Origin: a virus | Lineage: Duplodnaviria > Caudoviricetes | IMG/VR virus record: IMGVR_UViG_3300020432_000008 | Span: 1 to 63,993 of that record | DNA: 63,993 bases | Strand: one strand, 5' to 3' | Part shown: positions 1-63,993 of the stretch, piece by piece | Numbering within the stretch: the first letter of the stretch is position 1 | Layout of the letters: every line of letters starts with the position of its first letter | The notes under the pieces: generated by a model | The model's database searches: none | Told to the model about the DNA's origin: nothing | What the model saw: only the letters and a program-made list of their open reading frames with translations | Translations under genes and position numbers: made by a program

Positions 1-77
1 CCATAGTTTACGATACCGATTGCTGAACCTATACAAAAGGTCATCAATACAAGTGTTAATACAACTCCTTCAATCAT
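1..77 (-). CDS. small hydrophobic protein, runs off window edge (MIEGVVLTLVLMTFCIGSAIGIVNYG...)
   Basis: ATG at 77 preceded by AAACAAACAG leader and promoter-like sequence; open to position 1. Confidence 0.5.
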   Translation of the reverse strand, partial: MIEGVVLTLVLMTFCIGSAIGIVNY

Positions 78-296
78 GTGCTTTACTGTTTGTTTACTCC
101 TTAAGTATAACACAACCTCTGCCTAGAGTCAACCTACTGGGGCATTTTTTATATCCAAAATTTTTTTGAATACGAATAATATATAGCTCTCGATTTTGGT
201 TCGTTGTAGGTTAGGGACTTATCGGTTTTTATAACAAGGAACATAATAAACAAAACAACTGGCTAAAGTGTGAGTATAGCCAGCTGTGTCCTTACC

Positions 297-482
297 CTAG
301 AATTCATCTAGGGCTACATCATTCATTTCAAACCAGTCTAAGTTAACCTTAAGTGCATTAATTAAGTCAGGTGAGTCTACTTTATATTCTAGACTCTGTA
401 TAAGGTCGTAAAGTTTAATATTTAGATCATGATACTGGTCCTGTGTTAACCCTGTGTAAGGTTGATCAATTCCGTTTCTCAT
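297..482 (-). CDS. hypothetical early protein
   Basis: ORF directly downstream of promoter cassette at 490-569. Confidence 0.7.
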   Translation of the reverse strand: MRNGIDQPYTGLTQDQYHDLNIKLYDLIQSLEYKVDSPDLINALKVNLDWFEMNDVALDEF

Positions 483-568
483 GTGTGTTACCTGTGTTTG
501 TTTATATTATTATTATACACACAAAGACCCCACATATGTGAGGCCATGTGACAGTTGTTAAAGTGTCA

Positions 569-781
569 CTATGCGGCTTTACTTGCCTTGTTACCTGTGT
601 TAATGTGTGCCATGTGTGTTGGCATGCCAGCGTGCATAAAGCTGCCTTTAGGGGCGGCGTTATTCCAGCTACGCTTGGCCATAGTGGCACCAGCACTGCT
701 TCTCTTTAATACCGTGTACTTAATGCGGCGGCCATCGGCCATTGTTAATGTAGTCTGCTGCTTAATGTTGTTTGCGGCCAT
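569..781 (-). CDS. small basic hypothetical protein
   Basis: ORF downstream of cassette at ~805-864; 70 aa, K/R rich. Confidence 0.55.
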   Translation of the reverse strand: MAANNIKQQTTLTMADGRRIKYTVLKRSSAGATMAKRSWNNAAPKGSFMHAGMPTHMAHINTGNKASKAA

Positions 782-812
782 GTGTGTCTGTTGTAATTGG
801 TCCTATTATACA

Positions 813-842
813 ATAAAAAAGGGACTTAATAAAGCCCCCTTG
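813..842 (-). terminator. possible intrinsic terminator inside promoter cassette
   Basis: AAGGGGGCTTTATTAAGTCCCTTTTTT on minus strand: hairpin plus U-tract after the 863..1198 gene. Confidence 0.5.
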
Positions 843-862
843 GTCCAGTTTGTTTAACTGTC

Positions 863-1198
863 CTATGATATCGCCAACTCGAATCCGTCGGCGAAGTCTT
901 GGCGGTTGCCGTGGAAGTCTGCCACGAACCAGTCCCAATTACGCTGGATTACGCTGAACCCTGTGGCAAACTCATAGCATAAAGCATTTAATCTGCTCTT
1001 AGTTGTATTAGATTGCCAACCGCCGTCAAATAGTAGCATTGTATCATTCATTACTGTAGCAATGTGATTGCCGTGTAATTTGATAATCGCCTCTCTCTGT
1101 CCAGCGGCGTTAATTGAATGAGTAACAGAAGTGTTACCAGAGCGGAAGTCCTTGCCGTTTCTGATAGCGGTGTTCATGTTCTTTTCAATTACTCTCAT
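863..1198 (-). CDS. hypothetical phage protein
   Basis: 111-aa ORF after cassette at 1214-1288; GGWQSNTTKSRLNAL motif recalled from phage hypotheticals. Confidence 0.8.
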   Translation of the reverse strand: MRVIEKNMNTAIRNGKDFRSGNTSVTHSINAAGQREAIIKLHGNHIATVMNDTMLLFDGGWQSNTTKSRLNALCYEFATGFSVIQRNWDWFVADFHGNRQDFADGFELAIS

Positions 1199-1305
1199 GT
1201 GTTTTAAGAATGATGTTTGTTATGTACTTATTATAATGCCTCTTAATGCCAATACAACAGGCCATGTGCCAGTTTAATAAGTGGCACACTAGGCAGCATA
1301 AGTGG

Positions 1306-1334
1306 TTGACAAGTCCGCTCCGATGCCCTATAAT
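1306..1334 (+). promoter_or_regulatory. consensus sigma70 promoter, plus strand
   Basis: TTGACA-N17-TATAAT, perfect consensus. Confidence 0.75.
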
Positions 1335-1489
1335 TGGTATATAAGAGATTCGGGGTAGGATCTATAAACTTTTCGACACTCATGCTGCTCCGCAATAATT
1401 ATATCAATTTGTTACAATTCTCCCCCTATCATACTTGACAGGATTATGCAAGTCCCTTTGTGCCAGTTCATAAAGTGGCACAGTGCCTC

Positions 1490-1518
1490 TTGACTTTTCT
1501 GCGGTTTTGTGATATAAT
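1490..1518 (+). promoter_or_regulatory. sigma70 promoter, plus strand
   Basis: TTGACT-N17-TATAAT, just beyond palindrome 1459-1482. Confidence 0.7.
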
Positions 1519-1680
1519 GCGCCCCTAGATGTCTATAAGAAGTAGCATTAATTCTTTATATTTTATCTAAAAATGTATAAAGAGATAATAAACACTTATA
1601 TGTTTATTTTACCTTTTTAAATGTTTTTGAATATTTGCAATTAATGTGCTTAAATGAAGCAAATAGCATCTAAAATAGCA

Positions 1681-1890
1681 TTATAATTCATTACTTAATT
1701 CATGTACTTTTGTCTTAATTGTTGTTAGTAACTTATAGATATTTCCCTTACAGTTTGCTTCACTAATTGAATCATATTTACTAAGGGATTCTAATACTAA
1801 TAACTTAATAAGTGCCAATTCATTCTTATTAAATAAGGGCGCACTTAGCAACCTATTTGCTTCACTATGGGTCATAAGATTCGTACTCAA
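1681..1890 (-). CDS. hypothetical protein
   Basis: ORF track; same orientation as neighbours; start uncertain. Confidence 0.55.
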   Translation of the reverse strand: MSTNLMTHSEANRLLSAPLFNKNELALIKLLVLESLSKYDSISEANCKGNIYKLLTTIKTKVHELSNEL

Positions 1891-2010
1891 TTTCTGTTAC
1901 ATAACCTTCGTAAATGTCATCACTAAAATTATCATCACTATCTGATAATCTCTTTATAAACGCTTCACTATCCTCGAAGCATTTATTGACAGTTTGCTTT
2001 ACTTTGCCCA

Positions 2011-2226
2011 TTAGATTGCCTCCTTAGTGCTACACTTAGTATAGGCAATTTCTCCCAGATTTTCAACATATAACGACTTTATTCTCTCTCGGTTACTATC
2101 ATTTAATTCTAGTAACTTATTCCAATTCCAGTTACTTGGGGGCATACAGTTTGCTTCACTTACTGTAAAATCTATTGTTACACGATAGCGGGTAACTTTA
2201 TCTACTGATTGAGAATGAGAGTCCAT
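2011..2226 (-). CDS. hypothetical protein
   Basis: ORF track 2011..2271; ATG at 2226 (MDSH) preferred. Confidence 0.6.
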   Translation of the reverse strand: MDSHSQSVDKVTRYRVTIDFTVSEANCMPPSNWNWNKLLELNDSNRERIKSLYVENLGEIAYTKCSTKEAI

Positions 2227-2531
2227 AAGATTGAGGCGGTAGATTACATTTAATTCTAACAGATATTGCACTAAATGTCAACAATAGCACGCATATTTCC
2301 TTCTTATGTTTATATTTAGTGGGGAAACTTTCCACGCTTATGTTATACTTAAGCACTACATTATTTCTAAAAAAAATTTCGTTCGCCTCAAAGTGACTAG
2401 GATAATGTAAGACTAATAAAGACGAATTACACGATAAAATTGTTAATTAGTGGACTTATAACAATAAGCGCGAAGCATTGATGTACGCCACTAAGTAACA
2501 ATTAAGCACGATTAATCACTCATTAAAACTG

Positions 2532-2795
2532 TCAACTAAAGTTCAAAGATTTAATCTCATAGTCATAATTAGATTCACTAACTTTATCACTATTATTAAC
2601 TATTGTTTGGTCTAATACGTTGACTAGACTTTCATCTATTAACATTAATTCTGTAATGTAGTCATCTTCAAAAGCACCTCCGCTCTCCTCAAATAGAGCA
2701 CGCTTTTCTTCAATAGCAAGTTCTCTCAAAATTTGCAACTGGTAAAATGTTAGGTTAACGTTAACACTAACGTCACTAAGTTTTGAAGTGTCCAT
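2532..2795 (-). CDS. small acidic hypothetical protein
   Basis: GGAGG RBS in upstream gene end. Confidence 0.75.
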   Translation of the reverse strand: MDTSKLSDVSVNVNLTFYQLQILRELAIEEKRALFEESGGAFEDDYITELMLIDESLVNVLDQTIVNNSDKVSESNYDYEIKSLNFS

Positions 2796-2797
2796 GA

Positions 2798-2989
2798 TTA
2801 ATTGCCTCCTAATGGGTTAATGTGTGATGACGCTATTTTCATAGCAATAAGTAAATCTTGCTCCCTTACCTCATATAACTGGGATTCAATAGAGTCTTTT
2901 AACGCCCTTTCTTCATCATCATTATATTCAAAGTTGTCAAGAATGAACTGTAAAAACTCTAATTGTTCGGTATTTAAGTCAAGTTTCAA
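2798..2989 (-). CDS. small acidic hypothetical protein
   Basis: AAGGAG RBS, TTG start. Confidence 0.7.
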   Translation of the reverse strand: MKLDLNTEQLEFLQFILDNFEYNDDEERALKDSIESQLYEVREQDLLIAMKIASSHINPLGGN

Positions 2990-3134
2990 GATTTTCTCCT
3001 TTTGTTGTTTTTAATCATTTTATTGAATCGTTTTGATTCTGATGGACTCATGCCCGCAAAGTAATTGAGTAAATTATCGTCATATAGAGCGAATAATTCA
3101 TCAAGTGATTCAGTTCCGTTTAATTCTTGTTTCA

Positions 3135-3353
3135 TTATAAGCACTCTGATGGTGGTAAACCGATTGATGCAATAGCATTGTCAAGTGCATCAAAATCAAG
3201 GTCAGGATCATCAAAATCCACGCCTGCAGCGTGATCTACTCCCCACTCGAGCACTTCATCACAAAAATCTGAAAAATTCTTGCATACCCATGCAACATTT
3301 TCAAAGTTCTCAACTTCTTTGATTCTGTTGATTAGTCTCTCTGTTTTGGTCAT
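3135..3353 (-). CDS. small acidic hypothetical protein
   Basis: first gene after cassette at 3368-3446. Confidence 0.75.
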   Translation of the reverse strand: MTKTERLINRIKEVENFENVAWVCKNFSDFCDEVLEWGVDHAAGVDFDDPDLDFDALDNAIASIGLPPSECL

Positions 3354-3412
3354 TTTTGAAAAACCTATGTTTGTTTGTTATGTACTTATTATAATGGATT
3401 GAAATATGAAAT

Positions 3413-3757
3413 CTACACTGCTTGTGCCACTTTAATTACTGGCACATCATCTATTGACACTCCGCACCCTAGTATGTTAGAAAAAAGCACCTTATCAAAA
3501 AACTTTTTCCATTTATCCGCTATGTTTGATTTAATGTAAAATGTCAAAAACTCTTCTATAATATAGTGAGTCTCACTTGATACAACATCATCAAGAAAAT
3601 CATTTTTATATACTACTTCTGCAAATTTACGCCCATAGGCATAGATTCCAGTAGTTCGAGAATCTATCGCCCTTATTCTTAATCCGTCATTCAACTTTAA
3701 ATACTTACGTTGATTGAGAGCATCAACTACTTGTTTTTGAGTATTGTTTATAAACAT
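3413..3757 (-). CDS. hypothetical protein
   Basis: TAATG-coupled to upstream gene; 3' end overlaps cassette palindrome. Confidence 0.7.
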   Translation of the reverse strand: MFINNTQKQVVDALNQRKYLKLNDGLRIRAIDSRTTGIYAYGRKFAEVVYKNDFLDDVVSSETHYIIEEFLTFYIKSNIADKWKKFFDKVLFSNILGCGVSIDDVPVIKVAQAV

Positions 3758-4008
3758 TATACCGCCTCCAGATCACTTAAGTATGCTTCAACTGTCATAA
3801 TCTCATAGTCAGTTATATGAGTTTTGACTACAGCATAGTTACTGCTTCTATCCAATAGGACTACACTGCCCTCTAGATCATCATGTATTTTGGACTTAAC
3901 ATTAGTTCCAAGTTTGATGACTTTTTTCTTTTCTAACTCTTCACACTTGTTCATTAAGTCTCTTAACTTTTGAACATCATTGTTAAATTGTTCAGTAGTG
4001 TAGGGCAT
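3757..4008 (-). CDS. hypothetical protein (SH3-like beta domain possible)
   Basis: first gene after cassette; AGGAG RBS. Confidence 0.75.
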   Translation of the reverse strand: MPYTTEQFNNDVQKLRDLMNKCEELEKKKVIKLGTNVKSKIHDDLEGSVVLLDRSSNYAVVKTHITDYEIMTVEAYLSDLEAV

Positions 4009-4089
4009 GATCTCCTATGTTTGTTATACTACTATTATAGTAGCGTGAATAATGGATTCAAGTGGCAGTGTGCCACTTTATAAAGTGTC

Positions 4090-4290
4090 CTAACTGGACT
4101 TGACTTTTAAAATCTCGCCTGTAAACTTATCTCTAACAAGTGAGTATGCTGTCTGATAATCTCTAGATACGTCACAACAGTATTGAACAGCATTGTCAAC
4201 ATCATCAGTATAAACGTAAGTAATACCTAGATCATGCGATTCTGTTTCGATCTCATATCTGAATTGGTCAGTAGGATTAACGTAACTCAT
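4090..4290 (-). CDS. hypothetical protein
   Basis: start moved to MSYVNP because the longer ORF runs through the promoter cassette. Confidence 0.65.
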   Translation of the reverse strand: MSYVNPTDQFRYEIETESHDLGITYVYTDDVDNAVQYCCDVSRDYQTAYSLVRDKFTGEILKVKSS

Positions 4291-4330
4291 AATGCCTTTG
4301 TATGTTATATTACTATTATAGTGGATAGGA

Positions 4331-4612
4331 CTAGAATTTAGTCCTTGCTTGTGCCACTTTGTCAACTGTCATTTTACCCATAAACTGAGCAGGTCTTTTT
4401 GTATTGATAGTTACAGCATAGTTATTTTCAAGTAAAATGTCGATCTCCTCCGCCATGTCATATACATTAATAGGTGCTCTCTCAAATGTCTTACCTTTAT
4501 AAGTGACTACCTTAAGTCTAACATTCTTACTGACTTCAGTGCCATAGGGGATAAAATACTTAACCTCATAGTAGTCAACAACTGTATTGAGTGATTCAGA
4601 TTGAAATTGCAT
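4331..4612 (-). CDS. hypothetical protein
   Basis: first gene after cassette at 4620-4697. Confidence 0.7.
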   Translation of the reverse strand: MQFQSESLNTVVDYYEVKYFIPYGTEVSKNVRLKVVTYKGKTFERAPINVYDMAEEIDILLENNYAVTINTKRPAQFMGKMTVDKVAQARTKF

Positions 4613-4713
4613 AATTTCCTATGTTTGTTTATACTATCATTATAATAGCATGAAAGCATAAAACAACATATAGTGTGCCAGTTTGATAAGTGGCACACTT
4701 CAGGTTGACTTTC

Positions 4714-4923
4714 TTACCATTCAGGTTTAGGTTGACTTGCTTGCTTTTTTGCTACTTTCTCTTTTTCTTTGAATGTAATAGCATCTACTCTATCTCTAAT
4801 TGACTTAATTTCTTTACATTCATAATATTCGCTAGTCCTATAATATGCAACCATAAAGTCATAGTAGTCATCTAAGGCGCAATTAATGATACTTAGTTCA
4901 TTTAATGTTATGTCTAATTTCAT
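4714..4923 (-). CDS. hypothetical protein
   Basis: GGAGG RBS, TAATG coupling. Confidence 0.75.
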   Translation of the reverse strand: MKLDITLNELSIINCALDDYYDFMVAYYRTSEYYECKEIKSIRDRVDAITFKEKEKVAKKQASQPKPEW

Positions 4924-5087
4924 TAATCTGCCTCCTCAATTTCATAGACTTCATAGTCATCATCATCAAGAAATTGCCAATCTGTGTTACCATTAAGAGC
5001 AAGTAATTCTGCTTCTTGCTCATCTTCCGCTTCAATATATGCAACATAATTTGTTACTCTTGAAGCAATAACTCTATATTCATTCAT
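4923..5087 (-). CDS. small acidic protein (54 aa, below ORF-track cutoff)
   Basis: MNEYRVIASRVTNYVAYIEAEDEQEAELLA...; fills gap with overlapping start/stop; resembles 9928..10137. Confidence 0.7.
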   Translation of the reverse strand: MNEYRVIASRVTNYVAYIEAEDEQEAELLALNGNTDWQFLDDDDYEVYEIEEAD

Positions 5088-5367
5088 GTATCCAATTCCC
5101 CTCTGAATCGTAGTCGCCTTCAGTAATGGACTCTAATCCATAAGGGTCAACTTGATTAACAACTGATTGAACACCAGTATAGTCACGCCCTTGTAAACGA
5201 TAAACTTCTTTTTGTTGTTTCATATCGTTTTCAAGTCTATAACATAGTTCACAATTAAGTGCCATGTATTTACTTTTTTCATCACTATGTTCAGAATAGT
5301 GAAAGTTCAAGCACTCAAGTAAGTACTCAAGTTCTCTAATCGCAAAGTTCATAGTCACTGCCTCCAT
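5080..5367 (-). CDS. hypothetical protein
   Basis: ORF track, operon context. Confidence 0.7.
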   Translation of the reverse strand: MEAVTMNFAIRELEYLLECLNFHYSEHSDEKSKYMALNCELCYRLENDMKQQKEVYRLQGRDYTGVQSVVNQVDPYGLESITEGDYDSEGNWIHE

Positions 5368-5460
5368 AAAATAATTGATAGTACAAATCGTTTTTCAAAT
5401 CGAAAAACTCAAAATCGCCCTCGTCATAAGACTTTAGCACCGCTTCATATACTTCTTGAT

Positions 5461-5637
5461 TCATGCTAATGCCTCCTCAAGCAAGTCACTCATACAAGTG
5501 AGATCAATAACATCACTTATCCCAAGTGAATTGTCATTATCAATAGCGAAGTCTAAAGCATTCTTTAGATCGGATACTCTACCACTATCAAAAGTTAAAG
5601 TGATTGAGTTAGTGTTTGGATTTCTTTTGAAATTCAT
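5461..5637 (-). CDS. small acidic protein (58 aa)
   Basis: MNFKRNPNTNSITLTFDSGRVSDLKNALDFA...; first ORF after cassette at 5643-5719. Confidence 0.65.
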   Translation of the reverse strand: MNFKRNPNTNSITLTFDSGRVSDLKNALDFAIDNDNSLGISDVIDLTCMSDLLEEALA

Positions 5638-6180
5638 GTAACTTTGTTTGTTATACTATTATTATAGTAGCATGAAATCCAATAACAACTGCTATTGTGC
5701 CACTTTGATAACTGGCACACAATGGGTTTACTTTTTATTGTAAATCGCCATATACTCTTCTCTAGTGAGAGTTTCTTCTTGCTCTGTATCCATATTCAAT
5801 ACAACATCATAGGGATAAAATCCATAATATTTGTAATGATCTCTTACATAGTCTTTAATTTGTTGTTCCCTAGTCATCATAAACCACCATCTAAATTTCT
5901 CATTTTTGTAATAATATCATGTGATATATAATTTCTTATATTACTTTCATAAAGGTCAGATTTCAATTCTACTCTGCCTTTCAAGGCAATGTAAGTTGGT
6001 TCAAATACTTCATAGAGTTTATTAAACTCTTGATCGGTTAGTATTAAAGTTTTCATTGCGCTAAATCCTCGAATAATTCTTCGGTTAGTCTAATCGCTTC
6101 CAGTTCAGATAATTCTGGGTGCTCTTCTAATACTTGCTCATATAATGATTCAAGTATGATTTCATTCTGTAAACAACTCA

Positions 6181-6375
6181 TTAGTAATTGCCCTCCTTGA
6201 TATACTGTAATGTTAAGACTTCCATTGCTTTTTGTAGATCGCCTTTAAAGTTCCCATCATTATAACTGTGAATTGTTGCCCAAGCATTCTCCATAGCGTT
6301 ATTGATTTGATAACCCTTCAATACAACACCAATTTCGTGCATATTGTATGTTTGGTTTGGTTTAACTTTTTTCAT
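6181..6375 (-). CDS. hypothetical protein
   Basis: AACAAACACAGAGG leader/RBS. Confidence 0.75.
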   Translation of the reverse strand: MKKVKPNQTYNMHEIGVVLKGYQINNAMENAWATIHSYNDGNFKGDLQKAMEVLTLQYIKEGNY

Positions 6376-6611
6376 AAAACCTCTGTGTTTGTTATACTAT
6401 TATTATAGGGCAGTGAAATCGTAATTCAACTACCCATGTGCCACTTTATTAACTGTCACACACACTCTTGACATTCACGCCACGATTGGTTAGCATATCC
6501 TCTAACTTCAATAGAATAGTGACTACTTCTTTTTCATCAATATCACTATCAAAGTTTTCAATTTCCTCTACATAATTGTCAACTACATTAATAAGTGTTC
6601 TTAGTTCGCTA

Positions 6612-6866
6612 TCATTCAACATTAGCAATTACCTCATCAATAGTATCTGTAAAACACTCATCAAAGTATTCTTCTAACTCTACCAAAGCATCATTAAATG
6701 TAAGCGAATCTATCCACTTCTGCATATCTTCAGTTACATAATGAACTAAATCTTTAGTTGACATACCTTCAACAATAGCGTCAACATAGTACTCTTTAAG
6801 AGCAGCGAATTGCTTGTCAGTTAGATTCTGTGCCTCTAACATTTTTTGTTTGTTTTGTTTCTGCAT
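6612..6866 (-). CDS. small acidic hypothetical protein
   Basis: TAATG-coupled operon. Confidence 0.75.
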   Translation of the reverse strand: MQKQNKQKMLEAQNLTDKQFAALKEYYVDAIVEGMSTKDLVHYVTEDMQKWIDSLTFNDALVELEEYFDECFTDTIDEVIANVE

Positions 6867-7054
6867 TAATCTACCTCTATACTAAATGGTTCGGGGAACT
6901 CTTGTAATTTAAGTGTAGCAAACTCTCTTATAAAGGTATAAACCTTGAGTCCACTAAGTTTTTTCTCGTCACATATATGTGATACTGTATCTTCCAATAC
7001 CTCTAATACATCAAAGGCATCATCACACAATTTTTTCATATCTTTTTTGTCCAT
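6866..7054 (-). CDS. hypothetical protein
   Basis: GGAGG RBS, coupled. Confidence 0.75.
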   Translation of the reverse strand: MDKKDMKKLCDDAFDVLEVLEDTVSHICDEKKLSGLKVYTFIREFATLKLQEFPEPFSIEVD

Positions 7055-7272
7055 TAACCTAACCTCCTGTATAAGTGATTAATCTTGTCATCAATAGAGT
7101 TAATTCTATCCATAACTGGAATACCACCAATCAAATCTTCTTCCGCCGCTTCATCATTAGCGTAACACTCATAATCCTCAAGAGAAGCACTAATTGTCTC
7201 CCATTCTGCATCAGTAAAGAATGCCTTGATAGTTACAAGTTGTTCATAACTGAAATCTCTTGTTAGAGTCAT
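7054..7272 (-). CDS. small acidic hypothetical protein
   Basis: first gene after cassette at 7281-7361. Confidence 0.75.
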   Translation of the reverse strand: MTLTRDFSYEQLVTIKAFFTDAEWETISASLEDYECYANDEAAEEDLIGGIPVMDRINSIDDKINHLYRRLG

Positions 7273-7365
7273 TTTAAAAACCTCTGTGTTTGTTATACTA
7301 CTATTATAGTAGCGTGAAATTGTAATTCAACTGGTTATGTGCCAGTATTTGAACTGGCACACTAC

Positions 7366-7602
7366 CTAGTGGTCTGCCCAGATTATTTTCTTTTCTTCGT
7401 TTAGAATATCAAAGCATATTTCGCAAAGGCAATCCGCATGAGGCACAGCATCACGCCAATAGTAAATCTCTTCTATTGGACTATCCCAATAGTAATATAA
7501 GTCAGGTTGATAATCTTGAATACAATGTTGAGAGTCTTTTGGATAATCCATAGACTCTCTGTGTGATTCATCAAAATTTCCACACCTATCACAATATGCC
7601 AT
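7366..7602 (-). CDS. small Cys-containing protein (CxxC ... CxCxxC, putative Zn-binding)
   Basis: YCDRCG and DCLCEICF motifs. Confidence 0.7.
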   Translation of the reverse strand: MAYCDRCGNFDESHRESMDYPKDSQHCIQDYQPDLYYYWDSPIEEIYYWRDAVPHADCLCEICFDILNEEKKIIWADH

Positions 7603-7850
7603 TACTCTGCCTCCTCTGAAAAATAGTTGTATAACTCATTAATATGAGTCTGCAAATCTAAAAGGCAATCGCCAATCGAAATACTTGAACCTTCCCAATC
7701 TTTTGGAATATCCATTAATGTTTTTGGTTCACTCTCAAATTGACTTGCATCATACTCTTCAATAATGTCATCATTAATTGAATGACCTTGTATTGTTTCA
7801 ACAACGTCATTAATATTGAAAAGCATATTTGCCATGTAATCTCTGTTCAT
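7602..7850 (-). CDS. small acidic hypothetical protein
   Basis: GGAGG RBS, coupled. Confidence 0.75.
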   Translation of the reverse strand: MNRDYMANMLFNINDVVETIQGHSINDDIIEEYDASQFESEPKTLMDIPKDWEGSSISIGDCLLDLQTHINELYNYFSEEAE

Positions 7851-8167
7851 TACTCTGCCTCCTGATCTAGTGATGTACCATCAAGTGCCCATAGACTACC
7901 ACCATCAAAATCTGTGGAATATCCGTAGTTTCTGACTAAGAAGTCTCTGACTCTCTCTCTATCAATAGAATCGCCATCGCCCCAAGTGAATCTCTCATTA
8001 TTGAGAGTAGTAATAGCGTTTAGATAGTCATAGGTAGCACTAATAATATCTACTTTAGTAGCACCCATAGGATATAGTGCATCAGGAGCACCATAGAATG
8101 AATAGACATATTCTGTGAACTGTGTTAACATATCATTCAGTTCAGTAGATGATTGACCTGAGTTCAT
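7850..8167 (-). CDS. hypothetical protein
   Basis: first gene after cassette at 8173-8253. Confidence 0.8.
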   Translation of the reverse strand: MNSGQSSTELNDMLTQFTEYVYSFYGAPDALYPMGATKVDIISATYDYLNAITTLNNERFTWGDGDSIDRERVRDFLVRNYGYSTDFDGGSLWALDGTSLDQEAE

Positions 8168-8237
8168 AAAAACCTCTGTGTTTGTTATATTATTATTATA
8201 GGGCAGTGAAACTGAATTTCAACTGCCCTTGTGCAAC

Positions 8238-8426
8238 TTAGTCAACTGGCACACCCATCTGTGGTATGCCATCTTGAATATCTGCTAAATGTCCTAACTT
8301 TTTTCTAATAGTTCTAAAATTGACTTGAAAGTCATCACTAAATTTATCAGTTAGTCTGTTAGGTGTTTTCAATATTAAGTGAATTAAAGCGTCACACTCT
8401 GCCGCTGTAAGAGTAGGGTCATTCAT
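8238..8426 (-). CDS. hypothetical protein
   Basis: ORF track; 3' end overlaps cassette palindrome. Confidence 0.65.
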   Translation of the reverse strand: MNDPTLTAAECDALIHLILKTPNRLTDKFSDDFQVNFRTIRKKLGHLADIQDGIPQMGVPVD

Positions 8427-8595
8427 TAGTCTTTAGGATACAAATTTGTAATTATGTCACTTAGTTGATTCAACTGATCTTCATTCATTAGTTCGATCAT
8501 AGCATCAACTATATCATATTGGGCGGAATTGTCCGCCTCCTCTAGGATTTCCGCTATTTCTGAGAATAGTGTTGTCTTTAAGTCGTTTGGATAGA

Positions 8596-9072
8596 TCATG
8601 CCATCAACTCCTGTGGATAGTCAGCGGGTATCTCTTGTTTGATAGGTGTGAATACGTCATTGAAGTCTCTAGTCTCTTCATTCCAGTATGAAATAGCATA
8701 ACATTCTAGAGTTCCGTCTAGTTCCTTAATGTAAGCATACTCTCCACAACACTTATTAGTGTCCTCAAAAAAGTGTGAAGTAGTTTTGTGAAGTCTAGGA
8801 GCATTTTCTTCCATTGACTCGCCTCTCTCTGTGTAGTATAGAGGTTTGTATGGTAATCCTTTTAACTTCTCTTCATCTTCGATTTCCCAACCTGATTGAG
8901 TATAGCAACAACTCATGTTACCACCATCAATAAGTTCCGCAACATCTTCTCTTGTAGGATACTGTTGATTAAGAGTAACGCCTAACCACTGTGGGTATCC
9001 GTCCCAGTGATGATATACTGATAAGATTGAACCATCAGCGAGTCTTAGTCCGATTCTTGAATTAGTTGACAT
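8596..9072 (-). CDS. conserved phage hypothetical protein
   Basis: MSTxSRIG...SVYxHWDGYP motif recalled as widespread in phages. Confidence 0.8.
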   Translation of the reverse strand: MSTNSRIGLRLADGSILSVYHHWDGYPQWLGVTLNQQYPTREDVAELIDGGNMSCCYTQSGWEIEDEEKLKGLPYKPLYYTERGESMEENAPRLHKTTSHFFEDTNKCCGEYAYIKELDGTLECYAISYWNEETRDFNDVFTPIKQEIPADYPQELMA

Positions 9073-9140
9073 GATTGTTTGTTTGTTATGTACTTATTAT
9101 AATGTGGTGATAGAGGTGATTCAACCACCTGTGTGCCAGT

Positions 9141-9398
9141 TTATAAAGTGGCAGGGTCAGAAGGCATAAATGTAGGATTTAATGATAGTGTCATTTTATC
9201 CAGTACAGCAGGGGCAAGTTGACTACCATCAAAAGAGCAACTACCATCTTCATTTTTATTTCCTAGTTTTTCGCATAACGCCTCATTTATCATTGAATAC
9301 AAAAATGTATTAGTTTTAGGCGAATTGCTAATATAGTCAATAACCTCTAATGTTATTGCCTCTGCTAATTTGTCTATTGTTTCTTTAGATAGAGTCAT
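9141..9398 (-). CDS. hypothetical protein
   Basis: GAGGA RBS. Confidence 0.7.
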   Translation of the reverse strand: MTLSKETIDKLAEAITLEVIDYISNSPKTNTFLYSMINEALCEKLGNKNEDGSCSFDGSQLAPAVLDKMTLSLNPTFMPSDPATL

Positions 9399-9542
9399 TT
9401 AATTTTCTTGTCCTCATTTAATGGACTATTGAAGTATGCTCTATTTACAAAGTAGAGTAATACTAGAGTGAACATAATACCAAAGAATCCAATAATCAAT
9501 ATTGGACTCTGGGGCAAGTCATAATAGGGAACTGTTTGCATT

Positions 9543-9770
9543 TTATTTAATTGATGTTAATGGGTGTATTAAGTCAGTAGTGAAATCTATATCAGATATA
9601 CACCAACCAGTAGTATCTGATATTTTGTCAATAAGATGTTCTTCATCAAAGGCGTACCATACGCCCTTAGTATTGAATACTATATCTTCTTGCTCTTCTT
9701 TGTCTATCTCGCCTTGACTATCTGTAAAATCAAAGGTAATATCTGTAATAAGATAAGCGGTTTGCTTCAT
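9543..9770 (-). CDS. small acidic hypothetical protein
   Basis: GGAG RBS; ISDxTGWC motif. Confidence 0.75.
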   Translation of the reverse strand: MKQTAYLITDITFDFTDSQGEIDKEEQEDIVFNTKGVWYAFDEEHLIDKISDTTGWCISDIDFTTDLIHPLTSIK

Positions 9771-9927
9771 TTTTCTATCTCCAAAGAATCAATAAAGGCA
9801 ACACAATGTTCAGTAAATTTCTTTACATCAATAGGTGCTACTTTGTCATCTTCTTCTCCAATATAATAAAATTGGTTATTGATGTTTGAAATCAAAGTAA
9901 GAAGTGCTGTTTCGTTATTAGTGTAAC

Positions 9928-10137
9928 TCATTTTGTATAAAAGGCAGGGTTTACTTCTTCAATATCTACAAATTCATAATCTTGAAAATTGTCAAAATCA
10001 GTTTCATAGTCATCATACTCGCCCTTCTCATAAAGGCGGATTGCTTCTTCTGCGGTTTCTGCCCATACAAAAGCAGAACCCCAACCGATAAACTTTTCGG
10101 TAATCTCGAATTGTTTTTTGTTTTCTGGGATTTCCAT
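9928..10137 (-). CDS. small acidic hypothetical protein
   Basis: first gene after cassette at 10140-10218. Confidence 0.75.
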   Translation of the reverse strand: MEIPENKKQFEITEKFIGWGSAFVWAETAEEAIRLYEKGEYDDYETDFDNFQDYEFVDIEEVNPAFYTK

Positions 10138-10203
10138 AATGTTTGTTTGTTATAGTATTATTATAGGGCAGTGATATGAAATATCAACTACCCATGTGCC
10201 AGT

Positions 10204-10557
10204 TTACAAATAGGTTATCTCGCCCTTTTCAACTGCCTCCTCTAGTTCATAATAGTTTGCTCTCTCTGCATCTATCTCTTCTTGATGATATTCAAATACC
10301 ATATTCTGATAAATGTCGAACAAATCCTGTAATACTACGCCTTCTAGGTCTGTCCATGAACCAACATAGTCTAACTGTGTTTCATCATATCCGCCCTTCT
10401 CAAGACTAGGAGCACTTACAAAGTGCATACCAATGTCAATAAAGAAATGTCTGCCATACTTCTCACTTACATGAGTTTTTGTTGGTCTGAAATGGCAACC
10501 ATGTACGCCCTCTGGATCTCTCAAATCATTGAAATCTCTGAAAATATATGTGTGCAT
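10204..10557 (-). CDS. hypothetical protein
   Basis: GGAGG RBS, coupled. Confidence 0.75.
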   Translation of the reverse strand: MHTYIFRDFNDLRDPEGVHGCHFRPTKTHVSEKYGRHFFIDIGMHFVSAPSLEKGGYDETQLDYVGSWTDLEGVVLQDLFDIYQNMVFEYHQEEIDAERANYYELEEAVEKGEITYL

Positions 10558-10736
10558 TACACTGCCTCCTCTAGTAGTTCGCTTGTATCTTGAATTGTAA
10601 ACTCTACACCCATGTCAGTTTCAATAATGGTTTCTAACTGACAATTAGTTAGAGTATCATTCTTGAGATAGTAAAAGGTTACGTCATCATCTTTATCTTG
10701 TAGAGATAACCACTCAATTAATTGTGATACTTTCAT
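10557..10736 (-). CDS. hypothetical protein
   Basis: start MKVSQLIEWL after GGAG RBS. Confidence 0.7.
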   Translation of the reverse strand: MKVSQLIEWLSLQDKDDDVTFYYLKNDTLTNCQLETIIETDMGVEFTIQDTSELLEEAV

Positions 10737-10737
10737 T

Positions 10738-10923
10738 CTACCAATCTCCGTTAGAATCAGCATAGACATCTTCATTCCAATGCTCTGTCTCTTCTATAAT
10801 ACCAACATGGCGCATGATACCATCATAGATTTCCATGCCTGATCTTGACATTCTGCCACATGAATAATCCCAACCTAACTCGGTTAAGTTATCCACAATA
10901 AAGTTGAGTGAAACTTTTTTCAT
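10738..10923 (-). CDS. hypothetical protein
   Basis: first gene after cassette at 10927-11005. Confidence 0.7.
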   Translation of the reverse strand: MKKVSLNFIVDNLTELGWDYSCGRMSRSGMEIYDGIMRHVGIIEETEHWNEDVYADSNGDW

Positions 10924-10988
10924 AATTGTTTGTTTGTTATATTATTATTGTATAGGCACCAGATCAGAATACAACCACCTGTGTGCCA

Positions 10989-11891
10989 CTATCTGAACTG
11001 TCTGTTGTTGAAGTTTGCGTAACTGAACTGTTGACGTTTTACAAGTTTGAATGTACCATATTTGTTAGACATTACATAACCCTCATGTTCATAAGGCACA
11101 CTATCAAATAGACATTGAACATTCTCTGTAGTAGTGATACCTTCCATGAGTAATTCTTTTATCTCAATTATCATATTGTATAAATGAAATAAGTTTTTAG
11201 AGTATCCTGTATCACTCGCCAATTTGTCTGCATCAAGTGATTGACCTGAGCGTATATAACTGTTGATACTTACTTTCAACTGTGGTATATCATTACTGTC
11301 TGGAAACTTGACAAATGGTATTACAGTTTTGGCAAGTGTAATAAGTAAGTTCAATCTGAAATGTCTTTTAGATATTGATGCACCTGTATCAATAAAGTGA
11401 ACACCATAACTCTTAGATTCTCTATAATGAAACTTAGCATCTAACTCTTGTATGGTAGCACCAATATACTGTGTATGAGTGGCAACAATAATGTCATCAA
11501 TTACATTATCAAATTTGTATGTAATAGTATTGGGCGTGTGAGTATCTGAACCACCATAACCAATAAAGTCGCCTTGATATATGCCATCATTCTGTGGTAG
11601 TCTGTCTAGACATATATGTAGAATCGAAGCAACTCTAGGTATATGTCCATGATTAGATTCAATATCTGTGTGAGTATAGTTTATCTTGATTCTTCTCTTG
11701 TTGAATACTGATTTAGTTCCTACAAAGAATTTGCCATTCTCAGGGTTAGTTCCATATACTATAGCAGGAGCGCCATCATACTTTACTGATACCTGACTCT
11801 GTTTGGTATCTAAGAAGTTGATAGCATTGATCGCACCTTGCTTACCCTCAAGTATATGATCTTCAATATGTTCTAAGTGTTTGTTCTTCAT
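10989..11891 (-). CDS. DUF6267-like protein, ligase-type nucleotidyltransferase motifs
   Basis: KNKHLEHIED, VKYDGAPAI, FFVGTKSVFN, YQGDF, EGYVM, FKLVKR; start at MKNKH (upstream in-frame part is the promoter). Confidence 0.75.
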   Translation of the reverse strand: MKNKHLEHIEDHILEGKQGAINAINFLDTKQSQVSVKYDGAPAIVYGTNPENGKFFVGTKSVFNKRRIKINYTHTDIESNHGHIPRVASILHICLDRLPQNDGIYQGDFIGYGGSDTHTPNTITYKFDNVIDDIIVATHTQYIGATIQELDAKFHYRESKSYGVHFIDTGASISKRHFRLNLLITLAKTVIPFVKFPDSNDIPQLKVSINSYIRSGQSLDADKLASDTGYSKNLFHLYNMIIEIKELLMEGITTTENVQCLFDSVPYEHEGYVMSNKYGTFKLVKRQQFSYANFNNRQFR

Positions 11892-12031
11892 ACAACCATT
11901 ATAACACATGGCACTAGGTTTTCAACCATCTATGTGCCAGTTTGTAAAGTGGTCGGGCGGTAGTTGAGTACGCAACTGTTTGAACTACCATTAAGTATGT
12001 TGATCTAGAATTAACTCTCATACACCCAAGA

Positions 12032-12099
12032 GAATGTGAGAGAGGTTCGACTTAAAGGGCATTTTCCTCTGGGGTCGCCCACCCATGCCTCTCACATTC
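12032..12099 (-). ncRNA. putative structured ncRNA
   Basis: begins right after cassette promoter 12102-12160; perfect 11-bp closing stem, inner GC-rich stems, no RBS/ORF. Confidence 0.5.
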
Positions 12100-12148
12100 A
12101 TATAATAGTATATTGAGATAGAATTACAACCACCTGTGTGCCAGTTTA

Positions 12149-12334
12149 TTAAATGTCACACTCTGGGTTGACAAACTTTCTATTTCGCTTTACTTTCTTT
12201 GTATTAAGATCAATTAAATCTTCTAATTCTTCTATATCTTTGGTTACATTATCTTTTTCCTCAGAATAGTAGAATAATGCTTCACTTAACAAATTAAATT
12301 GTTTATCAGTTAGTGTTACTTTAATGTCGTACAT
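12149..12334 (-). CDS. hypothetical protein
   Basis: ORF track, operon context. Confidence 0.7.
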   Translation of the reverse strand: MYDIKVTLTDKQFNLLSEALFYYSEEKDNVTKDIEELEDLIDLNTKKVKRNRKFVNPECDI

Positions 12335-12904
12335 TTATCTTAAAGGTATATTGAATGACATGATAGTTCTCTGCTTATCTGATACTGAAGCAGGCGACTC
12401 ATGTAATAATATAGAGGGGAATGTTATTATCTCTCCCTCACTTACTGGAGGCGCAATCTTATTAATTGTACCATAGTAAGGGTCAGGAAATGGACTATAA
12501 AATGTAGTCGGAAAGTGCTCTTTTTCATCAAATTCAACATATAATACACATGATATATTCATTGAACCATGATTATGAGCACCATGATATTGTCCTTTAG
12601 TGTATCTCTGTGACCATAGTTGCCATTTATCTACACTATCGCAGGGGCAATCTCCTCTATATCTATCACTTAATAACTGTGTATAATATTCTACTATGCC
12701 ATCTAGGTCTGATGTAAGTATGTTTACAAAATCCTTTAAATAAGGCGATACAGTATTATATTTGTAGTAGTCTGTTTGACATTCTACTATGTCGCAACCC
12801 TCAAAACTGATAAGTTCTAACAACTTATCTTTTTTGCTCTCCCACTTGTCCACAGCAAACTTTGCTATAGGCATTGAGAATAGATTTAGAGATTGAACAC
12901 TCAT
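12335..12904 (-). CDS. 2OG-Fe(II) oxygenase (TIGR02466-like)
   Basis: HxxHNH, SCVLY, FPSILLH, RTIMSFN. Confidence 0.85.
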   Translation of the reverse strand: MSVQSLNLFSMPIAKFAVDKWESKKDKLLELISFEGCDIVECQTDYYKYNTVSPYLKDFVNILTSDLDGIVEYYTQLLSDRYRGDCPCDSVDKWQLWSQRYTKGQYHGAHNHGSMNISCVLYVEFDEKEHFPTTFYSPFPDPYYGTINKIAPPVSEGEIITFPSILLHESPASVSDKQRTIMSFNIPLR

Positions 12905-13045
12905 TTATGTCTATAGTTGTATCGTGCTTTTCTTCTTGGTTTGATGCCTTTATCTCTTTTCAATTCTGATTTAAGTTTCTTCAAAAATTTTAAATGATTA
13001 GGATAAACTATCTTCATTAAATCTTTTTTAGTTTGGCGCTCTTCT

Positions 13046-13297
13046 TTATCCATTGTCTATGTCAATGTCGTTTAAGTCTGTAAAATAGATGCCTCTCAAT
13101 TCTGATTCTGTCCACTCGGTTAGATCATCTAAGAATAGATCATCTTGTAGGAAATCTTCTGCTGTTACTGACATTTCATGGCATAATGATTCTGCCTCCT
13201 CTAGTAATTGTTCATCAATTAAGTGTTCAATTCTAGTAGCATAGTGATCTTCCATAGTAGTAAGACACTTGAGTCTGATTTTGTCAATTTGGTGCAT
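13046..13297 (-). CDS. small acidic hypothetical protein
   Basis: ORF track, AAGG RBS. Confidence 0.65.
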   Translation of the reverse strand: MHQIDKIRLKCLTTMEDHYATRIEHLIDEQLLEEAESLCHEMSVTAEDFLQDDLFLDDLTEWTESELRGIYFTDLNDIDIDNG

Positions 13298-13346
13298 TTT
13301 AGTGACCTTTGGATAGTTTAATTATACTATAAATTGGTATCGTTGT

Positions 13347-14567
13347 CTATTTTCTGTTAGATAACGATACCTGTGCCTCTCCTTTGTTGAAAATAGTATC
13401 AACAACACTATTGAGACGGCGCTCTGTACCAATACCAACATTGTTGTAAACTGGTACAAACATCTTACCAAATGGTTTGACGTATCCAGTACCCTTGACA
13501 CAAGGTTTCAAGGCACCTGTACTGATTCTCTTTGCATCTTCTTTATGTAGTCTGATGACTCTACCAATAGTTTGTGCCATAGTAATGAGATCAAGATTTC
13601 TCAATAGAATACAGGCGTTTAGACCTGACACATTCATACCCTCTGATAGGATAGAATGATGAAACAATAGAAACTTTTTGTCTGGGTCATTGCCCCACTT
13701 ATTCATCAAATTGAAAAATGTTTTGCGTGTAATCTTCTTACCATTGATGATAGCACCATACTTTGATGTAATCCACATCACATTGTACTTACGAGCATGG
13801 CACTCACTCTGAAAGTCTGTTCTAGTAATCAATTTGTGAATATTGGTAGTAGATTTAGCAGTGACCAATACTTTGTCCATGCTCTCCTCATTGTCAAGAG
13901 CATCAAGTATCATTTCTTTGTCTATCTCCTCTACACTCTCATAGAAACCAACATTAAAGTTTCTAGTCTTGATCTGTGGAGGTACGATATAACCCTTCTC
14001 AATCAAGTCAGGGGCAGGGATTTGTGCAATCACTTGACCATACACTTTTGTATTGTTCATGCCACGCTCCTGTGATGTATGATGTTTAGGTGTAGCAGTG
14101 AAGTAAAACTTTCTTCTAGTGATGTTAGACCTATCCTTGACACTCTCAAAGAAATTCTTTTGAACTGAATTGTGTGCCTCGTCATAATATACTGTATCCG
14201 CTTCAACATCTTGTCTGACTCTGTGAAGTGAATGATATGTTGTAAAGATCAACTGATTCTTTGTACTGTTATGATGCCACTCTTGTATTTTCTTTGGATT
14301 AGTGGTAGTAATATAGTTTGTCTCTCCACTATGAACATGAAGCACCTCGACATTATCAATATGCTCAAGAAACTCCTCGCATAACTGTTGAGCGAGTAGG
14401 ATTCTAGGAGCAACAACAATTATAGTCTGTGGAATGGGCATACTGAACCGCCATTTAGCGTCCATAATCATACACATTGTTTTACCACCGCCTGTGGGCA
14501 CAAGAATCTGACCACATTTGTGTTGCATAGTCTGGATTATCTCTGTCTGATGATCTCTAAGTTTCAT
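13347..14567 (-). CDS. superfamily 2 DEAH-box helicase/ATPase
   Basis: LRDHQ, PTGGGKT, DEAH, FTATP, QTIGRVIR. Confidence 0.9.
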   Translation of the reverse strand: MKLRDHQTEIIQTMQHKCGQILVPTGGGKTMCMIMDAKWRFSMPIPQTIIVVAPRILLAQQLCEEFLEHIDNVEVLHVHSGETNYITTTNPKKIQEWHHNSTKNQLIFTTYHSLHRVRQDVEADTVYYDEAHNSVQKNFFESVKDRSNITRRKFYFTATPKHHTSQERGMNNTKVYGQVIAQIPAPDLIEKGYIVPPQIKTRNFNVGFYESVEEIDKEMILDALDNEESMDKVLVTAKSTTNIHKLITRTDFQSECHARKYNVMWITSKYGAIINGKKITRKTFFNLMNKWGNDPDKKFLLFHHSILSEGMNVSGLNACILLRNLDLITMAQTIGRVIRLHKEDAKRISTGALKPCVKGTGYVKPFGKMFVPVYNNVGIGTERRLNSVVDTIFNKGEAQVSLSNRK

Positions 14568-14602
14568 AATGTAGTTGTTTCAATAAACATAGTATAGGGA
14601 AT

Positions 14603-14625
14603 AAAAAAACCCCTCGCAAGGGGTT
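14603..14625 (-). terminator. intrinsic terminator
   Basis: AACCCCTTGCGAGGGGTTTTTTT after the 14635 stop. Confidence 0.8.
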
Positions 14626-14634
14626 GTGTGTCAG

Positions 14635-14934
14635 TTATCCAACTGGTGGCGCTCCTGTCGGGTCGGCGGGTTTAGCGTCCATGTCAAATTTACTTGATGC
14701 CTTATCATATTCTGCCTTACCTTTAAGGGCATTGACTTCAGTAATAAGTGCCTTAATGTCATCTTGCTGTTTAAGTAGGGCAGCATGAACCATAGACTCT
14801 AGTGTTGCCAATCTCTCGTCAAGATTGCCTATAGTTCTCATTGCACCATTTAGTTGTTTCTTTAGTCTATCAACTTGTTGCAACTTAACTTTAGTTAGTG
14901 TCTCTGTATCTGAAGTTAGTGAATCGTAACCCAT
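14635..14934 (-). CDS. coiled-coil hypothetical protein, late-promoter driven
   Basis: heptad pattern; CTAAATA at 14952-14958. Confidence 0.75.
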   Translation of the reverse strand: MGYDSLTSDTETLTKVKLQQVDRLKKQLNGAMRTIGNLDERLATLESMVHAALLKQQDDIKALITEVNALKGKAEYDKASSKFDMDAKPADPTGAPPVG

Positions 14935-14969
14935 AATTAATTCTTTTTAGTTATTTAGAAGTGTAAGGA

Positions 14970-15392
14970 TTATCTGATGTAGAGATAACCGCCTGCCCAA
15001 TCGCAATGAGCATACATATACTCACGTTGGTTTTGATCTCTCATATCAAATCTAACGTGTTTAGCAGGAGCACGCCATGAAGCAGGTTTATAAACTTCTC
15101 CTGTTGTTTTGTCAACAAAAGCGTGTACGCCTGCACTCTCATACTTACCATTTCTGAAATCGTTTTGTATGATTTTGTGATACTTCTTACCTGATGTGAT
15201 AGTGAATTTGATGCACTCTTCATCATTCTCAATTTTTCTTGCCCTCTCCTGTAGATACTTGTCACTGCCATTCTGACTATCCATAACATATCTCAACGAA
15301 TAGTTCCTGTACTGTGCTTCTAGGCATCTACATAGTTCCTGTGTCCACTTAAGAACTTCTGTCTTTTGAATTGCGTTTGTCAATTTAGGCAT
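14970..15392 (-). CDS. conserved phage hypothetical protein
   Basis: KYHKI...VHAFVDKTTGEVYKPASWRAPAKHVR motif recalled from cyanophage early genes. Confidence 0.8.
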   Translation of the reverse strand: MPKLTNAIQKTEVLKWTQELCRCLEAQYRNYSLRYVMDSQNGSDKYLQERARKIENDEECIKFTITSGKKYHKIIQNDFRNGKYESAGVHAFVDKTTGEVYKPASWRAPAKHVRFDMRDQNQREYMYAHCDWAGGYLYIR

Positions 15393-15410
15393 GATAATTA
15401 ATGTTTGTTG

Positions 15411-15457
15411 TAAAAAAGGAAAGGGAAGGTAACAAACACAAAACCTTCCCTCTCATA
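15411..15457 (-). ncRNA. putative hairpin sRNA / attenuator with loop antisense to the early-gene leader
   Basis: TTGCAC-N17-TATTAT promoter just upstream; GAGAGGGAAGGT-TTTGTGTTTGTT-ACCTTCCCTTTC followed by CTTTTT. Confidence 0.65.
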
Positions 15458-15460
15458 TTC

Positions 15461-15664
15461 TTATAATACTGTATGGTCAGTATCAGTGCAATCGGTAGTG
15501 TGCCACTTCTTCAACTGTCCACTACTGAATCTGTAAAAAAGCATACCCAAAGCGAAACCGATACCAAACTTTGATGCCGTACTCACACTTCTGCCCATTT
15601 GATTCAGAGCAGGCCTCATACCTTGATTGTGCATTGAGTATGGTTTTGAACCTAATCTATCCAT
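15461..15664 (-). CDS. possible small protein with hydrophobic segment
   Basis: MDRLGSK...FGIGFALGMLF; 3' third overlaps the promoter cassette. Confidence 0.35.
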   Translation of the reverse strand: MDRLGSKPYSMHNQGMRPALNQMGRSVSTASKFGIGFALGMLFYRFSSGQLKKWHTTDCTDTDHTVL

Positions 15665-15670
15665 AGTATT

Positions 15671-15732
15671 ATAATAGGGTGCGAGAAACAAAAATGATAA
15701 CTAAGATCATTTTGTTTCCCATATCCTATTAT
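15671..15732. repeat. long imperfect inverted repeat (~27-bp stem)
   Basis: ATAATAGGGTGCGAGAAACAAAAATGAT / ATCATTTTGTTTCCCATATCCTATTAT with 7-nt loop. Confidence 0.75.
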
Positions 15733-15741
15733 GGCATTATA

Positions 15742-16443
15742 TTATTCCTTTGTCAAGTCTAAATTTTCTTTTGTATCAAATGCCTTTTCTCTCTCTGCCT
15801 TGTTCAGATTGACACACCGCCAACCATAGTCGCCATTTGTCACTATTGTAGGCATCATATTCATTGATAATGTAACTCTATCTTGGAATTGGTTATCATC
15901 ATATCCATGTATGATCTGTGCAGGGAATATTATTAACTCGCCTTCATTCACGATAAGTTCATTATCTTGATTATGAGGCGTGTATTTTTTCCTCATTAAT
16001 TGTAGAGCGGGCATCGAGGGAAAATATAGACTCTCCTCTCTGGTAAAGTTTGTACTTATATGTTTTTCATTATCATAGTTCACATAATATACAGCGGATA
16101 GATATGAATTACTGTGGTAATGGGGGTGTTGATAACCACCTTTGTCTGCTACATTTATCCAACTATCAGTTACTTGTACTGTCTCCTGTATGTAATCGCC
16201 TTTAATTTCTTTTGCATAATATTCTGCCTGTTGTTCACACCAATTTCTAAATCTACCAAACTTAACATCATTCTGTAAAACAGAATAGTGTCCTATATGT
16301 GACAATGCTCTTGAGTTTGTATTATATGATAACTGATTTAACTTTTGTTCTTCTATCTCTGTCAATATGTTTTCCTTTACCTTGTCGTGGAATGGGCAAG
16401 GTATGATAGCAACAGGTGTTGGTAGTATGTTTACGACTTCCAT
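15742..16443 (-). CDS. 2OG-Fe(II) oxygenase (TIGR02466-like)
   Basis: QHPHYH, LSAVYY, FPAQIIH, RVTLSMN. Confidence 0.85.
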   Translation of the reverse strand: MEVVNILPTPVAIIPCPFHDKVKENILTEIEEQKLNQLSYNTNSRALSHIGHYSVLQNDVKFGRFRNWCEQQAEYYAKEIKGDYIQETVQVTDSWINVADKGGYQHPHYHSNSYLSAVYYVNYDNEKHISTNFTREESLYFPSMPALQLMRKKYTPHNQDNELIVNEGELIIFPAQIIHGYDDNQFQDRVTLSMNMMPTIVTNGDYGWRCVNLNKAEREKAFDTKENLDLTKE

Positions 16444-16444
16444 A

Positions 16445-17146
16445 TTATAATAGAGGATAATCCCATAGTTTACCAGACCTAAACGTAGTCATGGCAGTGT
16501 GTCTTTCTTCTTTTGTTAGAGGTTCAATTCTAACGTCATTAATATATCTAGGCATCAAATTACTGGATACTGTTATACGATTATCGCCATAGTTGGTTGT
16601 ATATCCATGACAGGTGTTAGCAGGCCACAGTAACAACGAACCCTCAACTCCAACCACTTCATTGATATAATTATACTTTGTTTCTTTTTGGTTTGTCAAC
16701 ATATATGCAAAGTAATCAGGAAAATTCATACTATCGTTAGGACGATAAAAGTATGTTGGCGAGTGAACTTCATCATCAAAGTTAATATAATATAGAGCAC
16801 ATATAGCGGCATTTATATGAAAATGAGGCGATTGTTTACCACCTGAGTCACACACATTTAACCAACTATCTGTCAATAAGAAGTCTGATGTTTCATAACC
16901 CAATATATCCTGTGCATATATCTCTGCCTGTTTCTCTATCCACTCTCTAAAATCTTTATACTTATCACTTGATAGAGGTGAATAGTAATCAAAATGTTCT
17001 AGTCCTTTTGCGTGTGCATCTACCTTTTGAAATTCATAGGTATCACCATGACTTTTGATTTCATCAATCAGTAATGACTTTACTGTCTCATGTTCTGGGT
17101 ACATCACTGCTCCCAACTTCAACGGCAGCACATCAACTGTTCTCAT
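16445..17146 (-). CDS. 2OG-Fe(II) oxygenase (TIGR02466-like), tandem paralogue
   Basis: PHFH, WPANTCH, RITVSSN; clearly similar to 15742..16443. Confidence 0.85.
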   Translation of the reverse strand: MRTVDVLPLKLGAVMYPEHETVKSLLIDEIKSHGDTYEFQKVDAHAKGLEHFDYYSPLSSDKYKDFREWIEKQAEIYAQDILGYETSDFLLTDSWLNVCDSGGKQSPHFHINAAICALYYINFDDEVHSPTYFYRPNDSMNFPDYFAYMLTNQKETKYNYINEVVGVEGSLLLWPANTCHGYTTNYGDNRITVSSNLMPRYINDVRIEPLTKEERHTAMTTFRSGKLWDYPLL

Positions 17147-17765
17147 TCTCTTTTCCCCATATTTGTTCTATAAAATCAGAGGGTAAATCGTCTTTTGGTA
17201 CAGGCGTTGTATTAAAACTTACAGTAATCCTATCATCATCTGTATTGTTGACTCTACTGCCATGTTCTAACCACGAAGGAAATAGGTACAGGTGACTTTC
17301 TTTTATAGGCACATCAAAAAAATAATCACCATACAAACTTTTCTTCACAAATTGCATACACATCATATATTGTTGTATCGGCGATACAACATAAAAATTA
17401 CCGCAATCTCCCTCTGGCAATTTTATATAAAATGCACCACTTACCACACTTGATTCATGTCTGTGTCTCTCTGTGTATCCGCCCTTTGGTAGAACATTAT
17501 ACCAAGCACCACTCATCATTGAAGGATAAGTGCCCATTTTATCTGAGTAATGATTGACACATTCTTGGAACACTGCTAATATTTCTCGTGATGCAGGGTC
17601 ATTTAATGGGTCGAAACCACCATGAGAACTCACACCATTTACCGCTAGAGAGTGCCCTCTGTGCATATTGTTTTCTATACTCTGTAATATATGATTTCTG
17701 AACTCATCAATACCAGGCGCTCCTGTGAGGTCATACTCTTCTAATAATGTAGGAAATAAATCCAT
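17133..17765 (-). CDS. 2OG-Fe(II) oxygenase (TIGR02466-like)
   Basis: HRH, VSGAFY, FPSWLEH, RITVSFN. Confidence 0.88.
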   Translation of the reverse strand: MDLFPTLLEEYDLTGAPGIDEFRNHILQSIENNMHRGHSLAVNGVSSHGGFDPLNDPASREILAVFQECVNHYSDKMGTYPSMMSGAWYNVLPKGGYTERHRHESSVVSGAFYIKLPEGDCGNFYVVSPIQQYMMCMQFVKKSLYGDYFFDVPIKESHLYLFPSWLEHGSRVNNTDDDRITVSFNTTPVPKDDLPSDFIEQIWGKENENS

Positions 17766-18287
17766 CTAATTCCACTTACAATAGTCTATGTTAAGAACAA
17801 CTCTTAAATCTGTATCAGTACATGATGTGCCTGCATGAAGCAACTCTCCTGAGAATATCACTGCTCTATTCTCTTTTGATTCTACTTTTTGCCCGTCCTC
17901 AAAATATGTATATCCATTGTTATCATTGAAATATAATACACATATATGATAGTTTGGTATGTCAGTAAACTTGCCTTTATCATCTTGGGGACCTGAAATG
18001 TCAACGTGTAGTGGTTTTTCTTTTATATCTTTTGTCCTTGGCGTAGCATTAAACTTAATCCTATGCAAAGCAAATGGATTAAGTGCAGAGAATACTGGTT
18101 TGATTATACCATAAACATCTGATATTGGTTCAGCGTCTATGTAACACGCATGAGAAAATTGTGGGCAACCATCGCCTTCCATCACAGAGGTAGGCGAATA
18201 GTACCAAGGCATACGCCCACCAAAGATATAATCCTTGATGGGCGTAAAGACCTCTGTAGGTAAGAAGTTATCGTAAACTTCTATCAT
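17766..18287 (-). CDS. 2OG-Fe(II) oxygenase
   Basis: HVD, LYFNDNNGYT, LHAG, RVVLN; start MIEVYDNFL. Confidence 0.85.
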   Translation of the reverse strand: MIEVYDNFLPTEVFTPIKDYIFGGRMPWYYSPTSVMEGDGCPQFSHACYIDAEPISDVYGIIKPVFSALNPFALHRIKFNATPRTKDIKEKPLHVDISGPQDDKGKFTDIPNYHICVLYFNDNNGYTYFEDGQKVESKENRAVIFSGELLHAGTSCTDTDLRVVLNIDYCKWN

Positions 18288-19533
18288 ATTTGTATGAATC
18301 CATAGGTACGAATCTGATTGTTCTCTCAACTGGTATGCCATCTACCTCAGGCATATTCATGTGTTCAAAGAAATCAGTGAATCTGTTGTACATTTTTGCA
18401 CCTTCAGTTCTATTCCATGATTTTTCCGCTTCATCACTTGGGTGGTGTATGACGATAACAATATGTGGTTTAGCAGGGTTCAAGTTGACGTGAGTGATGA
18501 ACTCGGTGTCAAGTTTGTTTGTGTGACCTGATGAAGCAGAATATACTAATGTATTACTGTCTCTTAGATCATCACACTTAGCACTCAAGATTGCCTTATT
18601 GGATTTTAGTTCCCAATTAATACGAACTTTACCCTCAAGACGATTCTTTTCAGTAATATACTGAGACTTCGCCATTTTCTTGATACTGTTCTGTTCACTC
18701 TTAGTTCTAACTAACAAACCTTCAAGAAGTGCAAGGCATCTTGCTGAATCAAAGTCAAACTTTGGGTCTGCAAGTTTGTTCTTAACCAGAGTTTTTACAA
18801 TATCTTTCTTACTGTTTGATGTTTTGTGCTTCTCATCTTCCTTGTTAGCAAGTTTAGATAAGTAATCAATCTCAAGATCAGATAGAGTCTTACCAATATC
18901 ATCAGGCAAGATTGCAACTGGTATGTCAATTACTTTTGAACATTCTGATGCAGCAGTGAGAGTATGGTTTCCGTTGTTCAACTCTCCAAGTATGATGAAT
19001 ATAGGGTCACAGTTGTCTGTGTTACCGCCATTTGCTTCAATCAATCCTTTGATCTTACGAACTGATTTATGATCTAGTTCCTCTGCTCTACCTTGAAATC
19101 TTGGTACATTTACCCAATCCTCAATAGGTTTCTTACCTACATTGAACTCTCCTCTTCTTCTTCTAGCATCAATGTCCATACACTTCTCAATGTCTAGTGA
19201 CTTGTGTGAGAATGAAGGCGAACCATTACTCTGATTGTAATAGTTTGGATTGTTTCTTGCATCTACCTCAGAGAGTAGAGCGTGTTCAGCGTCTTGCATT
19301 TGTTTGTATGTTCCGTATTGTAGTATTTTGAATATTAAAACAGGTTCTGACCCCGCCATTACTTTTCTAAACTCAGGATTCTTTGAACTCTCAAGATAAG
19401 TGTCCTCAGGCAATCCTAAGTGAATACCAACATACTTCATCATGTTCACGATATTGGTGTACTCATAGAGATACGCCACACCGCTTCCTTTGAGTGGTAT
19501 GTATTCTTTAATGGCAGGCGGAAATTGTTTCAT
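18268..19533 (-). CDS. GIY-YIG-like N-terminal domain fused to ParB/Srx-like domain
   Basis: AYLYEYTNIVNMMKYVG...E..LL...YYN; then QGR...DPIFI...NGNHTLTAA...IPVAIL. Confidence 0.6.
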   Translation of the reverse strand: MKQFPPAIKEYIPLKGSGVAYLYEYTNIVNMMKYVGIHLGLPEDTYLESSKNPEFRKVMAGSEPVLIFKILQYGTYKQMQDAEHALLSEVDARNNPNYYNQSNGSPSFSHKSLDIEKCMDIDARRRRGEFNVGKKPIEDWVNVPRFQGRAEELDHKSVRKIKGLIEANGGNTDNCDPIFIILGELNNGNHTLTAASECSKVIDIPVAILPDDIGKTLSDLEIDYLSKLANKEDEKHKTSNSKKDIVKTLVKNKLADPKFDFDSARCLALLEGLLVRTKSEQNSIKKMAKSQYITEKNRLEGKVRINWELKSNKAILSAKCDDLRDSNTLVYSASSGHTNKLDTEFITHVNLNPAKPHIVIVIHHPSDEAEKSWNRTEGAKMYNRFTDFFEHMNMPEVDGIPVERTIRFVPMDSYKYDRSLR

Positions 19534-19539
19534 GCACCC

Positions 19540-19568
19540 ATTCTAACATGATCTTTATTGTATGTCAA
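19540..19568 (-). promoter_or_regulatory. sigma70 promoter giving a leaderless mRNA
   Basis: TTGACA-N17-TAGAAT, ATG 6 nt after the -10. Confidence 0.7.
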
Positions 19569-19906
19569 CCCTATTCCACAAATAAATGTCCACATTGGGG
19601 GCAGCAGTGTACAGTTTTTGTACTGTACATCTGTTTGTATAGTCTTGGGTTTGATTTTTTGATAATTAAATCGTCAAGTTTCTTTACTTGCTTTCTCATT
19701 TTCTAAGATTTGAAGCATTTCTAAAGCGCCTTGTACCTTTAGAAACTCCTCTTTCTTGAGTTCAAAGGTTTTACTCAACTCTTGTATCTCTACCTGTAGA
19801 TCGTTCGCTCTCTTAGTCAGATCTTCTTTATGACTCATAATTTTAATGCACTCACTCTATATATCATACCATAATAAATAGAATTGGCAAGGTATCACTA
19901 CAAAGA

Positions 19907-21481
19907 ATGGCATATTCTGACTATGAAATAGAAACCAATCCAGAACTGCAAAGAACCGAGATTAATCCAACTGTAAGAAATGTCATGTGCAAGCGTGATG
20001 TTATCTACAAGACTCTTGCAACTGTTGGAGACTTCTATTGTCGCATTTGGTACTATAACGATAATTACGATCCTTCTAGAACCACTGAGGGTACAAAGAG
20101 AATCCATATTGTGCCTACTGAGGAATCATTTATAACTGAACATCTAGAAATTAATGAGTGGTTGAACCTAGCAAATGATTATTGGTCTGAGGGCGTAGTA
20201 TTTGTTAATCCTATTATAAGAAGAAATGGCGTTAAGTTCAATGTCAATGCTGATCTAAAAGATTGTGTAAAATATATGTCAGGTGTGGCATCACACTACG
20301 AGGCAGATAAGGATAAGATCATAGCGATTGATCTAGAAGATAACCAAGCGATGTATGATATGAATTACGATCTTACATCATCAAAAGTTTTTTCAGATGT
20401 GTCAAATAATTTTTACAGTGATTTCACAAGTGGTCCTGTTGGTAATGGAAGTCTAAGTATAAGTAAGACCACAGAATTTGTTAGTGGCGAAATTAAGTTG
20501 AGTCAAATCAACTCCAAATACAGTGCTGGTAATAGTCTTGGTAATTACTATAGAGGACAAGGCGTTGCAGATATATCTGATAATAATAATGTTCCTACCA
20601 GTGGTGCAATATCATTTAGCGATCTAAGAAGCACTGTAAGTAAACTTACTGCTGATTGCAATGGAAATTGGATGCACTGTCAGGCAAGATATGAAGTATT
20701 TGGTAATCAAGAGTGGACTTCAAACATAACTAAACAAATCAATCTTAATGGTCACTTCGGAGGTAACTCTGATCTAAGTCCAGCAGTAAGATTCAATAGT
20801 GGTGGTAACGGTAATATCATTGCTTATGTTACCAGTGCAGTTGGCAATCCTCGTGTCAGAGGTTACTCTGGAGAAGGTGGAGGTGGCGGAGGCAATAACG
20901 GAAAGGCAGGCGGAAGAGCAATGGTAGTAAGTTCTCCAATATTCATGCCCACTTCACAAAAAGATTCAAGAGTCCGTGGCGCAGGCGGTGGCGGCGGAGG
21001 CGGCGGCAATGGCGGCAAAGGTGGCGGTGGTGGTCACGCTGGTGGAAGAAGATGTAGTGGTTGGTTCTGTAATAGTTCTTATCGTGTCTGTTCAAACAAT
21101 GGAGGAGCAGGCGGTAATGGAGGCAGCGGAGGCCAAGGTGGTAGAGGAGCGGGATATTACTGGAATGGAAACAATGCCTTTATTGATATTCAAACTGCAA
21201 GTAGTAGGAATGGTTCAGGCGGTAGTGGCGGTCAAGGAGGAAGCAATAGAGGAGGCGGCCAAGGTGGCGCTGGCGGTGGCGGAGGTCAAGGCGGCGCATT
21301 TGAATCAAATGGTCAAGGCGGAGGCCAAGGTGGTACAGGAACTCAAGGCGCTGGAGATCAACAGGGTTGTGGATACCATTCCTCTGGTAGAAATGGGCAA
21401 GGAGGCCAAGGTGGCGGAGGTGCTGGTGGTAATAATGGTAAAATTCAGTTTGGCGGTAGCGGTAGTATATCTAATATCTAA
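19907..21481 (+). CDS. glycine-rich tail fibre adhesin (gp38-like C-terminal half)
   Basis: SGEIKLSQI...SLGNYYRG...VPTSGAISFSDL then repeated poly-Gly segments; ATAAATA late promoter at ~19874. Confidence 0.7.
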   Translation: MAYSDYEIETNPELQRTEINPTVRNVMCKRDVIYKTLATVGDFYCRIWYYNDNYDPSRTTEGTKRIHIVPTEESFITEHLEINEWLNLANDYWSEGVVFVNPIIRRNGVKFNVNADLKDCVKYMSGVASHYEADKDKIIAIDLEDNQAMYDMNYDLTSSKVFSDVSNNFYSDFTSGPVGNGSLSISKTTEFVSGEIKLSQINSKYSAGNSLGNYYRGQGVADISDNNNVPTSGAISFSDLRSTVSKLTADCNGNWMHCQARYEVFGNQEWTSNITKQINLNGHFGGNSDLSPAVRFNSGGNGNIIAYVTSAVGNPRVRGYSGEGGGGGGNNGKAGGRAMVVSSPIFMPTSQKDSRVRGAGGGGGGGGNGGKGGGGGHAGGRRCSGWFCNSSYRVCSNNGGAGGNGGSGGQGGRGAGYYWNGNNAFIDIQTASSRNGSGGSGGQGGSNRGGGQGGAGGGGGQGGAFESNGQGGGQGGTGTQGAGDQQGCGYHSSGRNGQGGQGGGGAGGNNGKIQFGGSGSISNI

Positions 21482-22437
21482 TCTAAACCATATACTAATT
21501 CAGTTTTAGTTCCTTCTGAATTGGCAGTTATTATTGTAGCACCATGAACTGCGGAAGGTAACTGTTCCCATGTAGATATTTCATCTACCCATGAGTCTGG
21601 CATCCATAAGAATGTCTTAGCGTTACTGGATATTGATGCTACAGATGAATTATGAGATTCAAGTCTCTGTGAATATGTTACCCAATTATCTTGAGCAGTT
21701 GTTCCCTCTGGGGCATCTTTGGCAAACTGTGTTGATAAAGAGTAACCTAAATTCTTAACTAAACCTGTTTCATTGAACTCTATTACTATCTCTATCAAAT
21801 TATTTTCCTGATCCACTGCCAATTCATCTACGCAATCGGTTACACCTTTTATATTAATATATGTCTTGGTATTTGATCTAGTGCCAAGATATTTTAATAT
21901 GTCCTCTGATATATTCATATCCGTTTTTATCAGACCTATTCTAATATTCTTATTGACTCTGCTAACATTAGCACTACTAATACTATAGTTCTCTATGTCA
22001 GCATCAAATAACTCTAATAGTTCCTTTAAAGATGAAGTATCAGTATTCCCTGTGGCCTCTGTTGCTAATTGACATAATCCTTCTATACTCGGAGCAAACA
22101 ATGCAGGCGGGTCAAATGATAGCAACTCCTCTACCATCACTCCATTTTTAAAGTATATAAATTTATATTTGTTCAGATATTTAAACAACACATTAGTTCC
22201 TATATGTCCATCAAAATACTGATACTGTTCTATGCCTGTTGGTACTTGAAACTTAAATCCATACTTTGTTGTATCTGATTCACTTTTTATTAATCCCATA
22301 CCTTGATTCATACCAACAGAGAATAAATCAGGATATATCTCTACAATACTCTTTACCGCTTCAATATCCTCTGAATTGAATAGAGTAGGATACTGTCCAG
22401 AATTTGATATGTTAGTTAGGTTTTCTATGTCAACCAT
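21478..22437 (-). CDS. hypothetical protein
   Basis: long ORF; start MVDIENL after AAGGA RBS. Confidence 0.75.
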   Translation of the reverse strand: MVDIENLTNISNSGQYPTLFNSEDIEAVKSIVEIYPDLFSVGMNQGMGLIKSESDTTKYGFKFQVPTGIEQYQYFDGHIGTNVLFKYLNKYKFIYFKNGVMVEELLSFDPPALFAPSIEGLCQLATEATGNTDTSSLKELLELFDADIENYSISSANVSRVNKNIRIGLIKTDMNISEDILKYLGTRSNTKTYINIKGVTDCVDELAVDQENNLIEIVIEFNETGLVKNLGYSLSTQFAKDAPEGTTAQDNWVTYSQRLESHNSSVASISSNAKTFLWMPDSWVDEISTWEQLPSAVHGATIITANSEGTKTELVYGLD

Positions 22438-23012
22438 TCTTTTCCTTTTTCGTAACTGAACCAAGTGATAACTGAGTATCTCTCGCCCTTAGTCACAGGT
22501 GTGACTTCATGTTTAAACAAGTGATTACTTGGATATACATGAGCAGAGTTGCCTCCTGAGAGAATATTATATTTTCCCCAAAATGTGATCCAACCGCCTT
22601 CATAATCATCATTAATAGTATAAGATGCAGTTACTGAACCAGCATCAGCATCAACATCTGCATGAGGAGAAAGATAACCGCCCTCTGGATATTTACATAA
22701 CCAGTATCCAGAGTATTTATCGTAGATAGGGTCTTTTGGTAAAGTATTTCCATAATGTTCATATATGCTAGGCATTAATCTAATATGTGCCTTATGAATT
22801 AAATCAAATATCTCCCCATGTTCGGGTTCTATGAGCATCTGCGACCTGTATCCTTTGAGATCATAATATGAACTAGGAGGAGGATTGCCTGGTTCAGGCC
22901 AATCTAATCCTTCAACGAGTTCGAGCAATCTTCTATGATCGAGTGTAGGAAGAACATTCCCAGAATGAAGGATATAGTGAAATAATTGATTTGTTTCATT
23001 CAGCATTGACAT
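22425..23012 (-). CDS. 2OG-Fe(II) oxygenase (prolyl-4-hydroxylase-like)
   Basis: HAD, NDDYEGG, HEVTPVTKGERYS. Confidence 0.9.
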   Translation of the reverse strand: MSMLNETNQLFHYILHSGNVLPTLDHRRLLELVEGLDWPEPGNPPPSSYYDLKGYRSQMLIEPEHGEIFDLIHKAHIRLMPSIYEHYGNTLPKDPIYDKYSGYWLCKYPEGGYLSPHADVDADAGSVTASYTINDDYEGGWITFWGKYNILSGGNSAHVYPSNHLFKHEVTPVTKGERYSVITWFSYEKGKEWLT

Positions 23013-23763
23013 CTACATTGAGCGAAGGAGCAAAGACAAATCCAGATAATGATATTCTAGGATCATCTTTATACCAACCATTTTTCATTATAGCACTGTG
23101 CCACATAAAAGAAGGGTATATAATCATTCTATTGAATTTCATTTGAACATGATGTTGTTCTTCCCATACCTCTTCAATAAGAGTTGTGTCATTATCTATT
23201 AGGTCAGTTGCCTTATTGGAGAAATCATAGATCCATTCTTTAAGATTCCAATACTCTTGGGTTCTTTTGAATGGTTTGTATATGTTCTCTGTATTAGTTA
23301 GTCCAGTTGCACTATGGGTGAAAAATGAAGTTCCGCCTTCACCTTCTTCATTCAGATATAATACTGTGGCATATATTGCTGGGTCTATGTGTGGTTGTAT
23401 AGAGATTCTAGGAACTTTCCTGTCGCTATACATGGCATTGACTTGATATAATAGTTTTACTGCGTCTGGATCAATGTTTTGAAAGTCTGTACACCTTTGT
23501 ATCATGTGTCCAGTCAGTTTAGATAGTTCTGCTAGGTCAAGATGTACATTTGATTGGTAGCCTGGAAATACCTCGTCTGGATCGCCTTTTCCCAATTCAT
23601 TATATTGCATAGGAATTTTCTCCACCACCTCACTTATGAAGTCATGTGGATTCTCCAATACATCATCAATGACAATGATCGGGTGTTCTTCTAGTCTGTG
23701 AATGTCATATTTTAGTTCATCATTGACTCTATGAGTCTTTTCATCAATAATATTCAAATTCAT
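22996..23763 (-). CDS. DUF6445-like 2OG-Fe(II) oxygenase
   Basis: PHID, VLYLN, GGTSFF, FNRMIIYP, WHSA. Confidence 0.8.
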   Translation of the reverse strand: MNLNIIDEKTHRVNDELKYDIHRLEEHPIIVIDDVLENPHDFISEVVEKIPMQYNELGKGDPDEVFPGYQSNVHLDLAELSKLTGHMIQRCTDFQNIDPDAVKLLYQVNAMYSDRKVPRISIQPHIDPAIYATVLYLNEEGEGGTSFFTHSATGLTNTENIYKPFKRTQEYWNLKEWIYDFSNKATDLIDNDTTLIEEVWEEQHHVQMKFNRMIIYPSFMWHSAIMKNGWYKDDPRISLSGFVFAPSLNVDVNAE

Positions 23764-23767
23764 GTTG

Positions 23768-23977
23768 TTATAACTCTAGGTTGTATTCAGCAATCATACC
23801 AAACATCTTACTCTGTATATGTTCTAGATAGGATTTATTGACTGGCGGTATGTCATCAAATTTATCAAGATACTCGGTGATTGTGTGGTGAAGTATTCTC
23901 ACCTCTTCAATCCCCATTATTGCTTCGCAATGCCAGTCTCCATCTTGAAACTGCTGGGGTTCGTATCTATCCTCCAT
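23768..23977 (-). CDS. hypothetical protein
   Basis: GAGGA RBS, operon context. Confidence 0.7.
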   Translation of the reverse strand: MEDRYEPQQFQDGDWHCEAIMGIEEVRILHHTITEYLDKFDDIPPVNKSYLEHIQSKMFGMIAEYNLEL

Positions 23978-26900
23978 TTTTCAGTTCCTCAATCTCATCT
24001 TTAAGTTCTTTGACAGCCTCTATGAGTAGAGGTACAAGTTTGTCGTATTGTACTGTCATGTATCCTTTACCTACAGCAGCTGGTTTAACAGCCTCAGGTA
24101 ATACTTCTTTAACCTGTTGTGCAGATACACCAGCATACCTTGTTTCAGTATCAAATCCTAGTTCACCAGCAGTTTCATTGAATGAATATGTAAATCCACT
24201 TAACTTACATACCTTAGCAATAGCACCATCAATCTGTTCTAGACTTGTTTTCAACCTCATGTCAGATACGAAGGCAGTAACATCTCCAGTGGTATTGAAG
24301 TTTCCAGTTTGATTGATGTCAGCAGTAACTTCAACTGAATTGTTATCTGCATCTAATTTTAATGCTCCTGACGTAGTATCAATCTTGTTATCTTTGATTC
24401 TTACATTGTCAGTTCTGAACACACCATTACATACAAGATCATTGTTAAATGTACCTGTGCTAGCGTTACAATCGAAGTCTGATGAGGCAGTAATTGAATT
24501 TACAGTCAGTCTAGTTCCATTGAATGTAAGATTAGCTGACGATGTGGTGCTGTTGTTTGAATTATTGTAAGGAACTCTACCACTAGGGATTTGAATGTTA
24601 GAGGCAAGTGTGGAAGTTGCAGCATTACCAGCAAAATTAGTTCCAGTTGCGGCAGTAAATGTACCTGTAACCTCAAGGTTGTTGATTTCGTTATTACCAC
24701 CAATAGTCGCATTATTACCTGTGATCGCAGTAGGGAAAGCACCTGTACCGCCTTGGAATAATGTCGCAGTGATAACATTGACCTTTGTACTACCATTGGA
24801 GTCTCTGGCAACAATAGAAGAACCGCTTGTCCAGTTGGTATCTTTAGTTGTCTTACCATCAAGTAAGTCAGCGTTCAAGTTTACACACTTGGCACTAGAT
24901 GATGTCTTGATAGGTGGAACAGTTGTTGCAGTTGATTCAAACTGGAATGATTTAATCTGTCCAGCAGAACCAGCATCAATAGTCATGTTACCACCATTAC
25001 CAGCACTCAATGCTGTAATGATACCAACGTTTGCACGAATGGTTGGGGCAGTAAGTCCATTACTGCCTTGTGGCATGTTGATTCTCTCTATCGTTGCAGC
25101 AAAACCAACAATACAAGTGTAGATACCAGCGTTAGCAAAGATAGTTAATTGTTCTGCCTCATTACCTGGCGATGCAGGGTACTTACTACCAATCTGTCTG
25201 GTAGTCATAGCATCAGAGTCTACATCATTAGAGAAGTATGCGTCAGGACCTATGAGGTCATCAGTAAATGTGATGTCTGTAGACGTAAGTTGAGCAATGT
25301 TTGCAAGTTCAATATCTGCGTTACCACCACCAGCAGAAGGAACTGTTAGATTAGTAATGGTTGCGTTTGTGACTGTCTCATTGGCAATCGTAGCACTGTT
25401 TGTTACTTGTAAGTTAGTAACAATACCTGTAAATACTCTATTTTCATTGACATATTGTGTTGTAACATGAGATAGAGTTGTAATACCAATATCAGCATAC
25501 AGTCCGTTAGTTACAACACCGACTGTAACGTGTAGGTCAGTAACGAAACCAACCTTTGCGTATAACTGATTTGATGCCTCAAGAATACCAAATGAACCGT
25601 TGGAAGCATTAACAAATGTACCATTGAATGTACCACCTGTACTTTCAAGGTTTCCAACTTTAAGTGTACCAGTGAATGTACTTACACCAGCGAATGTGGA
25701 CTTCATAGGTCCTTCAACCACTATCTGTGATGCTGGTTTGAATGTTACATAAGTACCAACAGTCTCTATGTTATACAGTCTGGAAGTACCATTCTCATGT
25801 ACCTGTGTGTAGTAACCATGATCTTCCCAAGGGATTCCATCATAGGATATACCACCTGTAGTGTTGTATCCCCAGAAGTTAGCGTTCTGCTTAATTACTA
25901 GAGTATCATAAGAGACACCTTTGAATGTCTGGTTAGCCTGAAATGTAACCATACCAGATACAAATAGGTCTTTTATCTTGGCAACACCATTGACCTCAAG
26001 AGCATCTTGGAAAGCAAAGTTTTGTGTGGATTGTCCAATACCAATCTGATCAAACTTAGCGAACTGTCTGTCTCTCTCCTGTGATATGACACCAAATCTT
26101 CTCCATTCACCCTCTGCAAAAATATGTCCTAAGTATCCACCAGGCGCAGGCACACCAACAAATGATATGTCACCTGATCTAGCAGCACTTGTAGGAGTAG
26201 AGATACCAACTGTTATGATCTTACCCTGTGGGGCATCTCCTCTAAGTGAGAAGTTTACAGTTTCAATACCTTCTTCAGATGTGTTTGTTAGTTTCTCAGT
26301 GAAGTTGACAGGACCATAGAACTGTGATGTTCTATTGTTGTTGTCTCCACCCTCAACTGTAAGTGACTCTCTAATTAATACCTCATCAAATACACCTGAT
26401 GCTCTCTTGATTGTTTCTGCCTCAGCATCGTCACCAACATAGGTGAACACTGGAGCTTCGAGAACTTCCTCTTCACCAGTGATAGATGATAACTTCTTAT
26501 ATCCTGTAAAGAAGTCTCCTGAGTCGTTCATACCAGTATAAACAACTGTACCACCATCTAGCTCTTTCTTCTGTGCAGTCAGTGATTCAGTATCAGATAG
26601 AACTCTGTCCTGTTTCTGTGGTAATGATGTGGAGTAGTTTCCTGATCCATAACCAAGATATTCAAACGTATGACCAGAGGCACGAAGGATCGAAGGTCTG
26701 CGTAATTCCATAGGAAGAACCTTGATCTTCTTAATCGTAGTTCCTGTGATTGCAGGCGATGCCAGAGTACCAAACTGACCTCTAAGAATGTTATTAATAT
26801 TATCAGAGGTGAATCTTACAACTTCACCATTGATTATACAATAGTCTCCTCTTCTAAATCCATCATTAGATGTAAGAGTGATATTTGTATCTGTAGATGT

Positions 26901-29900
26901 TAATGGAGCATTGATTGTGGTGGATATACCAGTATAGAAGTATGAACCTCTACCAGCCAAATTATTCTCACCAGCACTCAATGACTTACCATTGGCAGAT
27001 ATACCATTACCAAATAGTCTAGTATTGGTTGTTAGATATGATGTATCAATACCAGCAGTGATAATACCAACATTGAAAGTAATACTTCTAAGTGGTAGAT
27101 CTTCCTCTACACCATCAACTACAAGTGTTCTATCATCAAAGAGTGGGTTCTTAGTTCCTTGAATTACGAAACCATTTCCAGCCACAAGAGAGTGGTTTCC
27201 GTCCGTTCTAATTGTAGTAAGTCCAGTTGCACCTGTTACGTCAATATAAGTTACACCAACACCAATGTTTGCTAAGTGATATGTTGGAACTCTTCTATCA
27301 TCTCTATCTTTAAAGTATGGTTCAAGATTTCTAGCAGTTCCTATCTCAACTGAAATAGATTTAGATGTAGGAATATCTACAATCTTGAATGTGCCATTTA
27401 GTTTTGGATCTTCAAAACCAGTTAAGTTTAATCCATCTCCTAAATGAGAGAATATAGATGTTACTGATACTACACCAGCAACACTAGGAGCACCAGCTGG
27501 GAATGATGATACTGTCATGGTGTTACCTATACCATAACCACAACCACCATCAATTAAGTCAACATCTGTAATAGTACCAGCAGCAGATACAGTAATCTTA
27601 GCAGCGGCATTTCTACCAATCAGTGCATTATTTTCCAGATCCGCAGCATATATGACTGTGGCGATTCCTGATCCGTTATTATATCCAGCGCCAGGATTGA
27701 TAAGTGAGACTGACTTAACTGGGTTGAAATTGTGTTCAACATCAGTAAACAAGGTAACAGTGGTACTACCAGTACCAGTGATGACCGCACCAGTAGCAGC
27801 GAAACCAACTGACTGTCCTTGCATGAAGTAACCAAGAGATTCTTTGGTGATTGATTTCTTCTTATCACTTGTTATAACATCACCAATGATAGATGCACTA
27901 GCATGAGTGATAGCGGGTTCTGGATCTGAGTCGTAGTTGTCCCTATCTTGTTGTGGATATAAGTTTCTAACGTCCTGAGAGAAGGACTTCATAGATACAC
28001 CAAATCCAAGATCCTTATCTAGTGGGACTGATGAACATACTAAGATGACATTGTAAACACCATCTTGTCCAGATGTGCCAGGCACATGAGGTCTGTTCTC
28101 TTGAACCCTGTAAACTGCAAAACTATCTACAGCCTTTGATCTCTGAACTGTAGGTAGTGCTTCAATCTGTTGTTGTGTAGTTCTCTGGTTGACTTGGTTT
28201 AAGAATAAGCCTGGATCTGTGTTGATACCAGTTACAGTGAATTGTTTTGTACTTAGAACATCTGTAATTGGGTGTTCACCATTATATCCTAGTTTTTGTA
28301 CTGATGTGCTATTGTTTACGGAAGATACGTTTCTAATAGTTACAGTATCTCCTTTTACTAATCTATGTGGTTCTTCTGTAGTAAAGGTAAGAGTATTGGA
28401 ATTATATGTAGCGTTCTTAATGATCTTGACGTTCTTAAGTTGAGTTGGATTACTCAAGTCTGCACTCAAGAATGATGCACTACCTACACCAACTGTCTTA
28501 GATTCCTGTAGAATGAAACCAGGCTTCGGAGCACGAGCATTGGTGTGTTCTTTTGGTATAACATATCTTGCCCTGTAAACTCTATCAAGTAAACCTCTGT
28601 TATCTACTCTTCTCTTTAAGAATGTTGTACCTGTTTCTTCTCCAATAATACTTACACCAATAGTGTTGATAGCAGGGAATATTGTGTTAGATGATAGGCT
28701 AGAGGAGGCAGTTAAGTACCAACCACCAACTACATTCTGAACATTATTAATAGTGTATGTGGTCTCATCATACTGCATTGGGTGGCCTGGATCGCCAGGA
28801 GTCTTATCCGATACAGTAGATCTGATAGTTAATTTACCACCACCATTTGATATACCTGTGATGGGTCTACGAGCAACAGCATCGTTAAATGTAGATGCCA
28901 ATTGTATCCTATCTGCAGCCAGTGTACCACCAGAAATCGCAAAATATACCTTGTCATTTATGATACCAGCAGGAGTTTCACCAGTATTACTAAATACCCT
29001 TACTTTCTCTCCATTCACTAATTGATGATTAGTTTTAAGAGTGAATACGTTTGAAATAATATTGTTTACACCAGAGTTTCTAATTACTTCATACTGTTTT
29101 ACTGATGATGTTCCAATACCACTCGGCACTTGCATGAAGATAGGTGCTTCATAAGTTTCTTGTACAGCCTGACCTGATAGAGTATTAACTAAACTTAGGA
29201 ATAACTTATCATTTTGTCTTGCACCAACCTTAAATGAGTCAATCTCATGTGGAGGAACTATTTCCTCATTATTATATCCAAAGAGATATAATCTCTCAGT
29301 AACACCAACACCAATCGTTTTTCTAGTATCAATGGTCAACCATGATACTGTGGAGTCCTCTCTTACAATCTCTCTTGGTGGTATGATATGTGTGATGTAA
29401 CCTACATCATCTCTATCAAATGACTCTGGACGGAAACCTGTAGCCTCAAGAGCAGTCTGTCCAAAGTTAGAGTTAGAGTTGGTGATTGATGCGTCACCGC
29501 CTCGTTCTGCATGGAAGTGTCTAGCGTATGCAATAGCGAAAACAGACACCAACTGGATAACAGAATTATTCCTAGTCCTCATGTGTGAGGTTTCATAATT
29601 CGGTTTGTATATCGCCCTTGAGTTAGAGTGTAGTGGTTTCTCTGACTCTGCTACTGTTGTTGTGTCATTGAAGATCGCAGTGCTAGGATTATATAAGATG
29701 AAGGCGTTGTCGTCTTTCTGAATTGAAATACCAGTAAACTGAGCACAAACCATAGATTTGAAACCAGTTGCCTTGTCTCCATCACAATCCAATCCATTCA
29801 TACCAAACACTGAACGGAGTGATACGTTAAAGATATATGGAGAAGCAGATCCAACAGTATCAGACTCAACAACAATACTGGAATTTTGTATTTCCTGTGC

Positions 29901-30977
29901 TGTTGGGAGTGCATTAGCAGGGATATTAGGAGTCTGGAATGTGAACTGAACAGGACTCAATATCTCATCTACAAGGAATGAACCATTGTAGGAGTTGATT
30001 GCAGTTGTAATACCAGCGATTAATACAGGAGTGTCCTTGAATAATCCATGTGCCTTATTAGAGGTGACTGTAATAGTTGCAGTAGGAGTGTTACCATCAC
30101 CAGCCTTGATAGATGTAACACCAACTGGGTCTGATTGTAAGTCTCCAACAATTCTAAATTCATCTACGTTGGGTTCAAAGTCATCAAATGTTGGGTAATC
30201 ACCAACTGGTCTACCAGAAGCATCTCCATATGCCTGTGCCACCTTGAAGTAGAACATATCAAGGTCAGTCAATCCAGTGTCTGTACCATCAATTAAAACA
30301 TTGTTTATACCATCAGCGTAGGTGAATGTCGCTAATTTATGGTGAGAGTATGAGGGAGTTCTTGTATTACTATCGTAGTCATAGTATGCAGTTTTGGTTA
30401 TGTCTGCATCAAATATGGTGAAAGCAGTAAAGTAACAAGTACCTGTAACCCTAAGAACACCACCATATTCCATGGCATCATTAGCTGGATCAGGAACATA
30501 TAGTGGTCTTAACTTGGTTTTACGAAGATCTAAACCAATAATAGATGTACCACGAGGCATGATAGCACCACCTTCGGTACTATTATACTTGTATAGTTCG
30601 TTATTAGGGTCTAATACATCAAAATTACTTTCTGTAGTAAACTGAGTTAATGTTGTTGTTTGATATCCAGCGTTCTTTCTGCACTTAAATTCTGCATTAC
30701 CATTATTATTTGTTACTGTAAATCCAGGCCTGTTGTCAATATAGTGTACGCCAGGATATGCTAGAATAGTAGTTCTGTCAATCTTATCATTGTTCTTTCC
30801 TGTCTGATATGAAAATCTTGCAGCCTCAATCAATGCCCTTTGAATAGTCTTGAAGGGTCTTGTCTGAGAGTTACCTCTATTTTCTATACTATCTGTTGCA
30901 TCAAAGTCACTGGGATTAACATAGAGAATATTTCCCTCAGCGTTCTTTAGAAAGTTTTCTAATCTTGATAGAGGCAT
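23967..30977 (-). CDS. large virion structural/tail fibre protein with C-terminal peptidase S74 intramolecular chaperone
   Basis: MPLSRLENFLKN start recalled from cyanophage fibres; beta-rich repeats; SDMRLK...GVSAQ...YDKLVPLLIEAVKEL; CTAAATA upstream. Confidence 0.85.
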   Translation of the reverse strand: MPLSRLENFLKNAEGNILYVNPSDFDATDSIENRGNSQTRPFKTIQRALIEAARFSYQTGKNNDKIDRTTILAYPGVHYIDNRPGFTVTNNNGNAEFKCRKNAGYQTTTLTQFTTESNFDVLDPNNELYKYNSTEGGAIMPRGTSIIGLDLRKTKLRPLYVPDPANDAMEYGGVLRVTGTCYFTAFTIFDADITKTAYYDYDSNTRTPSYSHHKLATFTYADGINNVLIDGTDTGLTDLDMFYFKVAQAYGDASGRPVGDYPTFDDFEPNVDEFRIVGDLQSDPVGVTSIKAGDGNTPTATITVTSNKAHGLFKDTPVLIAGITTAINSYNGSFLVDEILSPVQFTFQTPNIPANALPTAQEIQNSSIVVESDTVGSASPYIFNVSLRSVFGMNGLDCDGDKATGFKSMVCAQFTGISIQKDDNAFILYNPSTAIFNDTTTVAESEKPLHSNSRAIYKPNYETSHMRTRNNSVIQLVSVFAIAYARHFHAERGGDASITNSNSNFGQTALEATGFRPESFDRDDVGYITHIIPPREIVREDSTVSWLTIDTRKTIGVGVTERLYLFGYNNEEIVPPHEIDSFKVGARQNDKLFLSLVNTLSGQAVQETYEAPIFMQVPSGIGTSSVKQYEVIRNSGVNNIISNVFTLKTNHQLVNGEKVRVFSNTGETPAGIINDKVYFAISGGTLAADRIQLASTFNDAVARRPITGISNGGGKLTIRSTVSDKTPGDPGHPMQYDETTYTINNVQNVVGGWYLTASSSLSSNTIFPAINTIGVSIIGEETGTTFLKRRVDNRGLLDRVYRARYVIPKEHTNARAPKPGFILQESKTVGVGSASFLSADLSNPTQLKNVKIIKNATYNSNTLTFTTEEPHRLVKGDTVTIRNVSSVNNSTSVQKLGYNGEHPITDVLSTKQFTVTGINTDPGLFLNQVNQRTTQQQIEALPTVQRSKAVDSFAVYRVQENRPHVPGTSGQDGVYNVILVCSSVPLDKDLGFGVSMKSFSQDVRNLYPQQDRDNYDSDPEPAITHASASIIGDVITSDKKKSITKESLGYFMQGQSVGFAATGAVITGTGSTTVTLFTDVEHNFNPVKSVSLINPGAGYNNGSGIATVIYAADLENNALIGRNAAAKITVSAAGTITDVDLIDGGCGYGIGNTMTVSSFPAGAPSVAGVVSVTSIFSHLGDGLNLTGFEDPKLNGTFKIVDIPTSKSISVEIGTARNLEPYFKDRDDRRVPTYHLANIGVGVTYIDVTGATGLTTIRTDGNHSLVAGNGFVIQGTKNPLFDDRTLVVDGVEEDLPLRSITFNVGIITAGIDTSYLTTNTRLFGNGISANGKSLSAGENNLAGRGSYFYTGISTTINAPLTSTDTNITLTSNDGFRRGDYCIINGEVVRFTSDNINNILRGQFGTLASPAITGTTIKKIKVLPMELRRPSILRASGHTFEYLGYGSGNYSTSLPQKQDRVLSDTESLTAQKKELDGGTVVYTGMNDSGDFFTGYKKLSSITGEEEVLEAPVFTYVGDDAEAETIKRASGVFDEVLIRESLTVEGGDNNNRTSQFYGPVNFTEKLTNTSEEGIETVNFSLRGDAPQGKIITVGISTPTSAARSGDISFVGVPAPGGYLGHIFAEGEWRRFGVISQERDRQFAKFDQIGIGQSTQNFAFQDALEVNGVAKIKDLFVSGMVTFQANQTFKGVSYDTLVIKQNANFWGYNTTGGISYDGIPWEDHGYYTQVHENGTSRLYNIETVGTYVTFKPASQIVVEGPMKSTFAGVSTFTGTLKVGNLESTGGTFNGTFVNASNGSFGILEASNQLYAKVGFVTDLHVTVGVVTNGLYADIGITTLSHVTTQYVNENRVFTGIVTNLQVTNSATIANETVTNATITNLTVPSAGGGNADIELANIAQLTSTDITFTDDLIGPDAYFSNDVDSDAMTTRQIGSKYPASPGNEAEQLTIFANAGIYTCIVGFAATIERINMPQGSNGLTAPTIRANVGIITALSAGNGGNMTIDAGSAGQIKSFQFESTATTVPPIKTSSSAKCVNLNADLLDGKTTKDTNWTSGSSIVARDSNGSTKVNVITATLFQGGTGAFPTAITGNNATIGGNNEINNLEVTGTFTAATGTNFAGNAATSTLASNIQIPSGRVPYNNSNNSTTSSANLTFNGTRLTVNSITASSDFDCNASTGTFNNDLVCNGVFRTDNVRIKDNKIDTTSGALKLDADNNSVEVTADINQTGNFNTTGDVTAFVSDMRLKTSLEQIDGAIAKVCKLSGFTYSFNETAGELGFDTETRYAGVSAQQVKEVLPEAVKPAAVGKGYMTVQYDKLVPLLIEAVKELKDEIEELKNGG

Positions 30978-31009
30978 TTTACCTTCAACCTATAAAATTT
31001 CTTCTAACC

Positions 31010-31016
31010 TATTTAG
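31010..31016 (-). promoter_or_regulatory. T4-type late promoter (CTAAATA); other copies at 2313, 14952, 46770, 59640, 63315 (-) and 48054 (+)
   Basis: match to the gp55-type late motif just upstream of structural genes. Confidence 0.7.
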
Positions 31017-31020
31017 ACAT

Positions 31021-31722
31021 CTACAAGAATATCTTCTGAGAGAGTCTATCTTCTGTCTCATACATGCCTGCGGTAATGAATGGTGCCTGTAGGATATCTG
31101 CTGGTATGATGATCGCTCTGTTGTATTCCATTCCAAACATCATCATCTGTTTCCAAGCCAGTACTGATTCATATACATCTTTCCTCAGTGAGAAAGCATC
31201 AGCATCTGCGTACATGTTTTTCAGATCTTCATCAACTGTAGTCTTTCCAGCAAATGCCCAAATATCAGTGCCACCTTGGGCAGTCATATTTTGGTTGAGA
31301 AAAATTTCTACAGTAAATTGAAAAGGACTTGGGTTTTCTGGATAGTAAGCCTGAAATGGTAACAGTTGTAATGGTTGTTTAGCAACTGTGTCCTGATTCA
31401 TCCAATCTACCAAGAAAGGCATGACTGACATGTTTCTTTCCATGAAGTCATGGTCTGTTGGTCTACCCCAAAAATCAACATCATAACATAGTTCTTTGAA
31501 TAATCTCTCAGTATTTTTCCTTAACTCTTCTGTTTCATATACTGATCTCGTTCCTGAGTGATGATTTACTAGATTTATATCTTTTCTTTTTGGTAGTTTA
31601 TGTGCTAAAATTCTTACTTCATCAGGATTTTTGTAGAAATTATCTATCAACATACAGTTCCTTTTTTCAGGACCTACATCAGTAATAGCTATAACTTCTA
31701 ATTGATCACTTAATTCAAACAT
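31021..31722 (-). CDS. DUF6445-like protein, metal ligands degenerate
   Basis: IDNFYKNPD, GGT, YNRAIIIP align with 22996..23763 but HxD and the distal His are absent. Confidence 0.7.
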   Translation of the reverse strand: MFELSDQLEVIAITDVGPEKRNCMLIDNFYKNPDEVRILAHKLPKRKDINLVNHHSGTRSVYETEELRKNTERLFKELCYDVDFWGRPTDHDFMERNMSVMPFLVDWMNQDTVAKQPLQLLPFQAYYPENPSPFQFTVEIFLNQNMTAQGGTDIWAFAGKTTVDEDLKNMYADADAFSLRKDVYESVLAWKQMMMFGMEYNRAIIIPADILQAPFITAGMYETEDRLSQKIFL

Positions 31723-31903
31723 CTTTGTTTCTTTCTTCCACTAAATGTTCAACTTCTGAGGCAACTTTATCCATTACCTCTCTTACGTCAGTTCCTGATC
31801 CAGAGGTATGATAGTAGTCTTGTCCTTTTGGAGCGTAATGTCTGGTGTGGAGTGTCCAATGCCACTGCTTTACACCTTTAGAATACCAAAATTGTAAACG
31901 CAT
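31715..31903 (-). CDS. hypothetical protein
   Basis: ORF track. Confidence 0.65.
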   Translation of the reverse strand: MRLQFWYSKGVKQWHWTLHTRHYAPKGQDYYHTSGSGTDVREVMDKVASEVEHLVEERNKDV

Positions 31904-31922
31904 AAAGTTTTAATTTATATAT

Positions 31923-31941
31923 GAAAGGGGGCAGAGCCCCC
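31923..31941 (-). terminator. terminal hairpin of tmRNA
   Basis: GGGGGCTCTGCCCCC-TTTC. Confidence 0.6.
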
Positions 31942-32215
31942 TATGGTCACTTGGGTAACAAGGAGTAACCAATCCCCGATTGCCCCTTAGGCAGTGACGA
32001 GTTCGTCAGTGCGGGCAAATTCTCTCGTAAGAATACGAGAGAACGCTACGATGTTGTTCGCAGCAGTGTCAGATGATTTTGCATCTGTGGTTTGCTCTCC
32101 GAGCAGGTTTTCAGTCATGCTCCTTGTACCCTGTCGAAACCATTGCACCCCCTAGCTTATGGAGGTGAGGGGAGTCGAACCCCTGTCCAAAATATAGGTT
32201 GCACCACCTACATGT
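31923..32215 (-). ncRNA. ssrA: two-piece (circularly permuted) tmRNA
   Basis: acceptor piece first: GGAC-AGGGG-TTCGACT-CCCCT-CACCTCC-A ending 32160; 7-nt spacer; coding piece starts GGGGGTG-CAATGGTTTCGAC at 32152; G3:U70 pair; tag frame 32061-31987 ANNIVAFSRILTREFARTDELVTA*; outer ends approximate. Confidence 0.92.
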
Positions 32216-32237
32216 CTTTTTGAGTCATACATCAGGA

Positions 32238-32831
32238 CTATACAATCCATTGTATCCAAGAATATCTAACCCCTTTTGTAACTGGAGTGACTTCATGTGG
32301 AAACAAATACAGTGCTGGAAATACTAATACACTTCCCTTCTTTATGTTGACAGTGTGTTCTTCCCAAAATATAAAATCACCGCCTTCAAAGTCATCATTC
32401 AATACACCTACCACACTTGTGACAGGTATTCCTCTAAATTGTCCTTGAAAGAGAGAATGAATGTGATCGTAGTGAGGACTAAGATAATCGCCAACAGCAT
32501 ACTTATTGAATTTTATACCAGAGCTGGCTTCCCAGAATGAACCACCACCGCCAGATCCAACACTATAATAATTATATTTTTCGTGGAAGGCATGATGCAA
32601 CTCATCATTTATATGTGGTTGTATCATAGATGCCGCCTCTGGGCAATCTACAGTTGACTTCATCTTTGAATCTTTATCAAGATCAACATGTTCATTAGTT
32701 GAACCCTGATACCACATGAAATCATCCCATTCACGAGAATCCAAGTAAGAAACTATCTCATCACATTCCTGATGAGATAACAAATCATACTCAAATATAT
32801 GATCTTTAAGATTCGGGTACTTTAGGACCAT
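32238..32831 (-). CDS. 2OG-Fe(II) oxygenase (prolyl-4-hydroxylase-like)
   Basis: HYD, LNDDFEGG, HEVTPVTKGVRYS. Confidence 0.9.
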   Translation of the reverse strand: MVLKYPNLKDHIFEYDLLSHQECDEIVSYLDSREWDDFMWYQGSTNEHVDLDKDSKMKSTVDCPEAASMIQPHINDELHHAFHEKYNYYSVGSGGGGSFWEASSGIKFNKYAVGDYLSPHYDHIHSLFQGQFRGIPVTSVVGVLNDDFEGGDFIFWEEHTVNIKKGSVLVFPALYLFPHEVTPVTKGVRYSWIQWIV

Positions 32832-32955
32832 CCTGTAAAACCTGTTTACCAGTTTGTTTAGCAATATATGCCGCTAACTCTGGAGTTTCTTCCCATTCCC
32901 ATATCTGATTATGTTGGGGATTTTTTTTCTCAATCGTGTGTGTGCGTTTTACCAT
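32806..32955 (-). CDS. small hypothetical protein
   Basis: MVKRTHTIEKKNPQH...; GAGG RBS. Confidence 0.6.
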   Translation of the reverse strand: MVKRTHTIEKKNPQHNQIWEWEETPELAAYIAKQTGKQVLQDGPKVPES

Positions 32956-33217
32956 TTTCAACCTCCTCTGATAATAGTGCGATTTCATGCTCGAGTCCAA
33001 CGATTCTAAGTTCTGCATCATTAGCAGATCTCTCAAGGGCTCTTACTTTAGTACTCAATTTTGCAATCTCTTTACCGAAGGCATCAATGTTTTGGAGTAA
33101 TAGATTGTTTCCAAAACTCTGTGGATGGCCTTTTTCAGCGTAGGCAGTATCTTCTACTTCCTCGCATTTCTGGAGGTACTCCTCCTTTGTCATTCTGTTT
33201 TTCTTTGTGTCAGTCAT
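32930..33217 (-). CDS. coiled-coil hypothetical protein
   Basis: ORF track, ATGA coupling. Confidence 0.7.
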   Translation of the reverse strand: MTDTKKNRMTKEEYLQKCEEVEDTAYAEKGHPQSFGNNLLLQNIDAFGKEIAKLSTKVRALERSANDAELRIVGLEHEIALLSEEVENGKTHTHD

Positions 33218-33741
33218 GGGTATTCCATGTAAAGGTTTCCAGATATTGTAGATCCCTCATTGCCTGAATTAACCATGTGCATGAGGAATGATGGGAATAT
33301 AATAATACTCCCAGGCTCAAGATTAGGCTTATAGTCTAACGGAAAATAAGGATTTGTGCAACCTATATGATTCTGTATATTATGTATTGAAGGATTAAAG
33401 AAGGCTGTCCTTGATGTTACATCAACATAAATTACAAAACTCCACTGACTTTTAGGGTGTATGTGAGCATCCTGATAGTGATGTTTTTCATAGACATTTT
33501 TCCATATATGCCCGAACCTTGCGTTCTCTCCCATCAAGTTTGCTGGGTACAAGTTCCTTTCTATAACTTCAGATAGATATCTCCATATATCCTCTGGAAT
33601 CAGTTCTTGTTTTTGTGATGAGAAAGTAGAAGGAACACCAGAATCCCATGTTGGTTCTAGTGGAGCTCTAGGAATGATATCAAATTTAGTTACATCAACC
33701 TTGTCTTCAAAGATAGGTATTCCAAAGATTTCTTTTTTCAT
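33214..33741 (-). CDS. 2OG-Fe(II) oxygenase (TIGR02466-like)
   Basis: QDAHIH, SFVIY, FPSFLMH. Confidence 0.85.
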   Translation of the reverse strand: MKKEIFGIPIFEDKVDVTKFDIIPRAPLEPTWDSGVPSTFSSQKQELIPEDIWRYLSEVIERNLYPANLMGENARFGHIWKNVYEKHHYQDAHIHPKSQWSFVIYVDVTSRTAFFNPSIHNIQNHIGCTNPYFPLDYKPNLEPGSIIIFPSFLMHMVNSGNEGSTISGNLYMEYP

Positions 33742-34370
33742 TTTGAAGGTAGAGGTACTTTTCTCATTGTTTTATATACCAGACTAGATCTTAGTCCACG
33801 ATACTTTTCATTTGGTGGCATACCATGATGCCATATATTTCCTTTGAAGAATATAACTCTGCCTGGGGCAGGGTCTACCCCTTCCCACTTATCATTTAAC
33901 TTATACATCAACTGACCTCCCCACTCTGGATTCCACTCTTTGTTTATATAATAACAGAAACTGAGGCCATTGTCACATGTACAATCCTGATGTGGTGTTG
34001 TGTTATGTATCCACTGTTGTCCATTTATCATTATCTCTCCCAGTTCTACTTCAAATGGTAGAGTATTCATAACAGCACTGTAGATCATTTTGAAGGCACT
34101 GTCCTGTGCAATGTCACTCCTGTCTGGAGGAAATATCTGTTGTTTCAAGGCTGGCGCCTCTTCCCATGTAGGATCTGCACCCACATCTCTACCATCTTCA
34201 GCATATCCGCTGGTGTGTCCCCAGAACCAGTTGTATCCTGTCATCACCATATCATGAACATGGTGAACAAACCAAGGCGGAAAGATGTAATCTACAACAT
34301 ATATCTCGTCTTTCGATAAGTCATACTTAGACCAATCTAAAAATTCTTGTCGGCAATCAATGTAAATCAT
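33738..34370 (-). CDS. 2OG-Fe(II) oxygenase
   Basis: PHQD, YINKEWNPEWGG, WHHG, LRSSL. Confidence 0.88.
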   Translation of the reverse strand: MIYIDCRQEFLDWSKYDLSKDEIYVVDYIFPPWFVHHVHDMVMTGYNWFWGHTSGYAEDGRDVGADPTWEEAPALKQQIFPPDRSDIAQDSAFKMIYSAVMNTLPFEVELGEIMINGQQWIHNTTPHQDCTCDNGLSFCYYINKEWNPEWGGQLMYKLNDKWEGVDPAPGRVIFFKGNIWHHGMPPNEKYRGLRSSLVYKTMRKVPLPSK

Positions 34371-34683
34371 GTGGCATGCTTTTCAATTCACTTTCGGGTA
34401 GAGGTTCAAAAGGTTTCCTCAAACTCTTTCTGATATCATTATGTAATCTCTCAACTGCTGAAGGTAATCCCTGTTGCCCAGGCAATTCTTTTTCAGCTGT
34501 TGCTGTTACATCTACAATATGTGGTGGCAGTGGTTTAGGAGCATCTATCCTCCTGTAAGTAAACTCCTCACCTTCATGTAATTCTAAAGTTCTGATTGCA
34601 TACTCCTCGTGGCTGCAATCACAATACTTCTGTCCTAGACTATCATAAACAGTCCAAAATGGGTAGAAATGTTCTGGTATCAT
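34357..34683 (-). CDS. hypothetical protein
   Basis: ORF track, coupled. Confidence 0.7.
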   Translation of the reverse strand: MIPEHFYPFWTVYDSLGQKYCDCSHEEYAIRTLELHEGEEFTYRRIDAPKPLPPHIVDVTATAEKELPGQQGLPSAVERLHNDIRKSLRKPFEPLPESELKSMPHDLH

Positions 34684-36308
34684 GTTGTAATTCCAACGTC
34701 AGGCCAATTAAAATCCTCTATAGTTTCTGCTTGCGATAGTTGTCTACTAGCTTTTGCATTGTTGAACCCTATTGCTTGTAGGTATCCCCATGCTTTTGTT
34801 TCATCATCATCTCTTAGTTGTCGCAAAGAATCTGCTCCATTTATATAGTGATTTATTTTGGGTGTGCTTGCATTAATAAGATTTTGCAGTTCAGTTTCTG
34901 CATCAATGATTGCAGTATCATAAGTTCCACAATCGCCTGGTATTGCACCAGCTGGAGGAGTTCCTGTGTACCCTATACCAGCACCAATAGTTGCACCCAC
35001 ACCTACAATAACTCTCTGTCCTAGAGTTGCGTGTGTAGTAACCACATCTCCATCAGAATCTCTTCTTGATATAGTAGGCCACTGAGTAGTACCAATATAA
35101 TATTCCACTCTACCAGCACCCACGGCTGGTTCTGGATCTTCAATAATTTCTCTCCACTGTGCAGTAATGTCTGGATCTCCATTATTAATCAATTCCAATC
35201 TATGTCCTTTTCCTATATTTGCACCCCTCGCTATACCTATCTCTACTGGGTCTATTGGATTCTTAGTGGATTCAAACTCTATGTTTGTTAAATCGCCAGG
35301 TCTAATAATAATGAAAGAACTACTAATACCTGTAGCATTGGGAGCAGCACTTAGGTCTGCGTAATAGTATGATGATACGACTCCGACATAGAATGATGTT
35401 CCTATATCTTTATTGATGTTGTTAGTGACCGCATTACTTAGAGTTGCAAAATCTAGAGTTACTTCTACACCTGTAGTAATACCAGCAGAGTTCACAAAAG
35501 TTACGATACCAACCGCAGTTCCAAACCCTGTAATAGTTGTTCCTGTTGGTATGATTCCAGCACCACTTCTATCTGAGGCACCATAAACTTCATCTCCAAT
35601 ACTGAAATCAGTTATGAATCCTATTCTCTGATCTCCATATATTTTATTATCACCTGATGTACAAAATCCACTCACCGCATAATTGTATTTGGCGTAGTCA
35701 GTAAGTCCAAAACCAGTTATAGATGTTCCAGCTCCTGCTTGAAATATGTAAGGATACGATAATGAGTCTGTTATAAAATCTCCTGTCTTGATACCAGAAA
35801 GTCTACCTGTAGTAAATCCAGTTAGAGTTTCTGCATCAGCATCAAATATAGGCAAAATCTTACTACCCACATTTGCATCTGCGTCGTTAATAGTCTCTAC
35901 TACATTAGATCCATACTCTCTATTCTTTGGGTATTTGTAATATTTTGGGCCATAGTATCCTAGAAATCTAAATGTAGATGGGTCTTTTACAACTTGATAT
36001 ATCTTTACTGGTTGCTTAGGATTATTGTAAATATTCATTTCCTTCTCTTCTTGTAATTGCCATGTAAGATCACTCCTACATCCATGAGATATTCTATCAA
36101 GATATGCCTTTTGTACTTGATCAATTTGATAATTGATAGGAGGCAGCAATGGTTGAATTTTCTTATCTAATTTAATAATCAAATCATCATACTCGTCAAT
36201 TATTACATCAACTAGAGCCAGTTGTTCATTAAGAACCACTGTCTCATCTTTTACTTGTTTTCTTTGTTCTCTTAATCTTTTAGCGATTAAATTTGGATCA
36301 GAGGCCAT
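34680..36308 (-). CDS. virion structural protein (putative)
   Basis: G/T/I-rich beta repeats like other cyanophage baseplate-associated proteins; downstream of gp5. Confidence 0.65.
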   Translation of the reverse strand: MASDPNLIAKRLREQRKQVKDETVVLNEQLALVDVIIDEYDDLIIKLDKKIQPLLPPINYQIDQVQKAYLDRISHGCRSDLTWQLQEEKEMNIYNNPKQPVKIYQVVKDPSTFRFLGYYGPKYYKYPKNREYGSNVVETINDADANVGSKILPIFDADAETLTGFTTGRLSGIKTGDFITDSLSYPYIFQAGAGTSITGFGLTDYAKYNYAVSGFCTSGDNKIYGDQRIGFITDFSIGDEVYGASDRSGAGIIPTGTTITGFGTAVGIVTFVNSAGITTGVEVTLDFATLSNAVTNNINKDIGTSFYVGVVSSYYYADLSAAPNATGISSSFIIIRPGDLTNIEFESTKNPIDPVEIGIARGANIGKGHRLELINNGDPDITAQWREIIEDPEPAVGAGRVEYYIGTTQWPTISRRDSDGDVVTTHATLGQRVIVGVGATIGAGIGYTGTPPAGAIPGDCGTYDTAIIDAETELQNLINASTPKINHYINGADSLRQLRDDDETKAWGYLQAIGFNNAKASRQLSQAETIEDFNWPDVGITT

Positions 36309-37168
36309 TATTCTGTAGCTCCTTCATATTCTGTTACCAGTTTCTTCACATCTTTACGTTCAGCATATACTATGTAACTGCAACGAATAGTGTGTGAATT
36401 AAAACCATGTGGGTTCACTAATATACTAATTTTATCTTTCATTTTAGCAACAGCATAACATAAACTTTGATGAGATCCAATGGGTGTTAACTGGACTGTA
36501 ATAGTATCCTCATCTACGAGATCTTTCCAGTAATCTGGTAATTCAATTTCATTTGTTCCTTGTAGAACTCCCCTTACATATACACCTATTTCAGGTCCCT
36601 CCAGACAAGAGTATCTCAACCTATGTGGGAACTCTTTACTTGGATGTGGTATATCAAAGAACTTAAATGGTGCAGCAACACTACCAAACTTACCAAAGCC
36701 TGCAGCGATAGTGGGGCATTTTATTCCACCGCCAACAGTTAGTGATCCACCTATAGTCACAACAGCAGATACATTTAAACTGGCGTTAATTGTGCATGTA
36801 CCATTCATAATAGTGAGTCCATTGTTAGTGGAGACACCATTTGTTATACTCGTAGAGTTTCTAATTGTAGGAGCAAACTTAGTACATAAGGCAAAGTAAT
36901 TATTGAGTGTAAAGAAGTTGGTTATACCTGTCCTAAAAATAGAAATACCATCAACTTGTAAAGAAGTTGGTGCTGGAATATTCATAGGAGGGCCGATCAT
37001 GACCGCAGCCTGTGGTATCCCAATGTTAGGAACTAATCCGAAGAAACATGGTCCATTAGCAGAAACTGTGCCTGGAAATACTTTTGGTACGCCTGGTAGG
37101 AAAGACGTATCTAAAGCTCCTACAACAACTTTATCACCAACATTAATTATAGAACAAGTATGTGCCAT
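36308..37168 (-). CDS. baseplate spike/fibre-associated protein
   Basis: beta-helix-like repeats then KFFDIPHP...LRYSCLEGPE...VQLTPIG domain recalled from fibre C-termini. Confidence 0.65.
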   Translation of the reverse strand: MAHTCSIINVGDKVVVGALDTSFLPGVPKVFPGTVSANGPCFFGLVPNIGIPQAAVMIGPPMNIPAPTSLQVDGISIFRTGITNFFTLNNYFALCTKFAPTIRNSTSITNGVSTNNGLTIMNGTCTINASLNVSAVVTIGGSLTVGGGIKCPTIAAGFGKFGSVAAPFKFFDIPHPSKEFPHRLRYSCLEGPEIGVYVRGVLQGTNEIELPDYWKDLVDEDTITVQLTPIGSHQSLCYAVAKMKDKISILVNPHGFNSHTIRCSYIVYAERKDVKKLVTEYEGATE

Positions 37169-37753
37169 TTAACCTAAGAAATCTTTGAATCTACTGGTGA
37201 ATGAAAGAACCATTCCCAAGAAACCACCTTGTTTTGAATCTGTTTGAGTTCCAGATGAAAGTTCCACACCTCCAGATTCATCTACAAAGTTACCACCCAT
37301 ACTCAATGTTTTCTTTCCTAAGACATTTGTGAGATTACCATCAATATCAATGATAGGAGCCTTGGTATAAATGTGTTTAGTTGCCTTTATGGTCATTTCA
37401 CCATCAGGATCATTGGTGGCATGAAGTCTTATATTTCTTGCCCTTATCTCAAGGTCTCCCGATTTTGCTTCAATTAGAATGTTACCATTTGGAGCGGAGA
37501 TTATCTTTGCAAAATCTCCTTCATCCACCTTCATTCCTACAGTTTCATAGGATGTTCCATTTGTAACTAACTTCTGTAATCCATCTTTATAAAAAGCGAT
37601 ACCTTGAATCTCGTCAGTCATTACTGAGAAATCAGTGTATTTACCTTTCAAATCTCCATCAGGAATTTTTATCCCAGAAGTAATTCTAAAGCCTGGATAG
37701 TTTGCATAGTATTCTTTAGTTTTCGGAGTTTGTTTGTCTATATTATCACTCAT
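37169..37753 (-). CDS. gp5 C-terminal-like beta-helix (spike) protein
   Basis: short beta repeats (GNILIEAKSGDLEIRARNIRLHA), immediately after gp5. Confidence 0.55.
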   Translation of the reverse strand: MSDNIDKQTPKTKEYYANYPGFRITSGIKIPDGDLKGKYTDFSVMTDEIQGIAFYKDGLQKLVTNGTSYETVGMKVDEGDFAKIISAPNGNILIEAKSGDLEIRARNIRLHATNDPDGEMTIKATKHIYTKAPIIDIDGNLTNVLGKKTLSMGGNFVDESGGVELSSGTQTDSKQGGFLGMVLSFTSRFKDFLG

Positions 37754-40700
37754 TTAGTATCCACCTCCGTAGCCTCCGCCACCCGATCCGCCAGACCCGC
37801 CGCCACCAGAAGGAGGAGTAGGAGGAGGAGGAGTGCTTGGTGGAGTTGGTGGAGGAGTTTGTTGTTGAGGTTGTTGTGGAGCTGGTGTAGTTGTCTCCGT
37901 TGTTGTTGGAGTTGTTGGAGTACTTGTTGTAGTTGAACTAGTATCACTTGTGTTAGTTTCACTTGTGACAGTGGAGTCGGAAACATCGGCTTGTGGGGTC
38001 TGAGTATTGGTTGTTCTAGGTTGAGTATAGGTTACTGGCGCTGGTTGTCCTAGACTTTCTTCCTTCGTGTTATATATTACAGCATGAGGCTCATTTATAT
38101 GAACTTTTCCTACCATTCTAACACCTGTTGATGGGTGAACGTGGAAATCACCATAGTAGGGATTACCATTGACCCAACCAACTTGTGTCTTACCTAAACC
38201 ATATACACAATCTATAACTTTAATGTAGAGATTTCCACCAGCTCTAGCAGCATCTGGTGTGGGTATTCCTGTCCTACCGCCACCGAATCCACCATCAACA
38301 TTTGGAGCAGTTCCACTATCAGAAACAAAGTCAGGGCTATAGGATATAACAGGAAGTAACTCTGCTCCTATTCCAGATCTGGTATTTATTGTGACTTCTG
38401 GTATGACTTTATGTTTATCTTGGCAATTTATATTATTGATTCCAGCGATAGATCCAGCTGGAGTTAAAACTAAATCAAATGTACATGCACCAACTTGTCC
38501 ATTGTCTCCTGACGTATATCCAATCCCAGGCCTGTATGGAATCAAAGTGGTAACAATACCAACTGCTTCGCTTCCTATCCCAGAAACTCCCTTAGTGGTA
38601 AAGTTATAAGTATCTGTTCTTCCTATACCAGCGAACTGATTATCTGCCATGTCTAAGAATGATCCTTCCGACATTGTAACAAAATAATCAGTGCCGCCTC
38701 TTAGATCGTTCTTGGGATCTATTCTGATAATTCTATCTGATAAAAATTCTATTCTATTACTCTTTACATTAATCCTTTCATGAACAACATTGGTTAGTGA
38801 TTCTGTTATGACTACCTCTCCCTTTCCTTTAACGATTGGTTCATTAAAAGTAACCGAAAGAGATACAGATGTTTCTACACCAACCGCATCATCAGCTGGA
38901 GTTGTGAATGTTATAAATGGATTTTCTTCATCAGTATCCTCTGTAACAGGATATTTTGGAGGAATTACATTCGTTGATGTACAATATCCAAATCCAGGCG
39001 ATATCATATACACATCTACAACTTTACCTTCATCATCTATGATCGCTTTCGCTCTTGCTCCACCACCATGTCTAGTCTTATCAATAATAGAGATTGTTGG
39101 TACATCAGTATAATTTCTGCCTGGTTCTATAATCTCTAGTGTTAATATACTTCCGTCTACTGAGGAAACGATAGGAATTAAAACTGCGGTCTTTGTTCCA
39201 TTACCAAGAACTTCTACTTTTGGAGGGATACACTCACTCCAAGTGAAGCCTGGTGGAACTGCCAAAGCCAAATCATCTTGATTCTGAGGATTATTAGTTT
39301 TATTATTACAATCAAAGAACTCTACAGCTCCTCCACCCATCATACTAAGAAGAGAGAATCTTGCTCTTGCATCGTAAACTCCCGAACCAGATTCATTGTC
39401 ACCTGAGAAACCAGATGTATCAGCAAACTGGTCTAATTTCTGGAATATTTCTACATTGTCTAGTACACTTTCCATGTCAGGGGATGGTAGTTTAGATTTT
39501 CCTCCAGATTGTGTCCAATCATCATACTCCTTACATGTTAATCCAGTACATGATAGGAATGATAATAACATATCAACATAACTGCTTATTTTACCAAACA
39601 AACCAGCAATCTTGCCTAATGACCCAAGTAACCAATCTAATCCTGATAGTATTGGTGCGAGCAAGTTATTAATTGTATCATATACACTTGCCAAAAGGTT
39701 TGCCACTGCCTGTTCAATAGCACAAACTGTTGGATTTATCGCTTTACCAATCATATCGATCAACATATCTTTTATCAGGTCGAACAGATCGTTGAAACCA
39801 GTATCAAACAAACAGAAAATTATGTCCAGAATCTTTTGTACAGCCTTGGAGATGAATGGCTTTTGTGGTTCTGGAATGATTAGTGCTTGTAGATTTCTGA
39901 ATTGTTTTGATATGAAATTCATGACCTTTTCTCTAATAAGGTTCATGATCTTCTTCATTGCAGCACTTATCAACCTAGCTACCTTATTAGTTAATTTCCT
40001 AATATCTTTTATTGTATTCTCTGCTACATCAATCCATTCTCCAGCAAACTCAGTCAAAGAATTGACTGTGGTTAGAAAACTACCTATCTCATGTGCTATA
40101 TCTCCTACAGCATCATCTTTACAACCATTGTTGAGTTTATGTGGGCCTGTTTGTACATTACTGAAGGTCTGATCAATTTTTCTTTCTTTACTTAATCCTT
40201 CTCCACCACCCTCTAATTCGCCCTTTTTCTCGCCGTTTGTTTCCTCACCAACTTTATTTTCAGCATTTAATTTTGTTTGACTCTCATCACTAGATTTATT
40301 TCCAATTTCTTGATTCTTACTTGCAGGCATTGTTGTCGGCCCACCTATTTTTCTACCACTAACAACCCCAAAAGCATTTGCCTCTGTACCAGAAATACTT
40401 TCAACATCTGAATTAGTAGGACCATATCCAGACTTATTGTTTTGTCTTGCTAATGCACCAAATACAACTGGGTTTTGAGCTTCCTCACCATCCATAAAGA
40501 AACCAAAAACAGTTTCTCCTCCAACCATTCTTGAACTCTCGCCATAGCAACCCTGTCCAGACCCAGAAGTTGCATCCACCAGAACATGAGCCCAAGGCAA
40601 ATCGCTCTCAGGAAGCACCTCCTCGTCAAAGGGATGGTATCCTATTATTCTAACTTTACATCTGTATGCCCATCCAGCATCCGTATCGGTGGCTTCGTTA

Positions 40701-40792
40701 CGCCAAACATCTGAATCGGCGACTCGGCCAATCCACCATACGAATCCATCTCGTCCAACAAAGTTGGTCTTTAATAGGGCACTGTCCAGCAT
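37754..40792 (-). CDS. gp5: baseplate hub protein gp5 (OB-fold N-terminus, Ig-like domain, P/T-rich tail)
   Basis: FVGRDGFVWWIGRV...RCKVRIIGYH...LPWA...VFGFFMDG. Confidence 0.88.
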   Translation of the reverse strand: MLDSALLKTNFVGRDGFVWWIGRVADSDVWRNEATDTDAGWAYRCKVRIIGYHPFDEEVLPESDLPWAHVLVDATSGSGQGCYGESSRMVGGETVFGFFMDGEEAQNPVVFGALARQNNKSGYGPTNSDVESISGTEANAFGVVSGRKIGGPTTMPASKNQEIGNKSSDESQTKLNAENKVGEETNGEKKGELEGGGEGLSKERKIDQTFSNVQTGPHKLNNGCKDDAVGDIAHEIGSFLTTVNSLTEFAGEWIDVAENTIKDIRKLTNKVARLISAAMKKIMNLIREKVMNFISKQFRNLQALIIPEPQKPFISKAVQKILDIIFCLFDTGFNDLFDLIKDMLIDMIGKAINPTVCAIEQAVANLLASVYDTINNLLAPILSGLDWLLGSLGKIAGLFGKISSYVDMLLSFLSCTGLTCKEYDDWTQSGGKSKLPSPDMESVLDNVEIFQKLDQFADTSGFSGDNESGSGVYDARARFSLLSMMGGGAVEFFDCNNKTNNPQNQDDLALAVPPGFTWSECIPPKVEVLGNGTKTAVLIPIVSSVDGSILTLEIIEPGRNYTDVPTISIIDKTRHGGGARAKAIIDDEGKVVDVYMISPGFGYCTSTNVIPPKYPVTEDTDEENPFITFTTPADDAVGVETSVSLSVTFNEPIVKGKGEVVITESLTNVVHERINVKSNRIEFLSDRIIRIDPKNDLRGGTDYFVTMSEGSFLDMADNQFAGIGRTDTYNFTTKGVSGIGSEAVGIVTTLIPYRPGIGYTSGDNGQVGACTFDLVLTPAGSIAGINNINCQDKHKVIPEVTINTRSGIGAELLPVISYSPDFVSDSGTAPNVDGGFGGGRTGIPTPDAARAGGNLYIKVIDCVYGLGKTQVGWVNGNPYYGDFHVHPSTGVRMVGKVHINEPHAVIYNTKEESLGQPAPVTYTQPRTTNTQTPQADVSDSTVTSETNTSDTSSTTTSTPTTPTTTETTTPAPQQPQQQTPPPTPPSTPPPPTPPSGGGGSGGSGGGGYGGGY

Positions 40793-41019
40793 TAGTCGTC
40801 ATACACCAAGCACTCTGGTTCGTCTGGGTGCATATCACAGAAAAGTTCCAGTGCATTAGGGTCATGGTGATCTCCCGCTGCGATCTCTTCTTTATGATGT
40901 TCTGCGTATGTTTCCAATTCCTCTAGTTCTACTTTAGCATGTCTGCGTGCTGCAGGGCTTGATAGAGGATCTTCTGCGATTTTCCTATCTTTTTCGATGT
41001 GTTTTTCTATTGATTCCAT
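40792..41019 (-). CDS. cp12: CP12 Calvin cycle inhibitor
   Basis: C-terminal LELFCDMHPDEPECLVYDD; N-terminal Cys pair absent as in phage/Prochlorococcus CP12. Confidence 0.9.
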   Translation of the reverse strand: MESIEKHIEKDRKIAEDPLSSPAARRHAKVELEELETYAEHHKEEIAAGDHHDPNALELFCDMHPDEPECLVYDD

Positions 41020-41027
41020 AGTTTCTC

Positions 41028-42419
41028 CTATTGTATTCCATATGAATCTCGTATGAGATTTAGGGATGTTGTATTTGTCCCTTCATTTAACTCAAAGTGG
41101 TGTCTTAAAGCTCTAATGAGATAAAATCCACTGAGTTCTGTGTCAGCTTCCTTACTACCTCTTCCACCTGATTCCTCAGGTCCTACAGAGGGGAAGACTA
41201 TCTTTATAACTCTACCAACCCTTAGGCTGATATTGCATGGTATAACTATATTTAGTGACTGTTGGAAGAGCAATGAATATCTAGAGAAAGATTTTGCCAT
41301 ATCGGTGCTGTCTCTCCCCGAATCCACAACTTCATCATCAACTTTTGTTAATTCTGGATCCCACATTCCTGTGTCTCCTATTCTTACCAAAACTCTTGAA
41401 GCGAATTTAGAAATATCCCCTTGTGGTATGGGAACAGTGTCGCCAGCAGTCTTTATGTTATCACCAATTTCGTCTTTTAGATTGAACAAATAAGCATCTG
41501 CTTTCCATGTTAACGGATTATAAAAGTATGTCAAGTTTCCATACATTCCAACTCTTAAATTTTTCTGTAGATTCGTAGTTTTGTCTGTGTAATGTGAAAT
41601 TATTTGCTTTTCATTCTCACTTCCATTTCTACTGATAGTGCTTGAATATGTGTATGTGTCTATGCCTAATGATTTTAATTCATCGCTATCTGTCGGATAT
41701 TCTACCTGTGTTGCATCAACCAATCGATCAACAGATCTAAAGTGAAACCCTTTGTAATCCTCATAAAATACATATCCAGCAGTTCCCTTTGCTTCACTTC
41801 CAGCAGTTCCCTTGACTCCATCTGTACTAGGAATCGCCTTGGGGCATAACCATGTAAGAGTATGGAAAGGTTTTCTATTATTTCCTATGAATCCATATGA
41901 AGTTACTGTGTCCTCAACCTCTACTATTCTATCAGGATCTACTTGAAGGACTTCCTCTAAGATAGTTTTTACATGTGTGCTGATAGGAACTCTTGGGTAT
42001 CTAACTTGACATCGAGAAGTTTCATTCTTTAAATTTTCTAAAGTAGAACACTTTAAAGTAAATATCTCCTGTCCTTCTGTCTGTGTTAGGCCTTCAATTC
42101 CAATAACATATAGAGGATTTTTATCCTCATCTCCAAAAGTTATATCACCATAAGCAGTTCCTATTACAAGATCAATTCTTTCATAACCTCTGATGGGAAC
42201 TAAACTGTATAAACCAGAAGTGTTAGATATTTTTAAATTAACTGTTATGGATGGCGATAACAGATCCTCATAATAATCAAATGCTACAACTGCTGGTGTA
42301 ATATCAAGTGCATCAGCAGTATTCTTAGATCCATCATCCGATCCACCCTTTTTGAAAACAATCTCTTGCTCAGGCGTGATTATGACTTTTTTAAATTGTG
42401 TTTTTAAAATTGATGACAT
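41028..42419 (-). CDS. baseplate hub protein (gp27-like)
   Basis: YYEDLLSP, LVPIRGYE, FYEDYKGFHFRS, SGFYLIRALRH; synteny between gp26/gp51 and gp5. Confidence 0.65.
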   Translation of the reverse strand: MSSILKTQFKKVIITPEQEIVFKKGGSDDGSKNTADALDITPAVVAFDYYEDLLSPSITVNLKISNTSGLYSLVPIRGYERIDLVIGTAYGDITFGDEDKNPLYVIGIEGLTQTEGQEIFTLKCSTLENLKNETSRCQVRYPRVPISTHVKTILEEVLQVDPDRIVEVEDTVTSYGFIGNNRKPFHTLTWLCPKAIPSTDGVKGTAGSEAKGTAGYVFYEDYKGFHFRSVDRLVDATQVEYPTDSDELKSLGIDTYTYSSTISRNGSENEKQIISHYTDKTTNLQKNLRVGMYGNLTYFYNPLTWKADAYLFNLKDEIGDNIKTAGDTVPIPQGDISKFASRVLVRIGDTGMWDPELTKVDDEVVDSGRDSTDMAKSFSRYSLLFQQSLNIVIPCNISLRVGRVIKIVFPSVGPEESGGRGSKEADTELSGFYLIRALRHHFELNEGTNTTSLNLIRDSYGIQ

Positions 42420-44191
42420 TAACTAGCACCTAAACTTTGAATTGTTAACTGAGAGATCATACCATTTGTATCTGCTGGCAAGAACATGATATCCATATCA
42501 CCAGAACCATTGGGTTTAAATGCTTGTACTGTTGGCATTTGTGGTTGTTCAACATTAGGAGGTATCATCACAATCGACTCTGATTCTCCTCCTCCCATTG
42601 GAGAATCATAATTCATATATTGTGAAGGTATTGTCATCTTATCAACGGAAGAAGTTTCAACAGATGACACATCACTCTTCGTATTTTTATCTCTTCTTTG
42701 AATAACCTTTGCAGCAGCTTCTGCCTTAGTTATACTACCATCATTATTAAGATCTAATGGTTGATTTTGTTTATATGCCTTACTACCTTCAGCATATCCC
42801 TCGATTGCACCCTTACCAAAGAGAACAAAGTCATCTGGTTTACCCACGGCAGCAGGGAATAATACACTCATGTATAGATCAGATATATCTCCACCCTCAT
42901 CACCTAAACGACCTTTCAAATTAGTTTCAAAATGTTTATCAACATATTCTAACTGTTCTGATCTAGACATTTTAGATAATTCTTCTGTGCTAGTTCCCAA
43001 TCCCTCAGCAGTCTTAGGCATGAACTGTATCAAACCAGTAGCGCCCGATCCTGTTTCTGGTGTACCATCAGGACCTATGTTCTTCTGTGCTGGATCAAAT
43101 GTCCCACCAGTTTCAAAGTCCATCATAGCAAGAATATCATTCTGTGGTATGTTATATTTCTCAGACAAATCAGCTATACCTGACATAAACTTTTCATCCC
43201 CTGCAACTTCTGGCGGTAAATCATAAGTCATTTCTGATTTAGGTTCTACCTTATCACCCATCATTGTTTCAGTTGGTGTAGCTTTAGTTAAATGAACTGG
43301 AACTGTTTTACCTTCTTCATCAACAGCACCATCTGTAAGTTGTTCTGTAATCTCCTCATCTTTCTTGTTTGCAAAAGGATTCTTTATACCCATCCATTTA
43401 GGTCCCAAATACCCATCATCTTTCTCACTTCCAATAACATCTCTAACGACATTTGCTGCATCAGAATTATTAATAAAAGATGCAACCTGTTTTGTTTTTT
43501 CTACAACAAACTCAGTAGTATCTGTTATGAAGTTCCATATTCTTTCTACTATACTAGGTCCTCCCCCAAACAACTTACCTTGTTTAGATAAAAAGATAAA
43601 CTTATCAATAGCCTCCCCAAAGGCATCAACATCCAATCCCCTTTTCTTTCTAGCAATAAATTTTCTAGGATCAGGTTTTTCCTCACCCTCACTTACTTCA
43701 CCCTCTTCACCTTCTTGTGGTTTTAGTTGTTGTGGTTCTTCTTTTTTCTTTGAGCCTATCTCAGATTCTTGTTTTGATGTGACCTTCTTACTATCATCTG
43801 CACTTTCGTTAACATTTTTCAATCCCTCATCTACCTTTGCTCTTTCTGCTTTTAGATCTTCTCTCATGGCACGTTCATCGCCACCATACTGTTGATTGAG
43901 AACATCCGTTGTTGATGCAGCTTTAGCTTTACTCAACGAACCTCCTAAAACCACAGGAAGAAGCAAAGCACTACCTAGTAAGGCTTTACTAAGTCCTCCA
44001 CTCTTCTTACCAGAACTGAAGTTTCTTGCAAACTTTCTTGCTTTCTTTAAAGTGGATTTGCCTGGAATATCGCTGGTTATACTAGTACTGGTAGTTCCCA
44101 TGAAACGAGAAAACCTTGATATGACACTCTCTGCCTTATCTACAGCACCCTGAGCTTTCTTTTTTACTGTGGCGATTGATGCTTTACTCAT
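42419..44191 (-). CDS. tail/baseplate protein with lytic transglycosylase (lysozyme-like) domain
   Basis: MDFETGGTFDP...GATGLIQFMPKTA...Y. Confidence 0.75.
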   Translation of the reverse strand: MSKASIATVKKKAQGAVDKAESVISRFSRFMGTTSTSITSDIPGKSTLKKARKFARNFSSGKKSGGLSKALLGSALLLPVVLGGSLSKAKAASTTDVLNQQYGGDERAMREDLKAERAKVDEGLKNVNESADDSKKVTSKQESEIGSKKKEEPQQLKPQEGEEGEVSEGEEKPDPRKFIARKKRGLDVDAFGEAIDKFIFLSKQGKLFGGGPSIVERIWNFITDTTEFVVEKTKQVASFINNSDAANVVRDVIGSEKDDGYLGPKWMGIKNPFANKKDEEITEQLTDGAVDEEGKTVPVHLTKATPTETMMGDKVEPKSEMTYDLPPEVAGDEKFMSGIADLSEKYNIPQNDILAMMDFETGGTFDPAQKNIGPDGTPETGSGATGLIQFMPKTAEGLGTSTEELSKMSRSEQLEYVDKHFETNLKGRLGDEGGDISDLYMSVLFPAAVGKPDDFVLFGKGAIEGYAEGSKAYKQNQPLDLNNDGSITKAEAAAKVIQRRDKNTKSDVSSVETSSVDKMTIPSQYMNYDSPMGGGESESIVMIPPNVEQPQMPTVQAFKPNGSGDMDIMFLPADTNGMISQLTIQSLGAS

Positions 44192-45846
44192 TACATTGCA
44201 TCTATTATGTTAAACACGGATCTAGAATATTGAATATGAATGTTAGTCATATCAATAGCTGGAAGAATAGGAACCACATTCTTTGTAGCATTTTGTGTTC
44301 TCTGTATAGGTGTTGATCCAGCTCTTCTTTTCTTATCCTGTGCTGGCATGGGAATTGGAAGTATGGTTCCGCCACCGCCAGTACCACCTCCAGAGGGTTG
44401 TATAGCTGGTTGAGAAATATCCTTAGATATTTCTAGTTTACTATCAGCCTCAGATGGTGCTGGTTTTGCCTCACTAAGAGGGGTTATCGCACCTGATTTA
44501 GATGTTGCATCAGTAATTGAATTGAAGGCATCCTCATATCCCTTATCGCCAGGTACATAAGTTATGTTTCCTATTGTAATTTCATTACCAGTTCCACCAA
44601 ACTTTTTATAATTTTTGATCTCTTCTTTCTTTTTTTTAAATGCTGATCTTCTTGGTGAGTCTCCTTTAGATCCCAAGGCACCTCTGTTTCCTTTATCACC
44701 AGACTCTCCCTTATCTCCCTTAAGAAATCTCATGAGACCATCTGCACTTGACCCACGTTGATCAAAATCAAACATACCCATTGTCATTTGATCCATGAAC
44801 CCAGCAGCTACTCTCTTTAATCCCTGTGGTTTTTCTTTTTCTGCAGCTGGTTCTGTTGTTGATTCTTTTCCTCCCTTGTCATCAGGTTTCTCTTCTCCAC
44901 CCTGAGTTGGAGTGATAATCATCTTACCACCCTCTTCTATCTTCAATGTGGCGTTAGGAGACCCACCCATAACCTCTTCTTGTGGTTCTACCTTAGATTC
45001 AGTTGTATCAGTAGTAGGGTCTGTTTCTTCTTTTACTTCTTCTTGTTCATCCTTTTCTGGTTCGTCATCTTTTCGCCTACGTTTCCTCTTCTCTATCATA
45101 TTAAGTTCACTTTGGAACCTTTCTATAATCTCATTGAATTTGTCTCCGTCTATCTTATCTGCACCTTGTTTTTTCTTTTGAAGTCTTCTCTTTATTGCTC
45201 CAAAGGCCTTCCCTGCAAGCATACCACCAGCAACTAGAGCACCAGCACCTAAAGCTACTCTACCACCAACTGCAGCAACACCCATCGCTGCTGGCGCTGC
45301 CTTGAAGGCCATTGCCAGTAATCCTACCTTTGCGATATTCTTTATCAAACCTTTGAAGAATCCACCACCACCTCTAGGTTTTGCCTTGGCCATCTTAGTG
45401 ATAAGATCAACAATTATACCCTTAGCTTCCTTTAAAAACTCTAAATTTCTTTGTAGAGAGTTCTTCAATCCTCCTAAACCAGATGCAAAACCCTGTAATG
45501 AATTTAATCCACCATCAAATATCTTTCCTAGAAGAGCGTTAGGATCGAATTGATTTACCTTTGATGTTACAGACTTAGCAATTTTAGGGACAAGAGACTG
45601 AACTTTGTTTGTTACAAGTCTACCTACCTTCCTTACGCCACCTTGTTTTAGATCTGGTCTTATAGGTTCTAGACTCTTAACGTTTAAGAGAGAGTTCTTT
45701 CCCTTTACCTTACTCTGTTGTAGACCTTTTATTCCACCCTTGATACCTTTTACTAAACCTTCTTTTTTCCCCTTAAAAAATTTGCCAGGGTTAATCCTCT
45801 TCGTTGCCTTCCCGACATTTTTTAAGATAGATCCAAGTTTAGCCAT
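44191..45846 (-). CDS. putative tape-measure/hub-associated protein
   Basis: basic N-terminus, Ala/Gly hydrophobic stretch, short G-X-Y run; follows gp51. Confidence 0.55.
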   Translation of the reverse strand: MAKLGSILKNVGKATKRINPGKFFKGKKEGLVKGIKGGIKGLQQSKVKGKNSLLNVKSLEPIRPDLKQGGVRKVGRLVTNKVQSLVPKIAKSVTSKVNQFDPNALLGKIFDGGLNSLQGFASGLGGLKNSLQRNLEFLKEAKGIIVDLITKMAKAKPRGGGGFFKGLIKNIAKVGLLAMAFKAAPAAMGVAAVGGRVALGAGALVAGGMLAGKAFGAIKRRLQKKKQGADKIDGDKFNEIIERFQSELNMIEKRKRRRKDDEPEKDEQEEVKEETDPTTDTTESKVEPQEEVMGGSPNATLKIEEGGKMIITPTQGGEEKPDDKGGKESTTEPAAEKEKPQGLKRVAAGFMDQMTMGMFDFDQRGSSADGLMRFLKGDKGESGDKGNRGALGSKGDSPRRSAFKKKKEEIKNYKKFGGTGNEITIGNITYVPGDKGYEDAFNSITDATSKSGAITPLSEAKPAPSEADSKLEISKDISQPAIQPSGGGTGGGGTILPIPMPAQDKKRRAGSTPIQRTQNATKNVVPILPAIDMTNIHIQYSRSVFNIIDAM

Positions 45847-46030
45847 TCTTGATTTGTGCTTCTCTAGCTTTTTGTTTTAGATTTTCTTCTTCAATGTGTA
45901 ATCTAAGTAATCCAACATAGATATCCCTTTCCCAAGGCGGCATATTCTCAATTTCTGCTAGAGAATATTTATGGAACTGCATGAGAGCAAAATTGATTCG
46001 GAAGTATGTCTCAAGATTCATATGAGACAT
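45839..46030 (-). CDS. gp51: baseplate hub assembly catalyst
   Basis: NFALMQFHKYSLAEIENMPPWERDIYV. Confidence 0.88.
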   Translation of the reverse strand: MSHMNLETYFRINFALMQFHKYSLAEIENMPPWERDIYVGLLRLHIEEENLKQKAREAQIKNG

Positions 46031-46032
46031 AC

Positions 46033-46749
46033 CTAGGCGAAAAAATCCGTTAGCCCCTCTAGTATTACAGTGTTTTCTTTCTTGGTGTTAGGATTGACTA
46101 CCTTTAAAGTATGTTGTAGTTTGGGCATAGTTTCAAAAAACTTTTCGATCTTTGCAAACTGTGCTGATGTCAATGATTCGACCCATTCTTTGAGTTCTTT
46201 TTTAGTACACTCAGCTGCTGAGAACATATCTTTTTCATTATATACCATATCAATACATGATGATATAATCTCAAATGACTGCTCAACAGCGTCGTTATCA
46301 TCTGTAAAATTGTTTTCAATAAACTGAGTAAGAGAAGGGTACTTCATCTTGACAGTGTATCCATCACCAATTTCAATATCTGTAGTATGTTCCTCTGATG
46401 TAATGACTTCTATATCATTGATAGGAACATTGACTGAAACCTCAGTCTTTCCATCATCTCCACATGTGACAATTAGATCTATTGATTCACCAACAGACTT
46501 TCCACGAATATTCAAAAACAAATATTCAATATCAAAGGCAGGGAGTTGTTCTACCTTGATCCCTCTCGTAATTACACAGGCTTTGATGACCTGTTTAACT
46601 GCGTTAGTGATCTCTTTTTGGTTTCCACTTTCTAAAGCAAGTATGAGTATCTTTTCTTCTTTCACCAAAAACGGTCTGTACTTTACAGTCTTTCCGTTTG
46701 AAGGTAATACCAATTCATGCTCAGAGGTTGTAATCTTGGGTAAAGGCAT
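46033..46749 (-). CDS. gp26: baseplate hub subunit
   Basis: MPLPKI...YRPFLVKEEKIL...FDIEYLFLNIRGKSVGE...LEGLTDFF. Confidence 0.92.
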   Translation of the reverse strand: MPLPKITTSEHELVLPSNGKTVKYRPFLVKEEKILILALESGNQKEITNAVKQVIKACVITRGIKVEQLPAFDIEYLFLNIRGKSVGESIDLIVTCGDDGKTEVSVNVPINDIEVITSEEHTTDIEIGDGYTVKMKYPSLTQFIENNFTDDNDAVEQSFEIISSCIDMVYNEKDMFSAAECTKKELKEWVESLTSAQFAKIEKFFETMPKLQHTLKVVNPNTKKENTVILEGLTDFFA

Positions 46750-46772
46750 AATAAGTAATTATTCTTTATTAT

Positions 46773-48053
46773 TTAGAGGGGTTTTACGGCCTCCATTTTA
46801 ACATCTATCCTACCATAATAGACTCCTAAGAATCCATTTGGACACATAGTAACTGCTTCTGGATGTGACTCAAGAAGTTCTTGTGCCAATACTCCACGAT
46901 ATCTCTGTGATTTACCAATGTAATTCCATTCATAAACATTGATACCAGATGGTGAGTTACCTACCTTAATGATATTTTCTTTGAGTTTCATATCACTCGC
47001 CATAGGACCATTTTCTTGGCCAGCTGGAGCAGTATTTGCGATTTTAACATTCAACTTATTATTACCGTCACTAAGCACTTGACCTTGCTCACCAGCTTTA
47101 GGATTTGCTGGATCACTGCGATCTGTTTGGGTATTTCCAACTTGTGATTGGTTAGTTACTATGATATATCTGTCATAAGCAAATTCTACCGTTACTTGTA
47201 AAACTGTTGAGTTCTGATAAGTTAACGCTACATCCTGTATAGATGTAGGAAAAGCATTTATAAATTTATAACTTATCGCTTCTGGGTCGAACGCACCATA
47301 CTTCTTATTCATTTGGAATCGATCTTCATCACTGAATACTCGTACGAATGGATTGTCATCACCCTTATCTTCTTGTGGAGTAGTAGTATAAGTGTTTAAT
47401 TGAGATTGGATTGCACCCACATTCCTTTCAAATTTAGTAATAGTCAAACTTTTCTTGTATTCATTTGGATATCTGAATCTATGAAAAGAATTTGAATCGG
47501 TTGCATGTGGGTATCCAGATGGATATCCACTGGTAAGTCTTACATCGTTAGCAGTTGATTCAGAAAAACCAGCTTTGTAGTATAGTGGGTTCATGAAATT
47601 AATCCACTCTTGGAATAATCTCAAAGAAGCATAATCCGATGGAATATAGTAAGTTATAGCAATATCATTATATGCCCTCTGTGTAGCAAATCTTTCAGTT
47701 ATACCTTGTCTACTTCCTTTTTCCTCTAAAACAGACATCGATGTCCCAGGCAATATTGCTTCTGTTGCTAACAAAGAATATCTACGCATAGCGTATGGAG
47801 TATTAAATACTCCACATGATGTCAACCAATTTTCTAAACTCTCTTCAGCACCGTCTGAATTACTAGTTCCCATTGCTAAATCTAAATTAACAATATAAAA
47901 GCTAGAAAGAGATGGAGCCCCCAATGCAGTTTGGAAGTCTTCTTGAAATGCAAGATCAAATTGACCTTTCTCAATACCATCAGGCGTTGTGCCTGCATTA
48001 AATGGTCTTATCTTCTGAAAATAATTCTTATTCGTCTGTCTATCTATTCCCAT
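46773..48053 (-). CDS. tail tube initiator (gp54/gp19-like) with C-terminal S74-like domain
   Basis: EAILPG, FQEWINF, FRYPNEY, FINAFPTSI, VTVEFAYDRY; then SDMKLKENI...GVLAQE. Confidence 0.75.
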   Translation of the reverse strand: MGIDRQTNKNYFQKIRPFNAGTTPDGIEKGQFDLAFQEDFQTALGAPSLSSFYIVNLDLAMGTSNSDGAEESLENWLTSCGVFNTPYAMRRYSLLATEAILPGTSMSVLEEKGSRQGITERFATQRAYNDIAITYYIPSDYASLRLFQEWINFMNPLYYKAGFSESTANDVRLTSGYPSGYPHATDSNSFHRFRYPNEYKKSLTITKFERNVGAIQSQLNTYTTTPQEDKGDDNPFVRVFSDEDRFQMNKKYGAFDPEAISYKFINAFPTSIQDVALTYQNSTVLQVTVEFAYDRYIIVTNQSQVGNTQTDRSDPANPKAGEQGQVLSDGNNKLNVKIANTAPAGQENGPMASDMKLKENIIKVGNSPSGINVYEWNYIGKSQRYRGVLAQELLESHPEAVTMCPNGFLGVYYGRIDVKMEAVKPL

Positions 48054-48086
48054 CTAAATAAAGTTATGACTTACCATACTATGTAT

Positions 48087-48545
48087 ATGGCTTATAAGGG
48101 TAAATTTAAACCAAAACATATAAAAAAGTATAAGGGAGATCCCACTCAGATCATTTATCGTTCTCTTTGGGAGAAAAAGTTCATGGAGTATTGTGATTTA
48201 ACAGAAAATATAAGTCAATGGCAATCAGAAGAATTTTTCATACCATATAAAAATCCTTTAGATAGAAAAGTACACAGATATTTTCCAGATTTCTTTATCA
48301 AATATCAAGATGCAAACGGTAAGAAAAGGTCTGTAGTGATTGAAGTCAAACCAAAGAAACAATGTAAAGCCCCACCTAAGAATCCAAAGAGAAGAACTAA
48401 GGCATGGGCTCATGATGTACAGACATGGGTTATTAATCAAGCGAAGTGGGAAGCAGCAGAACAATACTGTGCTGATAGAAAGTATGAATTTAAGATCATG
48501 ACCGAAGACGATTTAGGTATTTCACATGATCGCAGAAGATATTAG
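48087..48545 (+). CDS. gp4: head completion nuclease
   Basis: MAYKGKFKP...IIYRSLWE...HRYFPDF...IEVKP...NQAKW. Confidence 0.92.
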   Translation: MAYKGKFKPKHIKKYKGDPTQIIYRSLWEKKFMEYCDLTENISQWQSEEFFIPYKNPLDRKVHRYFPDFFIKYQDANGKKRSVVIEVKPKKQCKAPPKNPKRRTKAWAHDVQTWVINQAKWEAAEQYCADRKYEFKIMTEDDLGISHDRRRY

Positions 48546-49020
48546 ACAACAGGCCAGTAATAGAAACAGAAGTGGTGCATGGTATGTTAATGCACTATCT
48601 AATGCCTTATCAGAGGTGCAGAATCCAGATGTTAGTACACAAGATACTGGAGGAATATCTATTGGTGATTTATTTTTCTTCTCATATAGTCCATCTTTCC
48701 CAGAAAGATACGAGTTTTGGGATACTCAACCACTCGCAGTAGCACTTACTTTCTATCGAGATGGGTTTCTTGGATGCAATTTACACTATGTAAATCCAGA
48801 TTATCGTGGTTCCGTTGCAATGAGCTTACTAAATAGCGGTGGCGGAGCATCCGTGCCTAAAAATACCATACACAAATATCTGTATTCTGGTATAGGAAAC
48901 TTACAAAAAGTTCCTAGAACTGAAGATTGGGGGGAGATCTCTGAATTACCAACAGAACAGTTTATAAATCAAAATGGTATGAAATATCCCAAGTATAGAG
49001 CTTTTAACTGGAAGAAATGA
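48526..49020 (+). CDS. gp2: DNA end protector protein
   Basis: FFFSY...WDTQPL...GFLGCNLHY; follows gp4. Confidence 0.8.
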   Translation: MIAEDIRQQASNRNRSGAWYVNALSNALSEVQNPDVSTQDTGGISIGDLFFFSYSPSFPERYEFWDTQPLAVALTFYRDGFLGCNLHYVNPDYRGSVAMSLLNSGGGASVPKNTIHKYLYSGIGNLQKVPRTEDWGEISELPTEQFINQNGMKYPKYRAFNWKK

Positions 49021-50681
49021 CAGATCCTAGATTTCCAAATAACGTTTCCGTATACGGAGTAGAAGTAGAAACAGATACTGTCATTAAGCAAACAGTAGGT
49101 GGGAAGGTGCAAGAATATAGAACTTTCTACAAAGACGGAAATACTACAATCCGTCCTGTTAACGATAAAGGTGAAGTACTACTTCCTCCAGACGATGAAC
49201 CAATATACACAAACGGAGTCTGGGATCAAAGTAAAATAACGGAACCAAATGTCAATAGTAGGGGTAGAAAAACAAATGTAACCATAGCTGGATTGCAATC
49301 AGAGACAGGAGTATTCCCACCATCTACAGCTGAAAGCACAATATATACGGGCGTTATAAACCAACAACTCAAAGATTCAACAAAAAATCACGCCAACGCA
49401 GTTGGTGATGCTGTACCATCATATACAACAATATCAGAATATTCAACCGAAATCACAAGAGAAATAAATCGACTTGAAGCAGAGTTGGCTCAATCAACAA
49501 ATAATAAAGACAGAAACGCACTAACTAAGAAGATTAGGAGTCTACAAGAAAAATTAGATTCAGAAAATGATTTGTTGTTACCAGACGGAGCTACTGGTGT
49601 TCTTGCGAGGGGACAAGAAAATTACGATAGTGAAGAAGATATAATGTTTTATCAAACTGTGAAGTATCCAATGGATATGTCTGATCAACAGGATCGTTTT
49701 TCTATAACATGTTACTCATATCAAGCTCCTTACGCTACTGCAACTGAGAAAAGTAATATAGGATCGGCATACGGAGTTCAAAGATCATCACCATACAGAA
49801 AGAAGTTAGGTGCTGGACTCTTGTTACCCATGCCTAATAATATGGTAGATGGTAATGCAAGAAAATGGGAAGAAGACAATATAAACAACCAAGCATTAGA
49901 TGCTGTAAGAGCATCGATGAGTAACGGTATGTCGCAAATCATAGCGGGTAAACTTGGTCTCGGTGGATTCCAAGCTTTCCTTAAGAATACTATGGGAACT
50001 CTTAGAAGTGCAACTCAGCAGTCTGGTAGGCAAGAATTATTTGCAAACGAGATTAGTCAATTAGTTGGCGATATGGGATATGATGTAAGTGCAGACACTA
50101 TATTAAGTAGAACTGCTGGTGTAATTGCCAATGCAAATACAGAACTACTATTCGCTGGTGTTTCTTTACGATCATTTGAGTTTAACTGGTTGATGAGTCC
50201 AAGAGATCTAAGAGAGGCAGCACAGGTAAGAATGATAATTCGTGCTTTGAAACAATGGTCTGCTCCTAGAAAGTTAAAAAAACTAGTGTCTGGAAAAGAT
50301 GGTGCGGATGCAAGAGGAACTGGACAGGCTGGTGGTCCTAGTTACTTCTTAGGAACTCCAAACATATTCAGACTAAGATATCTTACCAATGGCAACAAAG
50401 ATATTCTTGGTGTCAATAAATTCAAACCATGTGCTTTAACTGATATAAACCTTAACTACACTCCAGAGGGAATGTGGATGGCGTATCAGGATGGTCAACC
50501 TGTCGCTGTACAGATGTCACTTAAATTTAATGAATTAGAACCTATATACAACACAGATTATAGTGATAAGATAACGCCAGGTAGATCATTTGATAAGAGT
50601 AATCCTGATTCAACAGGAGATTTAATGCCTATAAGTCTTATAAGACAAGACACACCTTACACAGCTGACGTAGGATACTAA
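49017..50681 (+). CDS. gp48: baseplate tail tube cap
   Basis: KYP...LPMP...ELLFAGVSLRSFEF...KFKPCALTDINLNYTP...FNELEP. Confidence 0.88.
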   Translation: MTDPRFPNNVSVYGVEVETDTVIKQTVGGKVQEYRTFYKDGNTTIRPVNDKGEVLLPPDDEPIYTNGVWDQSKITEPNVNSRGRKTNVTIAGLQSETGVFPPSTAESTIYTGVINQQLKDSTKNHANAVGDAVPSYTTISEYSTEITREINRLEAELAQSTNNKDRNALTKKIRSLQEKLDSENDLLLPDGATGVLARGQENYDSEEDIMFYQTVKYPMDMSDQQDRFSITCYSYQAPYATATEKSNIGSAYGVQRSSPYRKKLGAGLLLPMPNNMVDGNARKWEEDNINNQALDAVRASMSNGMSQIIAGKLGLGGFQAFLKNTMGTLRSATQQSGRQELFANEISQLVGDMGYDVSADTILSRTAGVIANANTELLFAGVSLRSFEFNWLMSPRDLREAAQVRMIIRALKQWSAPRKLKKLVSGKDGADARGTGQAGGPSYFLGTPNIFRLRYLTNGNKDILGVNKFKPCALTDINLNYTPEGMWMAYQDGQPVAVQMSLKFNELEPIYNTDYSDKITPGRSFDKSNPDSTGDLMPISLIRQDTPYTADVGY

Positions 50682-50682
50682 A

Positions 50683-51435
50683 ATGCAAGGATATTTTTCT
50701 TATCTACCAAATATAAATTACGTTTCTAGATCTACCGATAGGAGTTCTAATGATGAATTTATACAAGTTAAAAACATTTTTAGAAGAGCTAAGATCCGTG
50801 ATGACATGTTGAATATTGTCACAGGTTTTGATGACTATACAATCGTGGGTGATGGAAGGCCAGAACAAGTGGCACAAAAGTTATATGGAGATCCTAGATT
50901 TGATTGGGTTGTATTGATAGCAAATAATATTACAAAAATAAGAGATCAATGGCCTCTCACCGAAAATGATTTTAGAAATTATCTTCTTGACAAATATGGT
51001 AGTGATGAAAAATTAGCAGAGATACATCACTATGAAACTAAAATATTAACAGATGATAATGGTAGATTGGTTGTTCCAAGAGGATTAAGAGTTGATTCTA
51101 ATTTCAACATGAGATATTTGGAAAGAAACCCTGTGAGAGAGACAACAGTTTCATATAGTGGTATATCTCTAAATGATACATCAACTGTTGACAATGCTGG
51201 AACTGTAAAAGATGCCAATGGTAATACTATTATTCACAGTAATATATTCCCAGTATCAAACTACATGTATGAATTAGATATAAATGATTCCAAAAGAAGA
51301 ATAAGAGTCATAAGACCAACGTTTCTAGATCGTGTGGTATCAGATATGCAAGATGTGATGAAATACAAAAAGTCATCACAATATGTCAATAAGCGACTTA
51401 AAAATGCAGACAACCCCAGACTAAGGGGAGGCTAA
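50683..51435 (+). CDS. gp53: baseplate wedge subunit
   Basis: YFSYLPN...KNIFRR...RPEQVA..LYG...WVVLIAN...IHHYET. Confidence 0.92.
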   Translation: MQGYFSYLPNINYVSRSTDRSSNDEFIQVKNIFRRAKIRDDMLNIVTGFDDYTIVGDGRPEQVAQKLYGDPRFDWVVLIANNITKIRDQWPLTENDFRNYLLDKYGSDEKLAEIHHYETKILTDDNGRLVVPRGLRVDSNFNMRYLERNPVRETTVSYSGISLNDTSTVDNAGTVKDANGNTIIHSNIFPVSNYMYELDINDSKRRIRVIRPTFLDRVVSDMQDVMKYKKSSQYVNKRLKNADNPRLRGG

Positions 51436-51466
51436 AAAAAAAGGGGTCGTGAGACCCCTTTCTTAT
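51434..51466. terminator. bidirectional intrinsic terminator
   Basis: A-tract-GGGGTC-GTGA-GACCCC-TTTCTT between convergent gp53 and gp32. Confidence 0.85.
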
Positions 51467-51469
51467 TGT

Positions 51470-52384
51470 TTACTCTTCTGCGAGTTTCTGGAAGTAACTT
51501 AGTGCGTCATCTTCCTCCTCGTCGGTTGCAGATGCGGTTGCAGCTGCGGAAAGATTAGCAAGTTCTTCATCTACAGTAGCACCTTTACCCTCACTCAAAT
51601 CTTCTAGATCTTCATCAGCGATTCTTCGTGTAGGAGTAACTACTTGTTTAGTTCCAAGAACTGTATCTAAACGTGACTTAAGTTGCTCATATGTCTTGAA
51701 CTGGTCAGGAGCAGTGAACTCACTGAGGTCATAGATCTTATCATAGATCTTTTCTAACTCAGCATCATCATCTAACAATGCTTCTGTCTTACCAAACTCT
51801 GAACTATCGTAATTCCAGAATCCAGCGACCTGTTTGATCTTCAACTTGAAGTTAGCACCTTGCCAAAAATCAAATGGATTGATTGCTTCTTCATCATCGA
51901 ACTCAGGTTGCATTGCAGCAGTGATCTTATCAAAGATCTTCTTACCAAACTTGTATAGTTTGACTTCTCCTTCGTTCTCAGGATTGATAGAATCCTTTAC
52001 AACATAGACGTTTGCATAGTAAGAAAGCTTACGCTTTTGCTTACGAGCAATATCTTTGTCTGATTCTCTACCACTGTTCCAGAGACTTCTGTTGAGTTCT
52101 CCTACAGGATCATCCTTACCAATAGTGGTTAAACTATTCTCAATATACCAACCGCCTGTTCCTTGGAAAGCGTGACTCCAAACTTGAGTCCATGGCAGTT
52201 CACAATTAGCATGTGCAGGGAGGAATCGAATAACTGCGTATCCGTTACCCGCTTTATCTACAGCTGGTTTCCAAAGACGTTCATCAGTATTGTTACCCTT
52301 CTCATTTAGTTTCTCAACTTTCTTCATTAACCTTTCGGTTAAAGAACCTGAGCGGGATTGTTTCTTTAATGCAGCAAATGACAT
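51470..52384 (-). CDS. gp32: single-stranded DNA binding protein
   Basis: DERLWKP...GNGYAVIRFLP...WYIENSLTT...YKFGKKIFDK; acidic tail. Confidence 0.95.
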   Translation of the reverse strand: MSFAALKKQSRSGSLTERLMKKVEKLNEKGNNTDERLWKPAVDKAGNGYAVIRFLPAHANCELPWTQVWSHAFQGTGGWYIENSLTTIGKDDPVGELNRSLWNSGRESDKDIARKQKRKLSYYANVYVVKDSINPENEGEVKLYKFGKKIFDKITAAMQPEFDDEEAINPFDFWQGANFKLKIKQVAGFWNYDSSEFGKTEALLDDDAELEKIYDKIYDLSEFTAPDQFKTYEQLKSRLDTVLGTKQVVTPTRRIADEDLEDLSEGKGATVDEELANLSAAATASATDEEEDDALSYFQKLAEE

Positions 52385-52423
52385 TTAGTATTCTCCGTAT
52401 TTTTGTATTGTTGGATTGTTTGT

Positions 52424-52452
52424 ATTATATCAGATAATTATGTATTAGTCAA
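52424..52452 (-). promoter_or_regulatory. sigma70 promoter of gp32
   Basis: TTGACT-N17-TATAAT followed by A/C-rich leader and GGAG. Confidence 0.8.
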
Positions 52453-52793
52453 TCAGGTAGATTGGCTTCTAGTTTATCTAGAGTTACAGATAGTGTATCA
52501 AAAAATTCTGCAATATTTTGATTTGGTTGTAAACCTAGAAACCTAGCAGATTCTAAAATCTGTTCTTTCATTTCAATCGCATCTTCGTCTTCCTTCTCTA
52601 GTGACAATCTGAACATAAAGTTCTTTTGCTTTTCGAGAAGTTCTCTCATCTTGCTAATGTGTAAAAGTCCTTCCTGTTGTGATTGAGGATGCCTCATACC
52701 ATTGATCGCAAGACCTGTCATAATATCTTCTTGTAACTGCTGTATCTCTGCCATGGCAGCTCTTACAGGAGCAGACTTGAAAAATTCACTCAT
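52449..52793 (-). CDS. DUF1825-like protein
   Basis: FFxS..V..., LLEKQK.FMFRLSL; usual position upstream of gp32. Confidence 0.75.
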   Translation of the reverse strand: MSEFFKSAPVRAAMAEIQQLQEDIMTGLAINGMRHPQSQQEGLLHISKMRELLEKQKNFMFRLSLEKEDEDAIEMKEQILESARFLGLQPNQNIAEFFDTLSVTLDKLEANLPD

Positions 52794-52813
52794 TGTACGA
52801 CTCTAATACATAA

Positions 52814-53101
52814 CTATTTATCAGTTTTAGATACCCACATCGGTAGGTATATCAGGGTAAATGCACTACCCCAGAAGGCGAGAAAGACGTATAAATGACT
52901 ACCTCTATGAGGTGAAAATGCAAACCCCAAAGCGGTCACAATTACCCAAACGTAGTCTACTATACCATGAAAGGTTTGCCAACCATCACCATATTTTTCT
53001 ATAAGATTATCTCTCTGTTTTGCAGCCCAAGGCGATACATGCCTCATCATCACAAATCCCTCATTGAGAAACATGATAGTGAACCCTATCCAGAATATCA
53101 T
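52814..53101 (-). CDS. small membrane protein
   Basis: three hydrophobic segments; ATGA-coupled to gp33. Confidence 0.7.
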   Translation of the reverse strand: MIFWIGFTIMFLNEGFVMMRHVSPWAAKQRDNLIEKYGDGWQTFHGIVDYVWVIVTALGFAFSPHRGSHLYVFLAFWGSAFTLIYLPMWVSKTDK

Positions 53102-53352
53102 AGCGGTAATTTAGATTTAGAAGTTCTTTTAAGATAATTTAGTTCAGTTGCTTCTGCTTTCAATTTATCCTTAAGTGGTTTCGCTATCAATTTACCTACT
53201 GACTCAAATTCTATATTATTTTCCTCACAATAACTCACTAAAGCCTCAATGTAATTGAGTTCAGTAGTGAGAACAAGTTGCTCGATATCAGTTGTAAATT
53301 TATTCTGATCGAGAAATTTCTCTTTTATGAGTTCATTAACTTCTTTCTCCAT
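53098..53352 (-). CDS. gp33: late transcription coactivator
   Basis: YIEALVSYCEENNIEFESVGKLIAKPLKDKLKAEATELNYL; start MEKEV after GGAG. Confidence 0.88.
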   Translation of the reverse strand: MEKEVNELIKEKFLDQNKFTTDIEQLVLTTELNYIEALVSYCEENNIEFESVGKLIAKPLKDKLKAEATELNYLKRTSKSKLPL

Positions 53353-54022
53353 ACTCTCCGAGCTTGTGGGTGACGAATTCTTTAATATACTTGGTAAGAA
53401 GTTTAATATACTCACCTTTGTTTCGTTTTTCATAAACTTTCACATCTCCATTATCAGCAACCATTAGGGTTACAATCTTCTTAACAGGTGTGCCTGTCAT
53501 TTCATAATACATGCAGGCATAGGCAGTTTCTTGTACGAAGTAGTTCTCCAACCACTTCTCTGGTTTAATTTTCTTAGATGTTTTAAAATCTATTACTGCG
53601 AGTTCTCCTTCGTATTCGGCGATACAATCAACTCTTCCAGCAATGCCGAAATACTCACTATATAGGGGTTTTTCTAAAGCGTGAATATTATCTATATTGT
53701 TTAAAGCGTCTCTTGCTGCAATCCACCTTGCCTTGGTGGTCGGTAATACGTTCTTTAAGGAATTAATATCTTCATTTAAAAGATATTTTTCAACCAAATC
53801 ATGAAACTTAGTGCCCCTGTCGGTGGCAACTTTTGTTATTTTGTTTGCTTGTTCCTCACCTACTTTCTCTCTCCAGTTCTTGAATATCTGACGATTATAG
53901 AAACTAGTTATGGAAGTAATAGAAGGAGCCTTTTTTCCACTTGGAAGAGTGTAATATCTGACTCCATCTATGGTATTGGCTTCTAACTCAAAATCACCAA
54001 GTTTATTCAAGTGGGTAAACAT
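53336..54022 (-). CDS. PD-(D/E)XK exonuclease
   Basis: PSITS, RGTKFH, AGRVDCIA, IDFKTS, YFVQ. Confidence 0.88.
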   Translation of the reverse strand: MFTHLNKLGDFELEANTIDGVRYYTLPSGKKAPSITSITSFYNRQIFKNWREKVGEEQANKITKVATDRGTKFHDLVEKYLLNEDINSLKNVLPTTKARWIAARDALNNIDNIHALEKPLYSEYFGIAGRVDCIAEYEGELAVIDFKTSKKIKPEKWLENYFVQETAYACMYYEMTGTPVKKIVTLMVADNGDVKVYEKRNKGEYIKLLTKYIKEFVTHKLGEYGERS

Positions 54023-54783
54023 TATAAAGACAAAGCGAGTTTAGTAACCAAATAGTTTCTTACTAGACCTGAGCGAACAATGTCATCTAAACCAAATTCA
54101 ATTACACCAAAATCATCTTCCATGATTTCGATGATGCGTTTAAAGTCTAAGATGCCATTCTTCTCATTGGACTTTGTAAGATCCGTTTGAGTAGAGTCAC
54201 CACAAAACAATATTTTACAGTTATCTCCTACTCTTGTTATTATACTATCTAATTCATGAAAATTCAAGTTTTGCATCTCATCTACTAACACAATGCAATT
54301 ATCAAGTGTTGTTCCCCTGATAAAAGATGTACTCCAGAATGAAATAGTCTCTTGAGCTTTTAAATTACCGTATAACATTTCAAAGTCATTGTCTGAGGGC
54401 ATCTCAAACATATACTTCACCATATTCTTATATGGAATCTGGTAGAGTGATGACTTATCCTCATGGTCGCCTGGCAAGAAACCAATCTCTCTTGTGGAGA
54501 CCAATGACCTAACAATATACACCTTATCATATGGTGTCATTTCGTCAAGTACATCTTTAAGTGCAAGATATAAACTGATAAATGTCTTACCAGTACCAGC
54601 ACAACCATATGCAAAAAGGTTCTTTCCTTTAGCATACTCTTCAAAAAGAATCTTCTGATTATCTGTGATAGGTTCTACATCAACCAACATACCATTGTTG
54701 ATTGGTCTCTTCCTACGCATCTGTTTAGCTGTCATCCCTGCACCAACAGTGCTGTTAGTATTCCTTCTTTTTTTAGTTGACAT
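54022..54783 (-). CDS. phoH: PhoH family ATPase
   Basis: GCAGTGKT, IGFLPG, RGTT, DEMQN, GDSTQTDL, DIVRSGLV. Confidence 0.95.
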   Translation of the reverse strand: MSTKKRRNTNSTVGAGMTAKQMRRKRPINNGMLVDVEPITDNQKILFEEYAKGKNLFAYGCAGTGKTFISLYLALKDVLDEMTPYDKVYIVRSLVSTREIGFLPGDHEDKSSLYQIPYKNMVKYMFEMPSDNDFEMLYGNLKAQETISFWSTSFIRGTTLDNCIVLVDEMQNLNFHELDSIITRVGDNCKILFCGDSTQTDLTKSNEKNGILDFKRIIEIMEDDFGVIEFGLDDIVRSGLVRNYLVTKLALSL

Positions 54784-55042
54784 TAATACCTCTATTGGCT
54801 AAACGACCCTTTACTCCACCAGCTTTTTCAGATTTCTTCAGAATCTCACTCCAGCCTGGATGTTTGTTGTTGAGTTTATCTTTCCACTCCCCAACTTCTC
54901 CTACGCCTGGAACTGTGGATGGATCTGAGTAATCCCTTGTCCAATCGGGATTGTCCTCTTTCCATTGATCCCACTCCATGATACTCATTACAACCTCTTT
55001 CTGTTCACCAGTTTTTGTGTTGACTACAGGGTATGTTGCCAT
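54773..55042 (-). CDS. conserved cyanophage hypothetical protein
   Basis: MATYPVVNTKTGEQKEV...; usual position between thyX and phoH. Confidence 0.8.
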   Translation of the reverse strand: MATYPVVNTKTGEQKEVVMSIMEWDQWKEDNPDWTRDYSDPSTVPGVGEVGEWKDKLNNKHPGWSEILKKSEKAGGVKGRLANRGINVN

Positions 55043-55731
55043 TAAGTTTCTTCTCCGTGAAGTTCTTTTTTGATTTGTTTTTGAATCTCGACCACTCCAT
55101 TTCTCCATTCTAATGCTTCGGAAACAATAGGAAACTGTTCTATGAATACAGTTTTACACGCCTGTGCAATGTCCATGTGTTCCTTCTGAGTTCCGTTGGC
55201 GGATCTCAACTCAATATAATGAATCCATGATCTACAAGAACCTGTCATATAGATTCTTGTTGGTGTGCAAAGTGGTAAGACCATTCTGGCACATTCTTTT
55301 GCAACTCCTTCCTCTAACATCTGTTGATATAGGGCGGTTGCAGAGTCAAATAAAGTCTTCATTTGTAATTCCAACTTCTGTTTGACAAACTCATCAAGAT
55401 CGTCTGTAGAGTTTTGACGATTCTTTAAATCTTGTTTCCTAAGTTTAGGAATAGGAATAATCCCTAACTGTGTACTATCAGCGTAACGTTGACTAAACTC
55501 TTGAAATGTAAATGATCTATGGCGAAGTATCTGTGCTGCAATGGCACGAGTTGTCTCTATCTCAAGAGTCATACTAGATTGTTCAAATACTGACCAATGA
55601 TTATGCTTGATACAGTATTTTAATAGTCCAGCGAACTTTTCATTGTCCTGATTAGCAGGGTTAGAAACTCTAGCAATATGTGCCATTGTTTTCTCTGCGT
55701 CAGGCGTAACTGTTACTAACTTTACATCCAT
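55042..55731 (-). CDS. thyX: flavin-dependent thymidylate synthase
   Basis: HWSVFE, RHRSFTFQEFSQRY, ARMVLP. Confidence 0.96.
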   Translation of the reverse strand: MDVKLVTVTPDAEKTMAHIARVSNPANQDNEKFAGLLKYCIKHNHWSVFEQSSMTLEIETTRAIAAQILRHRSFTFQEFSQRYADSTQLGIIPIPKLRKQDLKNRQNSTDDLDEFVKQKLELQMKTLFDSATALYQQMLEEGVAKECARMVLPLCTPTRIYMTGSCRSWIHYIELRSANGTQKEHMDIAQACKTVFIEQFPIVSEALEWRNGVVEIQKQIKKELHGEET

Positions 55732-55874
55732 TACATTTCTTCTTGATCTGCATAGGTGACACGGTGTTCACCACCATTGACATAAGCAGTAGGATCAGAA
55801 TAAACTTCTGCTTCCAACTCCTCGATTACAGTTTTCAAATTCTTAATTATAAGTTTTAAGTGGTTCTTGTCCAT
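55731..55874 (-). CDS. small conserved hypothetical protein (47 aa)
   Basis: MDKNHLKLIIKNLKTVIEELEAEVYSD...; TAATG-coupled to thyX. Confidence 0.7.
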   Translation of the reverse strand: MDKNHLKLIIKNLKTVIEELEAEVYSDPTAYVNGGEHRVTYADQEEM

Positions 55875-55875
55875 G

Positions 55876-56358
55876 TCAAATAAAATAATTAAAGTTAATC
55901 ACACACCTACGAAGTTCATCAGTTGGAGAGCAACCAGCATGTTTAGTATTTGAATTAAATACTACCATACGATTCGCTACACTGTCAACCTTTGTGCCAT
56001 CTTCAAATCGAGTATAACCATCATTACTATTTACATAGTAGATGGAAGTGATACAATCGTCAACGTCTGTGTGAAGATCATACTCTTGTCTCTCTGGTGT
56101 TCTCATATTTAGATTAGCCTTTATTCTCACTATTGAGACAGGTTCTAACTCATTTATGATAGGCATGAGATTGTAAAAGAACTGACTTCTAGGTTCAAAC
56201 TGTGCATAAAATACATGACAAAATTGATAATATCCGTCGTCAGGTGTATTCACACCTTTACCGAACTGCCATTGAAACGAAGAATCCTCCAACAAAGTAT
56301 TTTGGAGGATATCAAAGTCTTTTGGTTTTAGAAAATCATCAATTATTTTCAATTTCAT
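55876..56358 (-). CDS. 2OG-Fe(II) oxygenase
   Basis: HTD, YYVNSNDGYT, KHAG, RCVINFNY; paralogue of 17766..18287. Confidence 0.85.
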   Translation of the reverse strand: MKLKIIDDFLKPKDFDILQNTLLEDSSFQWQFGKGVNTPDDGYYQFCHVFYAQFEPRSQFFYNLMPIINELEPVSIVRIKANLNMRTPERQEYDLHTDVDDCITSIYYVNSNDGYTRFEDGTKVDSVANRMVVFNSNTKHAGCSPTDELRRCVINFNYFI

Positions 56359-56584
56359 CAGCTTCTTTAGTTAGTTCACTCACTAATTTCTCAGTTCCAT
56401 CCATCATCTTAATCTCAAACAGATTAGATTTCATATACTTTTTAATTTTCTTATATTTCTTCAATACTTTTTTATATTCCTCTTGATTAATCTCTACCTT
56501 ACCTTCTTTAGCATCACCAGAATATTTACTTCCAGCAACGTTTCTACCATCTCCCATAGGAGAAGAGCCGCTATACTCACCCAT
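56339..56584 (-). CDS. hypothetical protein
   Basis: GGAG RBS, operon context. Confidence 0.7.
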   Translation of the reverse strand: MGEYSGSSPMGDGRNVAGSKYSGDAKEGKVEINQEEYKKVLKKYKKIKKYMKSNLFEIKMMDGTEKLVSELTKEADEIENN

Positions 56585-56747
56585 TTAAGATGTCTCCTTC
56601 AAAGTTCATCATAGCAAGTAGAGTATCATAAGGAATCCATGCAGGGTTTTCATTTTCAAACTGCACTTCAACTTCCTTGACATTCTTTTGGTAAAATCTG
56701 TCATAAACAGTTCTTACATTTTTCACAACGCTCATAGGATTAATCAT
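56577..56747 (-). CDS. small hypothetical protein (56 aa)
   Basis: MINPMSVVKNVRTVYDRFYQKNVKEVEVQFENENPAWIPYDTL...; fills gap. Confidence 0.65.
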   Translation of the reverse strand: MINPMSVVKNVRTVYDRFYQKNVKEVEVQFENENPAWIPYDTLLAMMNFEGDILNG

Positions 56748-57034
56748 TTACGTTTCTGGTTTGGTTTTTTACTTGGAGAGGCTTTTTTCTCAGGTTCTGG
56801 ATTCCATAACTTAGGATTAACAATACCCTTTGTTTGTTTCCAACCTTTTAGACCTGTTTTGTACTTATCATAGTAGAAATCAAACATATCTGTTTGTTTC
56901 TGGCATGTTGCAATGTCATAGAAGGTCTTTTCCTCACCATTTTCCTTATCAACATATTCAATGAGATATGCTGTGTATGGTAGTTTTTTGTCCTCTGCTA
57001 ATTTAGGATCACACTTCTCGTGAAGTACTTTCAT
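56744..57034 (-). CDS. conserved cyanophage hypothetical protein
   Basis: LHEKCDP...LPYTAYLIEY...FDFYYDKY...NPKLW. Confidence 0.75.
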   Translation of the reverse strand: MKVLHEKCDPKLAEDKKLPYTAYLIEYVDKENGEEKTFYDIATCQKQTDMFDFYYDKYKTGLKGWKQTKGIVNPKLWNPEPEKKASPSKKPNQKRK

Positions 57035-57612
57035 TAGGATCTATTCCCCCATGTGATTTCTGGATATGCTTCTGCCACTAATTCCTTAGTGATATTGTAT
57101 TTTGTGTTTAGAGCTTTATCTTTTACAAGAACAAGAATCTCAGCCTCTGGTTGAGGTAGAGTCTGGAGAATATTAATGAATATACTCTCTCTTTTGATCT
57201 TATTTAAAGCATCATCACCACCTTTTACAAAACGATAGAATTGTCTTGCAGAATTACGAATGGTTGTTCTCTGAGGAACACCCTGTTCTCTAGATGCCTG
57301 TACATCACCTTCTACAGGTTGATATGGTACAGATCCTTCTGGAAGAACAGAGATAACCGACTCATCAAAGTTCCATATCATAACCATTTTGAAAGAATCG
57401 TCTCCATGAGTGCGGAGAATATCTAACTTTTTGGCTTTTACTTTCTCAGAATCAACTGCTTCTAAGATTTCATAAACCATAGGATTAGGTGGCAGTGTTT
57501 TCTTTTTAACTGTCACTGTCCTTGGTTTTTTGGTTGCTGTAGTAGATCTCTTACGAGTTGCGGTAGTTTTTCTACTCCTCGTCGTCGTCTTCTTCGCTGT
57601 TGTCATTTTCAA
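57034..57612 (-). CDS. conserved T4-like hypothetical protein (DUF6433-like)
   Basis: WNFD..V.SVLPEGSVPY...KRESIFI..L..L...EAE. Confidence 0.75.
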   Translation of the reverse strand: MKMTTAKKTTTRSRKTTATRKRSTTATKKPRTVTVKKKTLPPNPMVYEILEAVDSEKVKAKKLDILRTHGDDSFKMVMIWNFDESVISVLPEGSVPYQPVEGDVQASREQGVPQRTTIRNSARQFYRFVKGGDDALNKIKRESIFINILQTLPQPEAEILVLVKDKALNTKYNITKELVAEAYPEITWGNRS

Positions 57613-57802
57613 ACCTCAAGGCTACTATTTCATCGGGAATGATATTCCCATTTTCATCATACATCTCAGGATGAGAATACGCAACTTGACTCTGCATCTT
57701 GACGTAATTGTTTTGTTGGGCTAACCAGCCAATTATACCACCTAATATCAAAAATGTAAAGCACATCATACTGAATATTACAAGAATTACTGTTGTTTCC
57801 AT
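57572..57802 (-). CDS. small membrane protein
   Basis: N-terminal TM, HPEMYDENGN motif. Confidence 0.75.
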   Translation of the reverse strand: METTVILVIFSMMCFTFLILGGIIGWLAQQNNYVKMQSQVAYSHPEMYDENGNIIPDEIVALRFENDNSEEDDDEE

Positions 57803-57818
57803 TGGATTCCTCCCAAGG

Positions 57819-57968
57819 CTAATTACTGGTTTTCTTTTTTATATCCAACGATAATCTAAATTCTCTACCAAATAGGGAGAGTTTAATATCGAAGAACTTT
57901 GGTGTTTGTTTTGGTTTGGGTTGCCTCTCTCCTCTGAGTATAAGTTCTATGCCCTTATTTATGTCCAT
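57819..57968 (-). CDS. small hypothetical protein (49 aa)
   Basis: MDINKGIELILRGE...SLFGREF; fills gap. Confidence 0.6.
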   Translation of the reverse strand: MDINKGIELILRGERQPKPKQTPKFFDIKLSLFGREFRLSLDIKKKTSN

Positions 57969-57972
57969 GTCA

Positions 57973-58218
57973 CTAGGTATCATTACTGTAAACCCTATGT
58001 TCTTTTAGATATTTTAAGGTTTGGTTTGCATCACCAATAACCTTATCATCCATCATAACTTGAGGTAAGGCAATGACATTGGGGAACTTGGCTTCAAATT
58101 CTTCTGTAGTATAGTCTTTGTCTAGTTCCTTATACACATAAGGTCTACCTAACATCTCAAACACGGTTTTTACCTGATAACATCGAGGGCATTCTTTTTT
58201 TCCGTATATTGTAAACAT
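57973..58218 (-). CDS. nrdC: glutaredoxin
   Basis: CPRC active site, LPQV, IG. Confidence 0.88.
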   Translation of the reverse strand: MFTIYGKKECPRCYQVKTVFEMLGRPYVYKELDKDYTTEEFEAKFPNVIALPQVMMDDKVIGDANQTLKYLKEHRVYSNDT

Positions 58219-58220
58219 AA

Positions 58221-58535
58221 TTAATACCTAATTACTTTTATTTTGTGCCACTCAAAGTCAAAAACTAATAAACTTCCGAGTGTATCTTCATTATAGCATA
58301 CTGTAAAATATGTAGAAAGCTTTCTACCGTCTAATCCTCTGTTGGGTGTGTCTCCTATAAAAAGAACCCGACCTTCTAGTGGTTTACCACCTAAGACTTC
58401 GGGCACACTGACTATAGAACCTTCACGGATTGCCACAGTTCTCTCTGTATCTAAGAAAACTTTCTTCGATTCCTCTGGTATCGGTTTTACCTTGCGATAC
58501 CCACAAGTGACAGAATTCGTAGAGGTGACGGACAT
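58221..58535 (-). CDS. hypothetical protein (true start probably near 58436)
   Basis: ORF track; 5' part overlaps the next gene. Confidence 0.5.
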   Translation of the reverse strand: MSVTSTNSVTCGYRKVKPIPEESKKVFLDTERTVAIREGSIVSVPEVLGGKPLEGRVLFIGDTPNRGLDGRKLSTYFTVCYNEDTLGSLLVFDFEWHKIKVIRY

Positions 58536-58620
58536 TTTCGAGAGTGTTGAATTGTTTTAAGGAAAGAAATGCTTGTTGGCGTATTGCCATACGTTCATCA
58601 CGATATCTTAAATCATTCAT
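58423..58620 (-). CDS. hypothetical protein
   Basis: start MNDLRY; LYEFCHLWV motif. Confidence 0.65.
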   Translation of the reverse strand: MNDLRYRDERMAIRQQAFLSLKQFNTLENVRHLYEFCHLWVSQGKTDTRGIEESFLRYRENCGNP

Positions 58621-58831
58621 CTTTCTCTTGTTCCTTCTCCATCCTATCAATAGCAGTGTTCATCTTATCAAATAGACAATCTGTTGCTTGAATATTATCT
58701 AAATGAGCGATTATACTACCAAGTTCCCTTACAATGTAAGGTTTCTCTACTCTCGCTGCAAAAGCAAGTGCATCACGAAGATGGATTTCTGCCTTTTTGA
58801 GACTTTCTGAGGTTTGTTCTGATAATGCCAT
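58613..58831 (-). CDS. hypothetical protein
   Basis: MALSEQ...LRDALAFAAR; TAATG-coupled to talC. Confidence 0.7.
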   Translation of the reverse strand: MALSEQTSESLKKAEIHLRDALAFAARVEKPYIVRELGSIIAHLDNIQATDCLFDKMNTAIDRMEKEQEKDE

Positions 58832-59481
58832 TAGTCTTTCTTGATTGAGTTCCAATCGTCTTGGAATAATTGTAATCCCTTGTCGGTCAGAATGTGATTG
58901 TACATCTTGCCAAATATAGCAGGGGGCATGGTAACAACGTCTGCTCCCACTGAGAAACAATCTGCAACATCTTTCACATTTCTGAGTGATGCAGCAAGAA
59001 CTTGAGTTCTTGACAGGTGTTCTCTATATAGTTTCGCAATGTCTCCAACTAGACCTAAACCATCAAATGAATTATCATCAACTCTTCCTACAAATGGTGA
59101 AATATATGTAGCTCCTGCCTTTGATGCTAGTATTGCCTGTGCAACTGAGAAACATAGTGTTACGTTCACAGTAAATCCATCACTTGACAATAATTTACAT
59201 GCTTTTAAACCTTCTACTGTTAGTGGCACTTTGATGGTCACGTTCTGCATATCTTTGAACGCTTGTGCCTGATTTACCATTTCAAGAGCTTCATCTGCAA
59301 CCACCTCTGCGGATATGGATTCAAAGAATGGGAACTCACCCGATATCTTTTTAATTGTCTCTACTGGATCTCCACCACTCTTGAGTATTAATGATGGGTT
59401 TGTTGTCACACCGTCAATAAGACCTGTTTGATTAAACTTATAGATGTCTTCAAATACGGCAGTATCAAGAAAGATTTTCAT
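58831..59481 (-). CDS. talC: transaldolase
   Basis: MKIFLDTA, DGVTTNPSL, IKVP, NVTLCFS, YISPFVGR. Confidence 0.95.
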   Translation of the reverse strand: MKIFLDTAVFEDIYKFNQTGLIDGVTTNPSLILKSGGDPVETIKKISGEFPFFESISAEVVADEALEMVNQAQAFKDMQNVTIKVPLTVEGLKACKLLSSDGFTVNVTLCFSVAQAILASKAGATYISPFVGRVDDNSFDGLGLVGDIAKLYREHLSRTQVLAASLRNVKDVADCFSVGADVVTMPPAIFGKMYNHILTDKGLQLFQDDWNSIKKD

Positions 59482-59735
59482 TTTTTGGTTTTTTGTTCGC
59501 TTTTTTAATAAGTTTGGCGTAGAGTACGTCTTCTCTAGTATAGAGGTTGGGATTGGACTTTGCAACTTTTATTAACCTCTTTGCTACTTTTCTTTGGGAT
59601 TCAACACACATTTATCGTTTTTTCGTATCATTACTTTACTATTTAGCACAGGAGATAAGTAAAAATACGCACTGGACTCAGAAGGAAAAGATTTTCTTAA
59701 CTTTCTGACCATGAGGAGTTGTTTATCAAGCAGAC

Positions 59736-60002
59736 TCATTTAGCCTTTGCTTGTATCAGTTTTGCAGTTTCTATTTCATCGCTTTCATCTGCATTTGTAT
59801 GATGAGTCACTTCCTTCAATGTTTTCAAATACTCTATAACATGTTCTCTAATCTCCATAAGTTCATCGAAACAACCCTGATTATGAGCGCAACCACGGAG
59901 GTCAGGATCTGGTTTATAAACCGATTCAGTAAAGAGATCGAGTGCTCTTTGATACTTTACAGAGTTTGATTCTTCTGTTCTTATTGAGTTTTGATCGTGC
60001 AT
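59736..60002 (-). CDS. conserved cyanophage hypothetical protein
   Basis: RALDLFTESV.KPD..LRGCAHNQ. Confidence 0.75.
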   Translation of the reverse strand: MHDQNSIRTEESNSVKYQRALDLFTESVYKPDPDLRGCAHNQGCFDELMEIREHVIEYLKTLKEVTHHTNADESDEIETAKLIQAKAK

Positions 60003-60004
60003 GA

Positions 60005-60301
60005 TTATTCTAAAGGAGGAGCGGAGGCTTTTTCGGTACAGAATCTGTCCGCACCTGTAACTATCTTAATTTGTTCGATAGTTAGCCATTGTTTTTCTGA
60101 TTCATCACAAAGGTAGGCAATTTTCTTATTCTGTATATCTATCTGTTCTAAAAGATACTGTATAGTATGTTCCAAAGTTTGTTTGTTACCATCAGCGTCC
60201 TGTAGAAAGATACGATAAGAAGTGCGAAATTTACGAACTAAATGCACTCTTAATATAACATAGAGGACCAAATTGGTCAAGATAATAAAGAAAACTGTCA
60301 T
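60005..60301 (-). CDS. hypothetical protein with N-terminal TM
   Basis: ATGA-coupled to ho1. Confidence 0.65.
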   Translation of the reverse strand: MTVFFIILTNLVLYVILRVHLVRKFRTSYRIFLQDADGNKQTLEHTIQYLLEQIDIQNKKIAYLCDESEKQWLTIEQIKIVTGADRFCTEKASAPPLE

Positions 60302-60993
60302 TTTTTAGATTTAAGAGATCTCCATGTAAATTGGAGAAGAGCTTTCATAGTAGAAAGTAACGGAAATGGTCTACTTGCACCAATTTCATCAAAAACATCC
60401 ATGTTCAACTTAAACGCATAGTTAGCTTCGTTAATAATTAGTTCACCATCAGACCAAGTGATAGGAAGATTATCTAAAGCTGTTCTATATCTGTTTTTGA
60501 AGTTGCCTGGATTGGATATTCCTTCAAATTCATAAAAAGCAAGTCCTTCTCCATTTAGGTTCATTGCTTTATTTGCAATATTCTTCAATATTTGACCACC
60601 AGACAAGTCACCGAGATAACGTGTATAATGATGTCCTACTAAGAACTTAGCATTGATCTTTTTGACTCTCTTGACGTAATTTTTACAGGCATCTGTAGGA
60701 GAAATAGTGTTTTTCCAGTTTTCTCCCCAATAAAACTCACAATCCTTTTCGAGAGCAGGCACACGTTTGAGTTCATCAAACGCTATAGGTGCGATAAAAG
60801 GATCATCTTTAAATTTCTCTACTTGTTCCTCAAGAGCAGTGTATATAAAGTAAAAGTCTGCAATAAGTTGTTTATAACTCTCTTTACTTACCACACCAGC
60901 GAGAAAATTGGTAACAAACCCTGTATTCTCTGCCATTGAGTGGGATTTAGAGGTGTCCTTCTTTATTTTTTTAGAAAATGTGGTTAAAGTCAT
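60298..60993 (-). CDS. ho1: heme oxygenase
   Basis: HSMAENTGF, HHYTRYLGDLSGGQIL, EANYAF.LN. Confidence 0.95.
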   Translation of the reverse strand: MTLTTFSKKIKKDTSKSHSMAENTGFVTNFLAGVVSKESYKQLIADFYFIYTALEEQVEKFKDDPFIAPIAFDELKRVPALEKDCEFYWGENWKNTISPTDACKNYVKRVKKINAKFLVGHHYTRYLGDLSGGQILKNIANKAMNLNGEGLAFYEFEGISNPGNFKNRYRTALDNLPITWSDGELIINEANYAFKLNMDVFDEIGASRPFPLLSTMKALLQFTWRSLKSKK

Positions 60994-60997
60994 AATT

Positions 60998-61186
60998 TCA
61001 TTCTACATCAGTTTTGTCTTTTCGTCTAGGGGGATGAAGAGATTCATCTATTGCTGGATGAAAAGAATATTCATTATTCCATTTGTATGGTGTGTTGTTT
61101 AATTCGTGTTTTTTGTCTTTTATAAAGCCATCTAGGACTTTTTCGGCAAGTGATTTAATTTTCTTTAGCATCGAGATAATCCACAA
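60998..61186 (-). CDS. hypothetical protein
   Basis: ORF track; start uncertain. Confidence 0.45.
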   Translation of the reverse strand: MWIISMLKKIKSLAEKVLDGFIKDKKHELNNTPYKWNNEYSFHPAIDESLHPPRRKDKTDVE

Positions 61187-61625
61187 ATAAAATACCTTCT
61201 AAATGGTCAATTTCGTGCTGAACCACTCTGGCAGCGATACCATCTAGTTTCCATTTCTTATATTTACCATCTTTATTTTGGAATGTTACTTTTATTGACT
61301 TAGAACGTGAAACTTCCCCATTTTGGTCTGGTACACTCAAACACCCTTCATCTAATAATACCTTTTCTTCGCTTTTCCACGTTATTTTGGGATTTACCAT
61401 CAAATGAGCATATTTTCCATGTTCTTCTGTAGACTCATCTACTATAATAACTCTTTTATTAATACCTATCTGTGGTGCAGCTAAACCAATACCATCTGCC
61501 ATCCACATCGCTTGACACATCTCTGCATGGAGTTTTTCCATCTCATCTTTGTCAAATTCGACTTCTTCTGACTTTTGCCTTAGGCATCTGTCACCAATAG
61601 TTTTAATCTTCTTCGGGGAAATCAT
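61155..61625 (-). CDS. def: peptide deformylase
   Basis: GIGLAAPQIG, EGCLS, QHEIDHLEG. Confidence 0.96.
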   Translation of the reverse strand: MISPKKIKTIGDRCLRQKSEEVEFDKDEMEKLHAEMCQAMWMADGIGLAAPQIGINKRVIIVDESTEEHGKYAHLMVNPKITWKSEEKVLLDEGCLSVPDQNGEVSRSKSIKVTFQNKDGKYKKWKLDGIAARVVQHEIDHLEGILFVDYLDAKEN

Positions 61626-61717
61626 AAGGTCCGTTTAATTTACGTTCGTGGTCTCTTTCATCTAATACCTCATTTATAAGGGATTTTAGTTCCTCTTTTA
61701 GAGCATCTGAGATAAGA

Positions 61718-61864
61718 TTAGTCATCATGGTCATCCCAAGGGTCATTTAATCCTTCATTTGCGAAGAATCCTTTATATACGCCATATCCAGCTAAAATAA
61801 AAGTAATAACTGCTATTGATATGGGAAATGTGATGTTTGGGTCAAATGTGTAATGTGGAATCAT
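61718..61864 (-). CDS. psbN: PsbN-like small membrane protein (48 aa, below ORF-track cutoff)
   Basis: MIPHYTFDPNITFPISIAVITFILAGYGVYKGFFANEGLNDPWDDHDD; TM + GYxxYxxF + LxDP(W/F)xxHxD. Confidence 0.7.
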   Translation of the reverse strand: MIPHYTFDPNITFPISIAVITFILAGYGVYKGFFANEGLNDPWDDHDD

Positions 61865-62088
61865 TTTCTAATAATAATAACGTCATCTTCATCATCGTCT
61901 TCTGGTTTAAAGACTAAAAGTTCTTCCCCAGATTTTATGTCTTCCATTTCTGGGTGTACATTTCTTCTAGTGATAGGTTTGTTTATAGATTCTATTGATA
62001 CCGTAGTCATTTTCCACATAAAGGCAAATGTCGCCCCAGCAATAGCAAAAAAGAAAATGCCGTATATTAATATTGTAAAATCATTCAT
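61861..62088 (-). CDS. DUF2973-like small membrane protein
   Basis: TM, HPEM...GEELLVF. Confidence 0.7.
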   Translation of the reverse strand: MNDFTILIYGIFFFAIAGATFAFMWKMTTVSIESINKPITRRNVHPEMEDIKSGEELLVFKPEDDDEDDVIIIRK

Positions 62089-62540
62089 CTAAAACCTGAT
62101 TGTAGTATTTTTTGTATTGGTATTTGTTTTATCTTATCTATAACATCTGCCTCTACCTTGTCTACAACTTTATCCAATAGGTCAATATCAATCTCCATGA
62201 ACGGAGGAACGATACCTAACAATCGAAGTAAACCATCTACAAATAAAGCAAGAGTTGTGAATCCGAGAATCATAGAAATTACTGTTGCATCTCTATTATG
62301 TTTCTTCATTGACTCTTCATCAATCTTTCTCGCCTCGTCTATAGCATATTTAATTAGTTCATCTACTTCTGCCTTCGTATATGTATCCCTTCTTGGTTTA
62401 TATGCGTCAGAAAGTGGAAGATCAAATAGCTGACCCTGTAGGACAGAAAAATACCCGAATTTTTTTTGCAGCTTTTTTGGTTTTAAAAGCTGATTTTCGT
62501 TTTGGCTAGTACCTGTCTGGGATTTTGTCATAAGATTCAC
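62085..62540 (-). CDS. conserved cyanophage membrane protein (start uncertain)
   Basis: HNRDATVISMILGF...FVDGLLRLLGIVPPF. Confidence 0.7.
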   Translation of the reverse strand: MNLMTKSQTGTSQNENQLLKPKKLQKKFGYFSVLQGQLFDLPLSDAYKPRRDTYTKAEVDELIKYAIDEARKIDEESMKKHNRDATVISMILGFTTLALFVDGLLRLLGIVPPFMEIDIDLLDKVVDKVEADVIDKIKQIPIQKILQSGFR

Positions 62541-62814
62541 GATAGTCGAGTGGTTTCGCTTGTCGGATACAACCTACTGCTTTTTTAAAGCAAAGTGAAT
62601 TGAATTCACCTTGTACTCCGATTAACTTTATGATTTCATATTGAGAATTAGTCTCAACATGTTCTACTAGGTATGTATTCCCTTTTATCAGTTCAGATGA
62701 GGGAATATCAGCTCCTCCTGACTTCAAATATTCAGAAGTGTTACCTATGTAACGAACTTGATCGCCTATCTTCATTATCCGTGAGGATTGTAATACGTCA
62801 CTAACACTAAGCAT
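62506..62814 (-). CDS. hypothetical protein (probable start MKIGDQV)
   Basis: ORF downstream of promoter at 62876-62904. Confidence 0.6.
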   Translation of the reverse strand: MLSVSDVLQSSRIMKIGDQVRYIGNTSEYLKSGGADIPSSELIKGNTYLVEHVETNSQYEIIKLIGVQGEFNSLCFKKAVGCIRQAKPLDYRESYDKIPDRY

Positions 62815-62875
62815 ATAAAAATGATTAGTAATATTGCAAAAAATGTAATTACCATGATATTGAAAGATTACTTAT

Positions 62876-62904
62876 ACTATATCTTCCTCTACATCATTTG
62901 TCAA
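62876..62904 (-). promoter_or_regulatory. sigma70 promoter
   Basis: TTGACA-N17-TATAGT. Confidence 0.7.
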
Positions 62905-63029
62905 GGGTAATCCTAGAGTTTTATACTCCAATTGCTCCCTGAGAAATAATATCTCTTGTTTTAGCTTTTCGTTCTCTTTTTCTAAGAACTCGCAATGCTC
63001 TGCGTAAATGATAATACTCATATGTAATG

Positions 63030-63058
63030 CAAAACCCACCTTGCGGTGGGTCTTTTAG
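63030..63058. terminator. intrinsic terminator
   Basis: AAAACCCACC-TTGC-GGTGGGTCTTTT. Confidence 0.75.
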
Positions 63059-63075
63059 GGTTCATTGTTTTAATG

Positions 63076-63237
63076 TTATCTTAAGATTTCGGTACATACT
63101 TTTCTACAGTAATTGTCATTGCAATCTATCATGCAGTCAAAGTATTCGTCGATTAGTTGATCTTGAGAGAATTCAAGATTGTAGTCGTCGTGATGAATCC
63201 ATTCTGCCATTTGATTACTTGACATCCTGTTTTTCAT
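63076..63237 (-). CDS. small four-Cys protein (53 aa)
   Basis: TAAGGAGG RBS; MKNRMSSNQMAEW...EYFDCMIDCNDNYCRKVCTEILR; late promoter upstream, terminator downstream. Confidence 0.75.
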   Translation of the reverse strand: MKNRMSSNQMAEWIHHDDYNLEFSQDQLIDEYFDCMIDCNDNYCRKVCTEILR

Positions 63238-63508
63238 ACTTCCTCCTTAGAACTTGGGGCCTTGACATAATAAAGAAAACCTTCATTTCATCGTTCTGTC
63301 CTTAATTCTACCACTATTTAGATGCCTTGATCCCCACTCTGTCAGGATCTTAACACTCTGTAGTTAGGAAAAACTACTCATTTAGTCTTCCATTTCATAC
63401 ATCATAATCAGGAAGGCCGCACTGATGGCAACCGTTGTTGACAATGCAATGATTGCCGTATGTACTACGTCCACAAAATTTACTTAACATAACGTAATAT
63501 TTATGTCA

Positions 63509-63993
63509 CTATTTCCCTATCCTCTCTACAGCAGCTCTTGACTTCTCAAGAATCTCACCCTTAAGAGGAACGAATCCTAGTGTAGGTGCTTTATCCTGAT
63601 ACTCATCACTCAATAGAGTTGATAGAGATGTCTTGATTGCCTTTGTGTTTCTACCGTTGCCTTCTTCATATGCAAGAATCCAAGTTAGAGATGCAATAGG
63701 ATATGCTCCTGCTGCTGTTGGGTTAGGGTTCTTACCAGCAAGGTTCTCATCAAGAGTGATACCATTAAGTGCCTTTGCTCCTGCTTCAACAGATGGTTTT
63801 AGAAACTCACCGTTTAAGTTTTGGAGTGCAGCAGCAACAATGTTACCTTTGATGTATGACTGGTTTACATAACCGATAGCACCAGGTGTGTTTGAAATCA
63901 CACCAGCAACACCAGCATTACCTTTTCCACCAACTCCAGCAGGCCAAGCAACTGACTTACCAGTTCCTAGTGTCCATGTAGGAGAGAATGCTT
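63509..63993 (-). CDS. pstS: phosphate ABC transporter substrate-binding protein, 3' part (truncated by window)
   Basis: GKGNAGVAG, GAIGYV, LQNLNGEF, AYPIASLTWIL, GFVPL. Confidence 0.93.
   Translation of the reverse strand, partial: AFSPTWTLGTGKSVAWPAGVGGKGNAGVAGVISNTPGAIGYVNQSYIKGNIVAAALQNLNGEFLKPSVEAGAKALNGITLDENLAGKNPNPTAAGAYPIASLTWILAYEEGNGRNTKAIKTSLSTLLSDEYQDKAPTLGFVPLKGEILEKSRAAVERIGK

Follow-up and report, generated by a model that had tools for sequence, protein, structure and literature searches.

A conserved early-promoter hairpin in S-SSM7-like cyanophages with a loop complementary to early gene leaders

Introduction

The c4 RNA of phages P1 and P7 and the CI RNA of phage P4 are antisense repressors directed at leader sites within the operon that encodes them: bases exposed in a loop pair with short leader sequences that occur repeatedly, which blocks expression. 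These RNAs belong to temperate phages or plasmids, are cut from a longer transcript and serve immunity control at one or two sites. Global action on early mRNAs is known from T4, where the endoribonuclease RegB and the translational repressor RegA act via a short shared sequence at the ribosome-binding region. To our knowledge, the control of early genes in marine T4-like cyanophages is poorly understood, with several of the T4 regulators lacking. A further feature of T4-type phages is the PeSL cassette, which places a repeated stem-loop, a sigma-70-like early promoter, a Shine-Dalgarno sequence and a start codon before small early genes (PMC4122927; PMC2839356); the passages of the PeSL description covered here make no mention of cyanophages or of a leader-complementary hairpin (PMC4122927). 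With respect to RNAs encoded by cyanophages, the CfrI antisense RNA of S-PM2 and the wcaG, manA, glnA and abiF motifs are known (PMC12197685, PMC9964418), and the same RNAs are the only ones listed for cyanophages in the covered parts of a 2025 review of phage small RNAs (PMC12197685).

Here we analyse a hairpin on a contig of 63,993 bases (one virus record, referred to as the window throughout) from an S-SSM7-like (Lipsvirus) T4-type cyanophage. Its nearest named relatives are the Synechococcus phages S-SSM7 and S-SSM6a (genus Lipsvirus, T4-like cyanomyoviruses), with an identity of ~73% over the 1.9 kb around the hairpin; 25 phage records were matched, of which 3 span the hairpin stretch. 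The original prediction was that a small RNA, transcribed from an early-type promoter, could silence the whole early regulon through pairing of its loop with the leaders shared by the early genes.

Compared with the c4 and CI RNAs, the predicted transcript would likewise be small, encoded by a phage close upstream of a target and exposing a loop, but it belongs to a lytic phage, has at least 13 potential sites and exhibits no sequence or Rfam similarity to these RNAs that we could find. Were it to act in trans, the outcome would be the same as for RegB and RegA, which differ in being proteins. As in Rho-independent terminators and promoter-proximal attenuators, a G-C stem followed by a U-tract is located between a stop codon and the next gene; the differences here are an invariant 12-nt loop, a stem starting at the predicted +1 of a conserved promoter and no apparent anti-terminator pairing. 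The palindrome-plus-promoter cassettes of the window fit the published PeSL description as far as it is covered here (PMC4122927). However, the PeSL stem-loop lies upstream of the promoter, whilst in the present case a second hairpin is found downstream of the start site, with a sequence that can pair with the leader of the cassettes themselves. The cassette at 15523-15463, whose palindrome is degenerate, falls within the PeSL definition; the downstream hairpin falls outside it. The known cyanophage RNAs are also non-coding and encoded by T4-like cyanophages, but in the covered parts of the sources none is an early-promoter hairpin complementary to early leaders, and none matched at the hairpin site. 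No prior description of such an element was found in the literature on cyanophage early promoters, non-coding and antisense RNA, PeSL, Syn9 promoter motifs and the S-SSM7 transcriptome.

Results and Discussion

The hairpin and its promoter

All genes around the hairpin are encoded on the minus strand. Upstream lies a 67-aa ORF with a hydrophobic core (15461-15664, minus strand), whose S-SSM7 counterpart is SSSM7_040; downstream follows a gene for a DUF7717 protein of 140 aa (14970-15392, minus strand, ATG at 15392), assigned through PF24835 (E 2.6e-37) and through the S-SSM7 annotation and also termed 'T4-like GC 68'. As read from the minus strand, the hairpin consists of a 5' arm GAGAGGGAAGGT (RNA GAGAGGGAAGGU; 15454-15443), a 12-nt loop TTTGTGTTTGTT (RNA UUUGUGUUUGUU; 15442-15431) and a 3' arm ACCTTCCCTTTC (RNA ACCUUCCCUUUC; 15430-15419), with the anti-leader core UGUGUUUGUUA spanning 15440-15430. 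The stem (15419-15454) is supported by RNA folding and by covariation and comprises 12 pairs, i.e. 11 plus a closing U-A, and it is followed by the intrinsic-terminator-like tail C-U6-A (15411-15418; T6 at 15417-15412, then AC). Sequence and fold thus confirm the 12-bp hairpin with U-tail that had been predicted to follow an early-type cassette, on the minus strand at 15454-15411. The folding energy is -18.9 kcal/mol (z -4.63), a stability reached by 0 of 200 shuffled sequences, and distinct variants of the hairpin range from -14.7 to -19.1 kcal/mol. Whilst the stable G-C-containing stem and the U-tract directly after it are those of an intrinsic terminator, the loop of 12 nt is unusually long for such structures; this is the reason why the hairpin is absent from a consensus terminator scan of the window, which was limited to loops of 3-8 nt. 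A search with Rfam 15 gave no gathering-score match at the hairpin site in the window, and matches within 15380-15540 were at chance level only (E >= 0.07, far below gathering scores). Under gathering and E-value thresholds, Rfam also gave no family for the structured modules of relatives or for the 12.1-kb RNA described below.

The hairpin is preceded by an early-type sigma-70-like promoter (15463-15491, minus strand), composed of TTGCAC (15491-15486), a 17-nt spacer and TATTAT (15468-15463). This arrangement had been recognised in the original prediction; it aligns with ~16 other cassettes, whose motifs it matches position for position. The cassette palindrome, proposed at 15499-15522, is present upstream of the -35 at 15500-15523 (minus strand), but as a degenerate copy, AGTGGACAGTTGAAGAAGTGGCAC, in which the right half AAGTGGCAC is canonical and the left half imperfect. 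The predicted transcription start is around A15456, ~7 nt downstream of the -10. The 45 nt of hairpin and U-tract occupy precisely the interval from 'TATTAT + 8 nt' to the leader box AACAAACA, whereas the other cassettes run straight into the box. The element's own box (15402-15409, minus strand) lies between the stem and the ATG of the DUF7717 gene, 9 nt from each, and is a possible pairing partner in cis. No promoter of this gene was found downstream of the hairpin. The cassette at 15523-15463 sits within the 3' end of the 67-aa ORF, with the TAA overlapping the -10 of the internal promoter and the stop codon 6 nt before the hairpin; the hairpin is therefore predicted to double as the terminator of the 67-aa ORF and as the first stretch transcribed from the internal promoter.

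Conservation of the hairpin among relatives

S-SSM7 is 73% identical overall in the 1.9 kb compared, but 100% across AGGGAAGGTTTTGTGTTTGTTACCTTCC. Its small ORF is strongly diverged and ends 45 nt earlier, and still the palindrome, -35, -10 and hairpin align. An exact 26-mer of the element is present on 32 IMG/VR contigs. When IMG/VR was scanned using the downstream protein as anchor, 79 loci were obtained, at least 42 of which carry the hairpin, all with the same loop; together with the window, this set comprises 24 distinct hairpin sequences. The scan anchored on the upstream palindrome was blind to the loop and gave 73 loci, 47 of them with a TTGYR-N-TAWTATA promoter: the loop was found in 45 of these 47, and the remaining two are accounted for by an unrelated cassette and by a contig that breaks off after 80 nt. 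The conservation of the loop in relatives, on which the original prediction depended, is hence borne out, its conserved form being U3-5[G/A]UGUUUGUUA.

Across 17 distinct hairpins, 96.1% of the stem cells are paired and three stem pairs have changed on both sides (A-U 12 / G-C 5; A-U 12 / G-U 3 / G-C 2; A-U 9 / G-C 8), a score that none of 500 shuffles equalled; all of these compensatory changes are transitions among related sequences. The loop in the same 17 hairpins shows one variable position (G/A) and, in one sequence, an extra U. TTGC and TAWTAT of the cassette are kept, the promoter spacer and tail vary freely, and the degenerate palindrome is nearly invariant, regardless of whether it is coding (as in the window) or contains a stop codon (as in S-SSM7). 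Among 26 distinct flank variants, a run of at least 4 T starts no more than 3 nt after the stem in 22 and the tail is degenerate in 4; AACAAACA follows 9-13 nt after the hairpin in all 26. As a control, we used an ordinary terminator located 0.8 kb downstream, at 14625-14608, which was found in 10 of 14 relatives examined and whose 3-4-nt loop occurs in four versions (tgcg, tgca, tgc and acac). The comparison indicates that the hairpin loop is under much stronger constraint than the loop of this ordinary terminator.

An upstream ORF or leader peptide was considered as a reason for the conservation and rejected. The frame from the loop NTG to the ATG of the gene is 0 in 13, 1 in 1 and 2 in 12 of the 26 variants, and from the 5' ATG the conserved bases are read in one frame in the window but in another in S-SSM7; as no reading frame is kept across the hairpin, even between close relatives, the element is non-coding. 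As a separate observation on this region, the annotated start of S-SSM7 gene 041 (DUF7717) is located 78 nt upstream of the onset of homology, and the extension covers the hairpin (S-SSM7 38060-38137; 2590-2667 in our extract L001): the start of this gene has probably been called 78 nt too far upstream.

Turning to the distribution of hairpin and leader box, every phage bearing the hairpin has the same leader box. More distant contigs have the leader box without the hairpin, or too few cassettes; no uniform leader box was found in Syn9 and P-SSM4. The A-variant of the loop is confined to 5 short contigs that carry no other cassette. Closer relatives exhibit an extra structured module between the promoter and the anti-leader hairpin. 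In distant relatives, the same promoter leads either to a plain leader or to structured RNAs of quite other kinds, which measure 50-170 nt and adjoin the start of the DUF7717 gene; the AACAAACA leader is absent where other 5' RNAs precede this gene.

Early cassettes and complementarity to the loop

Cassettes were identified from the context of every AACAAACA together with a scan for TGGCAC plus a -10. The regular cassette, found between 0.5 and 12 kb, consists of a palindrome GTGCCAnTT...AAnTGGCAC, a GTTGAAT-like motif, 16-17 nt, TATAAT, 8 nt, AACAAACA, 9-20 nt and the ATG. There are ~16 cassettes in the window, and in at least 13 of these the box occupies a fixed place 8 nt after the -10; given a start ~7 nt after the -10, the early mRNAs would begin with AUAACAAACA. 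AACAAACA matches the window 31 times against 5.5 expected, with 29 of the 31 matches on the minus strand. Separately, in some cassettes (window ~526-553, minus strand; also L111, L113 and L245-L247) the -35/spacer region that separates the half palindrome from the -10 is replaced by a terminator hairpin that is rich in G+C and has a T-run: these are true composite terminator-promoters.

The hairpin loop contains the exact reverse complement of UAACAAACACA, which is the leader sequence, followed by GAGG, of the early genes at 6181-6375 (leader 6384-6394), 7054-7272 (leader 7285-7295) and 7850-8167 (leader 8177-8187), all on the minus strand. The exact 11-nt complementarity claimed for ~6384, ~7285 and ~8176 is therefore found at each of these sites. 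At the DNA level, the 11-mer TAACAAACACA is exact in the three leaders, at 26280-26290 (minus strand, not a cassette) and at 15430-15440 on the plus strand, which is the hairpin loop; if up to 1 mismatch is allowed, the window contains 15 matches where 3.2 would be expected, a number not attained in any of 100 shuffles. Matches of the shorter core, listed near 490, 1214, 3368, 4017, 4621, 5646, 9077, 10140 and 10927, are all present. The possibility that the loop is a remnant of an inverted cassette was also considered, and rejected as the match stops at 11 nt.

To assess the strength of pairing, duplex energies of the 14-nt loop region were computed along the gene strand in 12,793 segments of 30 nt (mean -4.8, sd 2.2, 1st percentile -10.8 kcal/mol). 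The best 3 of the 12,793 sites are the three UAACAAACACAGAGG leaders, each with -15.4 kcal/mol and 14 consecutive pairs: the match extends over the full 14 nt of the loop and includes two G:U pairs to UAACAAACACAGAG that reach into AGAGG, which reproduces the extended match described beforehand. Five more cassette leaders lie between -11.2 and -13.4 kcal/mol, giving eight cassette leaders below the 1st percentile of -10.8 kcal/mol. Five of the 13 tabulated AACAAACA-type cassette leaders pair weakly (-8.6 to -9.7 kcal/mol), and the value for the element's own downstream box is -8.9 kcal/mol, with 8-9 pairs. The sole variable base of the loop (G/A) faces a leader position that is C or U. The complementarity of the loop to early leaders is far beyond chance.

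The S-SSM7 genome (232,878 bases) contains UGUUUGUUA on the gene-sense strand twice only, in both cases within 12-nt hairpin loops, and the complement of UGUUUGUUA occurs 13 times, always at 27.8-51.8 kb, which is the early region. The second anti-leader hairpin of S-SSM7, at 49.8 kb, has the form GUGA-GUUGUUUGUUAA-UCAC nested in a longer stem; it is unrelated to the first, is not adjacent to a AACAAACA box and is also present in three other variant sequences. The presence of the same 9-mer in the loop of a second hairpin supports the idea of selection for display of the loop. This second hairpin is not found in the window, where the homologous place (2361-2533) holds another inner module; one relative has no stem-loop there.

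Possible functions of the hairpin

There is good support for the structure of the hairpin, for the promoter in front of it, for a non-coding sequence and for a loop under selection. From the sequence we infer where transcription would start and end, that a small RNA would be made and that it would affect its targets. The explanation that we favour, a loop that functions through pairing with the early leader box and does so chiefly in trans, on leaders of the UAACAAACACAGAGG class, has in our view somewhat less than an even chance. The element would then be a conserved non-coding mini transcription unit of S-SSM7-like cyanophages, in which the early-type promoter starts directly into a purine/pyrimidine hairpin and U-tract and so would yield an RNA of ~45 nt; if polymerase reads through, the hairpin would become the 5' end of the DUF7717 mRNA. 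The 12-14-nt loop would be kept because it pairs with the (U)AACAAACA box, with which the early mRNAs begin. Pairing would be best with the UAACAAACACAGAGG leaders, where it would run into the Shine-Dalgarno region and lower translation or stability of the targets in trans; the weaker copy of the box 9 nt downstream would be able to pair in cis. If true, a tiny RNA directed against a common early leader would offer a lytic phage a novel means of timing its programme; it would also be a rare case of a phage small RNA with many targets in the genome that encodes it. A bolder version, in which a ~45-nt hairpin RNA from an early promoter would bind the 5' box common to the early mRNAs of the phage and so serve as an Hfq-independent early-gene timer or shut-off, comparable as an RNA to RegB/RegA of T4 and accompanied by a second loop of this kind in S-SSM7-type phages, we judge to be unlikely. 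On a modest reading, the element marks early transcription starts, corrects at least one gene start of the S-SSM7 reference and indicates a site at which cyanophages keep several unrelated structured RNAs, including one widespread motif absent from Rfam.

Several observations argue against action in trans. The U-tract is degenerate in 4 of the 26 variants, so that termination is not always kept. The finding that distant relatives have other structured RNAs, or nothing, before the DUF7717 gene fits a role tied to the 5' UTR of that gene. Furthermore, the RNA would come from a single gene, whose promoter does not surpass those of its targets, and would have to contend with more than 13 co-expressed mRNAs; in the window, another module takes the place of the second anti-leader hairpin. 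A multi-target small RNA as originally proposed gains from the conserved promoter, the compensatory stem changes, the constraint on a non-coding loop, a complementarity beyond chance and the second S-SSM7 loop, but its extension to the whole early regulon sits poorly with the weak pairing of five of the 13 leaders and with the ratio of targets to gene. A 'regulon silencer' acting in trans would nonetheless be plausible. Assembled contigs from four metatranscriptome libraries, which hold no strand, start or end information, include two that bridge the hairpin (X16, 15260-15487; X17, 15266-15571); if derived from RNA, these represent read-through, with DNA carry-over being possible. The gaps or breaks of contigs X15 and X18 at the hairpin carry no weight as evidence, as these are assembled contigs.

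Much of this could also be accounted for by an ordinary leaky intrinsic terminator combined with a 5' stabilising hairpin, which would end the transcript of the 67-aa ORF and attenuate or cap the DUF7717 mRNA; the loop would be kept for another reason, such as a protein or RNase site, and its complementarity to the leaders would be functionless. The position of the hairpin 6 nt after the ORF stop and its U6 tail suit this explanation, as does the lack of another promoter for the DUF7717 gene, which would therefore be expressed by read-through, in keeping with the two bridging contigs from RNA libraries. Promoter-then-hairpin units that lack the anti-leader loop in P-SSM4 and Syn9, and the other structured RNAs of relatives that start at +1 of the same promoter, point in the same direction. 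What such a terminator leaves to be explained is the loop itself: it is unusually long and has remained invariant whilst stem, tail and promoter spacer have changed, the loop of the neighbouring terminator is short and variable, a match of 11-14 nt to the most over-represented leader motif of the genome is very unlikely to arise by chance, and the same 9-mer recurs in the second hairpin loop of S-SSM7. We view a terminator with a functionless complementarity as somewhat unlikely.

The complementarity could instead be used in cis only: within read-through transcripts, the loop would pair with the AACAAACA box 9 nt downstream to form a putative H-type pseudoknot just upstream of the DUF7717 start, and would set translation of, or read-through into, that one gene. 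The box follows at 9-13 nt in all 26 distinct variants and is absent where other 5' RNAs precede the DUF7717 gene; in the four variants that lack a good U-tract the hairpin would stay attached to the leader, and the c4 RNA of P1/P7, encoded just upstream of its target in the same transcript, offers a precedent. Against this, a box downstream of the hairpin is to be expected anyway since every cassette has one, and the element's own leader is among the weakest partners (-8.9 kcal/mol, compared to -15.4 kcal/mol for three others). Pairing in cis also does not explain the invariant UUUUG part of the loop or the second S-SSM7 hairpin, which has no AACAAACA box as a neighbour, and as the sole function we deem it doubtful. 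Still further from the evidence is a role of the sequence as DNA, in which a phage or host protein would bind AACAAACA at +1 as a double-stranded site, the loop being an inverted extra copy, or, as a variant, a decoy transcribed from the plus strand. The constant 8-nt distance from the -10 to the box, seen in at least 13 cassettes, would suit a promoter-proximal DNA element, and in one other phage contig a sense-strand TGTTTGTT does belong to an inverted cassette; however, the copy discussed here lies exactly in the loop of a covarying stem, and beyond 11 nt its flanks are unlike an inverted cassette. The plus strand has no promoter or terminator around the loop, no T-run follows the hairpin in that direction and the neighbouring genes are all on the minus strand, and the decoy transcript, which the original prediction had raised as an alternative, was rejected on these grounds. 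A DNA-level role as a whole appears very improbable. Pairing of the loop with early leaders, mainly in trans, remains the explanation that we prefer, at the tentative level given above, with the leaky terminator or 5' hairpin and the pairing in cis as serious competitors.

Other structured RNAs

Further structured RNAs were observed at this site and elsewhere in the early regions. Two sets of IMG/VR relatives (L047/L051 and L040/L055) have modules of ~50 nt and ~100 nt, each closed by a G-run/C-run stem, between promoter and hairpin. In P-SSM4 (L119, 23558-23612), TTGACA-17-TATAAT is followed directly by GGGGGUACUCACACACCCCC and U7 within a 250-nt gap, and Syn9 (L118, ~25720-25790) exhibits a similar promoter-then-hairpin unit; promoter-proximal hairpins may be general in the early regions of T4-like cyanophages.

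At 12.1 kb of the window (12034-12093, minus strand; promoter ~12143-12100), an early promoter runs at +1 into a structured RNA of the form GUGAGAGG-CAUGGGU-[hairpin]-UUUAAGUCGAA-CCUCUCUCAC. The motif consists of helices P1 and P2, both of which covary, arranged around conserved GGCAWGGGU and UUUAARUCGAACC. It was sought in 36 IMG/VR contigs (32 distinct flanks), and its 5' half was recognised in 35 sequences including the window. Usually, the motif starts right after an early -10 as the 5' UTR of varied genes, and in some relatives it replaces the hairpin before the DUF7717 gene; with no match in Rfam, it is a candidate for a new cyanophage RNA motif.

The stretch of the window at 2361-2533 (minus strand) corresponds to 49,787-49,960 of S-SSM7 (NC_015287) and is conserved, non-coding, ~170 nt in length and equipped with a terminator and with flanking direct repeats CGTCTTTAATTGTTAC and CGTCTTTATTAGTNTTAC; S-SSM7 annotates a 42-aa ORF, SSSM7_080, over this type of stretch. 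It holds an exchangeable stem-loop, which is the anti-leader loop in S-SSM7-type sequences and a different module in the window, with one contig having none. A ~38-nt module (GGCGTACATCAAYG.TTCGC.CTTATTGTTRTAAGTCC) is found in three unrelated RNA contexts (window ~2440-2480, minus strand; L001 2296-2336; L085), namely the 2.4-kb element of the window, the 5' UTR of S-SSM7 gene 040 and a position within a large structured RNA of an IMG/VR relative; judged by this distribution, it appears to behave like a small mobile RNA module. Finally, the phage contig carries a gene for a cyanobacterial-type (permuted) tmRNA at 31928-32232 of the window (minus strand; RF01851, 122 bits, E 2e-32).

Follow-up and report, generated by a model that had tools for sequence, protein, structure and literature searches.

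A circularly permuted tmRNA gene of cyanobacterial type in a virus contig related to T4-like cyanophages

Background

The tmRNA is an RNA that frees stalled ribosomes, and the tmRNAs encoded by phages are evidence that, besides tRNAs, some viral genomes contain a component of ribosome rescue. A survey of 18,146 phage genomes with ARAGORN (Buchholz et al. 2022, PMC9004378) reports, in the portion of that paper that was accessible, 53 two-piece tmRNAs, of which 50 are marine or aquatic, and its Table S1 marks as 'Permuted' the tmRNAs of S-SSM7, S-SSM6a, S-CAM1, S-CAM3, S-CRM01 and S-CBWM1. The kind of gene described here is thus already catalogued, its closest relatives, S-SSM7 and S-SSM6a, being entries of that survey table; as far as the accessible text of the survey extends, they are given a table row, without anatomy or tag analysis. 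In the genome paper of S-SSM7 (PMC3037559), tmRNA appears solely in the title of a reference. The phage tmRNAs listed by Hudson et al. (2014, PMC4131195), in the accessible part of that article, are those of mycobacteriophages and Bacillus phage G only. Nawrocki et al. (2025, PMC11915505) count 79 bacteriophage tmRNA sequences and describe, as a unique feature, one tRNA-Ala located within an intervening sequence; the phage names gave no match in one supplement text file of that paper. In the literature covered, which consisted of non-subscription sources, no account of a cyanophage tmRNA beyond the table row was found, including any dissection of the tag or the hairpin, and no experimental work on a cyanophage tmRNA.

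The gene considered here lies in a virus record of IMG/VR that is estimated to be 27% complete and that was analysed over its whole length of 63,993 bases (hereafter, the window). The permuted tmRNAs of S-SSM7 and S-SSM6a share with that of the window the ARAGORN tag and the gene neighbourhood, in which the tmRNA is preceded by a 2OG-Fe(II) oxygenase gene and followed by a small ORF, an ORF of 233 aa and a gene for a tail fibre, but the window is a different contig with approximately 8% sequence difference. One acceptor pair, G5:C68 in the window, is A5:U68 in S-SSM7, a compensatory change, and the spacer between the two pieces is 7 nt long in the window, compared to approximately 5 nt in S-SSM7 when the acceptor-stem register is read from an alignment that includes five hosts (alignment A1). 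The two-piece tmRNA of the picocyanobacteria (Prochlorococcus, Synechococcus, Cyanobium) agrees with that of the window in the permuted order, the tRNA-like domain and the long helix, and also shares a hairpin after the long helix, a 3' pseudoknot, a terminal hairpin and the tag core ANNIV.FSR. The window departs from it in an extra 18-nt hairpin at the resume codon chosen by ARAGORN, a degenerate leader hairpin, a spacer of 7 nt rather than approximately 15-20 nt, and a tag of 31 residues ending in VTA (counted from the ARAGORN start) rather than 16 residues ending in VAA.

Other phage-borne tmRNAs are less similar. In the OM43 phage Melnitz and the pelagimyophages, which are likewise marine T4-like myoviruses, the tmRNA is also permuted, and the accessible part of PMC9004378 reports no SmpB of the phage; according to the same text, however, their tmRNAs are of the alphaproteobacterial type and that of Melnitz adjoins a glutamine riboswitch, whereas the window has no riboswitch match. 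The tmRNAs of mycobacteriophages of the Bxz1 group, Bacillus phage G and phage DS6A are likewise phage-encoded and reliant on host SmpB, but they have the unpermuted order and belong to other hosts, and that of DS6A lacks a tag frame, whereas that of the window has one (PMC4131195, accessible part).

Results and discussion

Identity and location of the gene

The presence of a circularly permuted (two-piece) tmRNA gene in the window, on the minus strand at approximately 31927-32232, is confirmed by two programs. ARAGORN called a permuted tmRNA at 31896-32249 (minus strand), the sole RNA gene that it found in the window. The Rfam model RF01851 (cyano_tmRNA) matches 31928-32232 (minus strand) with 122.2 bits and an E value of 1.3e-32 over the full model (positions 1-288), and RF04321 (tmRNA_permuted) matches 31987-32208 (minus strand) with 87.2 bits over its full length. 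Both scores exceed the gathering scores of the models (70 bits and 47 bits, respectively), which places the match far beyond chance. These two tmRNA matches were all that an Rfam scan of the whole window returned at the gathering threshold, with no riboswitch among them. An earlier note on this DNA had proposed a phage-borne permuted tmRNA of picocyanobacterial type, naming ARAGORN and the Rfam cyano_tmRNA covariance model as checks; the ARAGORN call of a permuted tmRNA and the score of 122.2 bits against a cut-off of 70 agree with this proposal, as do the second Rfam model and the cyanophage relatives of the gene. The interval given at that time, 31923-32215, marks the right locus but falls approximately 17 nt short of the Rfam match on the 5' side, and the minus strand was left unstated.

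Anatomy of the RNA

All features are on the minus strand; coordinates are those of the plus strand, the RNA being the reverse complement, and the elements were placed by reading the sequence by eye. The whole permuted gene, from leader hairpin to terminal hairpin, spans 31927..32232 according to RF01851 and ARAGORN, with the hairpin end taken from the sequence. It begins, before the acceptor piece, with a weak leader hairpin (AUGAC...G.CAU, 32212..32228) discerned in the sequence and in alignments A1 and A2, the latter consisting of the window and 60 distinct phage sequences (61 rows). In hosts and in other phages the hairpin at this place is stronger, and the Rfam match indicates that the host leader hairpin (model positions 17-34) is largely deleted here. 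The two pieces are joined by a long helix, of which the 5' strand belongs to the acceptor piece (32188..32208, from the Rfam structure line) and the 3' strand to the coding piece (32113..32133, from Rfam and pair counts); its pairing reaches 93% in helix 1 and 88% in helix 2, and both sides have changed at 9 of the 17 pairs.

The T-arm AGGGG-UUCGACU-CCCCU (32168..32184, from the sequence) is 100% paired in the 61 sequences, with both-side changes at 2 pairs. It is followed by the 3' acceptor strand CACCUCC (32161-32167) and the discriminator A (32160), which together occupy 32160..32167 in the sequence; CCA is not encoded, UAA being next after the discriminator. These three nucleotides open the intervening spacer UAAGCUA of 7 nt (32153..32159, from the sequence), which would be removed on maturation. 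Beyond it lies the 5' acceptor strand GGGGGUG (32146..32152, from the sequence, Rfam and pair counts), where RNase P is presumed to cut at G1 (32152) and which gives rise to the pair G3:U70. The acceptor helix of 7 bp is 100% paired, and its third pair is U:G (G3:U70) in 61/61 phage copies. The order is therefore permuted, with the 3' acceptor half and T-arm (32160-32184) preceding the 5' acceptor strand (32146-32152) on the RNA strand. The element GGUUUCGAC follows at approximately 32133-32141 in the sequence. The earlier note had read these parts correctly: the T-arm, CACCUCC with its A, the 7-nt spacer, GGGGGUG, GGUUUCGAC and the terminal hairpin are all present in the sequence, and so are G3:U70, the missing CCA and the cyanobacterial-type tag start.

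The coding piece contains several hairpins. A host-like hairpin, UGCUC-GGA-GAGCA (32093..32105, from the Rfam structure), is 91% paired. The next, the 18-nt hairpin CAGAUG-CAAAAU-CAUCUG (32070..32087, from A1 and A2), is found only in phages. Within a 24-nt in-frame insert encoding ILTREFAR, which is confined to the S-SSM7-like clade, is the hairpin CUCUCGUA-UUCU-UACGAGAG (32022..32041, from A1 and A2), 78% paired where present; near the end of the tag is the hairpin UGACG-AACU-CGUCA (31995..32008, from A1 and A2), with both-side changes at 2 of its 4 main pairs. The 3' pseudoknot (31945..31986) consists of the stem AUCGGGGA/UCCUUGUU, taken from Rfam, and of a loop GGUUAC that pairs with a downstream GUGACC; this loop-downstream pairing, the second stem, clearly covaries in A1 and has both-side changes at 4 of its 6 pairs, while just 49% of its cells pair in A2, many MAFFT rows of which have the loop shifted by one column. 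The gene ends with the terminal hairpin GGGGGC-UCU-GCCCCC (31927..31941, from the sequence and Rfam model positions 271-288), which is 82.5% paired.

Selection on fold and frame

The structure was built on the window row of A2 from the Rfam helices, the pseudoknot and three hairpins read from the alignment. With this structure, 84.2% of cells in A2 pair, compared to 43-52% after the 3' partners have been shifted by 1-3 columns, and 28 of 75 pairs have changed on both sides, compared to 7-12 in the shifted controls, pair counts that are somewhat favoured by the derivation of the structure from one of the aligned sequences; the covariation score was reached by none of 500 shuffles. The tag frame is open in all 61 phage copies and the other two frames contain a stop in all 61, with tags that fall into six length classes (21, 23, 28, 29, 31 and 32 codons). 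The compensatory changes of the fold together with the open frame indicate that fold and frame are both under selection, and that the gene is not a relic. The gene is almost certainly a functional one, and it is probable that the window encodes a working two-piece tmRNA of a lineage circulating in T4-like cyanomyoviruses, which would rescue ribosomes with the help of host factors.

Phage relatives, neighbourhood and annotation

Over 97% of its length, the tmRNA stretch has 92% identity to Cyanophage S-SSM6a and Synechococcus phage S-SSM7 (Kyanoviridae, Lipsvirus), with weaker matches to Sf-FS3, S-CAM1, S-CAM3 and Marine virus AG-345-P14; the similarity search with this stretch matched 16 records, 3 of which cover at least 80% of the query. 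Phage relatives were gathered by a tag-start pattern: the phage-type tag start occurs in 80 IMG/VR contigs, 73 of which have an ARAGORN tmRNA call, and the tags are of 33 distinct kinds. A 22-nt T-arm/acceptor pattern for scanning viral sequences was abandoned as too general, since most of its 118 loci are unrelated tmRNAs with 22-37 nt matched. The pattern used on the genome collection, with a 15-nt spacer that fits hosts and not phages, gave 8 loci.

The gene lies among a series of genes that are likewise on the minus strand. Upstream are three 2OG-Fe(II) oxygenase genes, and the tmRNA gene immediately follows the stop codon of the nearest, which ends at 32238; downstream are ORFs of 62, 233 and 2336 aa, the second with a weak match to DUF6445 and the third having a counterpart in S-SSM7 that is annotated as tail fibre. 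No tmRNA is annotated at the locus in the six phage records examined. In GenBank, S-SSM7 (SSSM7_025) and S-SSM6a (CYVG_00208) have a 'hypothetical protein' CDS where the tmRNA lies, ending at locus position 3261, which is the last base of the ARAGORN tag in both loci; from this shared end, the CDS is evidently the tag frame extended upstream into the RNA. That these two records carry just such a CDS bears out the prediction of the earlier note that ORF-based annotation would miss the gene.

The spacer slot is occupied in 10 unique sequences of A2 by a whole tRNA-Asn or tRNA-Tyr. With a tRNA in that position the flanks of the slot would be cut as tRNA ends, which fits excision of the spacer by tRNA-processing enzymes.

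Relation to host ssrA

A match to RF01851 over the cut-off was found in 68 of 81 sampled genomes of the picocyanobacterial family, the primary copies scoring 277-326 bits. Additional tmRNA-like matches with lower scores occur in three host genomes; these are probably fragments, as ARAGORN detected no intact tmRNA at them in two of the genomes and a questionable one in the other. A quick tree of 101 rows, made by maximum likelihood and with a root that is not known, has all 37 host rows on one side of a branch 0.66 changes per column long, with SH-aLRT support of 100, and all 61 phage rows on the other; three 'v134-type' rows on a long branch were given no weight. The phage copies are not nested among the host copies, and the window scores 122 bits, compared to 277-326 for the hosts. 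The gene is thus no fresh capture from a host, and the statement of the earlier note that the phage 'captured a host-type ssrA' is not borne out in that form: the phage copies form a diverged lineage of their own, with the lower model score, a phage-only hairpin and a longer tag that ends differently (in the window, 31 residues, or 24-25, ending in VTA, rather than 16 ending in VAA). Judged by sequence comparison, the gene of the window is of cyanobacterial type, but its lineage is an old, diversified one restricted to phages.

Resume codon and tag

The tag frame AKSSDTAANNIVAFSRILTREFARTDELVTA identified by ARAGORN occupies 31987..32082, including the stop codon UAA at 31989-31987. Within it, the host-like tag start (A)ANNIV is located at 32064-32050 in the sequence, and the start codons homologous to those of hosts are GCU (32064-32062) and GCG (32061-32059). 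Counted from the upstream GCA, the tag has 31 residues; counted from the host-homologous codons, it has 24-25.

The resume codon assigned by ARAGORN, GCA (32082-32080), sits in the closing pair and loop of the 32070-32087 hairpin, which is absent from 5/5 hosts in A1. In 18 of the 61 phage copies, this hairpin has two compensated stem pairs, AGAU...AUCU having become AUCU...AGAU with the strands exchanged. Features that favour the upstream GCA are a constant in-frame distance of 18 nt to the host-like codons; a first codon that is only ever GCA, GCT or GCC, all encoding alanine; and an A at -4 in 36/36 unique upstream variants, preceded by C or U at -5. The sequence U-A at -5/-4 helps to set the frame in E. 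coli tmRNA. The 5 hosts of A1 have UA at -5/-4 of their resume codon, and the host-homologous GCU and GCG of the window (32064-32059) are without this -5/-4 context. On spacing, the alanine-only first codon and the -5/-4 context, the upstream GCA is favoured as the candidate resume codon, the heuristic by which ARAGORN chooses a start being not independent of these rules.

The host tag ANNIVRFSRQAAPVAA is shorter than that of the window and ends in VAA rather than VTA. It is nearly invariant, of the form ANNIV(R/S)FSRQ(A/T)APVAA with 16 residues, and the VAA end is found in 38/38 loci of 35 genomes. The phage tags share the host-like core ANNIVAFSR but are longer and diverse at their ends: among 61 copies, the endings are TVAA (13), LATA (13), LVTA (12), LATV (9), LVAA (4) and LVAV (4), and more rarely FATA (2), LALA (2), MVPA (1) and LVLA (1). 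The VAA ending is thus kept in 17 of the 61, including the S-CAM1/S-CAM3 type, and 44 have other endings; the last residue is alanine in 48 and valine in 13. With VTA at the end of the tag here, and VAA in just 17 of 61 phage copies, tagged proteins may escape a degradation like that of the host.

The compensated, phage-only hairpin at the candidate resume codon and the longer tag, mostly without VAA, are the grounds for a more speculative reading, according to which the phage lineage was rebuilt to alter trans-translation, so that ribosomes would be freed while the products escape proteolysis or are rerouted. This is doubtful at present, although conceivable; if it is true, the phage takes over a quality-control pathway of the host and does not merely top it up.

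SmpB, expression and proposed function

The window has no match to SmpB (PF01668), as the earlier note had stated, and neither has either of the 2 complete genomes of S-SSM7 and S-SSM6a, in a search that was positive for 10 of 14 control genomes. A self-sufficient module of ssrA and smpB was thus not found, and in the absence of a detected phage SmpB, any function of the RNA must use the SmpB of the host.

Part of the stretch is present in 14 listed runs of RNA records, from which four marine metatranscriptome runs of four studies were examined. In one of these (X1), a contig of 368 nt extends over 31836-32203 and shows 3 differences, and in another (X2), a contig of 232 nt extends over 31999-32230 and shows none, so that the gene is covered by contigs in 2 of the 4 runs (two studies). 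The contig of a third run (X8) touches the 5' edge alone (32224-32336), and the fourth (X7) is without a contig over the gene, which has no bearing on absence. One contig spans the spacer and hence represents a precursor or DNA; contigs assembled from RNA libraries cannot give ends, strand or level, and the libraries may contain DNA, so that these data are a weak hint that the gene is expressed. Between 31500 and 33000, a promoter scan gave 4 promoter-like sites, compared to 4.6 expected by chance, and a terminator scan gave one site, inside the upstream oxygenase gene, and none at the tmRNA.

A possible course of events is as follows. The gene would be transcribed together with the upstream oxygenase gene or immediately after it, probably in a longer RNA, from which tRNA-processing enzymes of the host would excise the 7-nt spacer, RNase P cutting at G1 (32152) and 3' trimming proceeding as far as the A at 32160. 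The acceptor and coding pieces would be held together by the long helix. The host CCA-adding enzyme would then supply the missing CCA, the host alanyl-tRNA synthetase would charge the RNA through G3:U70, and host SmpB would bring the charged RNA to ribosomes stalled on broken mRNAs. Translation would resume on the tag frame, adding a phage-specific tag of 31 or 24-25 residues according to the start, and the ribosome would be released. These steps of processing, CCA addition, charging, SmpB delivery, tagging and release follow the course established for two-piece tmRNAs in general. The likely benefit to the phage would be that ribosomes are kept free during infection. A similar benefit has been proposed for phage Melnitz in PMC9004378, the accessible text of which considers upkeep of the hijacked machinery or the tagging of host proteins for recycling.

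Alternative explanations

If the phage tmRNA were instead to reroute or blunt trans-translation in the host, it would compete for SmpB and stalled ribosomes, and its tag would be poorly or differently read by proteases, with the products spared or sent elsewhere. The uniformity of the host tags, which end in VAA at 38/38 loci, is in keeping with this, as are the 44/61 phage tags without that ending and the extension of the phage tag at both ends relative to the host tag; moreover, a tmRNA consisting of the tRNA-like domain only, the form known from mycobacteriophage DS6A, is reported to inhibit the tmRNA of the host (PMC4131195, accessible part). However, the VAA retained by 17/61 phage tags (the S-CAM1/S-CAM3 type included), the final residue, alanine in 48/61 and valine in 13/61, and the preservation of the host-like core ANNIVAFSR all speak against it, and although it is the main rival, it is considered improbable. 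A functionless passenger or decaying relic, acquired with tRNA genes, is very unlikely. Its low score with the host model, the degenerate leader hairpin of the S-SSM7-like clade and the lack of a promoter or terminator of its own above chance would be expected of such a relic, but every major helix is maintained by compensatory changes, G3:U70 is invariant in 61/61 copies, the frame is open in 61/61 despite many in-frame indels, and the lineage has diversified and is present in 80 viral contigs.

The two remaining explanations concern what kind of gene this is. In GenBank the locus of S-SSM7 and that of S-SSM6a are each given a CDS, and the window does contain a corresponding 53-aa ORF (31987-32148) that begins with GTG at 32148, from which a small protein gene might be supposed. 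This ORF has no Pfam match and is entirely overlapped by both RNA-model matches; its upstream part is the acceptor stem and long helix, where changes are compensatory at the level of RNA, and the starts assigned in the two records differ (3043 and 3100). On the strength of the model overlap, the compensatory changes and the missing Pfam match, the protein-gene reading was rejected, its probability being slight in the extreme. Fragments of tmRNA in prophages, and ssrA as an integration site, are noted in the accessible part of PMC9004378, and a temperate phage might keep such a fragment as an attachment site; yet the gene of the window is complete and not a 3' fragment, and its closest relatives are T4-like Kyanoviridae, so that an integration-site mimic is hardly credible at all. 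A working two-piece tmRNA remains the preferred reading.

Conclusions

The bare occurrence of a permuted tmRNA in another virus contig adds little to what has been catalogued. What is worth keeping is the comparative picture of a phage-only lineage with a clearly selected fold and frame, a tag altered in length and ending, and a covarying hairpin at the candidate resume codon.

Gene neighborhood of the phage tmRNA and the spacer between its halves

Directly upstream of the tmRNA gene, the window has a row of three genes of the 2OG-Fe(II) oxygenase superfamily (32238-32864, 33214-33741 and 33738-34370, all on the minus strand; PF13640 and PF13759), and downstream lies an ORF of 2336 amino acids (23967-30977, minus strand), the counterpart of which in Synechococcus phage S-SSM7 is annotated as a tail fibre protein. 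Between the terminal hairpin of the tmRNA and the ATG (31903) of the next ORF, on the minus strand, is the sequence UAUAAAUU (31912-31919), which may be similar to the T4-type late promoter motif.

The tmRNA gene is located within a tRNA cluster in phages Sf-FS3 (L182), S-CAM1 (L183) and S-CAM3 (L184), and in many of the IMG/VR loci in the alignment of the window with 60 distinct phage copies; in those cyanophage clusters, a tRNA-Thr gene often ends immediately 5' of the tmRNA, and a tRNA-Arg or tRNA-Asn gene begins immediately 3' of it. ARAGORN predicted no tRNA genes across the 64 kb of the window. The spacer between the two halves of the window's tmRNA is only 7 nt long (32153-32159), whereas in related cyanophage contigs it accommodates a complete gene for tRNA-Tyr (L206, L217 and L221) or tRNA-Asn (L210, L211, L218, L070, L238, L256 and L258); in one more related contig (L247) it exceeds 200 nt and contains a repeat-rich insert. 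A single tRNA-Ala inside a tmRNA intervening sequence has been described as unique (PMC11915505).

Divergent, possibly partial and apparently misannotated copies

A separate, shorter type of phage tmRNA (L134, L139 and L149), with the tag ANKIVSFRRTAVAV, occupies a long branch in the tree of phage and host tmRNAs; in an alignment of phage and host copies, it apparently lacks the 3' pseudoknot and continues directly into sequence that by eye resembles a tRNA. Three picocyanobacterial genomes possess a second, weaker match to the cyano_tmRNA model (L266-L268: G017:C8:15487-15781, 168 bits; G010:C11:308429-308665, 94 bits; G040:C1:926930-927148, 66 bits). Two of these yielded no intact tmRNA with ARAGORN, and its call in the remaining one is doubtful. 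These second matches may be fragments resulting from island integration.

In the closest relatives of the window's tmRNA stretch, GenBank has a "hypothetical protein" CDS overlapping the tmRNA gene: SSSM7_025 in S-SSM7 (L001:3043-3261) and CYVG_00208 in Cyanophage S-SSM6a (L002:3100-3261), with a matching ORF at 31987-32148 on the minus strand of the window. Both CDSs have their 3' end at the final base of the tmRNA tag predicted by ARAGORN, and they look like miscalls over an RNA gene.
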